From: Mobula hypostoma
Lineage: Eukaryota
Length of the DNA: 64,000 bases
Direction of reading: 5' to 3'
Assembly: GCF_963921235.1 (NCBI RefSeq)
Contig: NC_086097.1
Coordinates: 31,496,001 to 31,560,000 of the forward strand
Shown: positions 1 through 64,000 of the stretch, piece by piece
Layout of the letters: every line of letters begins with the position of its first letter
How positions within the stretch are numbered: the first letter of the stretch is position 1
Translations under genes and position numbers: made by a program
The notes under the pieces: model-generated
Told to the model about the DNA's origin: nothing
Databases searched by the model: none
The model's input: the letters and a program-made list of their open reading frames with translations, nothing else

Positions 1-299
1 GTGTGAACACTCTACGAAATGCACTGCAGCTAATCAAGCAGATCACCCTGACACCACATTCCAAACCAGTGACCACTACCCACCAGGCAGGACAAGAGCT
101 CATGCCTGGGAACACCACCACCTGAACGGTTCTCTCAGTGTCCTAAATTGGAAATATATTGGTGTTTCTTCATCATCACTGAGTCAATATCCTAGAACTC
201 CTTGCCCAATCATGCCTGTATGCCAGTGACAATTCAATAAGGTGTCTCAACCTTAACTTGTCAAAAGCAGTTATGAAGAGTCAATGTGCTGCACTCTAC

Positions 300-1600
300 A
301 CTGGGAGAGAGGTTAAAAATGCCTGTAAACACAGCTGCCGGCTGTGCCGTGCACACTCTGTACCCACCCTGCGATGCCATCTTGTCCCGTAGCCTTGCGA
401 CTGTCCACTCGTTGGAAACACTTGCTTACTTCGGCCTCAGCGGCTCTCCTCAGGGGCTCAGTATTGGCAACATCAAATCGAGAGTGAAAAATATTTAGCT
501 CATCTGGGGGAGAAGCAGCAATGTTGGAAACTCCACTGCGTTTAGCTTTGAAGTCTGCGATAGTGTGCAGACCTTGCCACAAGCTGCGAGTGCTGTTGAT
601 GGAGAGCTGTGTCTGAATCTTGTCCTGGTATTGTTGTTTTGCTGCCCTGATGACTTTGCACAGACCGTAGCTGCACTTCTTGAGTTCCTACTGGTCACTG
701 GCAACGTAAGCTCTGTGTTGCACAGTAAGTGCTGCTCGCACAGAACTGTTGATCCAGGGTTTCTGGTTTGGATAGACCCTGAGTGATTTCTGGGCGACAA
801 CGTCCTCATCATGGAAAACATTCCGTCGACATCATCAAGGCAGTCCTGTAGCATGGAGGCCCACTGGTCAGACCAACAGTGGATGGCTTTAACTCTGGCG
901 GCCTCTTGTTTCAGCTTCTGCCTGTACTTCAGCAAAAGCAGGATGGAGGAGTGATCAGATTTTCCAAATGTTCGGCGAAGGAGCGCTTTGTTAGCGTTGC
1001 AGAAGGGACAGTAGCGGTGATCTAGTATGCTATATCCCCGTGTGCTCACATGGATATGTTGACAAAACTCCAGAGAAACTTTTGTCAATGTGCTCTATTA
1101 AAATCACTGGCAATGATGAAGGCAGACCCCGGTTGTGCAGTCTCCAGTGTGCTGATGGTCTTCTACAGTTGCTTGACAGCCAGGTCAGTATCAGCCTATG
1201 GCAGAATATACACAGCTGTGATAATAATAGCTGTGAACTCCCTAAGCAACCAGAAAGGTCTACACAGCACCACAAGGTACTCCAGATCCAGGGAAAAAAA
1301 GGATTTGAGGGCATGCAAGTTCTGGGGGCCACACCAAGCACTGTTGACCATGAAGCATACCCCATCTCCTTTACTCTTCCCAGAGAGGCTTTTTTGATCT
1401 GTCCGCCCAGTACAGGGAGAACCCAGAGGGCTCGATGGCATGATCCAGTATCTCATCCGTCAGCCAGGTCTCCACCAAGCACAAAATGTCACACTTCTTT
1501 GTTTCCCACTGGTAGGAAATTCTGGCTCTTAGTTCGCACAGCTTATTGTCCAGGGATTGAACGTTAGCCAGGAGTGTGCTAGCAGTTGCGGCTGATTAGT
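300..1600 (-). mobile_element. Decayed Rex1/Babar-like non-LTR retrotransposon ORF2 fragment (AP endonuclease and linker)
   Basis: Frameshifted minus-strand ORFs carry RPFWLLREFTAIIITAVYILP, TRGYSILDH, FGKSDHSSILLL and RKATGQDGI, which are typical endonuclease and pre-RT motifs of this clade. Confidence 0.75.
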
Positions 1601-1979
1601 ACACCGTCTCAACCTCAAGAGAACGCCGGTCCTTTTCCCTCACCTCCGAGGTAGCAGCAGTGTAGTAGATGAACCTCCCACTGATCGCTCAAGTTGGGGT
1701 TTCCAGTGTAGAAAAGGCAGCGTGTAGTGGGTAAATGCCATCTTCCTGACATTCAGGAGAGTCAGTCCATCATATCTAATGTGACCATCAGCAACTTGAA
1801 CAAGAAATGTGAAGAAAATCGCAGAAATTAGCAGTATACTGTAAAGTTGGAACAGAGCTCACAACACGGCCGCCATATGCAGCACCATCTTGTTGTATTA
1901 AGAGGTTCATTGTTGTTCAGACCAAACATCAGAATGGGGAGGAAATGTGATCCAAGTGGTTTAACCATTGAATGATTGT

Positions 1980-2690
1980 TAGAAACACAGAAAACCTTGT
2001 AGCACAATACAGGCCCTTCGGCCCACAAACCTGTGCCGAACATGTCCTTACCTTAGAACTATCTAGGTTTACCCATAGCCCTCTATTTTTCTAAGCTCCA
2101 TGTATCCATCCAGGAATCTCTTAAAAGACCCTATCATTTCCGCCTCCACCGGCAGCCCATTCCACGCACCCACCTCACTCTGCATAAAAAAACTTACCCC
2201 TGACATCTCCTCTGTACCTGCTTCCAAGCACCTTAAAACTATGCCCTCTCATGCTAGCCATTTCAGCCTTGGGAAAAAGCCTCTGACTATCCACACGATC
2301 AATACCTCTCAACATCTTATACACTTCTGTCAGGTCACCTCTCATCCTCCGTCACTCCAAGGAGAAAAGGCCAAGTTCACTCAACTTATTCTCATAAGGC
2401 ATGCTCCCCAATTCAGGCAACGTCCTTGTAAATCTCCTCTGCACCCTTTCTATCGTTTCCACGTCCTTCCTATAGAGAGGCAACCAGAACTGAGCACAGT
2501 ACTCCAAGTGAAGTCTGACCAGGGTCCTATATGGCTGCAATATTACCTCTCGGCTCTTAAACTCAATCCCACGATTGATGAAGGCCAATGCACAGTACGC
2601 CTTCTTAACCACACAGTCAACCTGTGTAGCAGCTTTGAGTGTCTATGGACTCGGACTCCAAGATCCCTCTGATCCTCCACACTGCCAAGA
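1980..2690 (-). mobile_element. CR1-like LINE 3' fragment
   Basis: ORF 2352..2612 reads KKAYCALAFINRGIEFKSREVIL..LVRLHLEYCAQFW..ERVQRRFTR, the CR1 ORF2 C-terminus, followed by the CR1-type 3' UTR. Confidence 0.85.
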
Positions 2691-2699
2691 GACTAGTCA

Positions 2700-3020
2700 T
2701 TAATGATTATTGATGTGAGATGGGTGGTTTGAGTACCTCAGAAACTGCTATCTCCTGGGATTTTCACTCTGTCTCCAGAGTTTACTGAATGGTGCAAAAA
2801 GTAAATTTTAAAAATCCAGTGACAGCTGTTTTGTGGGCAAAAACCTGGTCAGAGGAGAATGGCCAGACTGGTTCATGCTGACAGTAACTCAAATAACCAG
2901 GCTTTACAACAGTAGTGTGCAGAAGAGCATCTCTGAATGCACAGCAAATCAAACCTTGAAGTGGATAGGCTACAGCGGAAGATCATGAAGGAGTTTCCGA
3001 ATGAAATGGCAACTAAGTGT
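2700..3020 (+). mobile_element. Tc1-like non-autonomous element remnant
   Basis: Homologous to the internal sequence of the copies at 25891-26438 and 40927-41477 (ctcagaaactgct..tcctgggattttcac..; gtgcagaagagcatctctgaatgcac). Confidence 0.7.
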
Positions 3021-3669
3021 AGATCCGTATTGCTAAAGAACTACTTATTGGATTGAATAACTGAGTCATAGAACAGTAAGAAGGTTTATGTTCCCATCAC
3101 ACAAGATTCTGGTGAGGCCACAGCTGGAGTATTGTGTCCAGTTTTGGTTACCCTGCTGTAGGAAAGATGTTATTAAACTGGAAAGAGTGCAGAATATATT
3201 TATAAGGATACTGCCAGTTTTCCCAGAGACCAAGTGAAAGGGAGAGGCCAGACAGGCTAGGGCTGCTTAATAATTACCTTCTCACGTGTACATAAAAACT
3301 TACAGTGAAAAGCATTGTTTGTGTCAATGACCACAATCAGAGGATGTGCTGGGGACAGTCCACAAGTATTGCCATGTTTCTGATGGCAACATAGCATACC
3401 AACCAGTTACTAACCCAAATCTGTATGAAAAGTGGTTTTGTATAAAATAGTATGCGTAGATGAGGTGAATGCACCCAGCCTTTTACGCAGGGTTGGGGAA
3501 TCAAGAACCAAAGGGCATATGTTTAAAGGTAAGAGGGGAGAAATTTAATGGGAACTTTATTTGAAATGCAGTGGGTGGCAAGTGTATGGAATGAATTGCC
3601 AGAGGAAGTGGCTTATCGCAATAAGGGCCAAACAGAGGTAAATTGTAACTACAAACAAGGAAAAAACCC

Positions 3670-3930
3670 CTGCAGATGCTGGAAATCCAAGCAACACATA
3701 CATGTAACATACATCAAAGTTGCTGGTGAACGCAGCAGGCCAAGCAGCATCTATAGGAAGAGGCGCAGCCGACGTTTCAGGCCGAGACCCTTCGTCAGGA
3801 CTAACTGAAGGAAGAGTGAGTAAGGGATTTGAAAGCACATACATGTTGAAGGGTTTCGGCCTGAAACATCAACTGTACTTTTTTTGCATGAATGCTGCCT
3901 GACCTGCTGAATTCCCCCAACATTTTGTGC
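3670..3930. mobile_element. Two back-to-back Penelope-like element terminal fragments
   Basis: Recurrent motif ctgacgaagggtctcggcc.gaaacgtcg..gatgctgcctg.cctgctga.ttc..ccagcattttgtg occurs in both orientations. The same motif lies downstream of the GIY-YIG remnant (28150-28390). Confidence 0.65.
3767..3802 (-). ncRNA. Minimal type I hammerhead ribozyme motif in a Penelope-like element end
   Basis: Minus strand reads agtc CTGACGA a gggtctcggcct GAAA c GTC ggct: intact core, stem II hairpin, very short stem III, and stem I agtc/ggct. Confidence 0.6.
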
Positions 3931-4273
3931 AAATTGCAACTAGCTTAGATGGTATCTTGGTCAGCCTGGATTGATTAGGCCAAAGGGCCTCTTCCCGTGC
4001 TCCTTAACTGTGAACGAGCACGGTGCTCTCTAGATGCAGAGCCTGGGGTACACCACACCTAGAGGGCGGTGTACAACACCATTCCAGCTGCCAGCAAACG
4101 GCAGAGGGGCCGCATGGCTGAGTCTCCGTACCACACCACCCCCAACAACCCATCCCACCTCTCCACCGCCACACCACCTCCCCACCCTCCCACCCAAACC
4201 TATCCCTTCACACCTGCACTCCACCCCATCTCTCCCTTCCAGATACCCCTGAGCCCGGCGCTTTCCCGCTCAC

Positions 4274-4556
4274 CGGTGAAAGGCCAGAGCTTGATGTCGC
4301 TTTGCACCGTTGGGTCGTCGAACCTCCGGCCTATCAGGCGCTTGGCGTCGAAGACGGTGTTGGTGGGATTGATGGCTACCTGGTTCTTGGCCGGATCGCC
4401 GATCAGGCGCTCGGTGTCGGTAAAGGCCACGTAGCTGGGCGTCGTGCGGTTGCCCTGATCGTTGGCGATTATCTCCACCTTGCCATGCTGGAAGACGCCG
4501 ACGCAGGAGTAGGTGGTGCCCAAGTCGATGCCGACAGCCGGCGAGCGGACCGACAT
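4274..4556 (-). CDS. HSPA2: HSP70 family, HSPA2-type: first coding segment (94 codons plus 1 nt), ending at a candidate splice donor
   Basis: [57 protein letters not shown]. The N-terminus resembles HSPA2 (MSARGPAIGIDLG), and the position downstream of ZBTB1 in the same orientation matches human synteny. Homology stops at G|GTGAGC (4273). No further HSP70 sequence was seen in the window. Confidence 0.8.
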
Positions 4557-4790
4557 TGCGAGCGTGCGTGCGGGGGCTGAGGGTCGCCGCCCGTTTCCCA
4601 CTCACCCCGAGCGCGGCCAATCACGTCGCGGCCTTTGTCCCGCCTCGCTCTGTCAGCCAATCACCAAGCGGCAATTGTCCACTACCCCCTGCTGTCAGCG
4701 GGGTAACAGGGTCACATCATTGGTCGCATCCCGGCACACGGACCAATTACAACCTGGCGATCTCTGGCCAATGAAAACAGCGAAGCACGA
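4557..4790 (-). promoter_or_regulatory. CpG-rich HSPA2 proximal promoter/5' UTR with five CCAAT boxes
   Basis: CCAAT at 4617, 4657, 4743 and 4768, ATTGG at 4719. CpG-dense and immediately upstream of the ATG. Confidence 0.65.
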
Positions 4791-4809
4791 CGGCCAGTGC
4801 ACAGCGGCA

Positions 4810-5765
4810 GCTGCCTCGCTGACGGTCAACGCCGGCGCACCTCGCGGATGTGTGCTCGGCCCTCTGCTCCACATCCATGACTGTGTGGCTAGGCACAACT
4901 CAAATGCCATCACATATTAGCTGACGATACAATTGTTGTAAGCAGAATGTCAGATGGTGACGAGAGGGCGTATAGGAGTAAGATATATCAGCTGGTTGAG
5001 TGGTGTATCCAGCAACAACCTCGCACTCAAAGTCAGTAAGACCAAAGAGCTGATTGTGCACTTCAGAAAGGGCAAGATGAGAGAACACACACACCAGACC
5101 TCGCAGAAGGAGAAAGAGTGAATAATTTCAAGTTAGCCCGTGCCAATATCTTTGAGGATTTACCCTGGACCTGACATATCAATGTAGCTACAAAGATGGC
5201 ACGACAGTGGCTATATTTCATTAGGAGTTTGAGGAGATTTGCTATGTCACCAAAGACAATTGCAAATTTCGACTAATATACCGTGGAGAGCATTTTAACT
5301 GGCTGCAGCATCGTCTGGAAAGGGGGTGGGCCAGGTGGCTACTGCACAGGATCGAAATAGGCTGCAGAGACTTGTAAAATTAGTCAGCTTCATCACGGGC
5401 ACTAGTATCCAGGACACCTTCAAGAAGCGATTCCTCAAAAAGGCGGCATCTATAATTAAGGACACCTATCATCCAGGACATGCCCCCTTCTCGTTGCTTC
5501 CATCAGCGAGGCGGTACAGAAGCCTGAAGGCACACACTGAGATTCAAGAACAGCTTCTTCCCCTCTGCCATTAGATTTCTGAATGGGCATTACAGGTTCT
5601 ATACTTAATTATGTTTTTATTTTTGCACTACTTATTTAACTTGTTTTATAAACATTTACTGAAATCCACGTTTTGTTCTCTCTATTATTATGTATTGCAT
5701 TGCGCTGCTGCCGCAAAGACAACACATTTCACGGTATATGCCGGTGATATTAAAACTGATTCCGA
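4810..5765 (+). mobile_element. Rex1/Babar-like LINE 3' fragment (RT C-terminal half and tail)
   Basis: GAPRGCVLGPLL..HDCVARHNSNAI, a decayed ADDT motif, HPGHAPFSLLPSARRYRSL, and a 3' tail ggtgatattaaaactgattc. Many further fragments occur, e.g. ~7350-7990, 19400-20690, 21000-21420, 28825-29380 and 38640-39105. Confidence 0.8.
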
Positions 5766-5776
5766 ACCGCCAACAG

Positions 5777-5830
5777 CACGTGGAAATCCGAATGGGGCGG
5801 GGTCAATATTTTGATTGGACGAGAGCCAAT
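5777..5830. promoter_or_regulatory. E-box, GC box and inverted CCAAT pair
   Basis: CACGTG at 5777, GGGGCGGGG at 5794, and tgATTGG-acgagag-CCAATca at 5812-5832. Confidence 0.4.
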
Positions 5831-6189
5831 CAGAGCAGAGGATCTGCATCTGTTCCTGGTCTTAATACGGAGGTCATTGATTTCTACACCTCCTTAAACG
5901 GACCCACTCACCAATATTTCACCTAAGTGAGAATAGTTAGACGTGTTTCCTCCAGAATTAAGGGTTTTGGATATTACTGACATTTTAACGCCCACCCCAA
6001 TTTGTCTTTAAGTGGGTAGTCAGTATATTTTTGAATCATCGCTGTCAGAGCGCCATAGACCTTACAGCACGGAAATTATGGGGATGGCTGTATAATACAG
6101 TCCCATGGCCTCAATGGACAATTCCCCGAGAATATCATCTCTGGGCACCGCGATGTTGTCTCTAATCAAAACCACAATCCCCTCTCCTC

Positions 6190-9100
6190 TATCACGCCTG
6201 TAACATGTCTCGGAGTCAAAGCTTCCGGCCACTGCGGACACCTGGAGAGCTGGCCACATTCGGCTCCTTATGCTCAGGACTCGCCACGCTCCTCCGGGGA
6301 CGGTCCTACGTAACACCAGACGCTTCTTGGAAATGTACTTACCTTTTTGTTTATTTTGAGACACAGTGCAAAACAGGCCTTGCATCCCAACTCGCTGTAC
6401 CGCCCAATTTAAACCTAGCCTAATCATGGGACAATTTGCAGTGACTGATTAACCTACCAACTGAAACACCCAGAAGAAACCCACATTATCATGGGGAGAC
6501 CTTACAGATTTTCTTATGGAGGATGCCGGAATTGAACTCCACTACTCTACCATGGCGCCAATCCCGTTCCGCAACGCGACGAGGTGTTTCCTGTACGGGC
6601 CGATCTTGTACACTCCCCACGGCTGCCGTCTAGCAGTAGGGGGAGAGAGAGAGTATGTATGTGGTGGGGGTGGGGGGTCTCCAATGGAAGTCCAATGGAA
6701 CACGGGTGTTCTCCCACTTTCTCCAGATGGAATACAGTGTAGGGAAATGTATGGCCATGCACGGTGGTAGAAGGAAACTGCAACCATAGACTATTTTCTA
6801 AACAGGGAACAAATTCAGAAATCGGAGGTGCAGAGTGCCCTAATATAGGAGTCCATAAAGGTTAACTTTCAGGTCGAGTCGGTAGTAAGGAAGGCAAATG
6901 CAATGTTAGCATTCGTTTTGAGAGACTAGAATATCAAGTTCAAGTTCATCGCGCCGAGTGTTTCTTGTATAGGCCAATCCTGCACACACTCCACTGGCTT
7001 GCCCACGTCTGCCGTCCGGATACACCTCGGTGATAGATAGATAGATATACTTTATTGATCCCGAGGGAAATTGGGTGATCGATTCTGCTATCTAACAGTG
7101 GGTGGGGGGAGGTACTTGCAGGTTAAGTCGGTAATAAGGAAGGCAAATGCAATATTGGCCTTTATTTCAAGAGATTGGAATATAAAAGCAAGAATGTATT
7201 GCTGAGACTTTATAAGGCACTGGTCAGACCCCATTTAGAGTACTTAGAGTACTGTATTGTGGTCAGTTTTAGGCCCGTTATCTACAATAAGAAAGCATAT
7301 GCTGGTATTGGAGAGGCTTTGGGCCGCTCTGAGGACTAAATTTTGGTTCAGAATGTTGTTCTTCGCTTCAATTACTTGCATGATTTCTTGTGCTTCTGGT
7401 ATTGGTCTTTATTTTTTCTCTTTAATTGGTTTCTTTAGGGTTTCTTGCTTTGTGGCTACCTGTGAGCAAACAAATCTCAAGGTTGTATAATTTATACATT
7501 CCTTGATAATAAATGTACTTTGAATCTTGAAATGAGCAATAAACGTTGACAACAGTAGAAGAGACCTTGAAAGTGAGTCGAAAGGCTGTGGGAACGTTTC
7601 AGTGATGGGGTGAGTGAAGTTATCCCCCTTGGTTCAAGGGCCGATGGTTGAGAGGTAATAACAGTTCCTGAACCTGGTGGTGTGAATCCTGAGGCTTCTG
7701 TACCCTTTCCTGATGGCAGCAGTGAGAAGAGAGTATGTTCCCCCCGCCCCGACGATGGATGATGCTTTCCTGCAACAACACTCCATGTAGATGTGCTCGA
7801 CTTTGGGAAGAGCTGTACCTGTGATGGAATGGGCTGTATCCACTACACTTTGTAGCATCTTCCATTCAAGCACATTGATGTTTACACACCAGGCTGCGAT
7901 GCAACCAGTCAATGTGCTTTCCACCACACATCTGTAAGAACTTCGTCAAAGTTTTAGATGCCGTGCTGAATCTTCGCAAACTCCCAAGTAGAGGCACAAT
8001 GAAGAGGGTCTCATCGAAATCTGTCGAATATTGAAAAATCTTCATAGAATGGATGTGGTAAGGATGTTTCCTATAATGGGGGAGTCTAGCACGGGAAGGC
8101 ACAGCCTCAGAATACAAGAGTGTCCCTTTAGAAGGGATGAGGAGGGATTTCTTTAGCTGGAGGGTGGTGGATCTGGAATTCATTGCCACAGATGGCGGTA
8201 GGGGACAGGTCATTGGGTATATTTAAAGTGGAGTTTGGTAGATTTTTGATTAGTATGGGCGTTAAAGGTTATGGGGCCGAATGTTGGAGAATGGGGTTGA
8301 GACTGCATTGTTCCCCCCCCCCAAACTGCGTGGGTCCGTGGCCGCGCAGTTGGAATTTTCTTTTGTATATTGCTAACATGATTTTGAAATACCCTGTAAT
8401 TATGTGTAAATGAATATAATCCCTAAACTTTCTAAATAATAAATTTATCACCTTTACATAGCGATTCAACGTATTTACATTCTCACTGTTTCAAGTTATA
8501 ACACTTGCTAATTGTAACAATAAACACGGTGGAAGTCGGTAGCTCATTAATAAACCCGCCAGACCGCTGTCGACGCCATCTAAGTCTAAGTTTACGAAAC
8601 TTGAACGAATTTCTTTGTTGTACTGTATTTCATGCCTTCCAATTAAGAAATAAAATCAAAAGTATGTGATTTTTCTATTTTCTTTCTAACTATTCATAGT
8701 ATGCACATTACAAACAAAACATTTTAAGTGCCGCGCAGTTTTCAGGCCCGTGTAAAGTTTCCGCTCGGAGCAATGCTGCGTAGCTATAGAGAAATAGAGG
8801 GAACGTTGAAACTTGAGAGGGTTAGTAAATCTACCATGATCGAATGGCGGAGCAGACTCAGTGGGCAAATGGTCTACAGTGCGTGTTGTGGTATTTACAT
8901 TCAGAATCTGGGCCGGGGTGTTGCACGGAGCGGTGCTGCGTGACGGGTTTTTAGTGTAGCTCAGTCAACTGCCTCTGCTGGTCCCTGGAGGGGTTCGTGT
9001 TCCACACAAGTACGGGGTGTGAAGAGTTGCAGGGCCCTGTTTTGAATTTCTTAAGGAGCTTTTGAGACACCTCAGCCACACTCCTGCTCCCTCGGAGGAC

Positions 9101-9270
9101 CTCCTCATCGGCCTGGCCGGGGTGGTCACTCACAGGACCCGGCAGCAGGCTGACTGACTTCCGCTTCTGAGCCCAGGTGTCCCCGGAGAGAGGGTACTCC
9201 AGGTCCCATAGGACTCGGAAGACCTTCCAGACCGGTGAGCACCGTTCGGGGCTGAAGTGCACACTTTGTT
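6190..9270 (+). mobile_element. Tx1/L1-clade retrotransposon 3' region broken into pieces by younger insertions
   Basis: Pieces at ~6540-6730 (PFRNATRCFLYG..) and ~8905-9270 (VLHGAV.., GLEGFVFH..C, EDLLIGLA..) resemble the Tx1 ORF2 C-terminal zf-RVT region. They are interrupted by CR1, Rex1 and MITE fragments. Confidence 0.55.
8306..8809. mobile_element. Non-autonomous DNA transposon (hAT-like MITE) inserted in a CR1 3' end
   Basis: Ends cattgttccc.. and ..agagggaacgttg form imperfect TIRs. A partial copy of one end starts at ~62747 (aatgttccctctaa..aaactgcgcggcac). Confidence 0.5.
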
Positions 9271-12253
9271 TCTAGATTGTTTCAAATGGACAGCTACAGT
9301 GCTTAAAAACTTCAGGCTATTCGACCCTTCTAGTCTACGCCACCATCATAACCTTTAGCCCATTTAGTAATCAAGAACCTATCAATTTCTGGCTTAAATT
9401 CCCCGATGACTTGGTTCCTACAGCCGTCTGAGGCAACGAATTCCACAAATTCACCACTCTCTGCCTAAAGTTCTGCTCACTGGTGTTCCAAAGGGACAGC
9501 CTTCAATTCTGAGCTAGACTGTCCGCTATAGGAAACATCCTTTCCACATCCGCTCTATCTAGGCCTCTCAGTATTCATATATAAAACATGCTCGAGGCTG
9601 CATAGAAAGAGCAATACTCCTACCTGATAAACCAGTAACTGCATTGTACTTCCTAGACACCTGCTCCATCCTCAAACCACTGCCCAGTTTGATGTGTGTT
9701 GCCCAGTTCCTTCAGTGGCACAGCTTGCATCCATCTCAACAATTTCCCCCATAGTTAAATAGCTCCTTGGGCTGGGTGACGGGCCCTCTCCAGGGTTCAG
9801 TTGTACACAACGTTGCCATTTCTAATACTGTGCTCCGTTTTGATTCACCCTGCGGTAGGAAGGATTGCATTGAGCAGCGGTTCCCCCGTGGTATAGACTG
9901 TTTTATAGACGGTAGTGACCATATTTTAATTTGAATATACTTACTATCTTTGTAAATATTGATTGTACATTTGTGTATATGTGTTGTAGATAAACTTTTA
10001 TAATTTTGTTTTTAAAAATGGCATTAAGTTGGAAAGAGTGCAGAGATTTACAAAGATGTTGCCAAGATTCGAGGGACTGAAATATGGAGTTTGAACAAGT
10101 TGATACATTACTACTTGGAAGATAGGAGTACCAGGGGTGATTTTAGAGAGGTGTATAAAATCATTAGGGTTAGGTAGGGTAAATGTACAATCTGTTTCCC
10201 CATGTTTAGGAAATCGAGAATTAAAGGCAATTAATTTAATTAATTAAAGGTTTAAGGTGAGGAGAAAGATTCAATAGGTACTCATGACGAGTCTGCCTGA
10301 AACATCCTCCATAGATACTACCTGACTTGCTGAATTTCCCTTGCATTTTGTGTGTGTTGCTCAGGATTTCCAGCATCTGCAGAAACTCTGAAGATTTAAT
10401 AGGAGGCTGAGGAAAACTTTAAAAACCAGAGACTGGCCAGAATACAGAAGAAACTGCAGGGGAAACTAGAGGCAGGTACATTAGAAGAGACTTGGACAGG
10501 CACATGGATCCGGAAGGTTTATCGCTATGGAATAAGGGCCAAACATGGGGAAATGGCACTAGCTTAGCTGGTATTGGCCAGTGGGGCCATAGTGCCCGTT
10601 TCCATCCTGTATGTCTCAGCATTTCTGGTCACCCCATTGCAGGAAGGATGTGGAGGCTTCGGAGAAGGTCTCTAAGAGGTTCACCAGGATGCTGCCTGGA
10701 TTAGAGGGTATGAGATAGAAGGCAAGGCTGGACAAAGTTGGGTTGTTTTCTCTGCAGTAGCAGAGGGGAAACCTGCCAGGAGCTTTTAAAATTGGGACAC
10801 AGACAGGTGGAATCTTTCCTCAGCACTAGAGAACGTATTTTATTTTTACTAGAGGACAGGAAGGATTCAGCAAAATGCAGGTACAGCACCTGGGACAGCC
10901 ATTGCCTGGGTGGAGGTCACGCCAGATTGAAGCACGAGGCCCGAGGGCGGAAAACAGGCTGGTGTTCAGTCCGTGCCAGCCAAAGAGCCCCACCTGAGCC
11001 CATTCCGTCTGCCCGTCTCACCCTCTTCTCGCTATTACCATCAGGCAGGAGCCTTGGCTCTCCGCCACCAGGTTCAGGAGCAGTTATTGCCCTGTAGCCA
11101 TCGGGCTCCCAGACCGGCTTCACGCCCCTCAGAGCCTGCGGACTCACCTCGGAGGGTCCACAGCTCATGCTCGAGGAGTTACTTCATTTTTTAAAATTAT
11201 TATTTGCACAATTTGCCCCCTTTTACAAATTGGATGTTGTTTTAAAAGGTGTATAAGATGAGAGGCATTGATCGTGTGGATAGTCAGAGGCTTCTTCCCA
11301 GGGCTGAAATGGCTGCCACGAGAGGGCAGTTTTAAGGTGCTGGGGAGTAGGTACAGAGCAGATGTCAGGGCTAAGTTTTTTTTACTCGAGAGTGGTGAGT
11401 GTGTGGAATGGGCTGCCGGCAACGGTGGTGGAGGTGGATACGATAGGGTCTTTTCAGAGACTGCTGGATAGGTACATGGAGCTTAGAAAAATAGAGGGCT
11501 ATAGGTAACCTGAGGTAATTTCTAAGATAGGGACAACTTTGTGGGCTGAAGGGCCTGTATTGTGCTGTAGGTTTTCTATGCTTTTTGTGTAGATTCTTTG
11601 TATTTCTGTTTTTTTGTGGGCATCTGCAAGAAAATGAGCCTCAAGGTTGTGTATGGTATACATAATTTGATAATAAATGCACTTTGAACTTTGAGATAGG
11701 GGACCAAGGGTGAAACATGGTATTATGATGCAGAGAGTGGTAGGTGCCACGGTAACAATGGGAGCAGGGAGATTGGTGGAGTTTAGAAGGCTCAGACAGA
11801 CACATGAAGGGAATGGAGGGATATGGATGATACGGAGGTGGAGGACATATAAAGTTTAGCTTTATATGTCACATGTACATTGAAGCATACAGTGAAATGG
11901 ATCATTCGCATCAAATCAAACCAGTGAGAATTGTGCTGGGTGCCACCATGTCTCCATAGCATGCCCAGAGCTTACTAACCCTAAACTGTATACTTTTGGA
12001 GTGTGGGAGGAAACCAGAGCACCCAGAGGAAACCCCCATGGTCACAGTACAGACAGCTGCAGGAATCGAACCCTGATCTTACAGCTGTTGCTGCAAGTGT
12101 TACGCTACCATGACACCCCCGTGTCAATCAGCACAACACAACGGGCCAGACAGTCTGTACAGTGCTATACTGTTCGACATTCTATAACCAAGGCTGTGCG
12201 GGAGAGACACGAACAGGAAACACAATGTTAATGTCATCGTTTACATACAGAAC

Positions 12254-12259
12254 TTTATT
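12254..12259 (-). terminator. Probable ZBTB1 polyadenylation signal
   Basis: AATAAA on the minus strand (tttatt on plus), ~1050 nt after the stop codon, in AT-rich unique sequence. Confidence 0.6.
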
Positions 12260-12964
12260 AAAATGGAATAAGAAATGAAATAGGATTTAAACATTCTACC
12301 GAGGCTCTGAAAAAACAGTACAATGATTTACAGTTCATTTTATGTATTGCTTTTGTAAGGCTTTAAGGAGGCCCAAGATAAAAAGTAATAACCAATAAGC
12401 AAAACATTCTCTGTAGCCAGACGACAGAGGTGTACTGGCACCCCCAGCGTCAGTAATGACGCTGGACAACTGCCCGGAGGTAAAGACTTCAGAGAACTGA
12501 ACCCGGGGGGGGGGGGGAGAAAGGGAGAAAGTCTCCTGACCAAAGGACTTCAGGAGCACCTAGATGATAAACCCACCATTCTTCTGTTTCGTCTGGCAGG
12601 ACTACCCCCCCCCCCCCCAACCACTACACCTCCCCACCCACCCATGCCGGCCAAGGAGCTGCCCTGAGGATGCTTCAAGTCCATCTGACTCTGCTACACC
12701 TAGATCTGTCAGAACACCTTGCAGTCTTACACTCGCTCAGTCCTCCCTCCATCATTTGTCTTTGGCCCAGTGCAGACAACCCAACCTCTTCCTTCTCTTC
12801 CCACACTCCACCTTTTTTTTTTAAATAATCACTCCCACTACTTGGCCATTACTGGCAAAGCCAATAGTTATGTTGAAGGGCATGTTTGCTTGGCCTCGGG
12901 GTCAGGTAAACTGACTCAGCGTGCTGGACTCTGAGCTCCAGAGTTTACCCAATCCCTTTTGGCA

Positions 12965-13185
12965 GGGTGAGAGAGAGGAGGGAGGGGAGGGAGGAGGGAA
13001 TGGCGGGGAGCAGGGAAGGGAGGGAGGAGGGAGGGGACGGCGGGGAGCAGCGAGGGGACGGCGGGGAGCAGCGAGGGGACGGCGGGGAGCAGCGAGGGGA
13101 GGGAGGAGGGAGGGGACGGCGGGGAGCAGGGAGGGGAGGGAGGGGTCGGCAGGGAGCAGGGAGGGGAAAGAGGACAGGCAGGGGG
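12965..13185. repeat. G/purine-rich minisatellite (21-bp unit GGGGACGGCGGGGAGCAGCGA) in the ZBTB1 3' UTR
   Basis: Three perfect units at ~13034-13096 plus degenerate flanking units. Confidence 0.9.
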
Positions 13186-13305
13186 AGAAATCCCTTGACA
13201 CATATCAGAGGCCAGACCCAATCAGGACAAGCAAGGTTGCCCCTGGGGGGTGGGACTATGGGGTTGCCAGAGGCAGGCATCTCCTTCCTACCTCTGCCCC
13301 CCGTG

Positions 13306-15204
13306 TCATGCCCTCTTGGTGTGGCTGGTGAGCTGGTGGGTGCTCAGGTCCTTCTTGAGCTTGAAGCGGTCACCACACTGCGGGCAGGTATGCATGTGCA
13401 GTTGCATGTGGCGCTCCAGCATGCGGCCATCGGCCTGCACCTGGAAGCAGACTTCGCAGAGGGCCTGCCCAGCGACCAGGTGCGAGGCCAGGTGCCGCAG
13501 GTGCTCCTGCTTGCGGTAACTGCCCTGGCCGCAGCACGGGCACACGTAGCGGGCCTCGCCCCTGTGCATGTCCAGGTGCAGCCGCAGCAGCCGCTCGCGC
13601 AGGAAGCTCTTGCCGCAGAGCGGGCAGGTAAACTCGCGCTCCCGGGTGTGCGTGGCCTGGTGTTCTCGCAGGTGGCAGCGCTGGTAGAAGCCCCGGCCGC
13701 ACAGCTGGCAGACATGCCGGCGGCGGGGCGACGACCCCCCCTCTGGCCCGGGCGGGCTCGGCCCGCATCGCGCCATGTGCTCGGCCCACGGCCGCTCCTC
13801 CTCGAAGGCTAGCGGACAGTGAGGGCAGCGGTAGGTGGCATCAGGGGTCACCCCCACCGTCTCCTCGGCCACCTGATGCTCCTGCATGTGTTCCTCCAGC
13901 TGCCACGAGGCGGGGAAGGCCTGCCCGCACACTGGGCAGGCGCAGGCCTCCTCCGGCGGCTGTTCCAGGCCCAGGCCCTGCTCGCCGGTACCCAGGCATC
14001 GCTCGGCGTGCTCCTGCAGGCGGCCGCCTTTCACCAGGACGCGGCCGCACTTGCCGCAGGCGCACACGCTCTCCCGGTGGTGGGCCACATAGTGCTCAGC
14101 CCGCTCACTCTCGGGCAGCGCCACGCCGCACAGCTCACAGGCCGGGCCCAGCGGGCTGCCACCTGCCCCCGCTCCCTCGTCCTCCTCCTTTAGGCCTCCG
14201 TCCTCCTCCTCGTCCTCCTCCTCCTCATCCGTCCAGCTTCCCGGGTCCCGCTCTGGAGGGGGCGGCTGGCCGAAGTGGCTGTAAGGTGGTGACAAGTCTT
14301 CCTCCAAGCCGGGAGTCAGCTCGCCCTCAGCCGCCACTTGCACAACCGTCAGATCACCAAGGTTGGTGGCCGCTGTGTCCTCGGGCTCTGTTTTGACCTC
14401 AGGCCGTGTGCAGTCTGCCTCTCCCTCGCCTCCTCCTTCCCCGGCTGTTGCCATGGTGTCCAGGGTGAGCGTCCCCCTGCCGCGGGCCGGCGGCGGATCC
14501 CCGGGCTGGGGCAGGGCCCGGCGGCTGTCACAGGTCAGCGAGTGCTCGTCCAGCAGCCGCTCGCAGCTGAAGACAAAACCACAGCGGTCGCAGGTGTAGC
14601 GGCGGCCAAACCGCCGGTGCAGCCGGCCCCCTTTCAGCCCATTGCCCCGGCTCGGCTTGCGGCTGGGCCTGTCGGGGCTGGCGTCGGCCACCGCCGCTGC
14701 CTCTCTCATCCCGTTCAGCTCCGAATCACCAGCCTGATCTTTGGGCCCGGCCCTGGGCACCTTGCCATCACCCGGCAGCAGGCCGTGCATTCGGACGCCG
14801 AACAGCATGGAGCCTCTAGGCGGGCCGAAGGGCGGGGAGGGGGCACTGTCCTCCCGCACCTCCTCCAGACTCCGGGGGACGTAGTAGAGCTGCAGGAAGG
14901 TCATGGCCGAGCGAAGCTCTTCGAAGTCAGAGGGGACGCCGACCAGCCGGCCCAGGTACATGAGTTGCAGAATGAGGTCGAAGCACTCGGCGGTGACGGG
15001 AGCCTGACTCAGGCTGAGGTCGCCCGTCAGCTGCTGCTGACCGATGAACAGCATGCGGAAGTAGGAGCTGCAGGCCGTCAGCACGGCGCGGTGGGCGCGG
15101 AAGTAGATGTCGCCGATGATGATGCAGCAGTCGCAGAGGAAGCCCCACTCCCGCTGGTTGTTCAGCTGCTGAAGGACGTATTCGCTGTGGCTGGGCCGCG
15201 CCAT
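13306..15204 (-). CDS. ZBTB1: Zinc finger and BTB domain-containing protein 1 (632 aa, single coding exon)
   Basis: BTB start MARPSHSEYVLQQLNNQREWGFLCDCC, UBZ-like CPHC..EHMARC, and C-terminal fingers CGRGFYQRCHLREH and CGKSFLRERLLRLH all match ZBTB1. Acceptor ctttgcag| at 15253; the exon starts at 15252. Confidence 0.95.
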   Translation of the reverse strand: MARPSHSEYVLQQLNNQREWGFLCDCCIIIGDIYFRAHRAVLTACSSYFRMLFIGQQQLTGDLSLSQAPVTAECFDLILQLMYLGRLVGVPSDFEELRSAMTFLQLYYVPRSLEEVREDSAPSPPFGPPRGSMLFGVRMHGLLPGDGKVPRAGPKDQAGDSELNGMREAAAVADASPDRPSRKPSRGNGLKGGRLHRRFGRRYTCDRCGFVFSCERLLDEHSLTCDSRRALPQPGDPPPARGRGTLTLDTMATAGEGGGEGEADCTRPEVKTEPEDTAATNLGDLTVVQVAAEGELTPGLEEDLSPPYSHFGQPPPPERDPGSWTDEEEEDEEEDGGLKEEDEGAGAGGSPLGPACELCGVALPESERAEHYVAHHRESVCACGKCGRVLVKGGRLQEHAERCLGTGEQGLGLEQPPEEACACPVCGQAFPASWQLEEHMQEHQVAEETVGVTPDATYRCPHCPLAFEEERPWAEHMARCGPSPPGPEGGSSPRRRHVCQLCGRGFYQRCHLREHQATHTREREFTCPLCGKSFLRERLLRLHLDMHRGEARYVCPCCGQGSYRKQEHLRHLASHLVAGQALCEVCFQVQADGRMLERHMQLHMHTCPQCGDRFKLKKDLSTHQLTSHTKRA

Positions 15205-15409
15205 CCTCGGGACGTGTCCCCCCCACGACCCGCCTCCTCCCGCCAGGGCTTCCTGCAAAGAGCAAAAGCTCAGCGTCAGCTCGAGAGGTATTTTATTTCA
15301 ACATCAGACTTCTTTGACACAGCTACATTGAAACGTACAGTGAAATACGTCATTGTGCACCCACAACTAACACAGCGGTCCGAGGATGTGCTGCAGCCAG
15401 CCCGCTGTT

Positions 15410-15715
15410 AGGGATGGCACAGTAGCACAAGGGTTAGCATAACACTTCACAACCCCAGACCGTGATCGGGCCTCAATTCCCACCGCTGTCTTTAAGGAGT
15501 TTGTATGTTCTCCTGTGACGACTGTGGGCTTCCTCAGATTACCCTGGTGTGCTCCCACATTCCAACGCACGCGAGTCAGGGTCGGTAAGCTGCGAGCGCG
15601 CTACGTTGGCGCTGAAAGCAGGGCAACACTTGCGGGCAGCCCCCGGCACATCATCAGCACAAACCATCTATTCCACTGTTTGTTTCAATGTACTGTACAC
15701 GTGACAAGTAAATCT
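15410..15715 (+). mobile_element. tRNA-derived V-domain SINE (HE1-like); one of many copies
   Basis: tRNA-like head (ggcacagtagc..ggttagc..caattccc) followed by gagtttgtatgttctcc..gtgggcttcctc..ctcccacattcca. Other copies at ~11980-12120, 16190-16320, 36390-36550, 40080-40260, 42690-42830 and 61850-61990. Confidence 0.7.
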
Positions 15716-17759
15716 AGTCTCATTTTTAATCAGCCCATGCATGTCATCATGCTTCCAGCACCAACACAGCTTGCCCACAATTCACAAACCTCCACTCGTA
15801 CGTCTGTGGAATGGGAGAGGAAAGCGGAGCACCCTGGCGATTCGGGGAGAATATACAAAGAGATGGCAGCCGGGATGAAGCCCAGTCACTGGTGCTGCAA
15901 ACTGTTATGCTAGCCACCATTGTGCTGCCTTATTTTTATTTCTACATGAGTTTATTTGTCGCTTTGCATCGAAACCGATTGAAATGTGTCATTTAGCATC
16001 AATAACCAAGGATTTGCTGGGGGAAGCCCTTCAGTGTCACCAGACATTCTATCACCGACACAACGTGCCAGCCACGCTTAGCAATAAAGACAACAGCAGC
16101 AAAAACAAGCTCCTTGCCCACCCGTCCACCCTCTCACACACCAGACACAAGCTGCTTCCAACACCAACACAGAACTTCCACAAATCATTTGCCCGAACCC
16201 TTACATCCTTGGAATGTGGGAGGAAACGGGAGCACACGGAGGAGGCACACAGGGGCACAGGGAGAATGTGCAAACTCCTTACAGACAGCTGCAGGAATTG
16301 AACCCCGATCGCGGATCGCTACACTACCACTTCATTTTGTGTTTGGTGGTCAGATGCACAGGGGCAGTGCATGACTCACTGGCAGAGATCAGGCGACCTG
16401 TACTGGGCCCAGCACACAGATACAAATTGCAAGGAAGGCGCGTCAGCGTCTTTTGTTTCTGAGGAGGTTAAAGAGGTTCACTTGTCACCGAACATTCTAA
16501 CAAACTTCTACAGGAGCACTTTTGGAAGTATCCTGACCAGCAGCATCATGGTCTGGTACAGCAAGTCAAAAGTTCAGGAACACAAGAAGCTGCAGAGAGT
16601 AGCTGTCCAATACATTACGCACTCATCCCTCCCCACCATCGGAAGTACCTACAGAGGCCGCTGGCTCAAGGAGGCAACATCCGGGCAATGCCATCTTCTT
16701 GCAGCTACCGTTGGGCAGATGGCACAGAAGCCTGAAGTCCTACACCGCCAGGTTTACGACCTTTTCGATCTTGAAACCAGTCAGGATACATTCAACAGTA
16801 CACTTGTGGAGAGTCTGGTGATAAGCCAACCCTCCCCTTCCTTCTAAGAAAGTAAAGAAGCTGGTGTGCCTTCCTTTTATGTGCTGGGCCCAGGACTGGT
16901 TGTCCGATACGTTACCAAGGAATTTAAAGCTGCATGTAAATCTCCTTTGCACACACTTTGACATTATCAAGCTGCAGGGGGTGCAGAAGCCATTTATGAG
17001 GATACTAACTGGACCAGAGGGGCTTGAGCAATAAGGAGGGGCTGGCCACACTGGATCTTTATTCCCTGGAGTGCAGGGGAATGAGGGGTGACCTCACGGA
17101 AGTTTATAAAATTGTGAGGAGTGTGGATAAGGTGGATGGTCATAGTGTTTTCTTCAGGATTGGGGAGTCCAAAACTGGAGGGCACAGATACAAGGTAAGA
17201 AGGAAAAGATTTAAACAAGACCCAAGAGGTAACTCCTTTACTCAGAGGACCTCAAATGAGCTGCCGGAAGAAGTGGATGCTGTGGTCAGCATGGCACTGT
17301 CAGGCTGAAGGGCCTGTTTCTTGCTGTATGACTATAGAACTATTAAGACGTTCCAGTTTAATGACATTTTTTCCTATTAACAAGGTGACCAAGACTGTAC
17401 ACAGTAAACCAAGTACAGTCACTTACACTTGAAAAGCAGCACCAAGGACGCGGACCCCCAGACAGGGAGGGCACTTGGACAGCTCCTGTAACGTGGGACG
17501 ACAGGATGGGTGTGGGCTTAACATTGGGAAATGGAGGTCAGTGTAGATACAGCTCCAGGTCAGTGTGGCCACATAGGGCTGAAGGGCCATTCTCTGTGCT
17601 GTACAGCCCCGTGACTGACATTCGCCATTCATAGTCATAGTAGTCATAGTCATACTTTATTAAACCCGGGGGAAATTGGTTAAGCCAATTCAGCCAAATG
17701 GACTATACACATGGGCAGTGAGAGGAAGAAAGAGTCCTACAATAACTGGGATTACTGAA

Positions 17760-18460
17760 AATTCAAAACTCAGAGGTGCAAGGGGAAAACAGGAGTCCTC
17801 GTGCAAGATTCCCTCAAAGTTAACTTGCAGGTTGTGCTGGTGGTAAGGAAGGCAAATGCAATGTTAGCATTCATTTTGAGAGGACTAGAATATACAGTAC
17901 AATCAAGGCTGTAATGCTAAGGGTATATAAGACATCGCTCAGACCACATTTGGAGTATTGAGAGAGAAGTTTCGGACCCCATATCTCCACGGAGGAGGTT
18001 CACAGGAATGATCCCGGGAATAAGGGAGTTAATGTATGAAGAGCATTTGATGGCTCTGGGCTTGTACTCACAGGAATTAGGAAGAATGAGGAGAGATCTC
18101 ATTGAAACCTACCGTATATTGAAAGGCCTGCATAGAATGAACGAGGAGAGGATGTTCCCAGTAGTGGGAGAATCCAGAAGGAGAGGGCACAGCTTCCAAA
18201 TGGAAAGATGCCCCTGTAGAACAAAGATGAGGAGAAGTTTCTTTAGCCAGAGGTTTGCGAATCTGTGGAATTCATTGCCACAGATGGCTGTGAAGGCCAA
18301 ATCACTGAGTATATTTAAAGCAGAGGTTGACAGCAAGGGTGTCAAAGTTTGAGAAGAATGGCTTTGACAGAGAGAAAATACATCAACCACGACAGAATGG
18401 TGGAACAGACTTAATGGGCCGAATGGCCCAACATTACTCCAATCTTTTGTGGTCTTATGG
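17760..18460 (+). mobile_element. CR1-like LINE 3' fragment
   Basis: ORF 18008..18352: LGLYS..RRDLIETYRILKG..FFSQRFANLWNSLP. Confidence 0.85.
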
Positions 18461-18467
18461 TGAAATA

Positions 18468-19255
18468 TAGTGGATTCCAGTTATTTGGGACACATCGGCA
18501 CCAGTATGTTTTGGCCCAATTAAGCGGATGCCCCAATTAGCCGAAGTTTCATGGAAATCGTTAAAAAGGCAAAAAAAAAAGACAAACTTCCATTTAACAA
18601 GAACAAATCATGTATTTAAATGAAATACAGAACAAGTTAGAACGCTATCAATACTAAAGTATTATAAAACTGTACTACTTTCTAATAGTTATTGACAGAG
18701 GAATTCATCCAGTGTCTGTATACTGCCATGTTCCTTTGATGAACAAAATCAGTACAGACAACTAGTGTAGATAATGGACTGCTGCTTCATACAATGCCAA
18801 TGACTTCATTTTCACTGTAACATTCAAGATGACTGTCAATACCTACAAACTCTTCACAGTTTCTAACTTGAAGTACTGAAATTATTTCATTTTCACCTGA
18901 TGACTGTTTCTGGCATCTCCAAGCTGAATGCTTGAAACCGCAGTGAGCAGAACAATTCTAAATTGTCTCACTGCTTTATTTCTTGCCATCGATCAGCAAC
19001 AAGAGTCGCTGCTTTTTTAAAAAAAAACACAAGCGCATGCAACTGACACTATTTAAACTGTCTGCTCTAAGCATGGCGCAGTGTCTAACAGCCACACAAG
19101 TGCATACACCTGTTCGGGAACAGTCTCCTGTCCCAATTAAGTGGCAAAGTGTCCCAAATAAAGGAAGGGAATCCCAGCTATTCTCTTGATTAGGTTTTGC
19201 TCTTTAAGCTTTGTCCCAAACATTAAATGATTGCCAAGTTGACGGGAATCCACTG
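18468..19255. mobile_element. Tc1/mariner-pogo-like non-autonomous element
   Basis: Imperfect TIRs tagtggattcc.. and ..ggaatccactg, with subterminal gtcccaa(t)ta/ttgggac repeats. AT-rich and non-coding. Confidence 0.55.
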
Positions 19256-22200
19256 CACACACCAATGGAACTAGCTCAGATTGGTCAACATGGACAAGCT
19301 GGGCTGAATGGTTTTTCTGCTTTACAATTCAATAAAGCAGCAACTGGAGAATTTAAATCCAATTAGTTAAGTACAGCTGGAATAAATACTCTTTAAGTAA
19401 TGGTAAATTCACCAACTTGTCCTGGTCTACCAACGTGGACACTACAGCCAAGGAAGCTCACCAGCATCTCTACTTCCTCAGGGGATTAAAGAAATATGGC
19501 GTGTCCCCTTTGACACTGATGAATTTTTACAGATGTACATTAGAAAGCATAGAAATCCAAGAAACAATAGAATCAATGAAAGACCACACCCAACAGGACA
19601 ACAAACAACCATGGGCCAAAAAAAAAAGAACAGACTGTGCAAATGCCAAATAAAAGTAATAAATAAATCAGCAATAGAGATCGAGAACACGAGATGAAAA
19701 GTCCTTGAAAGTGAGCCCATGGGTTGTGGGAACAGTTCAGTGATAGGTGCAAGAGAAGTTAAGTGAAGTTATCCCTTTGGTTCAAGAGCCTATTGGCTGA
19801 GGGGTAATAACTGTCCCTGAACCTGGTAGTATGGGTCCCGAGGCTCCTGTACCTTCTTCCTGATGGAAGCAGCGAGACAGCATGGCCTCAATTGTGAGAG
19901 TCTTTGACAATGGATGCTGCTTTCCTCCAACAGCTCTCCATGCAGATCTACTCATGGTGGAGAGGCCTTTACCCATGATGATCTGGGCTGTTTCCACTAT
20001 CTTCTGTAGGATTTTCTGTTCAAGGGCATTGGTGTATCAGTGATGCAGCCAGTCAACATATGCTCCACCACACATCTATAGAAGTTTGTCAAAGTTTTAT
20101 ATGTCATGCCAAATCTTCGTAAACTTCTAAGTAGAGGTGCTGTTTTGCTTTTTTTGCTGGGCCCAGAACATACCTTCTGAAATAATAATACCGAGGAATT
20201 TAAAGTTGTTGATCCTTTACACCCCTAATGAGGACTGGCTCACAGGCCTCTGGCTTCCTCCTCCTGAAGTCAGTAATCACTCCTTGGACTTGCCAACATT
20301 GAGTGAGAGGTTGTTGTTGTGGCATCACTCAGCCAGATTTTCAGTCTCCCTCCTTTAAGCTGATTCACCACATTTGACTCGGCCTACGACAGTGGTGTCA
20401 TCAGCAAATTTAAATATGGCATTGGAGCTGTGCTTAGCCTCAGTCATAAGTGTAAAGCGAGTAGAGCAGGGGGCCAAGCTAAGCTCACAGCCTTGTGGTG
20501 CATCTATGCTGATGGAGATTGTGGAGGAGATGTTTTTGCCAATACGAACTGACTGGGGTCTCCAAATGAGGAAATCAAGGATCCAATTGCACAAGGAGTA
20601 CTGAGGCCAGGGCCTTGAGGCTTATTGATGAGCTTTGAGGGGAAAACAGCATTGAATACCAAGCTGTAGTCGATAAAGAGCATCATAACGGTCAAAGTGA
20701 GCAAAGGCAACATTGAGCTCATTTGGAAGCGAATCTCTCTTTTCCCACCAGCAGGTCAGCAGGTGCAGGGGTACTCCACACTCTGCAGGCTCCCCTGCCA
20801 GTCATCCACCATCCTGACTAGGAAATCTATCAAGGTTCCTTCACCATCTCCAGATTTAAATCCTGAAACTCCCTCTCCAAAAGCACAATGACAGTCCTTC
20901 ACCACTAAAAAAAGCACCAGGGAAAACAGCTGCAGAGTGAATGCCCTGACATGTAAGTTACTAGAGATAACATCTGCAAGAAAAGGCCCAAAATATTGAT
21001 GGAATCATGAAGAAGGCACACCAGCAACTCTATTTCATTTGGAGTTTGAGGGGATTAGGCATGTCACCAAGACTGTTGCAAATGTCTATAGGTGTACCGT
21101 GGAGAGGATTCTGACTGGGTGCATCACTGTGACCTTCGCACAGGATCAGAAGGAGGTTGCAGAGGTTGTAAACTCAGCCAGCAACATCATGAGCATTAGC
21201 CTTCCCACCATCAAGGATATCAAAAGGCAGCGCCTCAAGAAAGTGACATCCATCAATAAAGTCCCTCACCATCCAGGGTATGCTTTGTTCTCATTGCTAC
21301 CATCAGGGAGGAGGTACAGGAGCCTGAAGACACACATTCAACGCTTTAGGAACAGTTTCTTACCCTCCGCAATCAGATCTTCGAATAGACCATAAAACCT
21401 TGAACACTACCTCATTACTCTGCTCTCTTTTCAGTGAGGACACCATGAGACACAGGAGCAGAATTAGGCCATTCGGCCCGTCGTCTCTGCTCCACCATGG
21501 CAGATTTATTACCCCTCTCAACCCCATTCTCCTGCCTTCCTCTCTGTAACCTTTGACCTCCAAACTAATCAACAACCTATTAACCTTCACTTTAAATACA
21601 CCTAATGACTTGGCCTCCACAGCTATCTGTGGCAATGAATTCCACAGATTCACCACCCTCTGGCTAAAGAAATTCCTCCTCATCTCTGTTGTAAAAGCAG
21701 CATCCTTCTATTCTGATCCTAGACTCTCCAACTACAAGGAAATATCCCCTCCAGCCACACTCAATGTGGGCCTTTCAATACTCCAAAGTTCCAATAAGAT
21801 CACCCCTCATTTGTCTAAACTCCAGAGTGTACAGGCCCAGAGACATCAAATACTCTCCATGTTAACCCTTTTATTTGCAGAACTCACAATACTCCAAGTG
21901 CAGTCTGACCATTGCCTTACATGGCCCCAACATTACATCCTTGTTTTATATTCTAGTCCTCACGAAATGAATGCCAACATTGAAGTTGCCTTCCTCACTG
22001 CCGACTCAACCTGTGCTAACCTTCAGGGAATCCTGCACGAGGGCTCCCAAGTATTCTTTGCACCTCTGATTTCTGAATTTGTTCTCCATTTAGAAAATAG
22101 ACTATGCTTTAATTCAATCTACCAAAATGCATGACCATACGCTTCCCTATACTGTATTCCATCTACCACTTCTTTGCTCATTCTCCCAATCGGTCCAAGT

Positions 22201-22429
22201 TCTTCTGCATACTCCCTGCTTCCTCAATACTATCTGCCCCTCTCTTTATCTTTGTATTGTCTGAAAACTCGGCCACAAAGCCATCAATTCCATCATCGAT
22301 ACATGTATAATGTGAAACGAAGCAGTCCCAACGCCGACCCCTGCAGAACATCACAAGTCACTGGCATCCAGACAGGAAAGCCCCCCCTTTATTCCCACTT
22401 TTTGCCTCCTGCCAATCAGCCCATCTTAG

Positions 22430-24090
22430 ACCACAAGACATAGGAGCAGAAATTAGGCCATTTAGCCCATCAGGTCTGCTCCATCATTCACTCATGGCTG
22501 ATCCTTTTTTTCTCTCCTCCTCAACCCCATTTCCCGGCCTTCTCCCCGTAACCTTTGATGCCATGTCCAATCAAAAACCTATTAATCTCTGCCTTAAATA
22601 CACCCAATGATCTGGCCTCCACAGCTACGTGGCAACAAATTCCAAAATTCACCACCCTCTGGCTAAAGAAATTTCCCTGCATCTCTGTTTTGAACAGATG
22701 CCCCTCTATCCTGAGGCTGTGCCCTCTTGTCCTAGACTCTCCCACTATGGGAAACATCCTTTCCACATCTACTCTGTCTAGGCCTTTCAACATTCTAAAG
22801 GTTTCAATGAGATCCACCCCGCCCCCATACTTCTAAATTCCAGTGAGTACAGATCCAGAGCCATCAAATATTCCTCGTATGATAACCCTTTCATTCCTGG
22901 AATCATCCTTGTGAACTTCCTCTGGACCCTCTTTGATGCTAGCACATCTTTTCTAAGATGAAGCACCCAAAACTGTTCACAATACTCAAGGTGAGGCCTC
23001 ACCAGTGCCTTATAAAGCCTCAGCGTCACATCCCTGCCCTAGTATTCTAGACCTCTTGAAATGAATGTTAACATTGCATTTGCCTTCCTCACCACTGACT
23101 CAACCTGCAAGTTAACCTTTAGGGTGCTCTGCACAAGGACTCCCAAATCCATTTGCATCTCAGATTTTTGGATTTTCTCCCTGTTTATTTCTACTACCAA
23201 AGTGCATGACCATGCATTTTCCAACATTATATTTCATTTGCCACCTTCTTGCCCATTCTCCTAATCTGTCCAAGTTCTTCTTCATCCTACTCGTTTCCTC
23301 AACACTAACTGCCCCTCCACCAATCTTTGTATCATCTACAAACTTGGCAACAAAGCCATCTATTTCATCATCTAATTCATTGGTATACAGCATAAAAAGA
23401 AGTGGTCCCAACACCAACCCCAGCGGAACACTAGTCACTGACAGCCAACCAGAAAAGGATACTTTTATTCCCACTCGCTGCCTCCTACCAATCAGAATCA
23501 GCCAATGCTCTAACCATGTTAGTAACATTCCTGTAATACTACAGGCTCTTAACTTGGTAAGTAGCCTCATGTGTAGCACCTTCTCAAAGGCCTTTTGAAA
23601 ATCCAAATATACAACATCCACTGCATCCCCTTTTATATATCCTTTTGTAATTTCCTCAAAGAATTGCAACAGGTTTGTCAGGCAATATTTTCCCCAAAGG
23701 AAACCATGCTGACTTTGTCCTATCTTAGTCTGTGTCACCAAGTATTCCAGCACATAATACTTAACAATTGACTCTAACATCTTCCCAAACACTGAGGTCA
23801 GGCTGACTAGTCAATAATTTCCTTTCTGCTGCCTTCCTCCTTTCTTAAAAAGTGGAGTGACATTTGCAATTTTCCAGTCCTCTGGCACCATGCCAGAGGC
23901 CGATGATTTCTGAAAGATCATTGCTAATGCCTCCACAATCTCTAACACTACCTCTTTCAAACCATAGGGTGCAGTTCATCTGGTCCGGGTGACTTACGTA
24001 CCCTTAGGTCTTTCAGCTTTTTCAGCACATTTTCTCTTGTAATAGTAACTGCACCCACTTCTTTTCCTTCATACAACATCTGGCACACTG
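22430..24090 (-). mobile_element. CR1-like LINE, reverse transcriptase and 3' end (frameshifted)
   Basis: ORF 23160..23792: QHGF..LTNLL..VDVVYLDFQKAF..LVLGPLLF..FVDDTKIGG. Downstream frames give LVRPHLEYC and FFSQRVVN. Confidence 0.92.
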
Positions 24091-24301
24091 CTAGTATCTT
24101 TCCTATAATTCAAAGGTCTCTCATCTTGTTCAGCAGCCTGGTGTACAGCACTTCGTCAACGGTCTTCCAAAATTCTAAGTAAACAACATCCACGGACTCT
24201 CCTTTGTCTCTCCTGCCTGTTATTCCCTCAAAGAATTCCAACAGATTTGTTAGGCAATATCTCCTCATAAGGAAACCATGCTGATTTCTACCTATTTTAT
24301 A

Positions 24302-25665
24302 TAGTGTGTGAGGAAGTATTTGACCACCGACCCTTTGTTTTCATAAGTGACTATTACAACCATGGCCTTTTTATCAATTTAACCGAGAATTTTTACTTCT
24401 GAATCATATGTTCCTATGTTCCTTCCCCCACCACCCCCACCCCATCCACAGTAGAGGCCTAAAAACAGGGAAAATTATAAAGCATGAAAAACTAAAAATT
24501 CAAAACCTGAAATATTAGCACTTCAACGGTACTCATCCCCTTCGCTCAGTACCTAGTTGAACCACCTCTTTGAGCTATTACTGCCAGCAGTCTTTTTGGA
24601 CAAGTCTCTATTGGCTTTCCACAACATGATAGAGCAAGATTTGTCCACTCCTCCTCGCAAATATTGCTCAAGCTGTGCCAGGTTAGTTGGGGAGCAATCT
24701 TGAGGTCTTGACAGAGACATTCAATTGAGTTAAGGTCAGGACTCTGACTGGGCATCAATTTTCTTCATTTGAAGCCACTCCATGGTGCTCTGGCAGTGTG
24801 CTTTGAGTCGCTGTTCTGCTGAAAGTTCCAACCAGAAGACCTTCTACATCTTTACAGTATTTTCTAACTGACCCTTTGCAAAGTCTTTATGGGCAAGGAA
24901 ATGCTTTTTTTTTTAAAAAAAAAGTCAGGGCTTCTTCCCCACCACTCTTCCATAAATACCCATTTTTTATGCAAGGCCTGAAGGATTGTCAGGCCAAGAA
25001 CTTCATCTCCAGTTGCAGCCACTGACTTCTGCAGCTCACTTAGAGTAACTGTTGGCATCACAGTAGCCTCTCTTACAAATGACATTTTTCTTTGGTGACC
25101 TAATTTAGAGGGGTGGTCTGACCTAGGCAGTGTGGGTGTGGTGTCATATTTTTCCACTTTTTCCAAGATGGACTGCACTGAGCTCTGTGGTATATTCAGT
25201 GCCTTTGAGAAGGCTTTGTACCCTTCCCCAGATTCGTGCTTCTCTATTATCATTTCCCTGACTTGCCTTGAATGCTCTTTTGTCTTCATTTTGGTTTAGT
25301 TTGTTAAAAATCTACCATACTGTCAGACCTTACAGAGAAAGGGGGTATTTATTCAACGAATTCATCGAAAACAGGTGATCCTCCAATTTTCTACATCGAC
25401 AAATTGGGTGAGTTGATAAGGTAATAAACAATAATGCTCCAGAAAAAAGTTAGCATTGTAATCACAAAGGTGATAAATACTTTTTCAGCCTCACAATTTT
25501 GGTTTTCAATTTTTAAATAAATTGTCGACAGGTTTTGGAATTTTTCTTCTGATTTGACATGATGCACAATGTTTTGTAAATTAGCTCAAAAAAATCACCA
25601 CTTAAATATATTCTACATTTAAAAAATGAGACAGTAAAATATGAAAACACTTTTTCAAGGCACTG
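24302..25665 (-). mobile_element. Tc1-like transposon, internally deleted, nested in a CR1 fragment
   Basis: N-terminal HTH MKTKEHSRQVREMIIEKHESGEGYKAFSKALN (24864..25289) and C-terminal PSQSPDLNSIE (24546..24758). TIR cagtgccttgaaaaagtg at 25665 and a decayed copy at 24302. CR1 sequence continues on both sides. Confidence 0.85.
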
Positions 25666-25890
25666 CATTTGTTTCTTTGTAACCTGAGACCTCATCTTTA
25701 ATAATGGACTCCATATCTTCCCAACCACTGAAGTCAGGCTACCTGGCCTATACTTCCCTGTCTTTTGCCTCCCTCCCTTCTTAAAGAGTGGAGTGAGAAT
25801 GAGTAATTCTTAAAAGATCATGACTGATGTCTCTTCAGCTACCTCTTTCAGAACTCTGGGGTGCAATCCATTTACCATTATTTTTTCATA

Positions 25891-26438
25891 CACACTCAGT
25901 GGCCACTTTATTAGGTACACCTGCTTGATAATGCAAATATCTAATCCGCCAATCATGTGGCAGCAACTCAATGCATAAAAGCGTTCTAAAAGCAGTTGTT
26001 GTTCAGACCAAACATCAGAACTAGGAATAAATGTGATCTAAGTGACTCTGACAGTGGAATGATTGTTGGTGCCAGACGGGGTGATTTGACTATCTCGGAA
26101 ACTGCTGATTTCCTGGGATTTTCAAACACAGTGTCTAGAGTTTACAGAGTGTGGTGCCAAAAACAAAACAAAAAAAATTCAGTGAGCAGCAGTTCAGTGG
26201 GTGAAAATATTAATGAGAGAGGAGAAGATTCAGAGCAGAATGGCCAGACTGGTTCAAGCTGACAGGAAGGTGTAGTAACTCAAATAACCACACTTACAAC
26301 AGCAGTGTCCAGAAGAGCATCTCTGAATGCATAACGTGTCGTACCTAAATATGGATGGACTATAGCAGCAGAAGACCAAAATGCATTCAGTGGCCACTTT
26401 ATTAGGTACCTCCTGTACCAATAAAATGGCCATTGAGT
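25891..26438 (+). mobile_element. Tc1-like non-autonomous element
   Basis: TIRs cactcagtggccactttattaggtac and gtaccaataaaatggccattgagt. HTH remnant DLSD..GMIVGARR..ISETADFLGFS. Confidence 0.85.
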
Positions 26439-26544
26439 ACATAATCTTACTGTTAGTAATTTTAATATATTGCACTGTACTGCTGCCAGTCAGATCCATC
26501 ACACACACAACCCTCCCTACAATTGATGACATCTTCAGGAGGCT

Positions 26545-27390
26545 GAAATGGGGGCTTCCCTTCCACAATTATTGATGCTGCTCTCACTTGCATCACCATT
26601 TCCCGAACATCTGCCCCTACCGCATTTCCACCCCTCAACATGACAGGGATAGGGTTCCCCCTTTCCTCACCTACCACCCCATACACCTCCACATCATTCT
26701 GTGCAATTTCCACCACTTCCAACAGAATCCTCCCACCAACCACATCTTTCCCTCACCTCCCCTCCCCCCCCACTTCTCTCCTTTCCCCAGGGATCGCTCA
26801 CTCTGCAATTTCCTTGTCCACCCCTCTCTCCCACTGATCTCCCTCCTGACACTTATTCTTGCAAGCGTGACAAAGTCTGCAGGAATAAGTACGTTTGTGT
26901 GCAAGTTTGAAATGTAGTTGCCCATACACCTCCACCCTTACCACTATATTGAGCCCCAAATGATTTTCCAGCTGAGGCAACACATCACCTGCAACTTTGT
27001 CTGAATCATATACAGTATCAATGTTCATGGTGTAGCCTCCTCTACATTGGTGAAACACAATGTGGATTGGGAAACTGCTTTGTCAAGCACCTTCATACTG
27101 TCCTCCAGAAAAGATAGGATCTCCCGGCGGCTATCCATTTCAATTTGACTTCTCTTTCCAACATGGCGGTCGATAGCCTCCTCTACTGCCATGATGAGAT
27201 TAATCTCAAGTTGTAGGATCAACATCTCATATTCTTTCTAGGTTACTTCCAACCTGAAGTTCAATTTCTCTACCCTCCAGTACCTACTCTCCTCTGCTCC
27301 TATTACCCCTTCTCTTCCCCTGCCTTCATAACCTACTCATCCCCTCCCTCTCGTTCCCCTCCTCCTTCCCTTTCTCCCATGGCTCCTTCT
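26545..27390 (+). mobile_element. Penelope-like retroelement remnant (GIY-YIG endonuclease region)
   Basis: DRVPPFLTYHP and, at ~27040, LLYIGETQCGLGNCFVKHL (YIG motif). The terminal part continues at ~28150-28390. Related pieces at ~32150-32730, 49880-50260 and 54310-54560. Confidence 0.7.
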
Positions 27391-29836
27391 GGTAAGATGA
27401 CTGTGCATTTGGATGCACTGGCCTCTCGGGGGCCAACCAAAGGTGTTTTTTTTTCTTGGTTTAAATGCTTTTTTTTAATGATTGCAAGACAATGCTGCTG
27501 GACTCCCAAGAGCTTTGGGCACTGCAGGTCTATGCCATCAGTGAGCTGCTCATTGGCAGAGGTGCTGGGTGCAGACCATGTTTCTACCTGTTGCAGGAGG
27601 GCATCGGAGTTGGTGCACAAAGGTGTTGTGCAGTGTAACCATGGGTGACTGTCTTGGATTGCAATATTGACAATGTAATATGCCACAGGCCTGTTTCTCT
27701 TGTATGGTGGTGTGACAGAGAGCGGGGGAGTTGCACTGCCTCAGTTGTAATGAGGATCAGGCCTCAAGCCGCAGGCTTGCCTACTGTTGCAGTCCAGGCA
27801 AGGAGACGCCAGAGACTGTGTACTATGGCTTCCGAGCTTGGATGGGGGCTGGCCTCTCCCATCAGTGCTGTCCTCCAGTGTTCGACTGGTGGAATGGCAG
27901 GCTAGACTGAGTGTTGTGCACCGGCGAGAAGTGCATCATCAAATTGCAGGACATGTCGCTCAGGGACTTGGGATAGATAGTGTGTGTATAAATGAGCATG
28001 ACTGTTTTTGTTTGGCTTGCTATTTTGAACGTGCTGTGTATGCTTTGCACCTTGGCCTTAGAAGAACACGGTTTCATTCAGCTATATTCCTGTCTGGTTG
28101 AATAATAATTAAACATATTTGATTTGATAGTCTTCTATTGACTGTCTTCTACTAGATTCCTCCTTCTTCAGCCCTTTACCTCTTTCACCTAACCCCTTCC
28201 CCACCCACCTTCCCCCTCCCCTGGTCTCACCTATCAGTTTGTATTCCTTCCCCTCCACCACCACCTCAATCTGACTTCTGCCACCTCCTTTCCCCGTACC
28301 GATGAAGGGCCTCGGCCCAAAACGTTAACTGCTTATTTCCCTCCATTAATGCTGCCTGGAGTTTTGCCAGCATTTTCTGTCTGTGTGTTGTTCAGGAGGC
28401 AGCATCCATCATTAAGGACCCTCACCATCCAGGACACACCTTTGTGGTACAACCATCAGGGAGGAGCTACAGGAGGCTAACAAACCACATTCAACAATAC
28501 TGGAGCAGCTTCTTCCCTTCCACCATCAGGTTTCTGATGTCAATGAACACTACCTCATTATTTCTTTTTTTTAAAAATGTTCATTAGAGATACTGGGTGG
28601 TGGGGTGGAGATACATCTCTACCAAAGGAGGTGCAAGGCGCTCGTTGCCTCTGTTAGCCTGCAGATCCCGCTTGAGCAAGCTGCAGTACCTGCTACATCT
28701 TCAGTGTCACATGAAACGATAGGAGCAAACGGTGGATGGTCGTATGAACAGCCGGTGCGCATCGCAAGTCCTGGGTATGTGACCACCGATGCCAGGCAGA
28801 CAATCTCTGAAGAGTATTGATATGCTCAATACATTCAAAAACTTCTATAGTTATACCGTGGAGAACATTATGACAGGCTGCATCACTGTCTGGTATGGAA
28901 GGGCTACTGCACAGGACCAAAAGCTGCAGAAGGTTGTAAATCTAGTCAGCTCCATCTTGGGCACTAGCCTACAAAGTACCCAGGACATCTTTAGGGAGCA
29001 GTGTCTCAGAAAGGCAGCATCCATTATTAAGGACCTCCAGCACCCAGGGCATGTCCTTTTCTCACTGTTACCATCAGGCAGGAGGTACAGAAGCCTTGAA
29101 GGCACACACTCAGCGATTCAGGAACAGCTTCTTTCCCTCTGCCAATCGTTTCCTAAATGGACATTGAATCTTTGGACACTACCTCACTTTTTAAAAAAAA
29201 TATACAGTATTTCTGTTTTTGCACTTTTTAAAAAATCTATTCAATACACTTAATTGATTTACTTGTTCATTTATTATTATTTTTCTCTCTGCTAGATTAT
29301 GTATTGCATTGAACTGCTGCTGCCAAGTTAACAAATTTCACCGTCACATGCTGGTGATAATAAACCTGATTCTGATTGTGGCTCGGATCACCTGTTTTAT
29401 AGAGACACTACTCAGAAGAACCACTTCTGCAGAAAAATTTGCCAGGAACGATTGCAGTCATAAAGACCAGAATCACTGGCGTCATTCAACGCAGCATGAA
29501 AACGGGCCCTTCCAACCCAACAAGCCCAATTACACCCACGTGACCAAACAACCTACTAACCCGAACGTCCTTGGTATATGGCAGAAAACCAGAGCACCCG
29601 GACAAAGACCACGCAGTCATGGGGAGAATGTACAAACTCCTGACAGACAACAGCAGAATTGAACCCAGTTTGCTGGCACTGTGAAGTGTCACTCTATGCT
29701 GACTTATTTTGCTCTATTTATTTTGTAATTTAGAACACAGAAAACCTACAGCACAATCCAGGCCCTTCGGCCCACAATGCTGTGCCAGACATGTACTTGC
29801 TTTAAAAATTACCTAGGGTTACCCATAGCCAGAAGG

Positions 29837-30258
29837 CAGGGGTGCAGTGCTAGCTGGAGTGCGTCGGGAACCTCTAAGAAAAAAGCCGAAATAAACAAGC
29901 TAATTAATTAGGTGCCGCCCAGGGTGATTTGAGCATCTCAGAAACTGCTGATCTCCTGGGATTTTTTACACACAACAGACTCTGGAATTTACAAAGAATG
30001 GTGCCAAAAACAAAAAAAATCCAGCGAGTGGCTGTTCTGTGAGCGAAAACATCTTGTTAAATCCACTCGCTGGATTTTTTTTGTTTTTGGCACCATTCTT
30101 TGTAAACTCCAGAGTCTGTTGTGCGTAAAAATCCCAGGAGATCAGCAGTTTCTGAGATACTCAAATCACCCTGGGCGACACCTAATTAATTAGCTTGTTT
30201 ATTTCGGCTTTTTTCTTAAAGAGGAGCTGGACGCGCTCCAGCTAGCACTGCACCCCTG
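29837..30258. mobile_element. Fold-back hAT-type MITE (422 bp, ~195-bp inverted arms)
   Basis: Termini CAGGGG..CCCCTG with a perfect 8-bp target-site duplication CCAGAAGG (29829-29836 and 30259-30266). Nearly fully palindromic. Confidence 0.92.
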
Positions 30259-31321
30259 CCAGAAGGACAGGAGCAACAGGGGCAAAGGAGCCTACCAAAT
30301 ATTGAAAGACCTAGTCAGAATGGATGAAGTGAATGTAGAGGGCTGTGGGAGAGTCTGGAGCCAGGGGGCACAGCTTTGGTATACAAGGACGTCCCTTGAC
30401 ACAGAAATGAGGAGGAATTTATTTAGCCAGAGGGTAGTGAATCTGTCGAATTCGCTACCATAGATGGTGGAGGAGGCCAACTCATTGGGTATATTTATAG
30501 CAGAAGATGATAGGTTTTTGATGAGTAAGAGCATTAAAGGTTACAGGGATAAGGCCGACTATATCTGATGGGCTGCATGGCTAATTCTACACCTATGTCT
30601 TATGGTCTAAAATGTAGCCTGTACATCTCTTTTAAAGTCTCCCCCCCCCAAACCTAAATGTATGGCTTCTGGTATTTCACATTTCCATGCTTCAGAAGAG
30701 ACTGTCTACCCTACCCAAGCCCCTCATGACCTTATTCGTCTCCACCCAGCCTCCGGTGCTCCAGAGAAATCCACACAAGTTTGTCCAATTTCACCTTACA
30801 GCTCATAAGTCACCATGCCAACTAAATTACTTACAACAGCTGGTCCCATTTGCCAGTATCCATCTAAACCTTTCCTACCTCGGCGGAGGTTGATGAAAGC
30901 AGATTCTCTGATTTTTTTTGGTCAAGGTAGAGGCAGCTCAATTCTTGATAAACAAAAGCTGGGTTGAAATATTTGAGGGCAGACAGCAACGAGGAGTGGG
31001 GATTACAGTCACAGTGAGCTCACTGGAGGGGCCGAGCGGCCTCTTCCTGTCTCTCACGCGGGGTGGGGGAGGGGGAAGGGTGTGGGGAGAGGTAATTGTG
31101 TTTCTGACCAGCTCCGGAGGCAGGAACCAAGTTTCAGCCCTCAAGCCTTTCAGCGCCTGGCACCTTTGGCTGCCGCGTTAGGAGAGCCTGATAAATGCAG
31201 GTAGAGGTGTCGATCTAACGACCTCGTCTCTTTCAGCCTAGCCCCAAACTACACCCGCCCCTCACTGCCTCCAGTTCCTGGGGACAGTACAATCACACCC
31301 AATCGGTGTGAAAAAACGCCT

Positions 31322-31357
31322 GTTCTGACGAAGAGGCTTGGCCCGAAACGTCGACTG
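31322..31357 (+). ncRNA. Minimal hammerhead ribozyme motif in a Penelope-like element end
   Basis: gtt CTGACGA a gaggcttggccc GAAA c GTC gac: core intact, stem II imperfect. Confidence 0.5.
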
Positions 31358-31430
31358 TTATTCCTTTCCATAGATGCTGTCTGACTTGCTGAGTTCCTCC
31401 TACATTTTTTGTGTTACTTCGTAGTATTTC

Positions 31431-31577
31431 TGTTCCCAGGGCCGAAGCAATACACCCGTCCCGTATGCATTAGTCCTGTTCCCGGGGCCGATGCAACACA
31501 CCCGTCCCGTATGCATTAGTCCTGTTCCCGGGGCCGATGCAATACATCCGTCCCGTTTGTACGAGTCCTGTTCCCGG
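31431..31577. repeat. 46-bp tandem repeat, ~3.2 copies
   Basis: Unit tgttcccggggccgatgcaatacacccgtcccgtatgcattagtcc starts at 31431, 31477, 31523 and 31569. Confidence 0.92.
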
Positions 31578-31599
31578 TTTGCTAAACTCCAGTTCCCGC

Positions 31600-32010
31600 G
31601 GGCAGCCGCAACATCCTCAGCCGGTAACACAGCCCCAGCCCCAGCTCACGTTGTCTCGGTACCGGGGGTAACCGTTTCCAGCTCGGCCTCGGTTCCCCGG
31701 GACCGACAGCGCCACCTCTCCCCGTTAGTCTGGCCCCGATTCCAGCTCACCAGCCGCGCCCACCCACCCCTTACCTGAGCACTGAAGTGCGGCCGACCTT
31801 GGTTCGGTGGCTGAGCTGCCGCCGAGCAAGGCACCTCTCCCGGGCCAGGAGCAACCTTCCCTCGGGCCAGGACTCGACTCAATACATCACAGGAAATGCG
31901 CTGCTGTCTCTCCTCCTTAAAGGGGAAATGTACCGCACGAACTCGCAGAGGTTGCACAGAGTGGCCACACTGTTGGCAGGCCCGGACGAGCCGAGTTATT
32001 ATCGTGCGCA
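31600..32010 (-). promoter_or_regulatory. CpG island with probable ZBTB1 promoter and non-coding first exon
   Basis: Non-repeat CpG-rich island upstream of ZBTB1. Minus-strand donor CAG|GTAAGG with the exon ending at 31775. Confidence 0.6.
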
Positions 32011-35000
32011 CACGTACGGTGAGCTACAGGTACAATGAACAACTTGCTCGCAGCAGCATCGGATGCACGTACGTTCAGAGCAACACGCGGGGCAACAATC
32101 ATACAGCATGCTGAAGTTTTATTTAAAAAAAAGACTGTAAAACAATGCACAAAATCTGCAGGGTCTCAGCAATCCAGGCAGCATCTATGGAAAGGAATGG
32201 ATAGACGCCGTTACCAGCCGAGACTCTCCTCAGGACGAGAAAGGAACGGGGTGGGTGGGGGACAAGAAGGCGGGGGAAGGGGAGGAGCGTGAACTGGCAG
32301 GTGATAGGTGGGGATGGTGTGAGAAGCTGGGAGATGTCTGTGCAGTTTCTCAGTCATCCAGGTCATTGTATATCAAACAATAGTACCAGGAGGTAATCGG
32401 TGAAAGAGGTAAAGGAGGTGATAGGAAGAACAGCTAAAGTTCTGTAGAAGAAGGAATCTGATCGGAGAGGACAGTGGACCATAGGAGAAAGGGAAGGAGG
32501 AGAGGAACCAGAGGGAGGGGAGCAGAATGGGGAATGGAAAAGGGGGGGGCGGGGGGATTTACTGGAAGTTAGAGAAATCAATGTTCATGCTCAGGCTGGG
32601 GTCCACCCAGAAAGAATATGAGATGTTGCTCTGAGTGTGGACTCATCATGATAGGAGAGGAGGCCGTGGACTGAAGTGTCAGAATGGGAATGGGAAGTAG
32701 AGTTGAAATGGCTGATTGAGATAGGTTGATAGTTTTGAAAGACTGAAGGTGGGAAAAGACTCATTTGGATCACAAAAGGTAGCGTGAAGTGATTGGGCTA
32801 CACATCCCACATAATCCCCGGTCTGCTTTTGCAGCAAGGTGCAGTTGTGCTTTAGTGCATCAGAGTGTTCTCTTTGACCTCCCTCGTGATGTTCCCGCTT
32901 CTCTGTTAGCACAGTACAGGCCCCTCAGCCCACTCTTAGATCAGTCTAACACTTTGCTCTAACATAGCCCTTTATTTTTCTGTCTTCCATGTAAGAGTCC
33001 CTTAAATGTCCTTAACGTATATGCCTTTACCACCAACTCCCGCGGCACGTTCCACACACCCATCACTCTGTGTAAAAAAAAACTTACCTTTGAATTCATC
33101 CCTTTATTTTCCTTCAATCACTTCAAAATTATGCCCTCTTGTATTAGCAATTGCTGCTCTGGGGTAAATGTCTCTGGCTGTCCATTCTATCAAAGCCTCT
33201 TATCTTATACACCTCTATCAAGCTCATCCTCCTTCACTCCAAGGAGAAAAGCCCGAGCTCACTCAACCTATCCTCATAAGACGCACTCTCTAATCCAGTT
33301 AGCATCCTGGTAAATCTCTGCAACCTCTCTAAAGCTTCCACATCTTTCCTATAATGAGGCAAACAGCACAGAACACAGTATTCCAAGTGTGGTCTAACCA
33401 GGATTTTATAGATCCTCAATATTACCTCACAGCTCTTAATCTCCTTATTAATGAAGAACAACATGCCGAACATCTTAGCAACCCAATCAACTTGTGCATA
33501 ACTTAAAAGGAATCAAAGACATGGACCCCAAGTATGGATACATTGTTTGATATTAGTTTCTTATTGTCACATGTACCAAGGTTCAATGAAAGTACTGTCT
33601 TACATACAGTGCACGGAGATAGAACAAGGTAAAGCCACAACAATTCAGCATAAAGTGTAACAGCTGCAGCGAAAATGCAGTACGGGTGAACGACAAAGTT
33701 CAAGTTCAAAACAGGGTAGATTGTGACACCAAGAGTCCATCTTATTGTCCAAGAGGACCTTTCAAGAGTTTGATAACAGCGGGATAGTAGCTGTCCTTAA
33801 GTCTTGTGGTACGTGCTTACAGGCTTTTGTATCTTTTACCAGATGGGAGAGGCAAGAAGAGAGAATGTTCAGGGTGGGTGGGGTCTTTGAATACACTGGT
33901 TACTGAGGCAGCAAGAAGTATAGACAGAGTCCACAGAGGGAGGCTGGTTTCTGTGATGTACTTAGCTCTGTCTACAACTCTGCAGTTCCTTGCAGACACG
34001 TGCAGAGAAGTTGTTATACCCAGATGTGCTGATTCCAGATAGGGAACGCTTTCTGTGGTGCATTGGCAAAAGTTGGTAGAGAGTTGACTGGGATAGGTTG
34101 AATTTCTTTAACTGAGGAAGCAGAGATGTTGGTGAGCTTTCTTGGTCATGAAATTCACATCGTTAGACCAGGACGGACTATTGGTGATGTTCATACCTAG
34201 TAGAAAGTTCTCAACCTTCTCAGACTGTTGATGTAAACACTAGTGTGTCTACCTGATTGTGAAAGGACTACTTTGAATTACAGCAACTTCAGGTTAAAAG
34301 CCTGCTAGGTTACTTTTTGTTCATATGCATAAATATTTATATACAAAACTCTTTGCTCCTCTACCATTCATAGTGGCTCCACAGGAGATAGCATAGAGAA
34401 ATCTAACATTCAGACATGGTTTACTCTGCTATAGTGATAGAGTCATAGTTATACCATCCAGGAACAGACCCTTCTGCCCAACTCATCCATGCTGACCAGG
34501 TTGTCTATCCAGGCTTGTCCCAGCAGCCAGCACTTGACCTACATCACTCTAAATCTTTCCTATCCTTGTACTTGTCCAAGTGTCTTTTAAATGTTGTAAC
34601 TGTGTCCATTTCTACCACTTCATCTGGCAACTCGTTCCATATACCCACCACACTCTGGCTGAAAAGATTGCCCCTCAGGTTCCTTTTAAATCTTTCCCCT
34701 CCGACCTTAAATCTATGCCCTCTACCCTTGGGAGTAAAGACTGCATATGCACCCTATCTAAGACCCACATAATTGTATAAAACTCTATAGGACCATGAGA
34801 GTATAAGACGTGGAGCAGAATAGGCTATTTGGCCCATTAAGTCTGCTCTGACAGTCGCCCATAGCTGATTTATTTTCCCTCTGAAACCTTTTCTCCTGCT
34901 TTCTCCCCATAATATTTGACACCCTTATTAATTCAGTAAATTAAATAAATATTTTTTTAAATTGTCTACACCTCTATTTCTTCTACAGAAATACATGACC

Positions 35001-37299
35001 GTACACTTCCCTACACTGTATTCTATCTGCCACTTCTTTGCCCTTTCTCATAATCTGTCCAAGTCCTTCTGCAGACAATCAAGTCCTCCTCAGATCCTCA
35101 CACTGTCCCATGTTGAACTCCCTTGGTCAAAGTTTCAACCTTACAGACAGATAGAAGTGAGGTAGGAGGCTCTGTCCTTTGACCTTGCTCTGCAGTTCAA
35201 AGTCAGGTTCAGATTTATTTATCACATGTACATCGAAACATACAGTGAAATGCATCATTTGCATTAGCAACCAGCACAACCTAAGGATGTGCTGGGGGCA
35301 GCCCGCAAGTGTTGCCACACATTTCTGGCCAATGTAGCATGCCCACCAAGTTCAGCAGAATGCAAACAACAAGTTCCAATTCAATTGTCATTCAACCATG
35401 CGCATGTACACAACTAAACAAAACATCGTTCCTCTGGGGGCCAAGATGCAAAACGCAGTTGATACAGTCACACACAGTACATACAGTCACTAAATAATAC
35501 TGGCACAAGTCCCTGAGTAACTCCACCATGGACAGCAGGAGGAAGGTTGGGCCATAAAAAACCCATAGCTACAGAAATGCCAACAGAAGCTCCGAAAACC
35601 TCATTCCTGGGAGAGGAATGATCTTCGAAGACAGCTCACACCTGGGGACAACTGGATGGGCTGAACCAGTGCACAGAGGGCTCTGGTGAGCGGCTGTCAC
35701 TTCCTGTGCCCCATGACGAGGGGGGATGGGTTTACACGCCCCGGAGCAGTGGGGCCTGAGCATTGACATAAAGAGTGAGGTGCATGTTTATGTGAGACAG
35801 TACAATGTTACTGGCACTGTTGTGGTAAAACAAGCAGTTGTACAAGTATGTGAAACAGCAGCAATAAAAGATGTAAAGTGACCAGCACAGGATGTGAGCT
35901 GGGGAGGGGGGTGGGCAGCAGGGTATTCAGATGGGGTGCACATGGGTGCTGGGTGGCAGCAGACTAATAGCCTGGGAGAAGAAGCTGTTACCCAGCCTGA
36001 CAGTTCTGGTTCTTATGCCGCGGTACCTTGTGCTTGATGGCAGGAGGTCCAAGAGATTGTGGAGAGGGTGAGACAGACAGGGAGGGGTCTTTGACAATGC
36101 TGGAGGTATTGCATATGTAGCACTTCTGACACATGTCCTGAATGGGGGGGGCGGGGAGAAGGGGACGGTGATATTTCCAGCAGTCCTCATGATCCATTGC
36201 AGGGTCTTGCAACCTGATACTTGGCATTCCCACAGCACAGGGTGACGCAGCTGGTCAGGGCACTCTCATTGATGCGCCAGTAGGTTTAGAGATACAATGT
36301 GGAACAGACCCTTCCAGACCAGTGAGCCGCACTGCCCAGCAACACACCTGTTTAAGCCTCGCCTAACCACAGGAGAATGTACAGTGACCAATTAACCTAC
36401 TAACGGGTACGTCTTTGGAATGTGGGAGGAAACCAGAGCACCTGGAGAAAACCCACGCATTCACGGGGAGGGTGTACCAACTCCTTTCAGCCAGTGTTGG
36501 AGCTGAACTCTGAACTCCGACGCCCCCAAGGTATAACGGTGCCGCGCTAACTGCCAAGCATGAGAATGGACGGGAGGTGGGGAGCCTCGTTTGCCTCAGC
36601 AACAACACGACAGCAGCAACAAAGCAAGCCCCTTTTCCAGCCTCCAGAAGACTCGCAGACATCGGGCCACGCACTGCCCCAGTGGACTCTGAGGCTCGCA
36701 TATCCAGGGCTTTTACCACAGGGCCTTGACTCCCAATTCACTGACCAATAGAATCAAAGCTTCAGCCAAATTCAGTACAATCAATGCCGATCGTTTGTCT
36801 CAATATCATATTCAAACCAAATTTGTGAAGCAGGACCTCCTCCCCACAAAAATAACTATCCTACCAACCTCAAGCCTTCCCAAATGAGAGTAGATCCTGT
36901 CCCAAAAAATCCTTCTCCAATGAATTCCCTACCAGAGATTCCTAAAATTTCTGCAGGTGTGTGGTGGAGAGCATTCCGGTTAGAGGCGTCACTATCTGGG
37001 GTGGAAGCTCCAATGCGTAAATTCACAAGAGGCTGCAGAAGGTTGTAGACTCAACCAGCTCCATTACAGGCACAACCCTCCTCACCATCGAGGACAACCT
37101 CAAGGGGCGGTGCCTCAAGAATTTGGCATCCGTCACTAAGGACGCTTACCAACCAGGGCATGCCCTCTTCTCATTACTACCATCAGGGAGGAGGTACAGG
37201 AGCCTGAAGACACGCTCTCAACATGATAGAAACAACTTATTTAAAGTTCAAAGTAAAATGTATTATCAGAGTGCATACATGTCACTACATATAAACAAA

Positions 37300-38420
37300 A
37301 GACCACAAAACATAGGAGCAGCATTAGGCCATTCAGCCCATCGAGTCTGCTCTGCCATTCCATCATGGCTGATCCCAGATCCCTCTCAACCCCATGCACC
37401 TGTCTTCTTCCTGTATCCTTTAATGCCCTGACCAATCAGGAAACTATCAAATTCTGCCTTAAATATACCCACGGACTTGGCCTCCACTGCAGACTGCGAC
37501 AGAGAATTCCACAGAATTACTACTCTCTGGCTAAAAAAAATCCTCCTCACCTCTGTTCTTAAAGGTTGCCCCTCAATTTTGAGGCTGTGCCCTCTAGTTC
37601 CGGACACCCCCACCATAGGAAACATCATCACCATATCCACCTTATGTAGTCCTTTCAACATTCAGTAGGTTTCAATGAGATTCCGCCCCCCCACCTCCGC
37701 ATTCTTCTAAATTCCATTGAGTACAGGCCCAAAGCTGCCAAATTCTCCTCATATGTTAAACCTTCATTCTCGTGAATCTCCTCTGGACTCTCTCCAATGA
37801 GATATGAGGCCCAAAACTGTTGACAATGCTCCAAGTGCGGCCTGACTAGAATCTCATAAAGGCTCAGCATTATCTCCTTGCTTTTATATTCTACTCTCCT
37901 TGAAATAAATGCCAACATTGCATTTGCCTTCTTTACCACAGACTCAACCTGTAAATTAACCTTCTGGGAGACTTGCACAAGGATTCCTAAGTCTTTCTGT
38001 ACTTCTAATGTTTGAACTTTCTCCCCATTTAGATAATAGTCTGCACTATTGTTCTTTTTATCAAAATACAATATTGTATGTTTCCCAACACTGTACACCA
38101 TCTGCCACTTTTTTGTCCTTTATTCTAATTTGTCTAAGTCCTGCTGCAATCACATTGCTTCCTCAGCACTACCTACCCCTCCACCTTCTTAGTATCTTCG
38201 GCAAACTTTGCCACAAAGGCATCAATTCCATTATCTAAATCATCGATGAACAGTATGAAAAATAGCGGTCTCAATACTGACCTGAGGAACACCACTAGTC
38301 ACTGGCAGCCAACCAGAAAAGGCCCCCTTTATTCCCACTTGCTGCCTCCTGCCTGTCAGCCATTCCTCTGTCCATGCCAGTATATTTCCTGTAGCACCTT
38401 TGGAGTTTATCTTGTTAAGC
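37300..38420 (-). mobile_element. CR1-like LINE 3' fragment
   Basis: ORFs 37655..38101 (KKANAMLAFISR..LVRPHLEHC) and 37386..37661 (FFSQRVVILWNSL). Confidence 0.88.
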
Positions 38421-40926
38421 AACCCTGAGATTCTTTTTCCTGTGGGCATCCTTGGCAAATCTATAGAATGGTAACTATAAACAGGATCAATGAACAACAA
38501 ACTACAAATGTAAATATAAATAAATAGCAATAAATAATGAGTATGAAATAACATTAAATAACAAGAATTGAATTGAAATTGAATTGAATTGGCTTTATTA
38601 CTCGCATCCTTCATATACATGAGGAGTAAAAATCTTTGTTATGTCTCTGTTTAAATGTGCAATGTGCAATTTATAGTAATTTATAATAAATAGTATTTAC
38701 AACAGGACAGTCAATGTAAATTGTATCAGCATGAATTAATCAGTCTGATGGCCTGGTGGAAGAAGCTGTCCTGGAGCCTCTTGGTTCTGACTTTTATACT
38801 GTGGTACCGTTTCCCGGATGGTAGCAGCTGGAACAGTTTGTGGTGGGGGTGACTCAGGTCCCCAGTGATCCTTTGGGCCCTTTTTACACACCTGTCTTTG
38901 TAAATGTCCTGAATAGTGAGAAGTTCTCATCTACAGATGCGCTGGGCTGTCTGTACCACTCTCTGCAGAGTCCTGCGATTGAGGGAGGTACAGTTCCCAT
39001 ACCAGGCAGTGATGCAGCCAGTCAGGATACTCTCAACTGTGCCCCCCTGTAGAAAGTTCTTTAGGATTTTGGGGCCCATACCAAATGTCTTCAACCGTCT
39101 GAGGTGAAAAATAAAGAATGCTTAAAGGAGACCATCTGTTGTGGGAACACCAGAAATAGAATGAGCATAGTTGTCCCCATTTGTTCAAGAGCCTGATGGT
39201 TGAGGGGTAGTAACTGTTCTTGAACCTGATAGAGTGAGTCCTGAGGCAATTGTACCTTCTACTTGACAGAAGCAGCAAGAAAAATCACGGCCTGGGTGCT
39301 TTTCTAGGGCAACATTTTACGTAGATTTGCTCAGTGGTTGGGAGGGTTTAACCCGTGATGTACTGGGCTGAATCCACTACCTTTTGCAGGATATTCCACT
39401 CAAAGGTATTGGTGTTCCCCTACCAGGCCATAATACACCCAGTCAGCGCACTTTCCACTGCACATCTATAGAGGTTTGCCAAGGGTTTTGATTTCCCTAC
39501 ATCCTTCAGCACCTACACCTTTAGAACACAGAACGCTACAGGATGTTTAGCCCACAATGTTGTTAGATCCCTGTTAGATCAATCTAACCCTTCCCTCCTA
39601 CATAACCCTCCATTTTTCCATCATTCATGTTCCTGAGGATCTTTCAGATGCCCCTAATTTATTGGCCTCTACTAGCAAGGCGTTCCATACACCCACAACT
39701 CGTTGTGTTTAAAAAAAAACACCTGTGAAATTTCCCTGAGCTTTCCTCCAATCATCTTAAAATTAGCCCTTCCCACCCTGGGGAAAAGTTTCTGGCTATC
39801 CACGCTATCTGTACCTCTTATACACCTCAATCAAGTCACCCCTCAGCCTCTTTCGCTCCAAAAAGACCCTTTAGGTAACCAAAGGTTGTCCATCTGAAAC
39901 CGCTCCCCACCCCGCCTCCCCGAGCTCCTTCATCTCTCTCTGCCTCCTCCAGGCACCAGTCATTGAGACATGTAGCTGGAAAGAAGGCCATTCTGCCCAC
40001 TGAGTCCTTGCTGATCTTTGACCATCCAATTACATTAATCCCGCATTAATTCCACTTTCTACCACTCAGCCACACACTAGGGACAAATTACAGCACCCCT
40101 ACTAACCTGGACATCTTTGGGATGTGGCAGGGGACCAGAGAACCTTGGGGGGAGAAACCACGTGGTGACCAGGAGAACGTGCAAACTCCACACAGACAGT
40201 GCCAGTGGTCAGGATCAACCCAGGGCCTCTGATGCTGTGGGCCAATGGCTCCCCCCACTGTGCTGTCCCTCATCATGTCCGAGGCTGCTTCCAGCCCCGT
40301 GTCTTACTCTTCTTGCGACCCTCCCCAGCCCGTGGTACCTCCCAGCCCTGATATCTCTTCCTATCTCCACACCCACTGCCAGCCCCGACACATCTCACCA
40401 AGAACTTTATCATTATTAGCTTGTTTTCAACCCAGCCCCACCCATTTCCCTATCATTCTAAACTCCTGGCTCAATTTTGCTCTTGACAATCTCGCCCCCC
40501 CCCACCCCCCGGGAAGATTTGTCAACACCCACTATTGCCACTAATCAGCTGGAGGACACTGAGGCATTCTCCTCTTCCTCATTGTACACCACAGGTCCAC
40601 TCTCCACCAGCATGGCCACTGACGACGCGGCCTGAACATCAGCAAGTGACGACTTATTCAGAAGCACCCTTGGGACCTGGGTAGCTCAGCAAAGAGATCA
40701 GAGAGGTAAACCTCATTAAGAAATTGGCTGTATGAAAACCCAAGGGGCCCCAAATTCATTATAACAATAAGAGCAGCTGCATCTTTGAATGCTGTGGAGA
40801 ATACATTCATAATAACAGAGGAATAACATAGTACTCTAGTCTTCCCAAGACTTTACCAATTATGTATCACATTCATTAGCTGTGGTGAAGCCCTTTTTCC
40901 TGCTGGGTTTCCCTGGTTCAGGCTAT

Positions 40927-41477
40927 ACACCCAGTAGCCTCTTGATTCGGTACACCCGAACACCTGCTCATTAATGCAAATATCTGATCAGCCAATCATG
41001 TGGCGGCAGCTCAGTGCATAAAAGCATGCAGTCATGGCCAAGAGGTTCAGTTGTTGGTCAGACCAAACATCAGAATGCGGAAGAAATGTGATCTAAATGT
41101 GACTTTGACCCTGGAATAATTGTTGGTGCCAGATGGGGTGGTTTGAGTATCTCAGAAACTGCTGGTTTCCTGGGATCTTCACGCACAACATTCTCTAGAG
41201 TTTACAGAGAACGGTGCGAAAAGTTTTTTTTAAAAACATCGGTGAGAGGTAGTTCTGTAGGCGATTATGCCTTGTTAATGAGAGAGGTCAGAGGAGAATG
41301 GGTTCAAGCTGACAGGATGGTGACAGTAACCCAAGTGCTAAGCAGTGGTGTGCAGAAGAGTATCTGGATGCACAACACATCGAACCTTGAAGTGGATGGG
41401 CTACAACAGCAGAAGACCATTAACACTCTGGCCACTTTATTAGGTATAGGAGGTACTTAATAAAGTAGCCACTGAGT
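40927..41477 (+). mobile_element. Tc1-like non-autonomous element (same family as 25891-26438)
   Basis: TIRs flanked by TA. Remnant SISETAGFLGSSRTTFSRVYRE. Confidence 0.85.
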
Positions 41478-43349
41478 ATATTTCACCTTTATACATCAAA
41501 GTCTCCATTCCTCTCACACTGGACACTCACTTACCCACAGAACCGCTCTGCAACAGATGCCATACAATCTGTCATGCGCCTGGCCCTGACACAACTAGTA
41601 AACAAAGACACCTGTGTCAGAATGCTCTTTCTGGATTTCAGTTCAGCCTTGAATTGAACCCGGGTTGCCTGTACGGTAAAGCGTTGTGCTAACCACTACG
41701 CTACCGTGCCAATTCCCCTTTCATGAACTATTTGATTCCCTTATGGTCTAAAAGAATCAAATGGATCATAAAAGCTAGCAAGAAGTGATTAGGCTGAATG
41801 GCCTGTTCCTGTGCAGTTTATCCCAAGTAATCCCCAGTGTCTTTGTAGATAGAGCTGCAGATGTGCTCCAGTGTACAAAGTGATAAGAGGAATAGATCGA
41901 GTAGACAGCCAGAGACTTTTTTCCGAGGACAGAAATGGCTAAACCTGTCCCAGGGGACAGATATTGGATATAAAACTATCTAATATCTTCTTGTAGTTCA
42001 AAGTCAACAGTCCCATCCTGTGAACCTTTTACAATTTAGAGGCCTCCTTCCTACAGCCGTGGATGGGGGGAGGAGGTCCTTGGGATTGTACTTTTTCTGT
42101 CATCATTCTGTGGGGTTTTTCTTCTGTTTCCTGGATGTCTGTGAAGAGTAAAGCTTTCAGGTTGTATACTGTATACATTCTCTGAAATTAAATGGAACCA
42201 TTGAACCAAGTACAATTTAAACATGATATCCCAACTCCTATACTCTGTGCTGTGACTGATGGAAGCAAGTGTGCTCACACTGTCTATATGTGTCCTGTGC
42301 CTCACTGCAGATGCTGCCTGACTGCTGGGTAATTCTGGAATTTCCCATGGTTTCAGATTATCAACATCAGCACTTTTTACCTTTAGGAGTATCCATAAGA
42401 CATAAGAATAGAATTGGGCCATTTGGCCCATCGAATCAGACCCAGCATTAGATCAAGGTCAATTTACTTTTCTTCTCAACCCCATTATCCTGCCTTCTCT
42501 TCATAATCTTTGATGATTTACTAATCAAGAACCAACCATCCTCTGCTTTAAAAGATTTGCTCTATTTGTCACATGTACATTGAAACATAAGTAAAACGTG
42601 TTGTTTGGGTCAACGACCAACACAATTTGAGGATGTGCTGGGGTCAGCCCATAAGTGTCACCATTGCTTTTGATGGCAACATAGCACGCCCACAACTTAC
42701 TAACCCTAACCTGGACATCTTTGGAACGTGGGAGGAAACCGGAGCACCTGGAGGAAATGCGGTGTGTTCACTGGGAAAACGTACAAACTCCTTTCAGATG
42801 GCATTGGGAATCGAACCCCAATTGATCACTGGCGCTGTTCCATGCCTCCCAGTGACCTGGCCTTCACACAGCTGTCTGTGGCAATGAATTCCACAGATTC
42901 TAAAAATATGGAACAATTTTGCCTTTTTATTTATTCTATTCTGTAAAAAGGTTCTTAGTATTGATTGGCTGCAGAGTTAACCATTGACAAAATAATCAAT
43001 ATTCCAGAGTCAGTTCATGTAAAGAGATCAGATGTGGTGTGACATGTGCCTCTTATACCAGTTACACTGCCTGTGGTGAAGGTATACAATGGCGATATTT
43101 TGGATTAAGGCCTCATCATGCAATGGGTGGGGGCTCACACCAATGATATTGAATGAATAGTGGATATCTGTAGAGAAGACAGAGGAAGAGAGAAGGCCAT
43201 GTTGATAACATGCTCCTGTTCTTCCTTGGAACCACACATTATTATTGGAGGAATTCTTCTCCAGAAGTTTTGTTCCGTTATTGGGAGACTCCAGATATCT
43301 GTTCCAGTGGCTGGTTCTGTTATTGGAGATTTTCCATGTTATTTCATAG

Positions 43350-43980
43350 TGGGAACTGCTCTTGTGACATCACTATTACTGGGTGGGTCCCCGTGTGACA
43401 TCACTGTTCGTAAGAGACACCCGTTGTGACAACGCCGAGTTATGGGAACTCCCGTTGTGACGTCATCGCTGGTGGGAGACACTGACCACTGAGGGTCATG
43501 CAGTGACATCACTGACACTGTCAAACTCCCGTGTGACATCATTGTTACTGGTTGCGATGTTGTCGTCGCTGTGACGTGGCTCGTTGTGAGATTCGGTCGC
43601 CCTGAGTGGAGTGACGTCATGCTGTGCGTCCGGTGACCCCAGAGGCGGCGGAGCGGGTGAGTGCCGATGGACCGGGGAAAGAGGATGAGGCGTTGAGGGA
43701 CCGGGACCGGGGGACCGAACGGGGAGCAGATGACCGACCAGGGCGGCAGCAGGAGGTGGAAGTCGGCGGGCGAGGGACCCGGGGAGGGTGGCTCACAGGC
43801 CCGGCGCCAATCCCCGGCCCAGGACAAGATCTATAGACACTGTGGACAGAGTTTGGGGCCGATCCGAGCAGAGGCGCTGCGCCGGTGCCGGAGTCTGCTG
43901 CTGAAGCAGCTCGCAGCCCGGCTGGGCCTGGCCGCGGGAGCGCAGTGGACGGGAGGCTCTGCACAGGTGGCTGCAGAAAG
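43350..43980 (+). promoter_or_regulatory. CpG island with probable ZBTB25 promoter and non-coding first exon(s)
   Basis: CpG-rich unique sequence. Full CRE TGACGTCA at 43458 and 43612. Donors CGG|GTGAGT (43657) and AAA|GTAAGA (43980). The next acceptor, ctctgcag| (49536), precedes the ZBTB25 ATG. Confidence 0.65.
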
Positions 43981-44558
43981 TAAGAGATGAAGGGGGAAGG
44001 TGAAAGGATGGGGACTGGGAGCTGCAGAGAGGAGCGTGGGGGTAAATATGAGGAAATAGTGGGGAGGGGGAGCTGGGTAGCGAGGGAGGGGTGAGTGCAG
44101 TTGGAGAGCTGGTGCAGGAGGGGGCAGCTGGAAACTTTGTTTTCATGCCTGTGTTGCCTTTGCCGACCCCCCCCTTGCAGGGATGGGGGAGGTGGTGAGA
44201 CTGTGTGCAGTCTTGTTGGGTAGCCATTAGCGGTGTGTTTTGCTGATGGTACCCATATTACCCACCATGTGCCACTGGTAGAGGGAGTGAATGATGGCCA
44301 TCTTTACTGAGTGCATCAGTACGATACTGCCCTGTCAGCCTGGATCTCGGTGCACAGTTGTCGCTGAGGTGAGACTGTGGGCACACTGCCCCTATGAATA
44401 GGCACAGAAATCGTACATTCTATTGTGTAGGATGGTTGTTACAATCAGGGTAACACACATCTGGAATCAGATGTGGCTTCACCTGCCCAACTGACGTCAA
44501 GGGTTACGGGGAGAAGGCGGGAGAATGGGGTTGAGAGGGAAAATAAATCAGCCATAAT

Positions 44559-44948
44559 CAGAGGTGCAGTGCTAGCCGGAGTGTGTCTGGCACCTCTTTA
44601 AGAAAAAAGCCGAAATAAGCAAGCTAATTAATTAGGTGTCGCCCAGGGTGATTTGAGTATCTGAGAAGCTGCTGATCTCCTGGGATTTTTACGCACAACA
44701 GACTCTGGAGTTTACAAAGAATGGTGCCAGAAACAAAAAAAAATCCAGCGAGTGGATTTAACAAGATGTTTTCGCTCACAGAACAGCCACTGGCTGGATG
44801 TGTTTTTTGTTTCTGGCACCATTCTTTGTAAACTCCAGAGTCTGTTGTGCGTAAAAATCCCAGGAGATCAGCAGTTTCTGAGGTGCTGAAATCGCCCTGG
44901 GCGGCACCTAATTAATTAGCTTGTGCTCCGGCTAGCACTGCACCCCTG
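44559..44948. mobile_element. Second copy of the fold-back hAT-type MITE, opposite orientation
   Basis: CAGAGG..CCCCTG termini and TSD GCCATAAT/GCCATATT (7 of 8 match). The loop is the reverse complement of the 29837 copy's loop. Inserted into a CR1 3' UTR. Confidence 0.9.
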
Positions 44949-47068
44949 GCCATATTGGAATGGCAGAGCAGACTCGGTGGGGTGAATGGCCAAATTCTGC
45001 TCCTTTCCCTTACGATCTAACTTCCCCTGAGATGTGGTTGGGTGAGAATACCTTCCCTCTCTCCTGGCAAGGCTCACTCTGAAATTGTGGACTCAGAGGT
45101 GGTGTTAATTCGGACCAAGGACTGAACTAACATCAACTGTGTTAATTCTGGTGCCTAGGACTGGAGGCCTGTCGGTGAATGGGAGGGTGGGAAAGGGGCT
45201 AATTTAGCTTTGTTGTGCTTTCTGCTCGTGTTGTTCTGAGGAGCGTAGTGGACGTGCTAAGTTGGTGGCAGACGCATGGTGACACTTTTGGGTTGCCCGC
45301 AGCACATAATTGGGTGTGTTGGTTGTTAATGCAGTACTGCATTTCACTGTGTGTTTCTATGCACATGTGATAAAGCTGAATCTGACCATCACAGCTGGGA
45401 GAAGTGGCCTGTCAAGAAATAGATGCTGCCAGTTCAGATCCTTTTGATATGATAGTTATGCTGGTTCTGTACTCAGTCAGCAGGGCACTGGGTCCAGGAA
45501 TCACAGCACGAGAGGGAAAATACACTGCGCCTCGTCTCCATTACTTGCTACTGTGGTTACTTCAATCTGCACAGTAGGATTATCAGAACTCGTTTCCAAT
45601 ACTTGGAGAAAAGCACATGAAAGTCTTTCATTTCTGAGTGAATGTCTTTTCAGTATCTGTCATCATACATGTAAGCATGCAGCAAGACCTCCCCCATCAC
45701 TGGGCACAAAAGCCTCACCAGTGGGAGAATCACACACACAGCACTACGTCCGTGTGAATCTACATCAGTCCCACTTGCCCAAACTAGGTCTGCATCCCAT
45801 GTCTTAGCAATTCAACTGCCAAACTGAATCCTCCACCTCCTTCCTCTGGCAGCAAGGTCTAAATATCAACCACTCAGTATAAAAATCACTTTGCCCGCAG
45901 GTTCCCTTTAAAAATCCTCCCTTAGACTCACAGCAATATAGGGATCCCGGCCCTTCTACCCAACCAGTTCATTCTGACCAATGTGCCCACCCACCCAGCT
46001 GGTTCCAATTTCCTGCCTATGGCCCATATCCCTCCATGCTCTGACCCTACGTGTACCTATCCAAGTATAATCGTACTTACCTTAAACACTTCCTCTGGCA
46101 TCTCGTTCCATACACTCACCACCCTCTGCATGGAAAAGTTGCCCCTCAGATCCCTTTTAAACCTTTTCCATCTCACCCTAGACCTTCCCCCCTAGTTTTG
46201 GACACCCTACCCAGGGGAAAAGACCATTAACATTCTACGTCTCTCATAATTTTAAACACTTCTGTAAGATCACCCGTGGAGGGTCAGACAACCTGAGCCA
46301 ATAGGCTGGTCCTGGACTTATTTCCATCTGGCATAGTTTGCATTTTGTTGTTTGATTGTTTGTGGTTTTTGTATTGCTATATTTATGCTCTATTCTTGGT
46401 TGGTGCAGCTGTAACGAAACTCAATTTCCCTCGGGATCAGTAAAGTATCTTTATCTATCTATTTATCTATTCCCTGCACTGCAAGGAGTAAAGACCTATC
46501 CTGGCCAACCTCTCTCTATAACTCAGATCCTCTAGTCCTAGTAACATCTTTCAAATTCTACTCTGCACTCTTTCCAGTTTAGTGATGTCTGTCCTATAAG
46601 ACCATAACCAAAACTATACACCATACTCCAGATATGGTCTTATCAATATCTCATACGTCGCCTTAGAATCTGTGGGCTGTGCCAAGATTTGATTGTGCCT
46701 GGAATTGTTTCTAGATGGTGTGACTGGAGTTTATTTTGCCAGAGGATGGTGTATCTATGGAATTCATTGCCACAGACAACTGTGGAGGCCAAGTCATTGG
46801 GTATATTTAAAGTGGAGATAGATCGCTAATTCGTAAGGGCATCAAAGGTAATAATAGCCGGCCGGTTGTGGTATGGCATCAGCACCGGACTTTGAGGCAA
46901 ATGGTTCCGAGTTTGAATCTGGCCAGGCCCTCGCAAGCTTTCAATCTGTGCTGGGTTGAACTCGGCCTCAAAAAAACAGTCAAATGCTGTGGAAACAGCA
47001 AAAGTGCCACCCCAAAGAACAACAAAAGTTATAGGGAGAAGGCAGGAGACTCAGGTTGAGAGGGATAA

Positions 47069-47845
47069 CACTGGACAACAGATCTTTTCAAAAGTGTTGC
47101 TTCCTCAGAATATTCTTTTGTTCATGATAGACCACTTGAAGCTGAACACAAATATGATTTCAGACTACTTGTATCACGCAGGAATTTGGAGAAAAAAGAA
47201 ATTAATTTTTATTGAATATAATGCTTTTAAATGGATAACAGTGCTGACGTTCTATACTAGTTCAATTAAACCAAAAATGTTTTGCTGATATTTTTTGTGT
47301 GTGCTCGGTGCCTGCGGCTCCTCGCTTAAGTGGCCAACCATAACCAGCTAGCGCTGATGGATTCCAGTTGCCCTGACACTATTTCTCCAAGACGGCAATG
47401 CCCTGGTAAAACCTTTCGCCATGCTCGTCACTGACAGTTCCAAGATTTGCAGGGAAGAAGTCTAAATGGGAATGCAGAAAATGAATCTTTAGTGATATGT
47501 TGCAATTCATGGTTTTGTATGCTTGAAGCAGGTTGTCAGCCAGCTGCCAAGAAAATTTTCAACAACATCTTTGAATGCCTTCCATGTAATTTTCTCTGGT
47601 CCCACCAGAAGTTCTCAGAATTGCCTATCATTGATGACCTGTTTGATTTGTGAACCAGCAAGAAAAGCTTTCATTAATCGTGGCATCTGTTATTCTGACT
47701 TGAATTATAAATTGAAATAACAAACATAGATAATTTTTTAAAACGGTGCATGATAGGGAAATCTCATGGTGATTCCCTTGATCAACAGCCCAAAATCCAT
47801 AAGATACATCCAAAAGTAATCAGGAAGCAAAATCTTTGTTGGTCA
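47069..47845 (-). mobile_element. Chapaev3-like (CMC superfamily) DNA transposon remnant
   Basis: Minus frame at 47519-47400 reads YKTMNCNISLKIHFLHSHLDFFPANLGTVSDEHGERFYQG, with WKAFKDVVENFLG upstream. The terminus CACTGG at 47069 is preceded by TAA. In-frame stops are present. Confidence 0.75.
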
Positions 47846-47850
47846 ATGTA

Positions 47851-48825
47851 CTGGTGTCCCCCACTCTTCGAATGTTCGCTTTACGAAACCTCACTGTTAC
47901 GAAAGACCTACATTAGTTACCTGTTTTCGCTAACAGAAGGTGTTTTCACTGTTACGAAAAAAGGCAGCGCGCGAGAAAAAAAGCAGCGCACTCCCCCGGA
48001 TTCGGAACGGCATTCTAGCCGGCATTGCTTAAACACGTGCCTGTGAGCAGCTGTTAGCAAGATGAGTTCTTAGGTATCGGAAAAGCCTAAAAAAGCTCGT
48101 AAAGGTGTTACACTTAGCATAAAACTAGACATAATTAAGTGTTTTGATCGTGGTGAACAAAGAAAGGACAAAGTGAGTTTGGCTTGTGGAAGTTGATGAA
48201 GATGCTGTTGAAGAGGTTTTGGCATCCCATGACCAAGAACTGGTAGATGAAGAGCTGATGCAATTGGAAGAGGAAAGGATAACAATCGAAACCGAATGCA
48301 GTAGCGAACGGACAGAAAATGAAGTCGTCCAGGGACTGAACGTGAAGCAACTGTGTGAGATTTTCGCTGCAATGATAAAGTACGACTTTAATTTTGAAAG
48401 GATACGTCAGTTTAGGGCATATTTGCAAGCTGGTTTGAGTGCTTACAAAGAACTGTATGATAGAAAATGCGCGAGGCTCAGCAGTCAAGCATACTGTCGT
48501 TTTTCAAGCCTTCCACATCAGCCACAGCAGACGACCAACCTCGACTTTCGACCTTGAGGCAGGCAGACATAGAAGAAGATGACCTGCCTGTCCTGATCGA
48601 CGATGAGATGACACCCCAGTGTCCCACCACCCCAACCCCCGGGCCGCGAACAGATACGGATTTGCGGAGAATGCAGCGGTAGCCGGGAGGCACCCAGCAC
48701 ATCTTTATAAAAAAGCCGAAATAAACATGCTAATTAATTAGGTGCCACCCGGCATGTAATTGTCAGCCCAGATCAGAGGCGATTGCGTCGTGGAGAATGC
48801 AGTGGTAGCCAGGAGGCACACAGCA
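47851..48825 (+). mobile_element. Tigger/pogo-like transposon, internally deleted
   Basis: Preceded by TA. N-terminal KARKGVTLSIKLDIIKCFDRGE is joined directly to the C-terminal EVDEDAVEEVLASHDQELVDEELMQLEEE; the DDE domain is absent. Confidence 0.75.
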
Positions 48826-49551
48826 TGGCCTGATTCTACTCCTATGTCTTATGGTCTTATGAACAATGTTGAGCCACACACAGTAAGTAGTTTGCTATGT
48901 TGTTGTTCTGAGATGTGAACCTCCTGGAGGGCTTTTCTCACTGGAGTGAAGAAGGATGAGAGGTGACTTGACAGAGGTATACAAGATGATAAGAGGCTTA
49001 GATTGAGTGGACAGCCAGAGACTTTTTCCCCAAGGGTGGAAATGGCTAATTCGAAGGGCATAATTTTAAGGTGATTGGAGAAAAGTATAGATGGAGGTAA
49101 GTGTTTTTTTTACACAGAGTGATGAGTGTGTGGAATGCCCTGCCAGGTGTGTAGTAGAGGGGCATTGAACAAATTCTTAGTAGACACATGGATAATAGGA
49201 AATGGAGGGCAACATTGTGGGCTGAAGGGCCTGTACTGTGCTGTAATGGTCTATGAGCCCATTTTGTTGTTTGGGCAAACATAGAACATTACAAGTTCTT
49301 GATATTTATTGCTTAGTTATTATTATTACTTTTATTTTGTATTTGCAAGTTGTTGTCTTTGTGTGTTCTTCCATTGATTCTGCTATGGTTATTGGATTTA
49401 TCGAGTCTGTCTGCAAGAAAATAAATCTCAGGGTTGTATATGGTGACATATATGTACTTTGATAATAAGTTTACCTTGAATTTGAACTTTCAAAGGGCGG
49501 TACCAAATGTTAATTGTGCAGCTTTATTCTCTGCAGGGCTGGGGCGACGTT

Positions 49552-49724
49552 ATGGACGTGGCGAATCACAGTGTGGTCCTGCTGCAGCAGCTGAATGTCC
49601 AGCGGGAGTTTGGCTTCCTGTGTGACTGTACGGTGGCCGTAGGGGACATTCACTTCAAAGCCCATCGAGCTGTGCTGGCTGCATTCTCCAACTACTTCAA
49701 GATGATCTTCATTCATCAGTCCAG
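49552..49724 (+). CDS. ZBTB25: ZBTB25 coding exon 1 (BTB N-terminal half, 173 nt)
   Basis: [57 protein letters not shown]. Acceptor at 49536; donor CAG|GTAAGG, phase 2. Confidence 0.95.
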
Positions 49725-51197
49725 GTAAGGGGGCATTCTTAGCCTGCCTCCTGCAGCTTGTTCAGACTCCTGCTCGTTCACGGGTCTCCTCCACCCTTCC
49801 CCTCATAGTACAGAAACAGACCCTGTGGGTTCATCCTACCATCATGCACACATTCACACTGCCACCACACAGAACAGGCTGGAAGAGCGCAGCATAAACA
49901 AACGACACTTTGGGCTGACACCTTTCATCAGGACTGGAAGGGAAGAGGACAGGAGCCAGGATAAGAAGGTGGGGTGAGTACGAGCTGGCAGGTCTTGGGT
50001 GAGACCAGGTGAGGGGGGAGGTGGGTGTAGTAAAAAGCTGGGAGGGGTAGATGGACAAGGTAAAGGGCAGGAGAAGGAGGAACCTGATAGAGGAGAGTGG
50101 ACCACGGGAAAAGGGGAAAGAGGAGGGAGGTTGTAGGCATGAGAGGAGGGGTAAGAGGAGTACCGGAATGGAAAAACTAGGAGTGGGTAGAGAAATTACT
50201 GGAAGTTAGGGAAATAAGAGTTCATGCTGTCGGGTTGGAGGCTACCCAAATGGAAAATGACCATTTTTTTTCTCCCCGCATTCTAATCATCTTCCCCCTA
50301 GATTCTATCCACCCACACTCTGGGGGCAATTCACAGCAGCCGTTTGGGATCAGCATCACAGCTCGATGGGCTTTGAAGTGAATGGCTCCTAGGGCCACAT
50401 CAGCCCTTTGGGATGTAGGAGGAAACAGCAGAACTCGAGGTCAGAGGGAGAACATACACTCTCCAAACAGAGCACCAGAGGTCACTGAACCAGGGCATCA
50501 CTGTGGCAGCTGCACTCCCCCTTTAAACATTTCCCCTCACACCTTAAACCTGTGCCCTCTGGTATTTGACACTTTTACCCGGCGATAAAAGACACTGTCT
50601 GTTCTATCTATACCTTGCATCATTTTATAAGCCTCTGTCTAGTCTCCCCCTCAGTCTCTACCACTCCAGAGAAAACAACCCGAGTTTTTCCATCCTCTCC
50701 TCTCCTCACGGCTCAGGCCCTCAGTGTCACTCCTCCAAATGTGGCCTATCCAAAGTTTTATAAATTGCACAATGACCTTCTGACTTTTATAGTCCTTGCC
50801 TGTAGCAATAAGAAAAGATGTCATATGCCTTCTTTATCACTCTATCTATTCGTGGGTACTTTCAGGGAATCATGCTTCCCTGTTTCTCTTTTCACAGTTG
50901 CTGACTGACCTGGTGAGTTCTTCCAGCACTTTTTGCTTTCATTTTTCCTTTCCTGTCGTATTAACCAGAGTTATGGGTTTGGGTCTCTTGTTGTCAGGAT
51001 CAGCTGCCAGTGCTGGAATCCTGTGCCTGAGACGGGTCTGCTGGGGGAATGCGTGTGCCAGGAGTTTCATGTTTTTTTGAAAATGCTGCTCACATGTTTT
51101 GATCTCTCTCCCCCTTCCCTACTCTTCCATCTCCCCCACCCCCCCGGCTCTCACTCCTTCACACCTTCTTTCTCCCTCCATCCCCTCTCCCTGACAG

Positions 51198-52009
51198 CGA
51201 CTACATCAAAGTGCAGCCAATGGACATCCAGCCAGACATCTTCAGCTATTTACTACACCTCATGTACACGGGCAAGGGTCCGAAGCAGCCAGTAGACCCC
51301 AACCGGCTGGAGGAGGGCATCCGATTCCTGCATGCCTACAACTTGGTCCATGACCCGAGCCAAGGGGGACAGGCGTTCACCCAGCACCCCGAGGTGCCGT
51401 CCCTTCAGTCGCCCAACCTCTACGGCATCCAGATCTCGGGCTCACAGAAGCTACCAGTGCCCCCTGGAGGCCAGAGCGGGGTCACCACCCTGAGCGCGGA
51501 GCAGACTGGTCAGACGACCCTGGGAGTGGCCAACATCCCGGAGCACCGGTACGCCCGTCCTCCCATCGGCCAGGAGATGGGAGCAGAGGAGAGCGGCCAG
51601 AGCCTCCCCTCATCATCTGCAGCAGCGTCCAGGGGTCTGCAGGTCCCCGGTCTCAACTTTAAGCGGAGCAAGACCCACAAGCTCTACTCCTGCCACTACT
51701 GTGGGGAGCGGTTCTCTGCCAGGGGCAGCCTGCGGGATCACCTGTACTCGCACGCCAGTAGTGCCGTGCCTGCTGGAGCCCCCACCGAGAGCAGGGCCCT
51801 GGGGGAGGAGGCCGAGGGAGTCGGAGGTTCCCTGTCCCAGGGAGATGAGGCCCTCCCTTCCACCCCTGATCAGCAGGAGGGAAGCGGACTGGACGAACAG
51901 CCTCCCGTCGGTCTGACTGTGACCATTGGAGCCTGCGGGGACGCCGTCGACCCAGGCAGCGGCTTCACCACGGCCAAGAGGAGGAGGTTCACCTGCAGTG
52001 TGTGCGGCC
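51198..52009 (+). CDS. ZBTB25: ZBTB25 coding exon 2 (rest of BTB, linker, C2H2 finger 1, half of finger 2)
   Basis: Acceptor ctgacag|, phase 2. Encodes DYIKVQPMDIQPDIFSYLLHLMYTGKGPKQ..LEEGIRFLHA..NLYGIQIS..CHYCGERF..LRDHLYSH..KRRRFTCSVCG. Donor C|GTGAGT at 52010. Without splicing the frame stops at 52038 (337-aa product). Confidence 0.92.
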
Positions 52010-53089
52010 GTGAGTATCCAGGGCTCCCAGGGGCGTGAGTTGGCAAGGAACTGAGGACCAGGGCCGTCAAGGTGTTAAACCTACTGGCTGAAGTTCCAAC
52101 CCCAACCAGTTCATTTCCAAACTCTAAACACAAGAGATTCAGCAGATGCTGGAGATCTTGAGCAACACACACAAAATGCTGGAGGAACTCAGCGGCGTCT
52201 AAGCGAGGGAGGGGGAAAAACAGTCAATGTTTCAGACCAAGACCCCTCAACAGGACTGGTTCAGAGGGGGGCGGGATCCAGAATAAGAAAGTGAGAAAAG
52301 GGGAAGGAGGCAATGACTTCTTCAACTTCTGGTAAATTCTCCCCCTCCCTCCTCTCTTTTCTATCTCCCTTTTGGTTACCCTGTCTCCTTCATTTCTCCT
52401 GGCTTGTCCGTCATCCCCCTCAAGTTCCCCCTCTTCCTTCCTCTTACAGAGCATTATAACACAGAAATTAATTAGACCTTTGTCCCATCTAGTCCGTACC
52501 AAATTACTAACCTGCCTGTACCCGGACCATAGCGCTCCACGTTTCCCATCCATGTATCTGTTCCAATTTCTCTTACATGTTGAAATTGAACCCGCATCCA
52601 CCACTTCCACTGGCAGCTCGTTCCACACTGTCACCACCATCAGAGTGAAAAGTTCCCCTTAAACATTTCATCTTCCACCCTTTATCCATGACCTCTAATT
52701 CTAGTCTCACGTAACCTCAGTGGAAAAAGCCTGTTTGTATCTCCTCCTTATCATTATGTGCTGTGTTGTATGACGTGGGCGATCATAGTCCCATGATCAT
52801 AATTGTTCTTGGCAAGTTTTCCTACAGAAGTGGTTTGCCATTGTCTTCTTCTGGGCAGTGTCTTTACAAGATGGGTGACCGCTGTCAATATCAATACTCA
52901 GAGATTTTCAGTGGCTGCATAACTAGGTCTTGTGATATGCACCACCTGCTCATATGACCTTCCACCACTTGTTCCCATGGCTTCACATGACCCTAATTGG
53001 GGAACTAACGGTGACCTACCGGCTAGCAGAGAGAAGGAGTACTTTCCACCTTCCTTGGTAGAGACATATCTCCACCTTGCCATCTGTGC

Positions 53090-54300
53090 TTGTATTTACT
53101 CTATCTATGCCTCATAATTTTGTAAACCTCTATCAAATCTCCTCATTATCCTACGCTCCAGAGAATAAAGTCCGAACCTATTCAGCCCTTCCCTATAACT
53201 CAGGTCCTCAAGTCCTGATAACCTCCTTCTAAGTTTTCTCTGTACTCTTTGTCTTATTGATATCTTTCTTGTAGGTAGGTGACCAGAACTGTACACAATA
53301 CTCCAAAGTAGGCTTCAACAACATCTGGTACAAGTTCAAACTAATATTCCAATTCCTGTATTCAATAGTTTGATTTATGAAAGATAAAGTGCGAAAAGAT
53401 CTCTTTACAACCCTAACTACCTGTGATGCCACTTTCAAACAGTTATGTATCTGTATTACCAGTTCCCTCTGTTTTACCACACTCCTTAGTGCCCCACACT
53501 TGTAAAATCTACACTTGTTTGTCCTCCCAAAGTCCAACCCTCACACTTATCAGTATTAAATTTCATCTGCCATTTTTCTAGCTGCAAGCTTTAATAGTCT
53601 TCCTTGTTGTCCACTACATCCCCAATCTTGGTATCATCTGAAAACTTGCTGATTCAGTTTACAACATTATCATCCAGATTGTTTATATTGATGACAAACA
53701 ACAGCCTCAGCAGTACACCACTAGACACAGGCCTCCAGTCAGAGAGCAAACATCAGCTAACACTCTCTGGCTTCTCCCGAAGCCAATGTCTAATCCAGTT
53801 TATTACCTCATCTTGACTGCCAAGTGACTGACTCTTTTTGACCAACCTCCCATGTGGCACTTTGTCAAAGGCCTTGCTAAAGTCCATCTAGATAACATCC
53901 ACTGCCTTGCTTTCATCAGCTTTCCTGGTAACTTTCTTGAAAAACTCCAAAAGACTTGTTAGACCCGAGCTGCCATGCACAAAGCCACGTTAACTACCCT
54001 TATTCAATCCATGTCTATTCAAATACCTAAATACTGGTTCGCTTAGAGTATCTTCCACTAATTTACCTATTACTGATGTTAGAGGCTCACCAGCTTATAA
54101 CTGCCTATCTTTCTTAGAGCCTTTCTTAAATAATAGAACAACATTAGCTATCCTCCAATCCTCTGCGGCTGAGGACATTTTAAATATCTCTGCTAGGGGC
54201 CCTGCAATTTCTGCACCAGCCTCCAACAAGGTTTGAGGGATATACGTTGTCAAGCCCAAGGGATTTATCCACCCTAATTTGTCTCAAAACATCAAACACC
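53090..54300 (-). mobile_element. CR1-like LINE fragment (intronic)
   Basis: LKPTLEYCVQFWSP, plus a decayed MDFSKAFDKVPH region at ~53850-53890. Confidence 0.8.
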
Positions 54301-54724
54301 TCCAGCTTGCAGTGCTACACCTGCCCATTCACCTCCTTCATACCAGGCCCCAAACAGTCCTTTCAGGTGAGGCAACACTTCACCTACAAATCTGCTGGGG
54401 TTGTCTCTTGTATCCGGTGATCCTGATGTGGCCTCTTTGACATTGTTGAAATGTTGTAAATTGGGGATATTTCGTCAAGCATCTCCACTCCATCCACCAA
54501 AAGCAAAACTTCCTGATGGCCAAAATTTTAATTCCAATTCCCATTCTTGTTCTGACATGTCAGTCCATGGGCCCCCTCTTGTGCCTGACTTGCTGTGTTC
54601 CTCTAGCATTTTGTGTGTGTTACCTCCTCTGTAATCTGCATACGGTACATAACCTACTGTTTTGCTTCACTTCTATATACTCTGTCCATCCCTCGAGCAA
54701 GTACAGCGTAGGAGGGATAATATC

Positions 54725-54910
54725 ACTGATTGGGTGGAAGGGTTTGAGGAAAATGCCTTTGATTGGGCGGAAGGGTTTGAGGAAAATGTCTTTGATTGGG
54801 TGTAAGGGTTTGGGGAGAATGTCTCTCACTGGGCAGAAGGGTTTGGGGAGAATGTCTGATTGGGCGGAAGTGCTGGTGAAGGATGTCTCTGATTGGAGAG
54901 GTTTGGGGTA
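54725..54910. repeat. 33-bp minisatellite, 6 units, most containing ATTGG and some GGAAG
   Basis: Unit gattgggYggaagggtttgRggaRaatgYcttt starts at 54728, 54761, 54794, 54827, 54858 and 54891. Confidence 0.9.
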
Positions 54911-55313
54911 ATGGCGTCTCAGATTACCATGGGGATAACTATTCAGTCCTATAATATAATTTGCTTCCATGCTTTTGTAGCTCCTGCCTGATGGGAGAAG
55001 GGAGAAGTGAGAATGACTGGGGTGGATGGGATATTTGATTACGCTGGCTGCTTTACGGAGGCAGGGAGAAGTGTAGAAAGAGTCCCTCCACTCAATGTGA
55101 CCATTCCCTGATGGGGCTCAACCCCATTTCCCTACAATAATTAAACACGGCTGAGGACAGACCAGTGTGGCCTGATTGTTCAACCCACCTCCCCACACTT
55201 CCTCTCTCCCCCTACCATCTTGCACCACACCCCTTCCCTTCTCTGCCCACAAGTCCCCTCTCTCCCCCACTGTCCCCATAAAGCACCCACCCTGATGCCT
55301 CTCTCTCTCCTAG

Positions 55314-57778
55314 ACTCTGCAGACCCTGAGCCCAGCAGCACACCTCCACCTACAGCAGCACCACCTGGAGCCCTGGAGGAGTCACCAGCTGTCGCCCAGC
55401 CCCAGCCCCAGCCCCAGCCCCAGCCCCGGCAGGAGGATTCAGGCCCGAGTGGGAGCCCCGATTCCACCGTTGACCTCGAGAGTGCCTTCCGCGATGTCTT
55501 CGCCAACTATGAGGCGGCGCGTGTCCATGCACACTACAAGTGCGCGCGCACTGGCTGTGAGCGGGCGGCTGTGTCCGCTGAGCCGCGGCGTGGAGACCGC
55601 TTTGTGCATAAGTGGCTGTCGGACCGTGAACTGACTTACTGCGAGCGCACCGGTGTTTACTGGTTGCTCTACGAAGAGGGCCAAGGCATGTTCTGCTACC
55701 TGTGCCGGCGTCACGACACCCAGAACAAGCAGAACAAGACCAAGGTGTTTAACGGGACGCCGGCTGTGCGCTACAAGAAGTCGGCACTGCAGGTGCACGC
55801 TGAGTCACAGCAGCATGCCGCTGCTGTGCACGCTGAGTTGGCGGGCCGCATGACTGAGCGAGAGATGGCCGAACGCGAGCGCCAGGAGGGCACCTCGCTG
55901 CGCGCCCTTTTCCTCGCCGCCTATTGGCTGGCGCGCGAGGGACTACCCACCGCAAAGCTACGCCCTACATTGCGCTTGCTTGGTGAGGCAGGGCTAGTGG
56001 GAGGTGCCGCTACGCATTTTCGGCGAGCCGATACACTTCAGGAAGTGTTTCGCGGATTGGGCCGCGCTGTCCGCCAGCGACTCATCAGCCGTATCCGCCG
56101 TGCCCCCGCCTTCGGCATCCGCTGCGAGCGCGCCGGTCCTGGAGCCGAGGCCTCGCTGCTGGCCTTCGCTCAGTTCATCGAGCCTGGCGTTGAGGTGGCC
56201 AGTGGGCTGCTCTTCACCGAGGCCCCAGGCCCTGGCCGGGGCTGGGACTCACCTGATGAGTTGGCAGCAGTGATCAGCCACACCTTGGGCTGCCTGGAGC
56301 TGCCAGTCTCTCGGCTGGCCTCGCTGGTGACGGATGGCGGCGAGGCGATGCCGACGGTTGTGTCGCGGCTGAGGGAACTGAGCCCGGCCTTGCTGGGACT
56401 GCATTGTGTGAGCCGCAGGCTATTGTTAGCTGCCGCCTCGGGCTGTCTGACCTGCCGGCCCCTGCTGCGGGTTGAGGCCTATCTGCAGCAGCTGTGGGAG
56501 GTGCTGGAGCGTTCGCCTGGCCTGGCCGAAGCCTATCTGAGTGCCCGGCTGGCAGGGGCCTCGGCTGCGCAGCCCAGTGGCCGTCTGAAACCGGCACTGC
56601 TGCGCCGGCTGAGACGGGCCTGCCGCCGCCGCCGACTGTCTCTCGAGGCCTCGGTGGAAGGCGCCTACAATGACTATGCGGCGCTGTTGCGGGCCCTGTC
56701 AGCACTGAGTGAGGCTGAGGCAGCAGCTGTTGGCCTACTGGCCCAGTTGGGCAGCCCACGCTTTGCCGGGGCCCTCTATATCCTGCGGGAGGCTTCAGCT
56801 GCGCTCCTGGGCCTGTCGCGGGCCTGGCGCCGGGGTGGCCTCCACCCACCCGCCCTGGAGTCTCTCCTACGACAGGCACTGCAAAGGCTGGAGGAGGTTG
56901 CTTCCTCCCGGGCCGCGCTAACTCGCCTGCGAGTGGATTTGGAGCCCGGCGGCCGCTTGTCCTGCTGTGCGCTGCCGGGGCTGGGCGCTGGGGACGAGGC
57001 TGAGCTGCGTGGCCTGTTGGAGACCTACACTGCCCGGCTGGTGACTGACTTACGCCGCCGCTTTGAAGCGTCTGCTCCGCTGCTAGCCGCCGTCTCCATT
57101 TTTAACCCCCTTTTGGTGCCTGATCCGGGTTCCTCCGGCTTTGCTGCTCATGGACAGGCTGAGGTCGGGGCCTTAGCCGCTCATTTCCACCCCGGAGACC
57201 TGGCTGCCGAGGCCCGGTTGCAGGCTGAGTGGGCTCGACTCAAGCTGGAGCTGCCGGGTTGGAAGTTTGGTGTTGCAGCCTTGTCGCTGGGCGAATCTTC
57301 AGCGACTGAGTGCTGTCTGCGCCACCTCTTGGGCCTCGGCACATACCCGGCCCTGACGCAGTTTGCCGAGGTGGCACTTTCAGCCCCCGTGGCCCCGGCC
57401 CGCTCTGACCGGGCCTTTGCTGCCCTGCGGAGGCTGGAGACGCGACTGCGGGGTGGGCGCTGTGAAGACACCGGCCTGCTTGACAGCCTGCTACAGATCT
57501 CGGTAAACGGACCCGAGCTGGGTACGGCCGACTGCACACAGCTGATCCAGGAGGCGGCCCTCGCCTTCCTACAGCAGAGGTGCCAGGGCACAGTGGTCCC
57601 AGCCCACCAGAAACCCCCGCTGGCATCCTTCAAGACTGAGGAGGCGGCTGAGGCCTGCTGTTCAGAGGGCTCGGAGCAGGAGCTGGAACAGCTGCAGCAG
57701 GAGCTGGATCAGACAGTGGGCGCCCTACAGCTCCAAGCCGACAACGAGAGTGACTCAGAGGACAGCCTCTGCGACTAA
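55314..57778 (+). CDS. Domesticated hAT transposase-derived exon (ZNF862/C17orf113-like: TTF/BED-type zinc finger, RNase H-like body, hAT dimerisation domain); predicted terminal exon of ZBTB25
   Basis: Uninterrupted ~820 codons. W..W..GMFCYLC..H(AESQQ)H finger; hAT-like motifs LVTDGG, LHCVSRRL, SIFNP, PVAPARSDRAF and LLQISVNGP. Branch site ctgAt (55295), pyrimidine tract and tag| acceptor in phase 1. Confidence 0.85.
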
Positions 57779-58487
57779 GCCCTGGGTCTTCCTGCAAACG
57801 CCCAGCCAGAGCTGACGCCAAGGTAGAAGTGCCTGACTCTGGCCATTCCCTTGGGCTGGCCCCTTCTCCTCGCCCATGCCCTTGGGCATGACAACCAAGG
57901 CAGATATGTGAGTTCATGGGAGGGTCACAGAGCTGTCAGGGTTTGGGCATAAGTAGGCAGGTCTGTCCCCATGCTGAATGCTAACAGGGTGGAACTTTAG
58001 AAGTCTGGAAGTCGATGGGGCAGGTTCAGGATTGTCTCAATGTAGACCCCAGAATTTTGGATGCTAAAATCCAGAGCATCACACCAGAATCTAGAGAACC
58101 TTGATGGGTTGGGCAGCATCCATGGAGGGAAATGGACCGTGTGTCTTTGGTCGCAGCTCTTCATCTGGTGAGAAGTGTCATCCATTTCCTTCCCTCAGTG
58201 CTGCCTGACCCACTGGGTCTGTCCAGCATCTTGTGTTGTTGGGAATGTGTTCACCTTCCCGTCAATGGGGCTCTCTTTTTGACCACACCTTTGCTACCGG
58301 CCATTCTCCCTGAGGGCCAGTGTATTGGGGTGGTGTGGCAGGCTGGAAGAGAGATGGTCTTGCTCAGGGTGGAATATAGCTTCCAGCTATTGCAGAATAC
58401 CCAAAACACTTCCACCACAAGTGTGCTTTGAGTAGATTTATTTCTTTTTAACTGCAGTAGTTTTTTCACTTGTATTTTAAAAGTAAA

Positions 58488-58493
58488 AATAAA
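58488..58493 (+). terminator. Probable polyadenylation signal for the transposase-derived terminal exon
   Basis: AATAAA ~710 nt after the stop codon, followed by T-rich sequence. Confidence 0.65.
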
Positions 58494-58607
58494 GATTTTT
58501 TTTAAAAGCAGTTTTTAATCATTTTTTATTACAGCTTTCTGTAGGCAAATTAATGAGCAAGTGAAAAGTTACAGATTGCTGCTTGCTGGTTTCGTGACAC
58601 AGTTCAT

Positions 58608-59278
58608 TTAAGACCATAAGATATAGGAACAGAAGTAGGCCATTTGGCCCATCGAGTCTGCATTACCATTCAAACATGGGCTGATCCAATTCTTCCAGTC
58701 ATCCCACTCCCCTGCTTTCACCTCATACCCTTTGCTGCCCTGGCTAATCAAGAACCTATCTATCTCTGCCTTAAATACACCCAATGACTTGGCCTCCACA
58801 GCCGCTCGTGGCAACAAATTCCACAGATTTACCACCCTCTGACTAAAGTAATTTCTCTGCATCTCAGTTCTAAAAGGACGTCCTTCAATCATGCCCTCTT
58901 GTCCTTGAATCCCCTAGCATGGGAAATAACTTTGCCATATCTAATCTGTTCAGGTCTTTTAACATTCGGAATGTTTCTATGAGATCCCCCCTCATTCTCC
59001 TGAACTCCAGGGAATACAGCCCAAGAGCTGCCAGAGGTTCCTCATACGGTAACCCTTTCATTCCTGGAATCATTCTCGTGAATCTTCTCTGAACCCTCTC
59101 CAATGTCAGTATATCCTTTCTGAGATAAGGAGCCCAAAACTGCACACAATACTCCTTGTGGTCTCACGAGTGTCTTATAGAGCCTCAACATTATATCCCT
59201 GCTGTTATATTCTATACCACTGGAAATGAATGCCAACATTGCATTCGCCTTCTTCACAACCGACTCAACCTGGAGGTT
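58608..59278 (-). mobile_element. CR1-like LINE 3' end, relatively well preserved
   Basis: KKANAMLAFIS..ERVQRRFTRMIPG..FSQRVVNLWNLLP and an intact 3' tail. Further CR1 pieces at ~59990-60480 and 60915-62160. Confidence 0.9.
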
Positions 59279-62200
59279 GAGTTACAAAAAGCTGCAGGTG
59301 CTGGAATCTGGAGAGAGAACTCAGCATCTGTGTAGGGAAGAGAATGTTTCTGGTTTAGACCCTGAATCACCTTTGTTGGGACCTGGCTGGCTTATTTTGT
59401 CTGTTGTGTCTGCTCTCCAATTTAGTGAGATCATAGCTAATCCTTTAATGCCATCTTCCCTTTCTGTACGACTCTGAAATCTTTTATTTCTCTCCACACC
59501 TGTGAATGTGTGAGGGGCATGTAGACAGATACATGAACGGGCAGGAACCGGAGCACACCTGGAGTTTCAGTTGTCATCGTGACTGGCACAGATACTGTGT
59601 ACCAGCGGGCTGTTTGTGAATACCCTCAGACTTGGCCTTCGCCCTCTTTTGTGGACAATTATGGTGGATCGCCAACCTTTAAGGAATTTCTCCTGATCTG
59701 AATTTTTAGCTGTTTGATCCCTGGGTTTTAGATGTGTCAGTGTGGGGACACATCCCTATATGTATCTTGTCAAATCACGAGTGCATTTTGTCTGCTTCAG
59801 TGAGATCACTCTCGTTCTGACTTTCACCGAGTAGACTCAGCTTTACCTGTTAGGATAACCCCTCCATTTCAGCTGCATCCACTGCAGGTACATCTGTCCT
59901 TACACAAAGAGACCAAACTCGGTGCAGTCAACCGGTAGAGTGCCTTTGGCCTGGGTTTCAGCCTGACTTTGCCCTGGGCCTCTAATTTCCTTCCATATCA
60001 CATTTGGAATATTATCAGCAGTTTTAGAACCCATTTGTAAGGAATAGTGTGCTGACCTTGGAGAGGATCCTGAGGAGTTCATGAGAATTATTCCAGAAAT
60101 GAAAGAGTTAATGTACAAGGACTATTTGATGGCTCTGGGTCTGTACTCGCTGGAGTTCAGAAGAATGAGTGGGGATCTCCTTGAAACCTGCTGAATATTA
60201 AAAGGCGTAGAAAGAGTGGAGGTGCAGAGGATGTTACCAACAGTGGGAGAGTCTAGGACTAGAGGGCACAGCCTCAGAAAAGAAGGACGACCCTTTAGAA
60301 CAGAAATGAGGAGGAATCATTTAGCCTGAGGGTGATGAATTTGTGGAATTCATTGCCACGGATGGCTGTGCAAACCAAGCCACTGGGTATATTTAAATGA
60401 GAGATTGATAGGTTTTTGATTAGTCAGACGTTATGGGGAAATGAAATTGAGATGGAAAATAAATGAGGCATGAAGTAATAAACTGGATTCAGCATTTTCC
60501 AACCTCCCATGAGGAACTTCGTCAAAGGCCTTGCTAAAATCCCCGTAGCCAATGTTCACTGCCCTAACTTCATCAACCTTCCTGGTACCTACCCTCCGCA
60601 AATAATTATACAAGGTTGGTTAGACGTGACCTACCATGCACAAAGTCATGTTGACAATCCTTAATCAAGTCCTCTTTATCCTTGTACGTGCAATATTTTA
60701 TCCACAACTGATAGCAGGCTCACTGGACTATAACACACTGACATATTCGTAGAGCTTTCTTGAACAATGGAACACCAGTAGCTATCCTCCAGACTGCTGG
60801 CGCCTCGCCCATACTGAAGAACTTTTAAATATCTCTGCAATTTCTGCACTCGCCCACCAAGGAGTCCCCTGCCAACCCCTGGGAATTTATCCACCCTAAT
60901 TTGCCTCAAGACTCTTTAAGAAGGGAGGAGGCAGAAGAAAGGAAGTTATAGGCTAGTTATCCTGACATCAGTTTTAGATGTTCAAGTCCATTATTAAGTA
61001 TGAGGTTTCGGGGTATTTGAGGCACATGATGAAGGGAAAAGCTTGTCTGACAAATCTGTTAGAATTATTTAAGGAAATAACAGACAGGATAGACAACGGA
61101 TATTGTTGACTTGGATTTTCAAAGGCCTTTGACAAGGTGCTGCACATGAGACTTATTAAATAAGAACCTGGTATTATAGGAAATGGTTATATGAACCTGG
61201 TATTATAGAAAAGATACTAGCATGGATAGAAGATTGGCTGACTGGCAAGAGGCAAAAAGTGGGAATAAAGGGAGCCTTTTATGGTTGGCTGCTGGTGACT
61301 AGTGATGTTCTGCGGGGGTTAGTATTGCGACTGATAATTTTCATGTCAATAATTTGGATGATGGATTTGCTGGCTTTGTGACCAAGTTTCCAGATGATAC
61401 GAAGATAGGTGGAGAAGCTGGGAGTCTGCAGAAGGATTTAGTTTGGGAGAATGGTTAAAGAAATGGCAGTTTTGGGCCTTGCATCTAGAAAAGATGTGCT
61501 GACATTGGGGAGAGAGAGAGTCCAGAGGAGATTCACAAGAATGATCCTGAGAATCTGGGAATGATGGGGTTAACACAGGAAAAGGCTCTGGGCCTGTACT
61601 TGCTGGAGTTTGGAAGAATCAGGGGGAATCTAATTGAAAATGATTGAATATTGAAACACCTAGATAGAGTGGAGGTGGAGAGGATGTTTCCTATAGTGGG
61701 GGGAGTCTAGGGCCAGAAGGCACAGCTTCAGAATAGAAGGACATCCCTTTAGAACGGAAATGAAGACTTTCTTTAGCCAGTTTAGTGAATCTATAGAATG
61801 CATTGCTGCAGACAGCTGTGGAGGCCAAGTCATAGGGTTTATTGGCGTTGCATGGTAGCATAGTGGTTAGCACGACGGTTTACAGTACCAGTGAGTCAGA
61901 TTCACTTCCCGCCCTTGTCTGGAAGGAGTTTGTAAGTTCTCCCCGTGACTGCATGTGTTTCCTCCCGCATTGTTGATTGGTCATTGTAAGTTGTCCTGTA
62001 ATTAGGCAAGGGTTAAATCGGAGCAGCTCGAAAGGCTGGAAAGGCTACTCCATTCTGTAAAAAAATATTTAAAGTGGAGGTTTGATAGGTTCCTGATTAG
62101 TAAAGGGGTCAAAGGTTACAGAGAGACGGCTGGAGAATGAGGTTGAGGGAATAATGGAATGGCGGGACAGATTGTCACTGGATCTAACTTCTTGGACTCA

Positions 62201-62889
62201 CCCACTGGATCGCGAGAGCACCTTCACCAGGGAGTCCGCAGTGATAGAAAGAGGCACCTCGCCCCACCTTCTAAAAAGGGCAGTCAAAGGAAGGGCAATA
62301 AACCCTAGAACTGTGAATTTCAAGCATCACTCCGCGACTTCACTGTGGAGTCCTGTGGTGGGGCGGGGGGGAGATTAGCCTCATTTGCCACGTGTACGCC
62401 ATTTGTTTCACCAACCAATGCAGTCTGAGGAACAACTGGGGGCAGCCCGCAAGAGTCGCCACACCTCTTGCGCCAACATAGCATGCTCACAATTTACTAA
62501 TCCTCACTGATACGGTTTTGGAATGTGTGTGTGGGGGGCGGGGGGAGTGCAGGGAACCCATGTATTCAAGGAGAGAATGTACAAACTCCTTACAGACAGT
62601 GGCAAGAATTGTCTCCCAATTGCAGATGCTGCAATGCTATTGCACTAAACTACCGTACACGGAGAAGCTCTTCTAGACGACAGGTTTGCTTTTGTCTTCG
62701 GGGTTACATTCAGCTTCAATGAACAGTAATCCACACAAAGTGTCGTAATGTTCCCTCTAATTTTTTTTACAGCTGTATGGACCAAGCATTGGTCTTAGTA
62801 GGAGATGTTTAAACTGCGCGGCACACTAATTTATGGATTATATTCATTAACACACAATTAATTACAGGATATTTCGCAATTATATTAAC

Positions 62890-64000
62890 ATTATAGAACA
62901 ATACAGCACAGGAACAGGCCTTTCAGCCCATAATGTGAAAACCAGCTAAAAAGCAAATCAAAATCACCCAAATACTTCTCCCTCCTACCTACACCATGCC
63001 CATATCCTATCATCTTCCTCACATTCATGTGCCTATCCAAACATCTCTTAGAAGTCTCTAATATATTTGCCTCTACCACCATACCAGGCAGTGCATTCCA
63101 GGCATCCACAATCCTCCGAGTAAAAAACTTACCCTTCACATCCCCCTTGGACCTATACCTTCTCTCCTTCAACGCATGCCCTCTGGAATTGGACATTTCA
63201 ACCCTGGAAAACAGATACTCTGTCGACTCTATGCCTCTCATAATCTTGTACACATCTATCAGATCTCCCCTCAGACTCTGACGCTCCAGAGAAAACAACC
63301 CAGGTTTATCCAGCCTCTCGTGATCGCACATGCCCTCTAAACCAGGAACCATCCTGGTAACCCTCTCCAAAGCCTCAACATCCTTCCTGTAGTGGGGTGA
63401 CCAGAACTGTACACAATACTCCAGATGTGGCCTAACCAGAGTTTTATAAAGTTACATCATAACCTCCTGATTTTAAACTCGATTCGTAAAGGCAGGCATT
63501 CCATAAGCCTTCTTAACCACCTTATCGAGCTATGAAATCGGATCCCAGTATCTCTGCTCAGGCACACTGTTAAGCATCTTACAATTAACAGTGTACTGTC
63601 TCCTTGCATTTGCCCTACCGAGGTACAACACCTCACGTTTTTCTGGGTTAAACTCCATCTGCTATTTCTTGGTCATATTTGCAACTGATCTATATCGTGC
63701 TGTATTCTTTGCCAGTCTTCTACACCATCCACAACTCCACCAATCTTGGTATCATCCGCAAACCTACTAACCCACCCAACTACATTTTCATCCTGGCCAT
63801 TTATATACATCACAGACAGTAGAGGTCCCAGCACAGATCACACCGCTAGTTACTGACCTACAGCTCGAACAAGTCCCTTCAACCACACCCTCTCTCGTCT
63901 CTCCGCAAGGCAGTTCTGAATCCAAACAGCCAATTTGCCGCGGATCTCAATCTTCTGCATTAGCCACCCATACTAAAATCCACTGCCCTATCCTCATCAA
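62890..64000 (-). mobile_element. CR1-like LINE 3' portion running off the window
   Basis: ORF 62891..63370: LFSLERQSLRGDLIDVYKIMRG..FFTRRIVDAWNALP. FADDTKIGG at ~63735-63762. Confidence 0.88.

Follow-up and report, generated by a model that had tools for sequence, protein, structure and literature searches.

The 64,000-nucleotide stretch of Mobula hypostoma DNA analyzed here (the window) encodes what we hold, at a probability of about 0.93, to be a real, expressed and ancient fusion of ZBTB25 with a hAT transposase. Sequence comparison identifies this gene as the cartilaginous-fish orthologue of ZBTB25 and its terminal coding exon as a domesticated hAT transposase that belongs to the ZNF862/C17orf113-like group. 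Taken as a whole, with the orthology, origin and function discussed below, this is very likely the best explanation of the data.

Gene structure, orthology and transcripts

The gene model comprises three coding exons (Table 1) that sum to 3450 nt (173 + 812 + 2465) and encode 1149 codons followed by a TAA stop. Both introns have consensus splice contexts, with donor GTCCAG/gtaagg and acceptor ccctgacag/CGACTA for intron 1, and donor GCGGCC/gtgagt and acceptor ctctcctag/ACTCTG for intron 2. Exon 2 terminates in phase 1 at the donor C/GTGAGT, and its KRRRF-CSVCG knuckle corresponds to the first half of the ancestral finger 2. The codon split between exons 2 and 3 (C+AC) encodes His, and the protein reads ...RRRFTCSVCG-H-SADPEP across the joint. 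Exon 3 is contained in an open frame spanning 55220-57778. Read-through past the exon 2 donor would yield CSVCGREYPGLPGA and then a stop; the opening codons of intron 2 (REYPGLPGA, then a stop) take the position at which the rest of finger 2 and a short tail are encoded in bony vertebrates, as judged from exon 2 of turtle and bowfin. The real 5' edge of exon 1 is probably at an acceptor, ctctgcag/GG, near 49537, preceded by a separate 5' UTR exon.

The BTB region is nearly identical among vertebrates. Coding exon 1 is 100% identical over 57 aa to those of Hypanus, Amblyraja, and Pristis and on its own matches the BTB domain in Pfam (E 1e-13), the whole domain being matched in a shark orthologue. 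The best named matches of the N-terminal part are the ZBTB25 proteins of many tetrapods and fishes (~45% identity, E 1e-80), with ZBTB2 paralogues scoring lower in this one-way, non-reciprocal search. Pfam detects one C2H2 finger in exon 2, and the ray protein has no second complete finger, finger 2 being reduced to CxxCG-H. A regular-expression scan of the + strand of the window recovered finger 1 alone, and no remaining half of finger 2. In tblastn, nine canonical ZBTB25 tails used as queries against the window matched nothing but finger 1 and, on the - strand, zinc fingers of the neighboring gene. This neighbor lies upstream of ZBTB25 in a head-to-head orientation and was identified as ZBTB1 (Atlas best clusters "ZBTB1", score 0.99, 218/256 features shared). 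The bowfin locus has the same layout, with a gene for a 707-aa BTB-zinc-finger protein upstream of ZBTB25 on the opposite strand.

These analyses bear out the gene model proposed in the sequence-only reading in all details open to checking: the exon sizes and protein length, the end of ZBTB25 homology at a phase-1 donor inside finger 2, and the His at the joint were all reproduced from the window. The absence of a canonical ZBTB25 C-terminus from the window agrees with both scans, and the AATAAA reported at 58488 is present (58488-58493), with one RNA contig stopping ~10 nt beyond it. The motif CTICGH, given for human ZBTB25 in that reading, does occur at the homologous place in the mammalian protein, as CTICGHKF.

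The joint 52009-55314 (GT..AG), which skips 3304 nt, was found in RNA contigs from four public runs representing three organisms, each time within a single contig of 3.5-4.3 kb. The 4189-nt contig of one run contains ~9 nt of 5' UTR, exons 1-3 and the 3' UTR with 0-1 mismatches; it reaches ~182 nt 5' of exon 2, and its end is placed near 58502 because 1353 nt lie beyond 57149. In the contig search, repeat-free bins of intron 2 read 0-14 vs 16-66 for exons. Among the contig matches listed, none runs from 52009 on into intron 2, and the short unfused form was not found in the RNA contigs matching the window. It should be noted that the runs are labelled "RNA?", one of them "probably DNA", and that a Logan contig is an assembly and does not represent one molecule. 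Such contigs are able to conceal minor isoforms, so an intron-retaining short form may exist in the ray.

Table 1 Features of the ZBTB25-hAT gene, its neighbor and the protein encoded by exon 3
Feature	Position	Strand	Description
ZBTB1 neighbor	13309..15258	-	Single long ORF; BTB, C2H2 fingers, UBZ-like match (Pfam); synteny context, outside the fusion
Coding exon 1 (from ATG)	49552..49724	+	173 nt; first half of BTB/POZ; donor CAG/gtaagg
Coding exon 2	51198..52009	+	812 nt; remainder of BTB, linker, C2H2 finger 1, KRRRF-CSVCG knuckle
C2H2 finger 1, intact	51691-51753	+	Within exon 2; regular-expression scan and Pfam
Intron 2	52010..55313	+	3304 nt, GT..AG; interspersed repeats throughout
Coding exon 3	55314..57778	+	2465 nt, 820 codons + stop; domesticated hAT transposase
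3' UTR	57779..58502	+	AATAAA at 58488-58493; likely poly(A) site ~10 nt downstream
Linker	Exon-3 protein, residues 1-47		Disordered, Pro/Gln-rich
Helix and knuckle	Exon-3 protein, residues 49-96		Conserved helix + H/C knuckle
Zinc finger	Exon-3 protein, C127, C130, H161, H167
Core	Exon-3 protein, ~265-640		RNase H-like, with helical insertion
hAT C-terminal region	Exon-3 protein, ~650-760		Acidic tail after

The transposase-derived exon

The reading of exon 3 as a hAT transposase was supported. The zinc finger zf-C17orf113 (PF25431) scored above its cut-off (E 7e-10, 39 bits vs 29.5), and its four Cys and His residues (Table 1) are nearly invariant among 54 sequences, whereas Dimer_Tnp_hAT stayed below threshold (E 0.028, 14.7 bits vs 21.4). 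The AF2 model of the exon (pLDDT 84.6, pTM 0.76) gave eleven best PDB fold matches that were all chains of Hermes, the active hAT transposase of the housefly (PDB 2BW3, 4D1Q), with E 1e-6 to 1e-4 and TM by target of 0.37-0.48; the Foldseek match (E 1e-6, probability 1.0) covers the RNase H-like core, the large helical insertion and the C-terminal region. At the sequence level, profile A1 matches Hermes at E 2.6e-11 over two blocks, its D2 column being aligned to FVTDrGAN and its E column to SERTFS, and the hAT C-terminal S..ER.FS block aligns to Hermes PASSAASERTFS. Identity to Hermes is only 12-13% and, unlike that element, the ray exon is fixed at one orthologous locus, is spliced to a host gene and has no terminal inverted repeats; a search for these repeats or an 8-bp target-site duplication found only chance-level inverted pairs of 12-13 nt in the flanks.

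The best Swiss-Prot fold matches were human ZNF862 (E 8e-21) and C17orf113 (E 7e-18), which share the PF25431 zinc finger, and also included the maize Ac transposase and many domesticated hATs. ZNF862 is itself a fusion of a host domain (KRAB) with a hAT transposase. Both proteins are only 17-18% identical to exon 3 and therefore are not orthologues, and their host partner, where there is one, differs from that of the ray exon. In sequence, the closest relatives (28-35% identity) come from amphioxus, acorn worm, and a bivalve and are stand-alone proteins named "ZNF862-like".

Exon 3 is under purifying selection. Its ORF is intact in 16 species, and pairwise dN/dS values (NG86) over ~800 codons are 0.12-0.26, with 0.15-0.26 for exon 2 and 0.02-0.17 for the zinc-finger block. 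One pair, Amblyraja-Pristis, is an outlier at 0.44, probably because a GC3 of 0.87-0.97 lowers dS.

Distribution and splicing history

Gene predictions with the complete architecture exist for 13 further cartilaginous fishes (rays, sawfish, skates, sharks, and chimaera), for coelacanth and for lungfish, and full-length proteins of other species can be aligned to the three-exon model from end to end, junction included. The donor GGCC/gtgagtatcc is identical in three further batoid genomes (rays, skates, and sawfish), in which the acceptor, phase and exon structure are also conserved. All 16 transposase exons form one clade (100/100) that is split between coelacanth and lungfish on one side and chimaera and elasmobranchs on the other, the main splits matching the species tree. 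In bowfin, collinear relics of exon 3 lie 5.7 kb 3' of ZBTB25; their individual tblastn E values are weak (4e-5 to 0.004), and position and order carry the weight. A decayed relic is also included in isoform X2 of gar ZBTB25. These sequences indicate that the fusion was already present in the last ancestor shared by sharks and bony fishes, with a later loss on the lineage to land vertebrates.

The two groups of fishes reach exon 3 from different donors. In bony fishes, the donor is internal to the H-T-G-K codons, past an intact finger 2 (ACAG/GTAAA in bowfin); in cartilaginous fishes, it lies 48 nt upstream of that site, which halves finger 2 and removes the short tail. At the place of the internal donor, turtle has AAAGGGAAA, without GT (the H-K-G-K codons carry GGG instead of GGT), and the 1 kb of 3' flank examined at its locus contained no transposase exon. 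The acceptor ag/AC, the phase and the first exon residues (S/D-x-x-E-P-E-S-S) are common to both groups of fishes, the joint residue being Asp in bony and His in cartilaginous fishes. Lungfish models X1 (1204 aa) and X3 (443 aa) share an identical stretch of 382 aa that ends in ...HMYSHT, beyond which they differ; the isoforms of lungfish, coelacanth, and gar are all automated gene models. The fusion proteins of coelacanth and lungfish retain both fingers, which contradicts the earlier proposal that a native finger 2 was traded away when the transposase was captured. Sequence comparison instead points to the half finger as a derived state, common to cartilaginous fishes and later than the capture.

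We regard as likely a history with an internal donor and two isoforms. A hAT element would have inserted 3' of ZBTB25 prior to the split of cartilaginous and bony vertebrates, and its ORF would have been reached from an exon 2 donor, CAG/GTAAA, located in H-T-G-K after finger 2, to a phase-1 acceptor, ag/AC. Two isoforms would have resulted, one short and made by read-through, the other long and fused; the lungfish gene models still include both. The transposase exon would then have been lost in tetrapods and ray-finned fishes, with relics held by bowfin and gar, while cartilaginous fishes would have retained the fusion alone, with the donor moved 48 nt farther upstream.

Two other readings of the join have to be weighed. 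If it were an artefact of annotation or assembly, a short ZBTB25 and a separate hAT-derived gene would have been linked by chimeric contigs or by read-through, and transposase-only gene models are indeed found in Scyliorhinus (821 aa) and lungfish (812 aa); the assembled nature of the Logan contigs points the same way. This is extremely improbable given the same exact joint in four runs and three organisms, with no listed contig entering the intron, and given a phase-1 continuity without stop codon whose splice sites are conserved in rays, skates, and sawfish. Moreover, exon 3 lacks a start context: it is open from the acceptor onward and its first ATG lies well inside, and an unspliced exon 2 would end in a non-conserved tail of 10 codons. 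It also seems very improbable that the fusions are recent or independent, either as separate captures in cartilaginous and lobe-finned fishes or as an event restricted to rays. Fish genomes commonly contain hAT elements, transposases have been captured repeatedly (bioRxiv 10.1101/2020.05.07.082677), and the donors of the two groups are unlike; nevertheless, the single clade with splits as in the species tree, the shared acceptor, phase and opening residues, the matching position of the bowfin and gar relics, and the lack of terminal inverted repeats all argue for one ancient capture.

Likely function and relation to known fusions

In the ray, the catalytic triad reads E-D-D where Hermes has D-D-E: D1 is replaced by E (GIRCERAG), D2 is retained (TDGGEAM) and the catalytic E is replaced by D (SDRAF). 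The CxxH motif is also lost (HCVSRR, His to Arg), and DNA cutting or joining is thus unlikely. In coelacanth and lungfish, D1 is replaced by G and the catalytic E by R or K, and in skates D2 is replaced by E. The stand-alone relatives from amphioxus, acorn worm, and a bivalve have D, D, E and CxxH intact; sharks retain them all, and chimaera retains D1, D2 and CxxH in the part of its sequence available, so the loss of catalysis is not clade-wide. This survival for >400 My, together with purifying selection over the whole RNase H-like core beyond the zinc finger, could be taken to mean that the transposase part is still enzymatic, as a BTB-tethered nuclease or recombinase. We consider this unlikely: with the triad broken in ray, skates, coelacanth, and lungfish, a clade-wide function cannot rest on catalysis, and conservation of the core is equally expected if it is an oligomerization scaffold only. 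The ray exon is most likely a DNA-binding and oligomerization module rather than an enzyme, and the fusion protein is probably a non-catalytic transcription factor, a role suggested by its domains. The BTB domain would dimerize and recruit partners, and finger 1, the very highly conserved N-terminal zinc finger of the transposase, the degenerate RNase H-like core and the hAT C-terminal region would provide DNA recognition and higher-order assembly for a regulator of transcription.

Our literature search found no paper describing a ZBTB25-hAT fusion. The earlier statement that it is not known to have been described stands in this respect, but at least 15 species already have an NCBI pipeline prediction of it, under names such as "uncharacterized protein LOC...", "zinc finger protein 862-like", or "ZBTB25 isoform X1/X2". 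Like SETMAR, KRABINER, and CSB-PGBD3, host-transposase fusions that arose through alternative splicing, it has a transposase ORF on a separate exon, located 3' of the host domains and spliced from a host donor, a regulatory host module and purifying selection; the lungfish gene models also predict coexisting fusion and parental isoforms. It differs in its host module, which is BTB + C2H2 and not SET, KRAB, or CSB, and, as it predates the split of sharks and bony fishes, it is far older than these three. The survey of host-transposase fusions by Cosby et al. (bioRxiv 10.1101/2020.05.07.082677) covers tetrapods only, and neither BTB nor ZBTB is named in its main text. Two of the features by which that survey recognizes a fusion, separate exons joined in a transcript and a transposase under purifying selection, are found here. 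Unlike its examples, ZBTB25-hAT is missing from tetrapods and has a reciprocal outcome, with the fusion only in one lineage and the parental form only in others.

Mammalian ZBTB25 (~435 aa) shares with the ray gene the orthologous BTB domain, the linker motifs, finger 1, the CxxCG-H start of finger 2 and the ZBTB1 neighbor. In tetrapods, however, exon 2 encodes the whole finger 2 and a tail of 60-70 aa, where the ray has half a finger and an 820-aa transposase part. The mammalian protein is short and has two fingers, as the sequence-only reading had stated, but it is best understood as a product of transposase-exon loss and not as the state that preceded the capture.

The ZBTB25-hAT gene and its transcripts

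The three exons proposed by the sequence-only reading were borne out, with canonical splice sites and 3450 nt in sum. They translate into the expected 1149 residues without an internal stop before TAA, and the junction codon C+AC encodes the predicted histidine, giving ...AKRRRFTCSVCG-H-SADPEP; the AATAAA also lies where it had been placed. When exon 3 was searched with HMMs, as had been suggested, a C17orf113-type zinc finger was recovered, and the hAT dimerisation match in Pfam was sub-threshold. The fusion protein had no match in NCBIfam, as expected for a eukaryotic protein. In the disordered linker that opens exon 3, a run of CCCCAG hexamers (55398-55430) codes for a (Gln-Pro)n stretch whose length is not the same in the window as in Hypanus sabinus.

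Features of the fusion gene and of its head-to-head neighbour
Feature	Position	Strand	Details
ZBTB1	13309-15258	-	Intact, single exon; BTB, UBZ-like match, at least 6 C2H2 fingers at 13321-13938
Fusion gene, exon 1	49552-49724	+	Donor CAG/gtaagg; BTB by Pfam
Fusion gene, exon 2	51198-52009	+	Acceptor ..gacag/CG, donor GCC/gtgagt; one C2H2 finger by Pfam
Fusion gene, exon 3	55314-57778	+	Acceptor ..tcctag/AC; C17orf113-type zinc finger above Pfam cut-off
AATAAA	58488-58493	+	Read from the sequence

The claim that the window lacks a normal ZBTB25 C-terminus held on the + strand. A six-frame regex scan for C2H2 halves found no exon that would restore finger 2, the count of C2H2 fingers other than finger 1 or of second finger halves being zero, and tblastn with nine canonical ZBTB25 tails (E up to 50) found no such tail. 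Read-through of the donor at 52010 adds ten codons, REYPGLPGA*, and then ends. When residues 1-336 of the closest homologue were used as the query, the best named matches were tetrapod and fish ZBTB25 (~45% identity, E ~1e-80), and ZBTB2 paralogues ranked below them. ZBTB1 and ZBTB25 are ~34 kb apart in the window; a BTB-finger gene lies head-to-head with ZBTB25 in bowfin too, and the synteny is conserved.

Four public runs, representing three coded organisms, supplied contigs that were aligned to 51150-57149; the library type of these runs is a guess ("RNA?", with one run "probably DNA"), and contigs lose rare forms. One long contig per run (3557-4348 nt, 4/4 runs) follows exon 2 up to 52009 and picks up again at 55314; the 3304 nt left out have GT..AG ends, and this is the joint that the sequence-only reading had proposed to look for. 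The contig of one run (X1; 4189 nt, 0-1 mismatches) overhangs exon 2 by ~182 nt on its 5' side and continues for 1353 nt past 57149. From these overhangs, it spans exon 1 and ~9 nt of 5' UTR and reaches ~58502, just past the AATAAA. No contig among the listed rows continued from 52009 into intron 2, and depth was 0-14 in repeat-free intron bins versus 16-66 in exons. Elsewhere in intron 2 (52128-54700), contig word depth in the RNA runs reached thousands to tens of thousands in parts, for example 29,685-93,065 at 52150-52349, and many partial joints were reported. These high-depth parts belong to interspersed elements that are highly repeated and transcribed.

Fold, constraint and catalytic residues of exon 3

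A confident AlphaFold model of the exon-3 protein, built from an alignment of 54 relatives, had a pLDDT of 84.6 and a pTM of 0.76. Its eleven best PDB matches were all Hermes transposase chains (E 1e-6 to 1e-4). The best structural matches in Swiss-Prot were human ZNF862 (8e-21) and C17orf113 (7e-18), followed by ZMYM1, KIAA1586, FAM200A/B/C, SCAND3, EPM2AIP1, PRKRIR, ZBED5 and the maize Ac transposase, all at 11-18% identity. The profile of the same alignment matched the Hermes sequence (E 2.6e-11) over a region that takes in the FVTD.GA block, with the second catalytic Asp, and the SER.FS block, with the catalytic Glu. From these fold matches and the Hermes profile match, exon 3 is a hAT transposase derivative and the orthologue of no human protein. 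Only chance-level pairs were found in a search for terminal inverted repeats around the exon. An exhaustive search returned 990 relatives; the nearest ones outside the ZBTB25 clade are stand-alone "zinc finger protein 862-like" proteins of amphioxus, acorn worm and bivalve (28-35% identity), along with metagenome or transcriptome proteins. These stand-alone relatives retain the catalytic D, D and E as well as CxxH.

Pairwise NG86 estimates of dN/dS, another of the checks proposed earlier, were 0.12, 0.19 and 0.24 for exon 3 of the window against Hypanus, Pristis and Amblyraja, respectively, and 0.15-0.26 for exon 2. Within exon 3, values were 0.02-0.17 for the zinc-finger block and 0.02-0.10 for the last 55 codons. 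An outlier of 0.44, for Amblyraja against Pristis, coincides with high GC3 (0.87 and 0.97), which lowers dS. The GC3 of exon 3 is 0.72 in the window, and the Amblyraja and Pristis values are those of L002 9139-11568 and L003 39278-41749, their genomic loci. Batoid exon 3 is very GC-rich, with Ala, Leu, Arg and Gly abundant in the protein, and in the tree the branches of batoids exceed those of sharks several-fold in length, which suggests that this locus has evolved under a GC bias in rays and skates.

State of the hAT catalytic columns in the fusion proteins
Group	D1	D2	CxxH	Catalytic E
Window and close rays	E	D	Lost (HCVSRR in window)	D
Skates	E	E	Lost	E
Sharks	D	D	Kept in most	E
Chimaera (partial model)	D	D	Kept	Outside model
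Coelacanth, lungfish	G	D	Lost	R or K

Given these losses across groups, a clade-wide function cannot need catalysis, and judging from their residues sharks might retain a BTB-tethered nuclease activity. The fusion protein would most likely be a BTB-domain transcription regulator, a reading modelled on other host-transposase fusions (bioRxiv 10.1101/2020.05.07.082677), in which finger 1, the transposase zinc finger, the hAT core and the C-terminal region would provide DNA recognition and assembly.

Distribution and age of the fusion

A full-length BTB, C2H2 finger and hAT protein is predicted in many species, and the three-exon product of the window aligns unbroken, junction included, to the fusion proteins of other species. 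Among rays, sawfish and skates, the fusion is predicted in Hypanus sabinus (94% identical to the window's protein), a further ray (P0002, from Logan), Pristis, Amblyraja and Rhinoraja; among sharks, it is predicted in Chiloscyllium, Rhincodon, Heterodontus, Heptranchias, Mustelus and Pristiophorus, and the Scyliorhinus model covers the transposase part only. The chimaera Callorhinchus has a partial fusion model named ZBTB25. Coelacanth ("ZBTB25 isoform X2", 1196 aa) and lungfish ("ZBTB25 isoform X1", 1204 aa) have fusion models as well. A 460-aa "ZBTB25-like" protein of the electric ray Narcine bancroftii (P0015) has the same CxxCG junction, with Tyr and not His as the next residue, and then continues into an extended Pro/Ala-rich repeat and an end without homology. 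This model probably represents the fusion gene in mis-modelled or truncated form.

In a maximum-likelihood tree, 16 exons formed one clade (100/100), which parts into coelacanth with lungfish and chimaera with elasmobranchs. Pristiophorus was grouped with batoids, against the species tree; this is probably a composition artefact, as the alignment rows have a skewed amino-acid make-up. In ray-finned fishes, relics were found. Gar isoform X2 carries a short relic of the start of the exon after finger 2 (...CFPQYDGLKRHSHYKC...). In bowfin, three collinear pieces lie at 13715-13972 of locus L005, ~5.7 kb 3' of the ZBTB25 stop, and match the first residues of the exon, its HYK-C knuckle and a stretch ~125 residues beyond, the zinc-finger part having been deleted; this locus stops at 13994, and more of the relic may lie beyond. 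Exon 3 decayed in ray-finned fishes. No transposase exon of ZBTB25 was found in tetrapods by searches that included the exhaustive one. From the presence of the fusion in cartilaginous and lobe-finned fishes, its single clade and the ray-finned relics, the capture is older than the split between cartilaginous and bony vertebrates.

Splicing and the fate of finger 2

The lungfish long and short isoform models are identical over 382 residues, to ...LLEHMYSHT, and then continue either into the transposase exon (DLSEPESSSS...) or into the short tail (GKTYRYN...). In turtle and bowfin, exon 2 encodes finger 2 and, directly after it, the short tail. At the point of divergence, bowfin reads CAC ACA G/GT AAA, a good internal donor, and turtle reads AAA GGG AAA, without GT. 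With the donor placed after base 1 of the Gly codon, the junction codon would be G+AC, or Asp, which fits the HT-D junction of coelacanth, lungfish and gar; for lobe-finned fishes, this internal-donor model draws on protein isoforms and on bowfin and turtle DNA. The cartilaginous-fish donor gives C+AC, or His, with the same acceptor and phase as in bony fishes, which places it 48 nt upstream of the ancestral donor. DNA of Hypanus, Amblyraja and Pristis has the same donor, GGCC/gtgagtatcc, and the same acceptor, ag/AC. In cartilaginous fishes, the intron now includes the sequence that once coded for the short tail and for the latter half of finger 2. The earlier proposal that a finger was traded for a transposase therefore stands for cartilaginous fishes, but not as the capture event, as the trade was a second step.

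A point mutation of the ancestral His-Lys-Phe codons may have created the cartilaginous donor. Batoids share the intron start CGTGAGTATCC, but it agrees with turtle CACAAATTTCT at only 5/11 positions, and this origin could not be supported.

A more far-reaching reading, to which we give a probability of roughly 0.6, is that ZBTB25 of ancestral jawed vertebrates had two isoforms that were reciprocally partitioned, and that sharks perhaps still have a nuclease. The short isoform would have been a BTB protein with two fingers, and the long one would have added the hAT transposase through an internal donor in the H-T-G-K linker codons. Cartilaginous fishes would have retained only the fusion, giving up half of finger 2, and tetrapods and ray-finned fishes only the short form; lungfish and coelacanth, whose gene models show both forms, would still make both. 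Human ZBTB25 would be the survivor, that is, what was left after loss of a transposase fusion.

New transcription factors are known to arise when transposases are captured by splicing; to our knowledge, such capture has been catalogued only in tetrapods, mostly with KRAB partners. Our literature searches found no description of a ZBTB25-hAT fusion, as the sequence-only reading had supposed, but the architecture is already in automated NCBI gene models. A tetrapod survey of host-transposase fusions, with BTB and ZBTB absent from its main text, could not have found this one, as it is absent from tetrapods (bioRxiv 10.1101/2020.05.07.082677). The sole BTB-TE fusion named in a paper on F-box and TE domains is a BTB/POZ-integrase zinc-binding family (PMC12062965).

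The ZBTB25-hAT fusion stands out for how old it is, for having a BTB host and for the reciprocal fates of the gene's two isoforms. It extends transposase capture by splicing to a BTB-zinc-finger host and dates one such capture before the shark/bony-fish split. One ancestral two-isoform gene would have had opposite outcomes among vertebrate lineages, giving a human gene, ZBTB25, a history in which it formerly had a transposase exon. The result is a testable system, with both forms in the lungfish and coelacanth models, only the fusion in sharks and rays and only the short form in mammals, and with catalytic residues kept by sharks and not by rays and lobe-finned fishes.

Follow-up and report, generated by a model that had tools for sequence, protein, structure and literature searches.

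Transposase capture is a known route to new transcription factors, and host-transposase fusion genes have been described in vertebrates (Cosby et al., 'Recurrent evolution of vertebrate transcription factors by transposase capture', bioRxiv 10.1101/2020.05.07.082677). In these genes, the transposase ORF forms an exon that is spliced to host exons encoding transcription-factor domains, and the DNA-binding domain of the transposase is retained. Among domesticated hAT transposases, human ZNF862 is fused to KRAB domains, whereas human C17orf113 is a standalone protein. For the hAT transposase Hermes, five residues, including an R-W pair, have been termed essential (PMC6027215). None of these cases involves ZBTB25, whose canonical vertebrate form has ∼435 aa and consists of a BTB domain and two C2H2 fingers; a literature search for a link between ZBTB25 and a transposase fusion found no such text, and C17orf113 turned up in just one paper, on an unrelated matter.

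Here, we analyzed a 64,000-nucleotide stretch of DNA (the window) from the ray Mobula hypostoma. An ORF with transposase features in this window had been described from the letters alone as an old domesticated exon, which was not assigned to ZBTB25 at that time. We found that it is the terminal exon of ray ZBTB25 and not a free element (Table 1).

Table 1. Features of the ray ZBTB25 fusion gene and predicted domains of its terminal exon (residues of the hAT-derived exon are numbered from S1 = 55316; a slash marks an exon-intron boundary)
Feature	Position	Strand	Details
ZBTB25 orthologue, coding exon 1	49537..49724	+	ATG 49552; BTB start; donor AG/gtaagg
ZBTB25 coding exon 2	51198..52009	+	Remainder of BTB, linker, one whole C2H2 finger
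Intron	52010..55313	+	3304 nt, GT..AG ends, repeat-filled, GC 0.45
Terminal coding exon, hAT-transposase-derived	55314..57778	+	821 codons including split His codon; stop 57776-57778
H71-x4-C76-x4-C81-x16-H98 cluster	55526..55609	+	Upstream of zf-C17orf113 finger
zf-C17orf113 zinc finger	55661..55843	+	Pfam PF25431, E = 7e-10, 39 bits versus cut-off 29.5
RNase H-like core, N-terminal part	56102..56440	+	E271, D340, C364..R367 (56405-56416)
All-helical insertion domain	56441..57385	+	R439-R440 (56630-56635) replaces R-W; model helical
Core C-terminal part (Pfam 'hAT dimerisation' region)	57386..57595	+	D698; profile aligns to Hermes ...SAASERTFS... (E572)
Acidic and Ser-rich conserved tail	57596..57775	+	…SEQELEQLQQELD…SDSEDSLCD; alignment A1
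3' UTR	57779..58457 (end approximate)	+	Transcript contigs extend ~657 nt past 57800

The ray gene carrying the BTB domain and the C2H2 finger is the orthologue of ZBTB25. Coding exon 1 was placed by tblastn of protein P0001 and by reading of the sequence, and its best outside matches were ZBTB25 proteins. The BTB part gave 541 matches at E <= 1e-20, the top named ones being ZBTB25 (∼45% identity), and ZBTB25 proteins from tetrapods and ray-finned fish likewise shared ∼45% identity with the N-terminal 353 aa of the ray protein. In mRNA, exon 2 is joined to the terminal exon (52009->55314): one contig of 4.1-4.2 kb per run, in each of four runs, skips the 3304 nt and joins the transposase-derived frame to the host-domain exons. 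Another batoid has an unbroken fused ORF on a 3605-nt contig. The acceptor of the terminal exon (ctcctag/AC) lies at an identical position in skates and whale shark. The fused ray product has 1149 aa and comprises the BTB domain, one C2H2 finger, the transposase zinc fingers and an RNase H-like core with a helical insertion. In contrast with canonical ZBTB25, the splice donor of cartilaginous fish falls within finger 2 (…CSVCG/H…), so that in the ray gene finger 1 is whole and finger 2 is halved; exon 2 encodes only its CxxC half, directly followed by the donor C/gtgagt at 52010. The second half of this finger and the canonical ZBTB25 tail were not found on the plus strand of the window and could lie beyond 64000. 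Coelacanth and lungfish have the long fused form alongside the canonical short one. In cartilaginous fish, the search for the canonical short form returned only a truncated Narcine fusion and an intron read-through fragment. A further BTB zinc-finger ORF, divergently oriented on the minus strand, occupies 13309-15297 of the window; in mammals, ZBTB1 lies beside ZBTB25. The hAT exon had been said to be as GC-rich as its neighbors, and this is the case (GC content of 0.66 for exon C, 0.64 for exon B, 0.69 for the neighboring BTB gene and 0.45 for the intron); its GC3 also resembles that of the host exons.

Sequence profiles and structural modeling show that the ORF at 55314-57778 (plus strand) derives from a hAT transposase. 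A search with a profile of the exon collected 4114 relatives, of which the close full-length ones combine zf-C17orf113 and Dimer_Tnp_hAT, in most cases along with DUF4371. Dimer_Tnp_hAT (PF05699) scored below the cut-off of 21.4 bits in the ray exon (E = 0.028, 14.7 bits); every one of the ten relatives scanned gave E <= 0.0014 for this domain, and nine exceeded 21.4 bits (P0107: 18.8). Neither a direct phmmer search with the ORF nor a profile of 14 orthologues retrieved anything useful from the PDB, where Hermes was reached only by a profile including intact relatives. An initial AlphaFold model that drew only on orthologues was of low quality (pLDDT 55) and was discarded. The later model of the exon (pLDDT 90.2, pTM 0.81) predicts an RNase H-like core with an all-helical insertion domain, downstream of an N-terminal zinc finger, as is characteristic of hAT transposases. 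In a Foldseek search of the PDB with this model, the top 12 matches were all Hermes (probability 1.00, E about 1e-6), and the model superposed on residues 135-609 of Hermes with a VIA Z of 16.4 (403 residues, rmsd 6.1). The nearest reviewed proteins in structure were ZNF862 and C17orf113 (E = 1e-19 and 1e-17), with a TM of up to 0.61 over ∼650-730 columns. In the tree, the fused exons were nearest to intact elements, probably from invertebrates.

Rays, skates, sharks, a chimaera, the coelacanth and a lungfish all have the exon spliced to ZBTB25, and the fused exons of 16 species, from rays to lungfish, group into a single clade (SH-aLRT 100) whose branching agrees with the species tree. A single fully supported clade across these lineages shows that there was one capture, which predates the divergence of cartilaginous and bony vertebrates. 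Thus, the great age proposed in the preliminary description is supported. Protein searches found no counterpart of the fused exon in tetrapods or ray-finned fish, which suggests that it was lost there. Retention, also proposed earlier, is evident from the spliced mRNA in four runs and from dN/dS values below 1 throughout. Pairwise Nei-Gojobori estimates ranged from 0.16 to 0.46 over the exon; by domain, they were lowest in the finger region (0.03-0.35) and highest in the N-terminal part of the core (0.21-0.64), with 0.12-0.54 in the acidic and Ser-rich tail; it should be noted that these GC-rich sequences are partly saturated in dS, that shark-to-shark pairs were not included and that DNA of Hypanus, Chiloscyllium, Heterodontus, Scyliorhinus, Mustelus, Pristis and Heptranchias was left out. 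Thus, orthologues at the same gene in distant species are under purifying selection.

These data also bear on whether the ORF might be an ordinary transposon copy, decaying or recently active, that merely adjoins ZBTB25. The full transposase length and the domain order would fit such a copy. However, the frame of 821 codons is intact and sits at an identical spliced position in rays, skates and whale shark, the orthologue clade follows the species tree with dN/dS below 1, spliced mRNA is present and GC3 is host-like. Furthermore, the terminal inverted repeats (TIRs) and target-site duplication (TSD) reported as missing in the preliminary description were indeed not detected: a search of 8.5 kb gave 136 inverted pairs, none of which flanked the exon with an 8-bp target-site duplication. 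Only one pair, of 17 nt (54246 / 57879), flanked the exon at all; its adjacent 8-mers differ and it has no hAT-like end, and it was attributed to chance. No second copy of the exon was found within the 64-kb window. An ordinary transposon copy is refuted by the splice position, the clade, dN/dS, the mRNA and the missing TIR/TSD, and its probability appears to be negligible.

The zinc-binding parts of the captured transposase are intact, in agreement with what had been read from the sequence. The ligands of the zf-C17orf113 finger, C127 (55694-55696), C130 (55703-55705), H161 (55796-55798) and H167 (55814-55816), are present in every relative covering them. The additional cluster H71..C76..C81..H98, which had also been pointed out, is invariant in 16 of the 16 vertebrate orthologues and occurs in 20-23 of the relatives covering it, including the closest transposase relatives; it is probably an extra zinc knuckle.

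The catalytic motifs present a different picture. An alignment with 43 intact relatives and Hermes bore out, residue by residue, the positions and readings previously given for five motifs. At the first catalytic position (FGIRCERA from 56111), E271 (56126-56128, GAG) occupies a column that is Asp in 43/43 relatives. The second Asp is retained as D340 (56333-56335; TDGG from 56330). In the CxxH motif (HCVSRRL from 56402), the Cys remains as C364, whereas the His has become R367 (56414-56416); in CRRRRLS, R440 (56633-56635) takes the place of the Trp of the R-W pair; and in SDRAF (from 57404), D698 (57407-57409) replaces the catalytic Glu. Intact relatives have D, D and R-W in 43/43 and Glu in 38/38 covering the last column, and those covering the columns concerned all have E-R and, with one exception, CxxH; the ray exon has E, D, CxxR, R-R and D-R. 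A profile search of the PDB (E = 1e-7) placed the family columns on Hermes D180, D248, R318/W319 and E572. Of the five essential Hermes residues, three have thus been replaced in the ray (Asp to Glu, Trp to Arg and Glu to Asp), in addition to the CxxH His. The ray exon therefore has neither the D-D-E triad of an active hAT transposase (E271, D340 and D698 instead) nor its R-W pair and CxxH motif (R439-R440 and C364..R367 instead). Other family-invariant residues have also gone, namely the second Asp of the DExTD motif, Q505, S702 and K708. Among 69 columns with an identity of 85% or more in the relatives, the ray keeps 30/36 in the finger and insertion domain (8/8 in the zinc fingers and 22/28 in the insertion domain) versus 17/30 in the catalytic-core parts (9/16 in the N-terminal part). 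Such unequal retention (Fisher p = 0.028) argues that the loss of motifs exceeds chance. The ray core thus appears to be no longer a transposase, and cutting has presumably been lost. All three triad positions of the ray are still acidic (E, D, D).

Comparison of the orthologues shows that decay of the active site is lineage-specific and occurred in rays, together with skates, and in lobe-finned fish. Sharks retain D, D and E and, except for a sawshark (P0009), CxxH as well; the truncated chimaera protein retains D, D and CxxH. The Trp alone is missing from all orthologues, and aside from it the catalytic loss is therefore not an ancestral feature common to them. The second Asp is changed in skates and the first catalytic position is Gly in coelacanth and lungfish, which indicates that the active site drifts separately in each lineage. 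Alternatively, the core of the ray protein might still be a nuclease whose E-D-D triad binds metal and which nicks or cuts at sites chosen by the fingers without transposing. Residual metal-dependent activity is conceivable because the triad is still acidic and the core is under purifying selection (0.21-0.64); in addition, the triad changes are conservative and the sampled shark lineages retain D, D, E and, with the exception of the sawshark, CxxH. However, Asp/Glu swaps at the triad of DDE enzymes usually abolish activity, and the loss of the Trp, the CxxH His, the second Asp of DExTD, Q505, S702 and K708, together with the changes in skates, coelacanth and lungfish, speaks against such a nuclease, which we regard as quite unlikely. 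It seems improbable, though conceivable from the conserved motifs, that the fused core of sharks, and perhaps of chimaeras, still works as a metal-dependent nuclease that was disabled independently in rays, skates and lobe-finned fish. If so, the shark protein would be a BTB-tethered DNA-cutting enzyme whose motifs have been held since long before the shark-ray divergence, and the ray gene would be the 'after' state in a natural experiment on the inactivation of a domesticated transposase.

We consider it likely that the terminal exon of ray ZBTB25 is a captured hAT transposase whose core is no longer a transposase and which now serves a BTB regulator, with the fingers for DNA and the core as a scaffold or for oligomerisation. 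A hAT transposon of the zf-C17orf113/ZNF862-like type would have inserted downstream of ZBTB25 in the jawed-vertebrate ancestor, and its transposase ORF would then have been captured by splicing to ZBTB25. The fused protein would regulate transcription as a BTB factor and would recognize DNA largely through the transposase fingers, because the second host finger is halved by the splice, and the dead core may provide a folded scaffold or an oligomerisation module. The replacement of essential residues supports the earlier proposal that the exon was not kept for cutting; DNA binding and oligomerisation, the roles proposed instead, remain putative. Alternatively, the transposase-derived part could act mainly via protein contacts, as a SUMO E3-like protein or adaptor comparable to ZBED1 and KIAA1586, with DNA binding being secondary. 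Its structural neighbors do include ZBED1 and the hAT-derived E3 SUMO-protein ligase KIAA1586, and the helical insertion domain is well conserved (22/28 columns), but the names of neighbors are whole-protein annotations and no evidence for the ray protein. The strongest constraint, moreover, falls on the zinc fingers (0.03-0.35, 8/8 columns) and thus points to nucleic-acid binding, and a role mainly in protein contacts appears unlikely. A BTB regulator that reads DNA through transposase fingers is the reading we prefer. The gene offers a dated, multi-lineage series, in which the active site decayed by different routes in different lineages and the fingers were left untouched. Such a series lets one ask which portions of a tamed transposase are required by its host and what the role of the long ZBTB25 isoform is.

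Compared with Hermes (PDB 2BW3, 4D1Q, 6DWW, 8EDG), the modeled exon has the fold and domain order in common (VIA Z 14.9-16.4, ∼400 residues), whereas its catalytic positions read E, D, R/R and D and it lacks the CxxH His and TIRs/TSD, is spliced to a host gene and carries a different N-terminal finger. With ZNF862 and C17orf113 it shares the Pfam finger and the order of finger, RNase H-like core and insertion domain, at only 18-19% identity, whereas the host contribution to the ray protein is the ZBTB25 region with BTB and C2H2. BTB/ZBTB genes, sharks and coelacanth are all unmentioned by Cosby et al. (bioRxiv 10.1101/2020.05.07.082677), and we found no published description of the fusion. In kind, the fusion of a domesticated transposase to a host gene is ordinary, and the ray gene resembles the fusions of Cosby et al. 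in the splicing of a transposase ORF to transcription-factor domains and in its retained DNA-binding domain. However, it is an unusually old member. Whereas catalogued captures are mostly tetrapod, younger and confined to the DNA-binding domain, the ZBTB25 exon keeps a nearly complete hAT transposase, carried since before the split of cartilaginous and bony vertebrates, and is far older than KRABINER-type cases.

Reading of the DNA showed that the hAT-derived exon starts at a splice acceptor and not at the start of its 852-codon open frame (55220-57778, plus strand, in the open-frame listing of the window): a pyrimidine tract and AG run up to 55313, followed by 'AC' from 55314. The preceding exon ends in the donor 'C/gtgagt' at 52009/52010, and the split codon (C + AC) encodes His, as in the best database match (CSVCGHSADPEP), the 1150-aa Hypanus sabinus protein LOC132388354 (94% identical). 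Two more exons were located by tblastn of this protein, and the ray coding sequence comprises 173 + 812 + 2462 nt (1149 codons). Its first 353 residues matched ZBTB25 of tetrapods and ray-finned fish in a protein search (~45% identity); thus, judged by sequence, the host gene is a ZBTB25 orthologue. Contigs of four small public runs, apparently from the same species, were mapped onto 51850-57800. In each of the four runs, a single contig of 4.1-4.2 kb passed from 52009 straight to 55314, leaving out a 3304-nt segment bounded by GT..AG, and extended ~657 nt beyond 57800, and intron coverage consisted of repeat-like scraps only; the RNA nature of these runs is a guess, and the splicing argument stands on the precise excision of the intron. 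Another batoid also has a 3605-nt contig with the entire 1178-aa fused ORF, unbroken. Taken together, these contigs show that the fused mRNA is real.

Features of the window, with residues numbered from S1 (55316)
Feature	Position	Strand	Details
Second BTB zinc-finger gene	13309-15297	-	one 663-codon frame; GC 0.69, GC3 0.84
First coding exon	49537-49724	+	ATG at 49552; tblastn, borders by DNA reading
Second coding exon	51198-52009	+	tblastn, borders by DNA reading
Intron stretches of high depth	52049-52247, 54238-54436		summed contig depths in thousands
Intron inverted pair	52164-52193 / 54592-54621		30 nt, 93%
Terminal hAT-derived exon	55314-57778	+	acceptor by DNA reading
CCCCAG microsatellite	55387-55437		coding, (Gln-Pro)n
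First Asp	56126-56128		E271
Second Asp	56333-56335		D340, kept
CxxH	56414-56416		C364..R367; position of the His to Arg change
R-W	56633-56635		R439-R440; position of the Trp to Arg change
Glu-Arg	57407-57409		D698-R699; position of the Glu to Asp change
3' inverted repeat	58740-59082 / 60078-60427		arms 191, 108 and 41 nt

It should be noted that all four transcript runs have C at 56398 where the window has A, a synonymous difference at the third position of Gly361. The high-depth intron stretches and the inverted pair appear to be copies of repeats that are both abundant and transcribed. The microsatellite lies in the linker at the exon start; its length varies among species, and reads seem to be cut there.

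The exon is not a mobile copy. It is single in the window, no flanking inverted repeats accompanied by a target-site duplication were found, and its GC and GC3 (0.66/0.72) match those of the host exons (0.64/0.78; intron GC 0.45), as the preliminary description had stated for both terminal repeats and composition. The large imperfect inverted repeat 3' of the gene (73-80% complementarity, arms ~1-1.5 kb apart) overlaps in part with the inferred 3' UTR; it could represent a foldback or a pair of repeat copies in opposite orientation. The second BTB zinc-finger gene has several C2H2 fingers and a BTB part ~30-39% identical to that of ZBTB25, and the two genes are in divergent orientation; it is possibly a ZBTB1-like neighbour. 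In mammals, a ZBTB1-like gene neighbours ZBTB25.

Descent from a hAT transposase was evident at several levels. The exon matched Pfam zf-C17orf113 (PF25431, E = 7e-10) above the cut-off and the hAT dimerisation domain at sub-threshold level only. A profile built on the exons of 14 cartilaginous fish retrieved 4114 proteins at E <= 0.001, and all 10 full-length relatives scanned matched both zf-C17orf113 and Dimer_Tnp_hAT (7 also DUF4371), some below Pfam cut-offs. The few named relatives came from amphioxus ('ZNF862-like', 'C17orf113-like') and a bivalve. Hermes transposase was the best solved-structure match of the profile including relatives (E = 1e-7). An AlphaFold model built on a 59-sequence alignment reached pLDDT 90.2 and pTM 0.81; its best 12 Foldseek matches in the PDB were all Hermes, and superposition gave a VIA-align Z of 16.4 over 403 residues (model 175-681, Hermes 135-609). 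The nearest reviewed structural neighbours were human ZNF862 and C17orf113, then other domesticated hAT proteins. Many full-length relatives from the profile search, one cluster of which contains a bivalve protein (Solemya velum), have all catalytic residues intact and lie on short contigs of 3-6 kb; the source family seems to be still active in marine invertebrates.

D180, D248, R318, W319 and E572 of Hermes are described as essential in PMC6027215 (citing Hickman et al.). The profile placed the family motifs '…vDevtD…' and '…vtDGa…' on D180 and D248, through an individually non-significant segment that nevertheless falls exactly on the known residues, '…trWls…' on R318/W319 and '…pERg…' on …SAASERTFS…, that is, E572. 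In a comparison of 59 sequences, both Asp and R-W were present in 43/43 transposon-like relatives; where the remaining columns were covered, E-R and the CxxH His were invariant, and a single relative lacked the CxxH Cys. Against this background, the motifs and coordinates read by eye in the preliminary description were all correct, and the C2H2 ligands it called intact are conserved in all sequences that cover them. Its extra Cys-His cluster is present as H71, C76, C81 and H98, invariant in vertebrate orthologues; the closest relatives also carry it. It is ancestral to this hAT subfamily and no novelty of the host gene.

Decay was unevenly distributed. Conservation was scored over 69 columns at least 85% identical in the relatives; in the window, the finger region retains 8/8 and the insertion domain 22/28, vs 9/16 and 8/14 in the N- and C-terminal core (fingers plus insertion domain vs core, Fisher p = 0.028). 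Pairwise Nei-Gojobori omega among five exons (window, two skates, another batoid and whale shark) was 0.16-0.46 overall and below 1 in every domain, lowest in the finger region (0.03-0.35) and highest in the N-terminal core (0.21-0.64); the values are rough, given the high GC content and the partial saturation of dS in deep pairs, although their direction is consistent. Beside the observed ancestry, gene structure, transcript, conservation and residue states of the ray exon, we propose that the fused protein would act as a BTB transcription regulator, with the transposase fingers recognizing DNA and the dead core possibly serving as a scaffold or oligomerisation module. Residual nuclease activity of this core is unlikely. 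A role chiefly in protein binding, like the SUMO E3 function in the annotation of the structural neighbours KIAA1586 and ZBED1, also appears improbable alongside the conserved fingers.

Among database proteins, the exon is likewise joined to ZBTB25 in sharks, skates, a sawfish, a chimaera, coelacanth and a lungfish; for coelacanth and lungfish, entries exist for a long fused isoform (1196-1204 aa) as well as for the canonical short ZBTB25 (436-443 aa). The 16 fused exons grouped as a single clade in a maximum-likelihood tree (SH-aLRT 100). Within it, lobe-finned fish, chimaera and elasmobranchs branched as expected, and the nearest outside sequences were intact elements, in line with the old domestication proposed earlier. 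The batoids adjoined a sawshark inside the sharks, which we take for a composition artefact because deviant amino-acid composition was flagged for many rows, batoids included. The phase 1 acceptor (pyrimidine tract + AG) has an identical position in rays, two skates and whale shark. The donor position differs: it lies inside the second C2H2 finger in cartilaginous fish (…CSVCG/H…) and after the complete finger in coelacanth and lungfish (…HMYTHT/D…). The second half of this finger was not found within the 64-kb window. The simplest reading is a single capture that predates the divergence of the cartilaginous and bony lineages. No tetrapod or ray-finned fish counterpart was found among the top profile hits or the ZBTB25 proteins, which suggests loss in these groups on the basis of protein searches.

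The catalytic residues differ by lineage. Sharks keep D, D and E, and CxxH except in the sawshark; the chimaera keeps D, D and CxxH in a protein truncated before the Glu; stingrays and sawfish have E, D and D and lack the His; skates have E, E and E and lack Cys and His; and coelacanth and lungfish have Gly at the first position and have lost His and Glu. Thus, the acidic site would have persisted for long and then been dismantled separately in several lineages. Trp is the one residue of these that no lineage retains (it is replaced by Arg in cartilaginous fish and by Gln in lobe-finned fish), so an early loss of transposition, together with this residue, is probable. Sharks retain 14/16 conserved columns of the N-terminal core vs 9/16 in the window and 5/16 in skates; nevertheless, they lack other family-invariant residues (second Asp of DExTD, Q505, S702 and K708). 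The Narcine bancroftii ZBTB25-like protein (460 aa) runs into the transposase-exon linker, where a PEDPAAAAPPAG-like unit is expanded in tandem, and stops after it, reflecting either mis-annotation or exon loss in the electric ray lineage.

These fused proteins are already in automatic annotation. A ZBTB25-transposase fusion was not described in the papers searched, and the accessible part of Cosby et al. mentions neither BTB/ZBTB, sharks nor coelacanth. Within these papers, the ZBTB25-hAT fusion is an old and not previously described case of host-transposase fusion.
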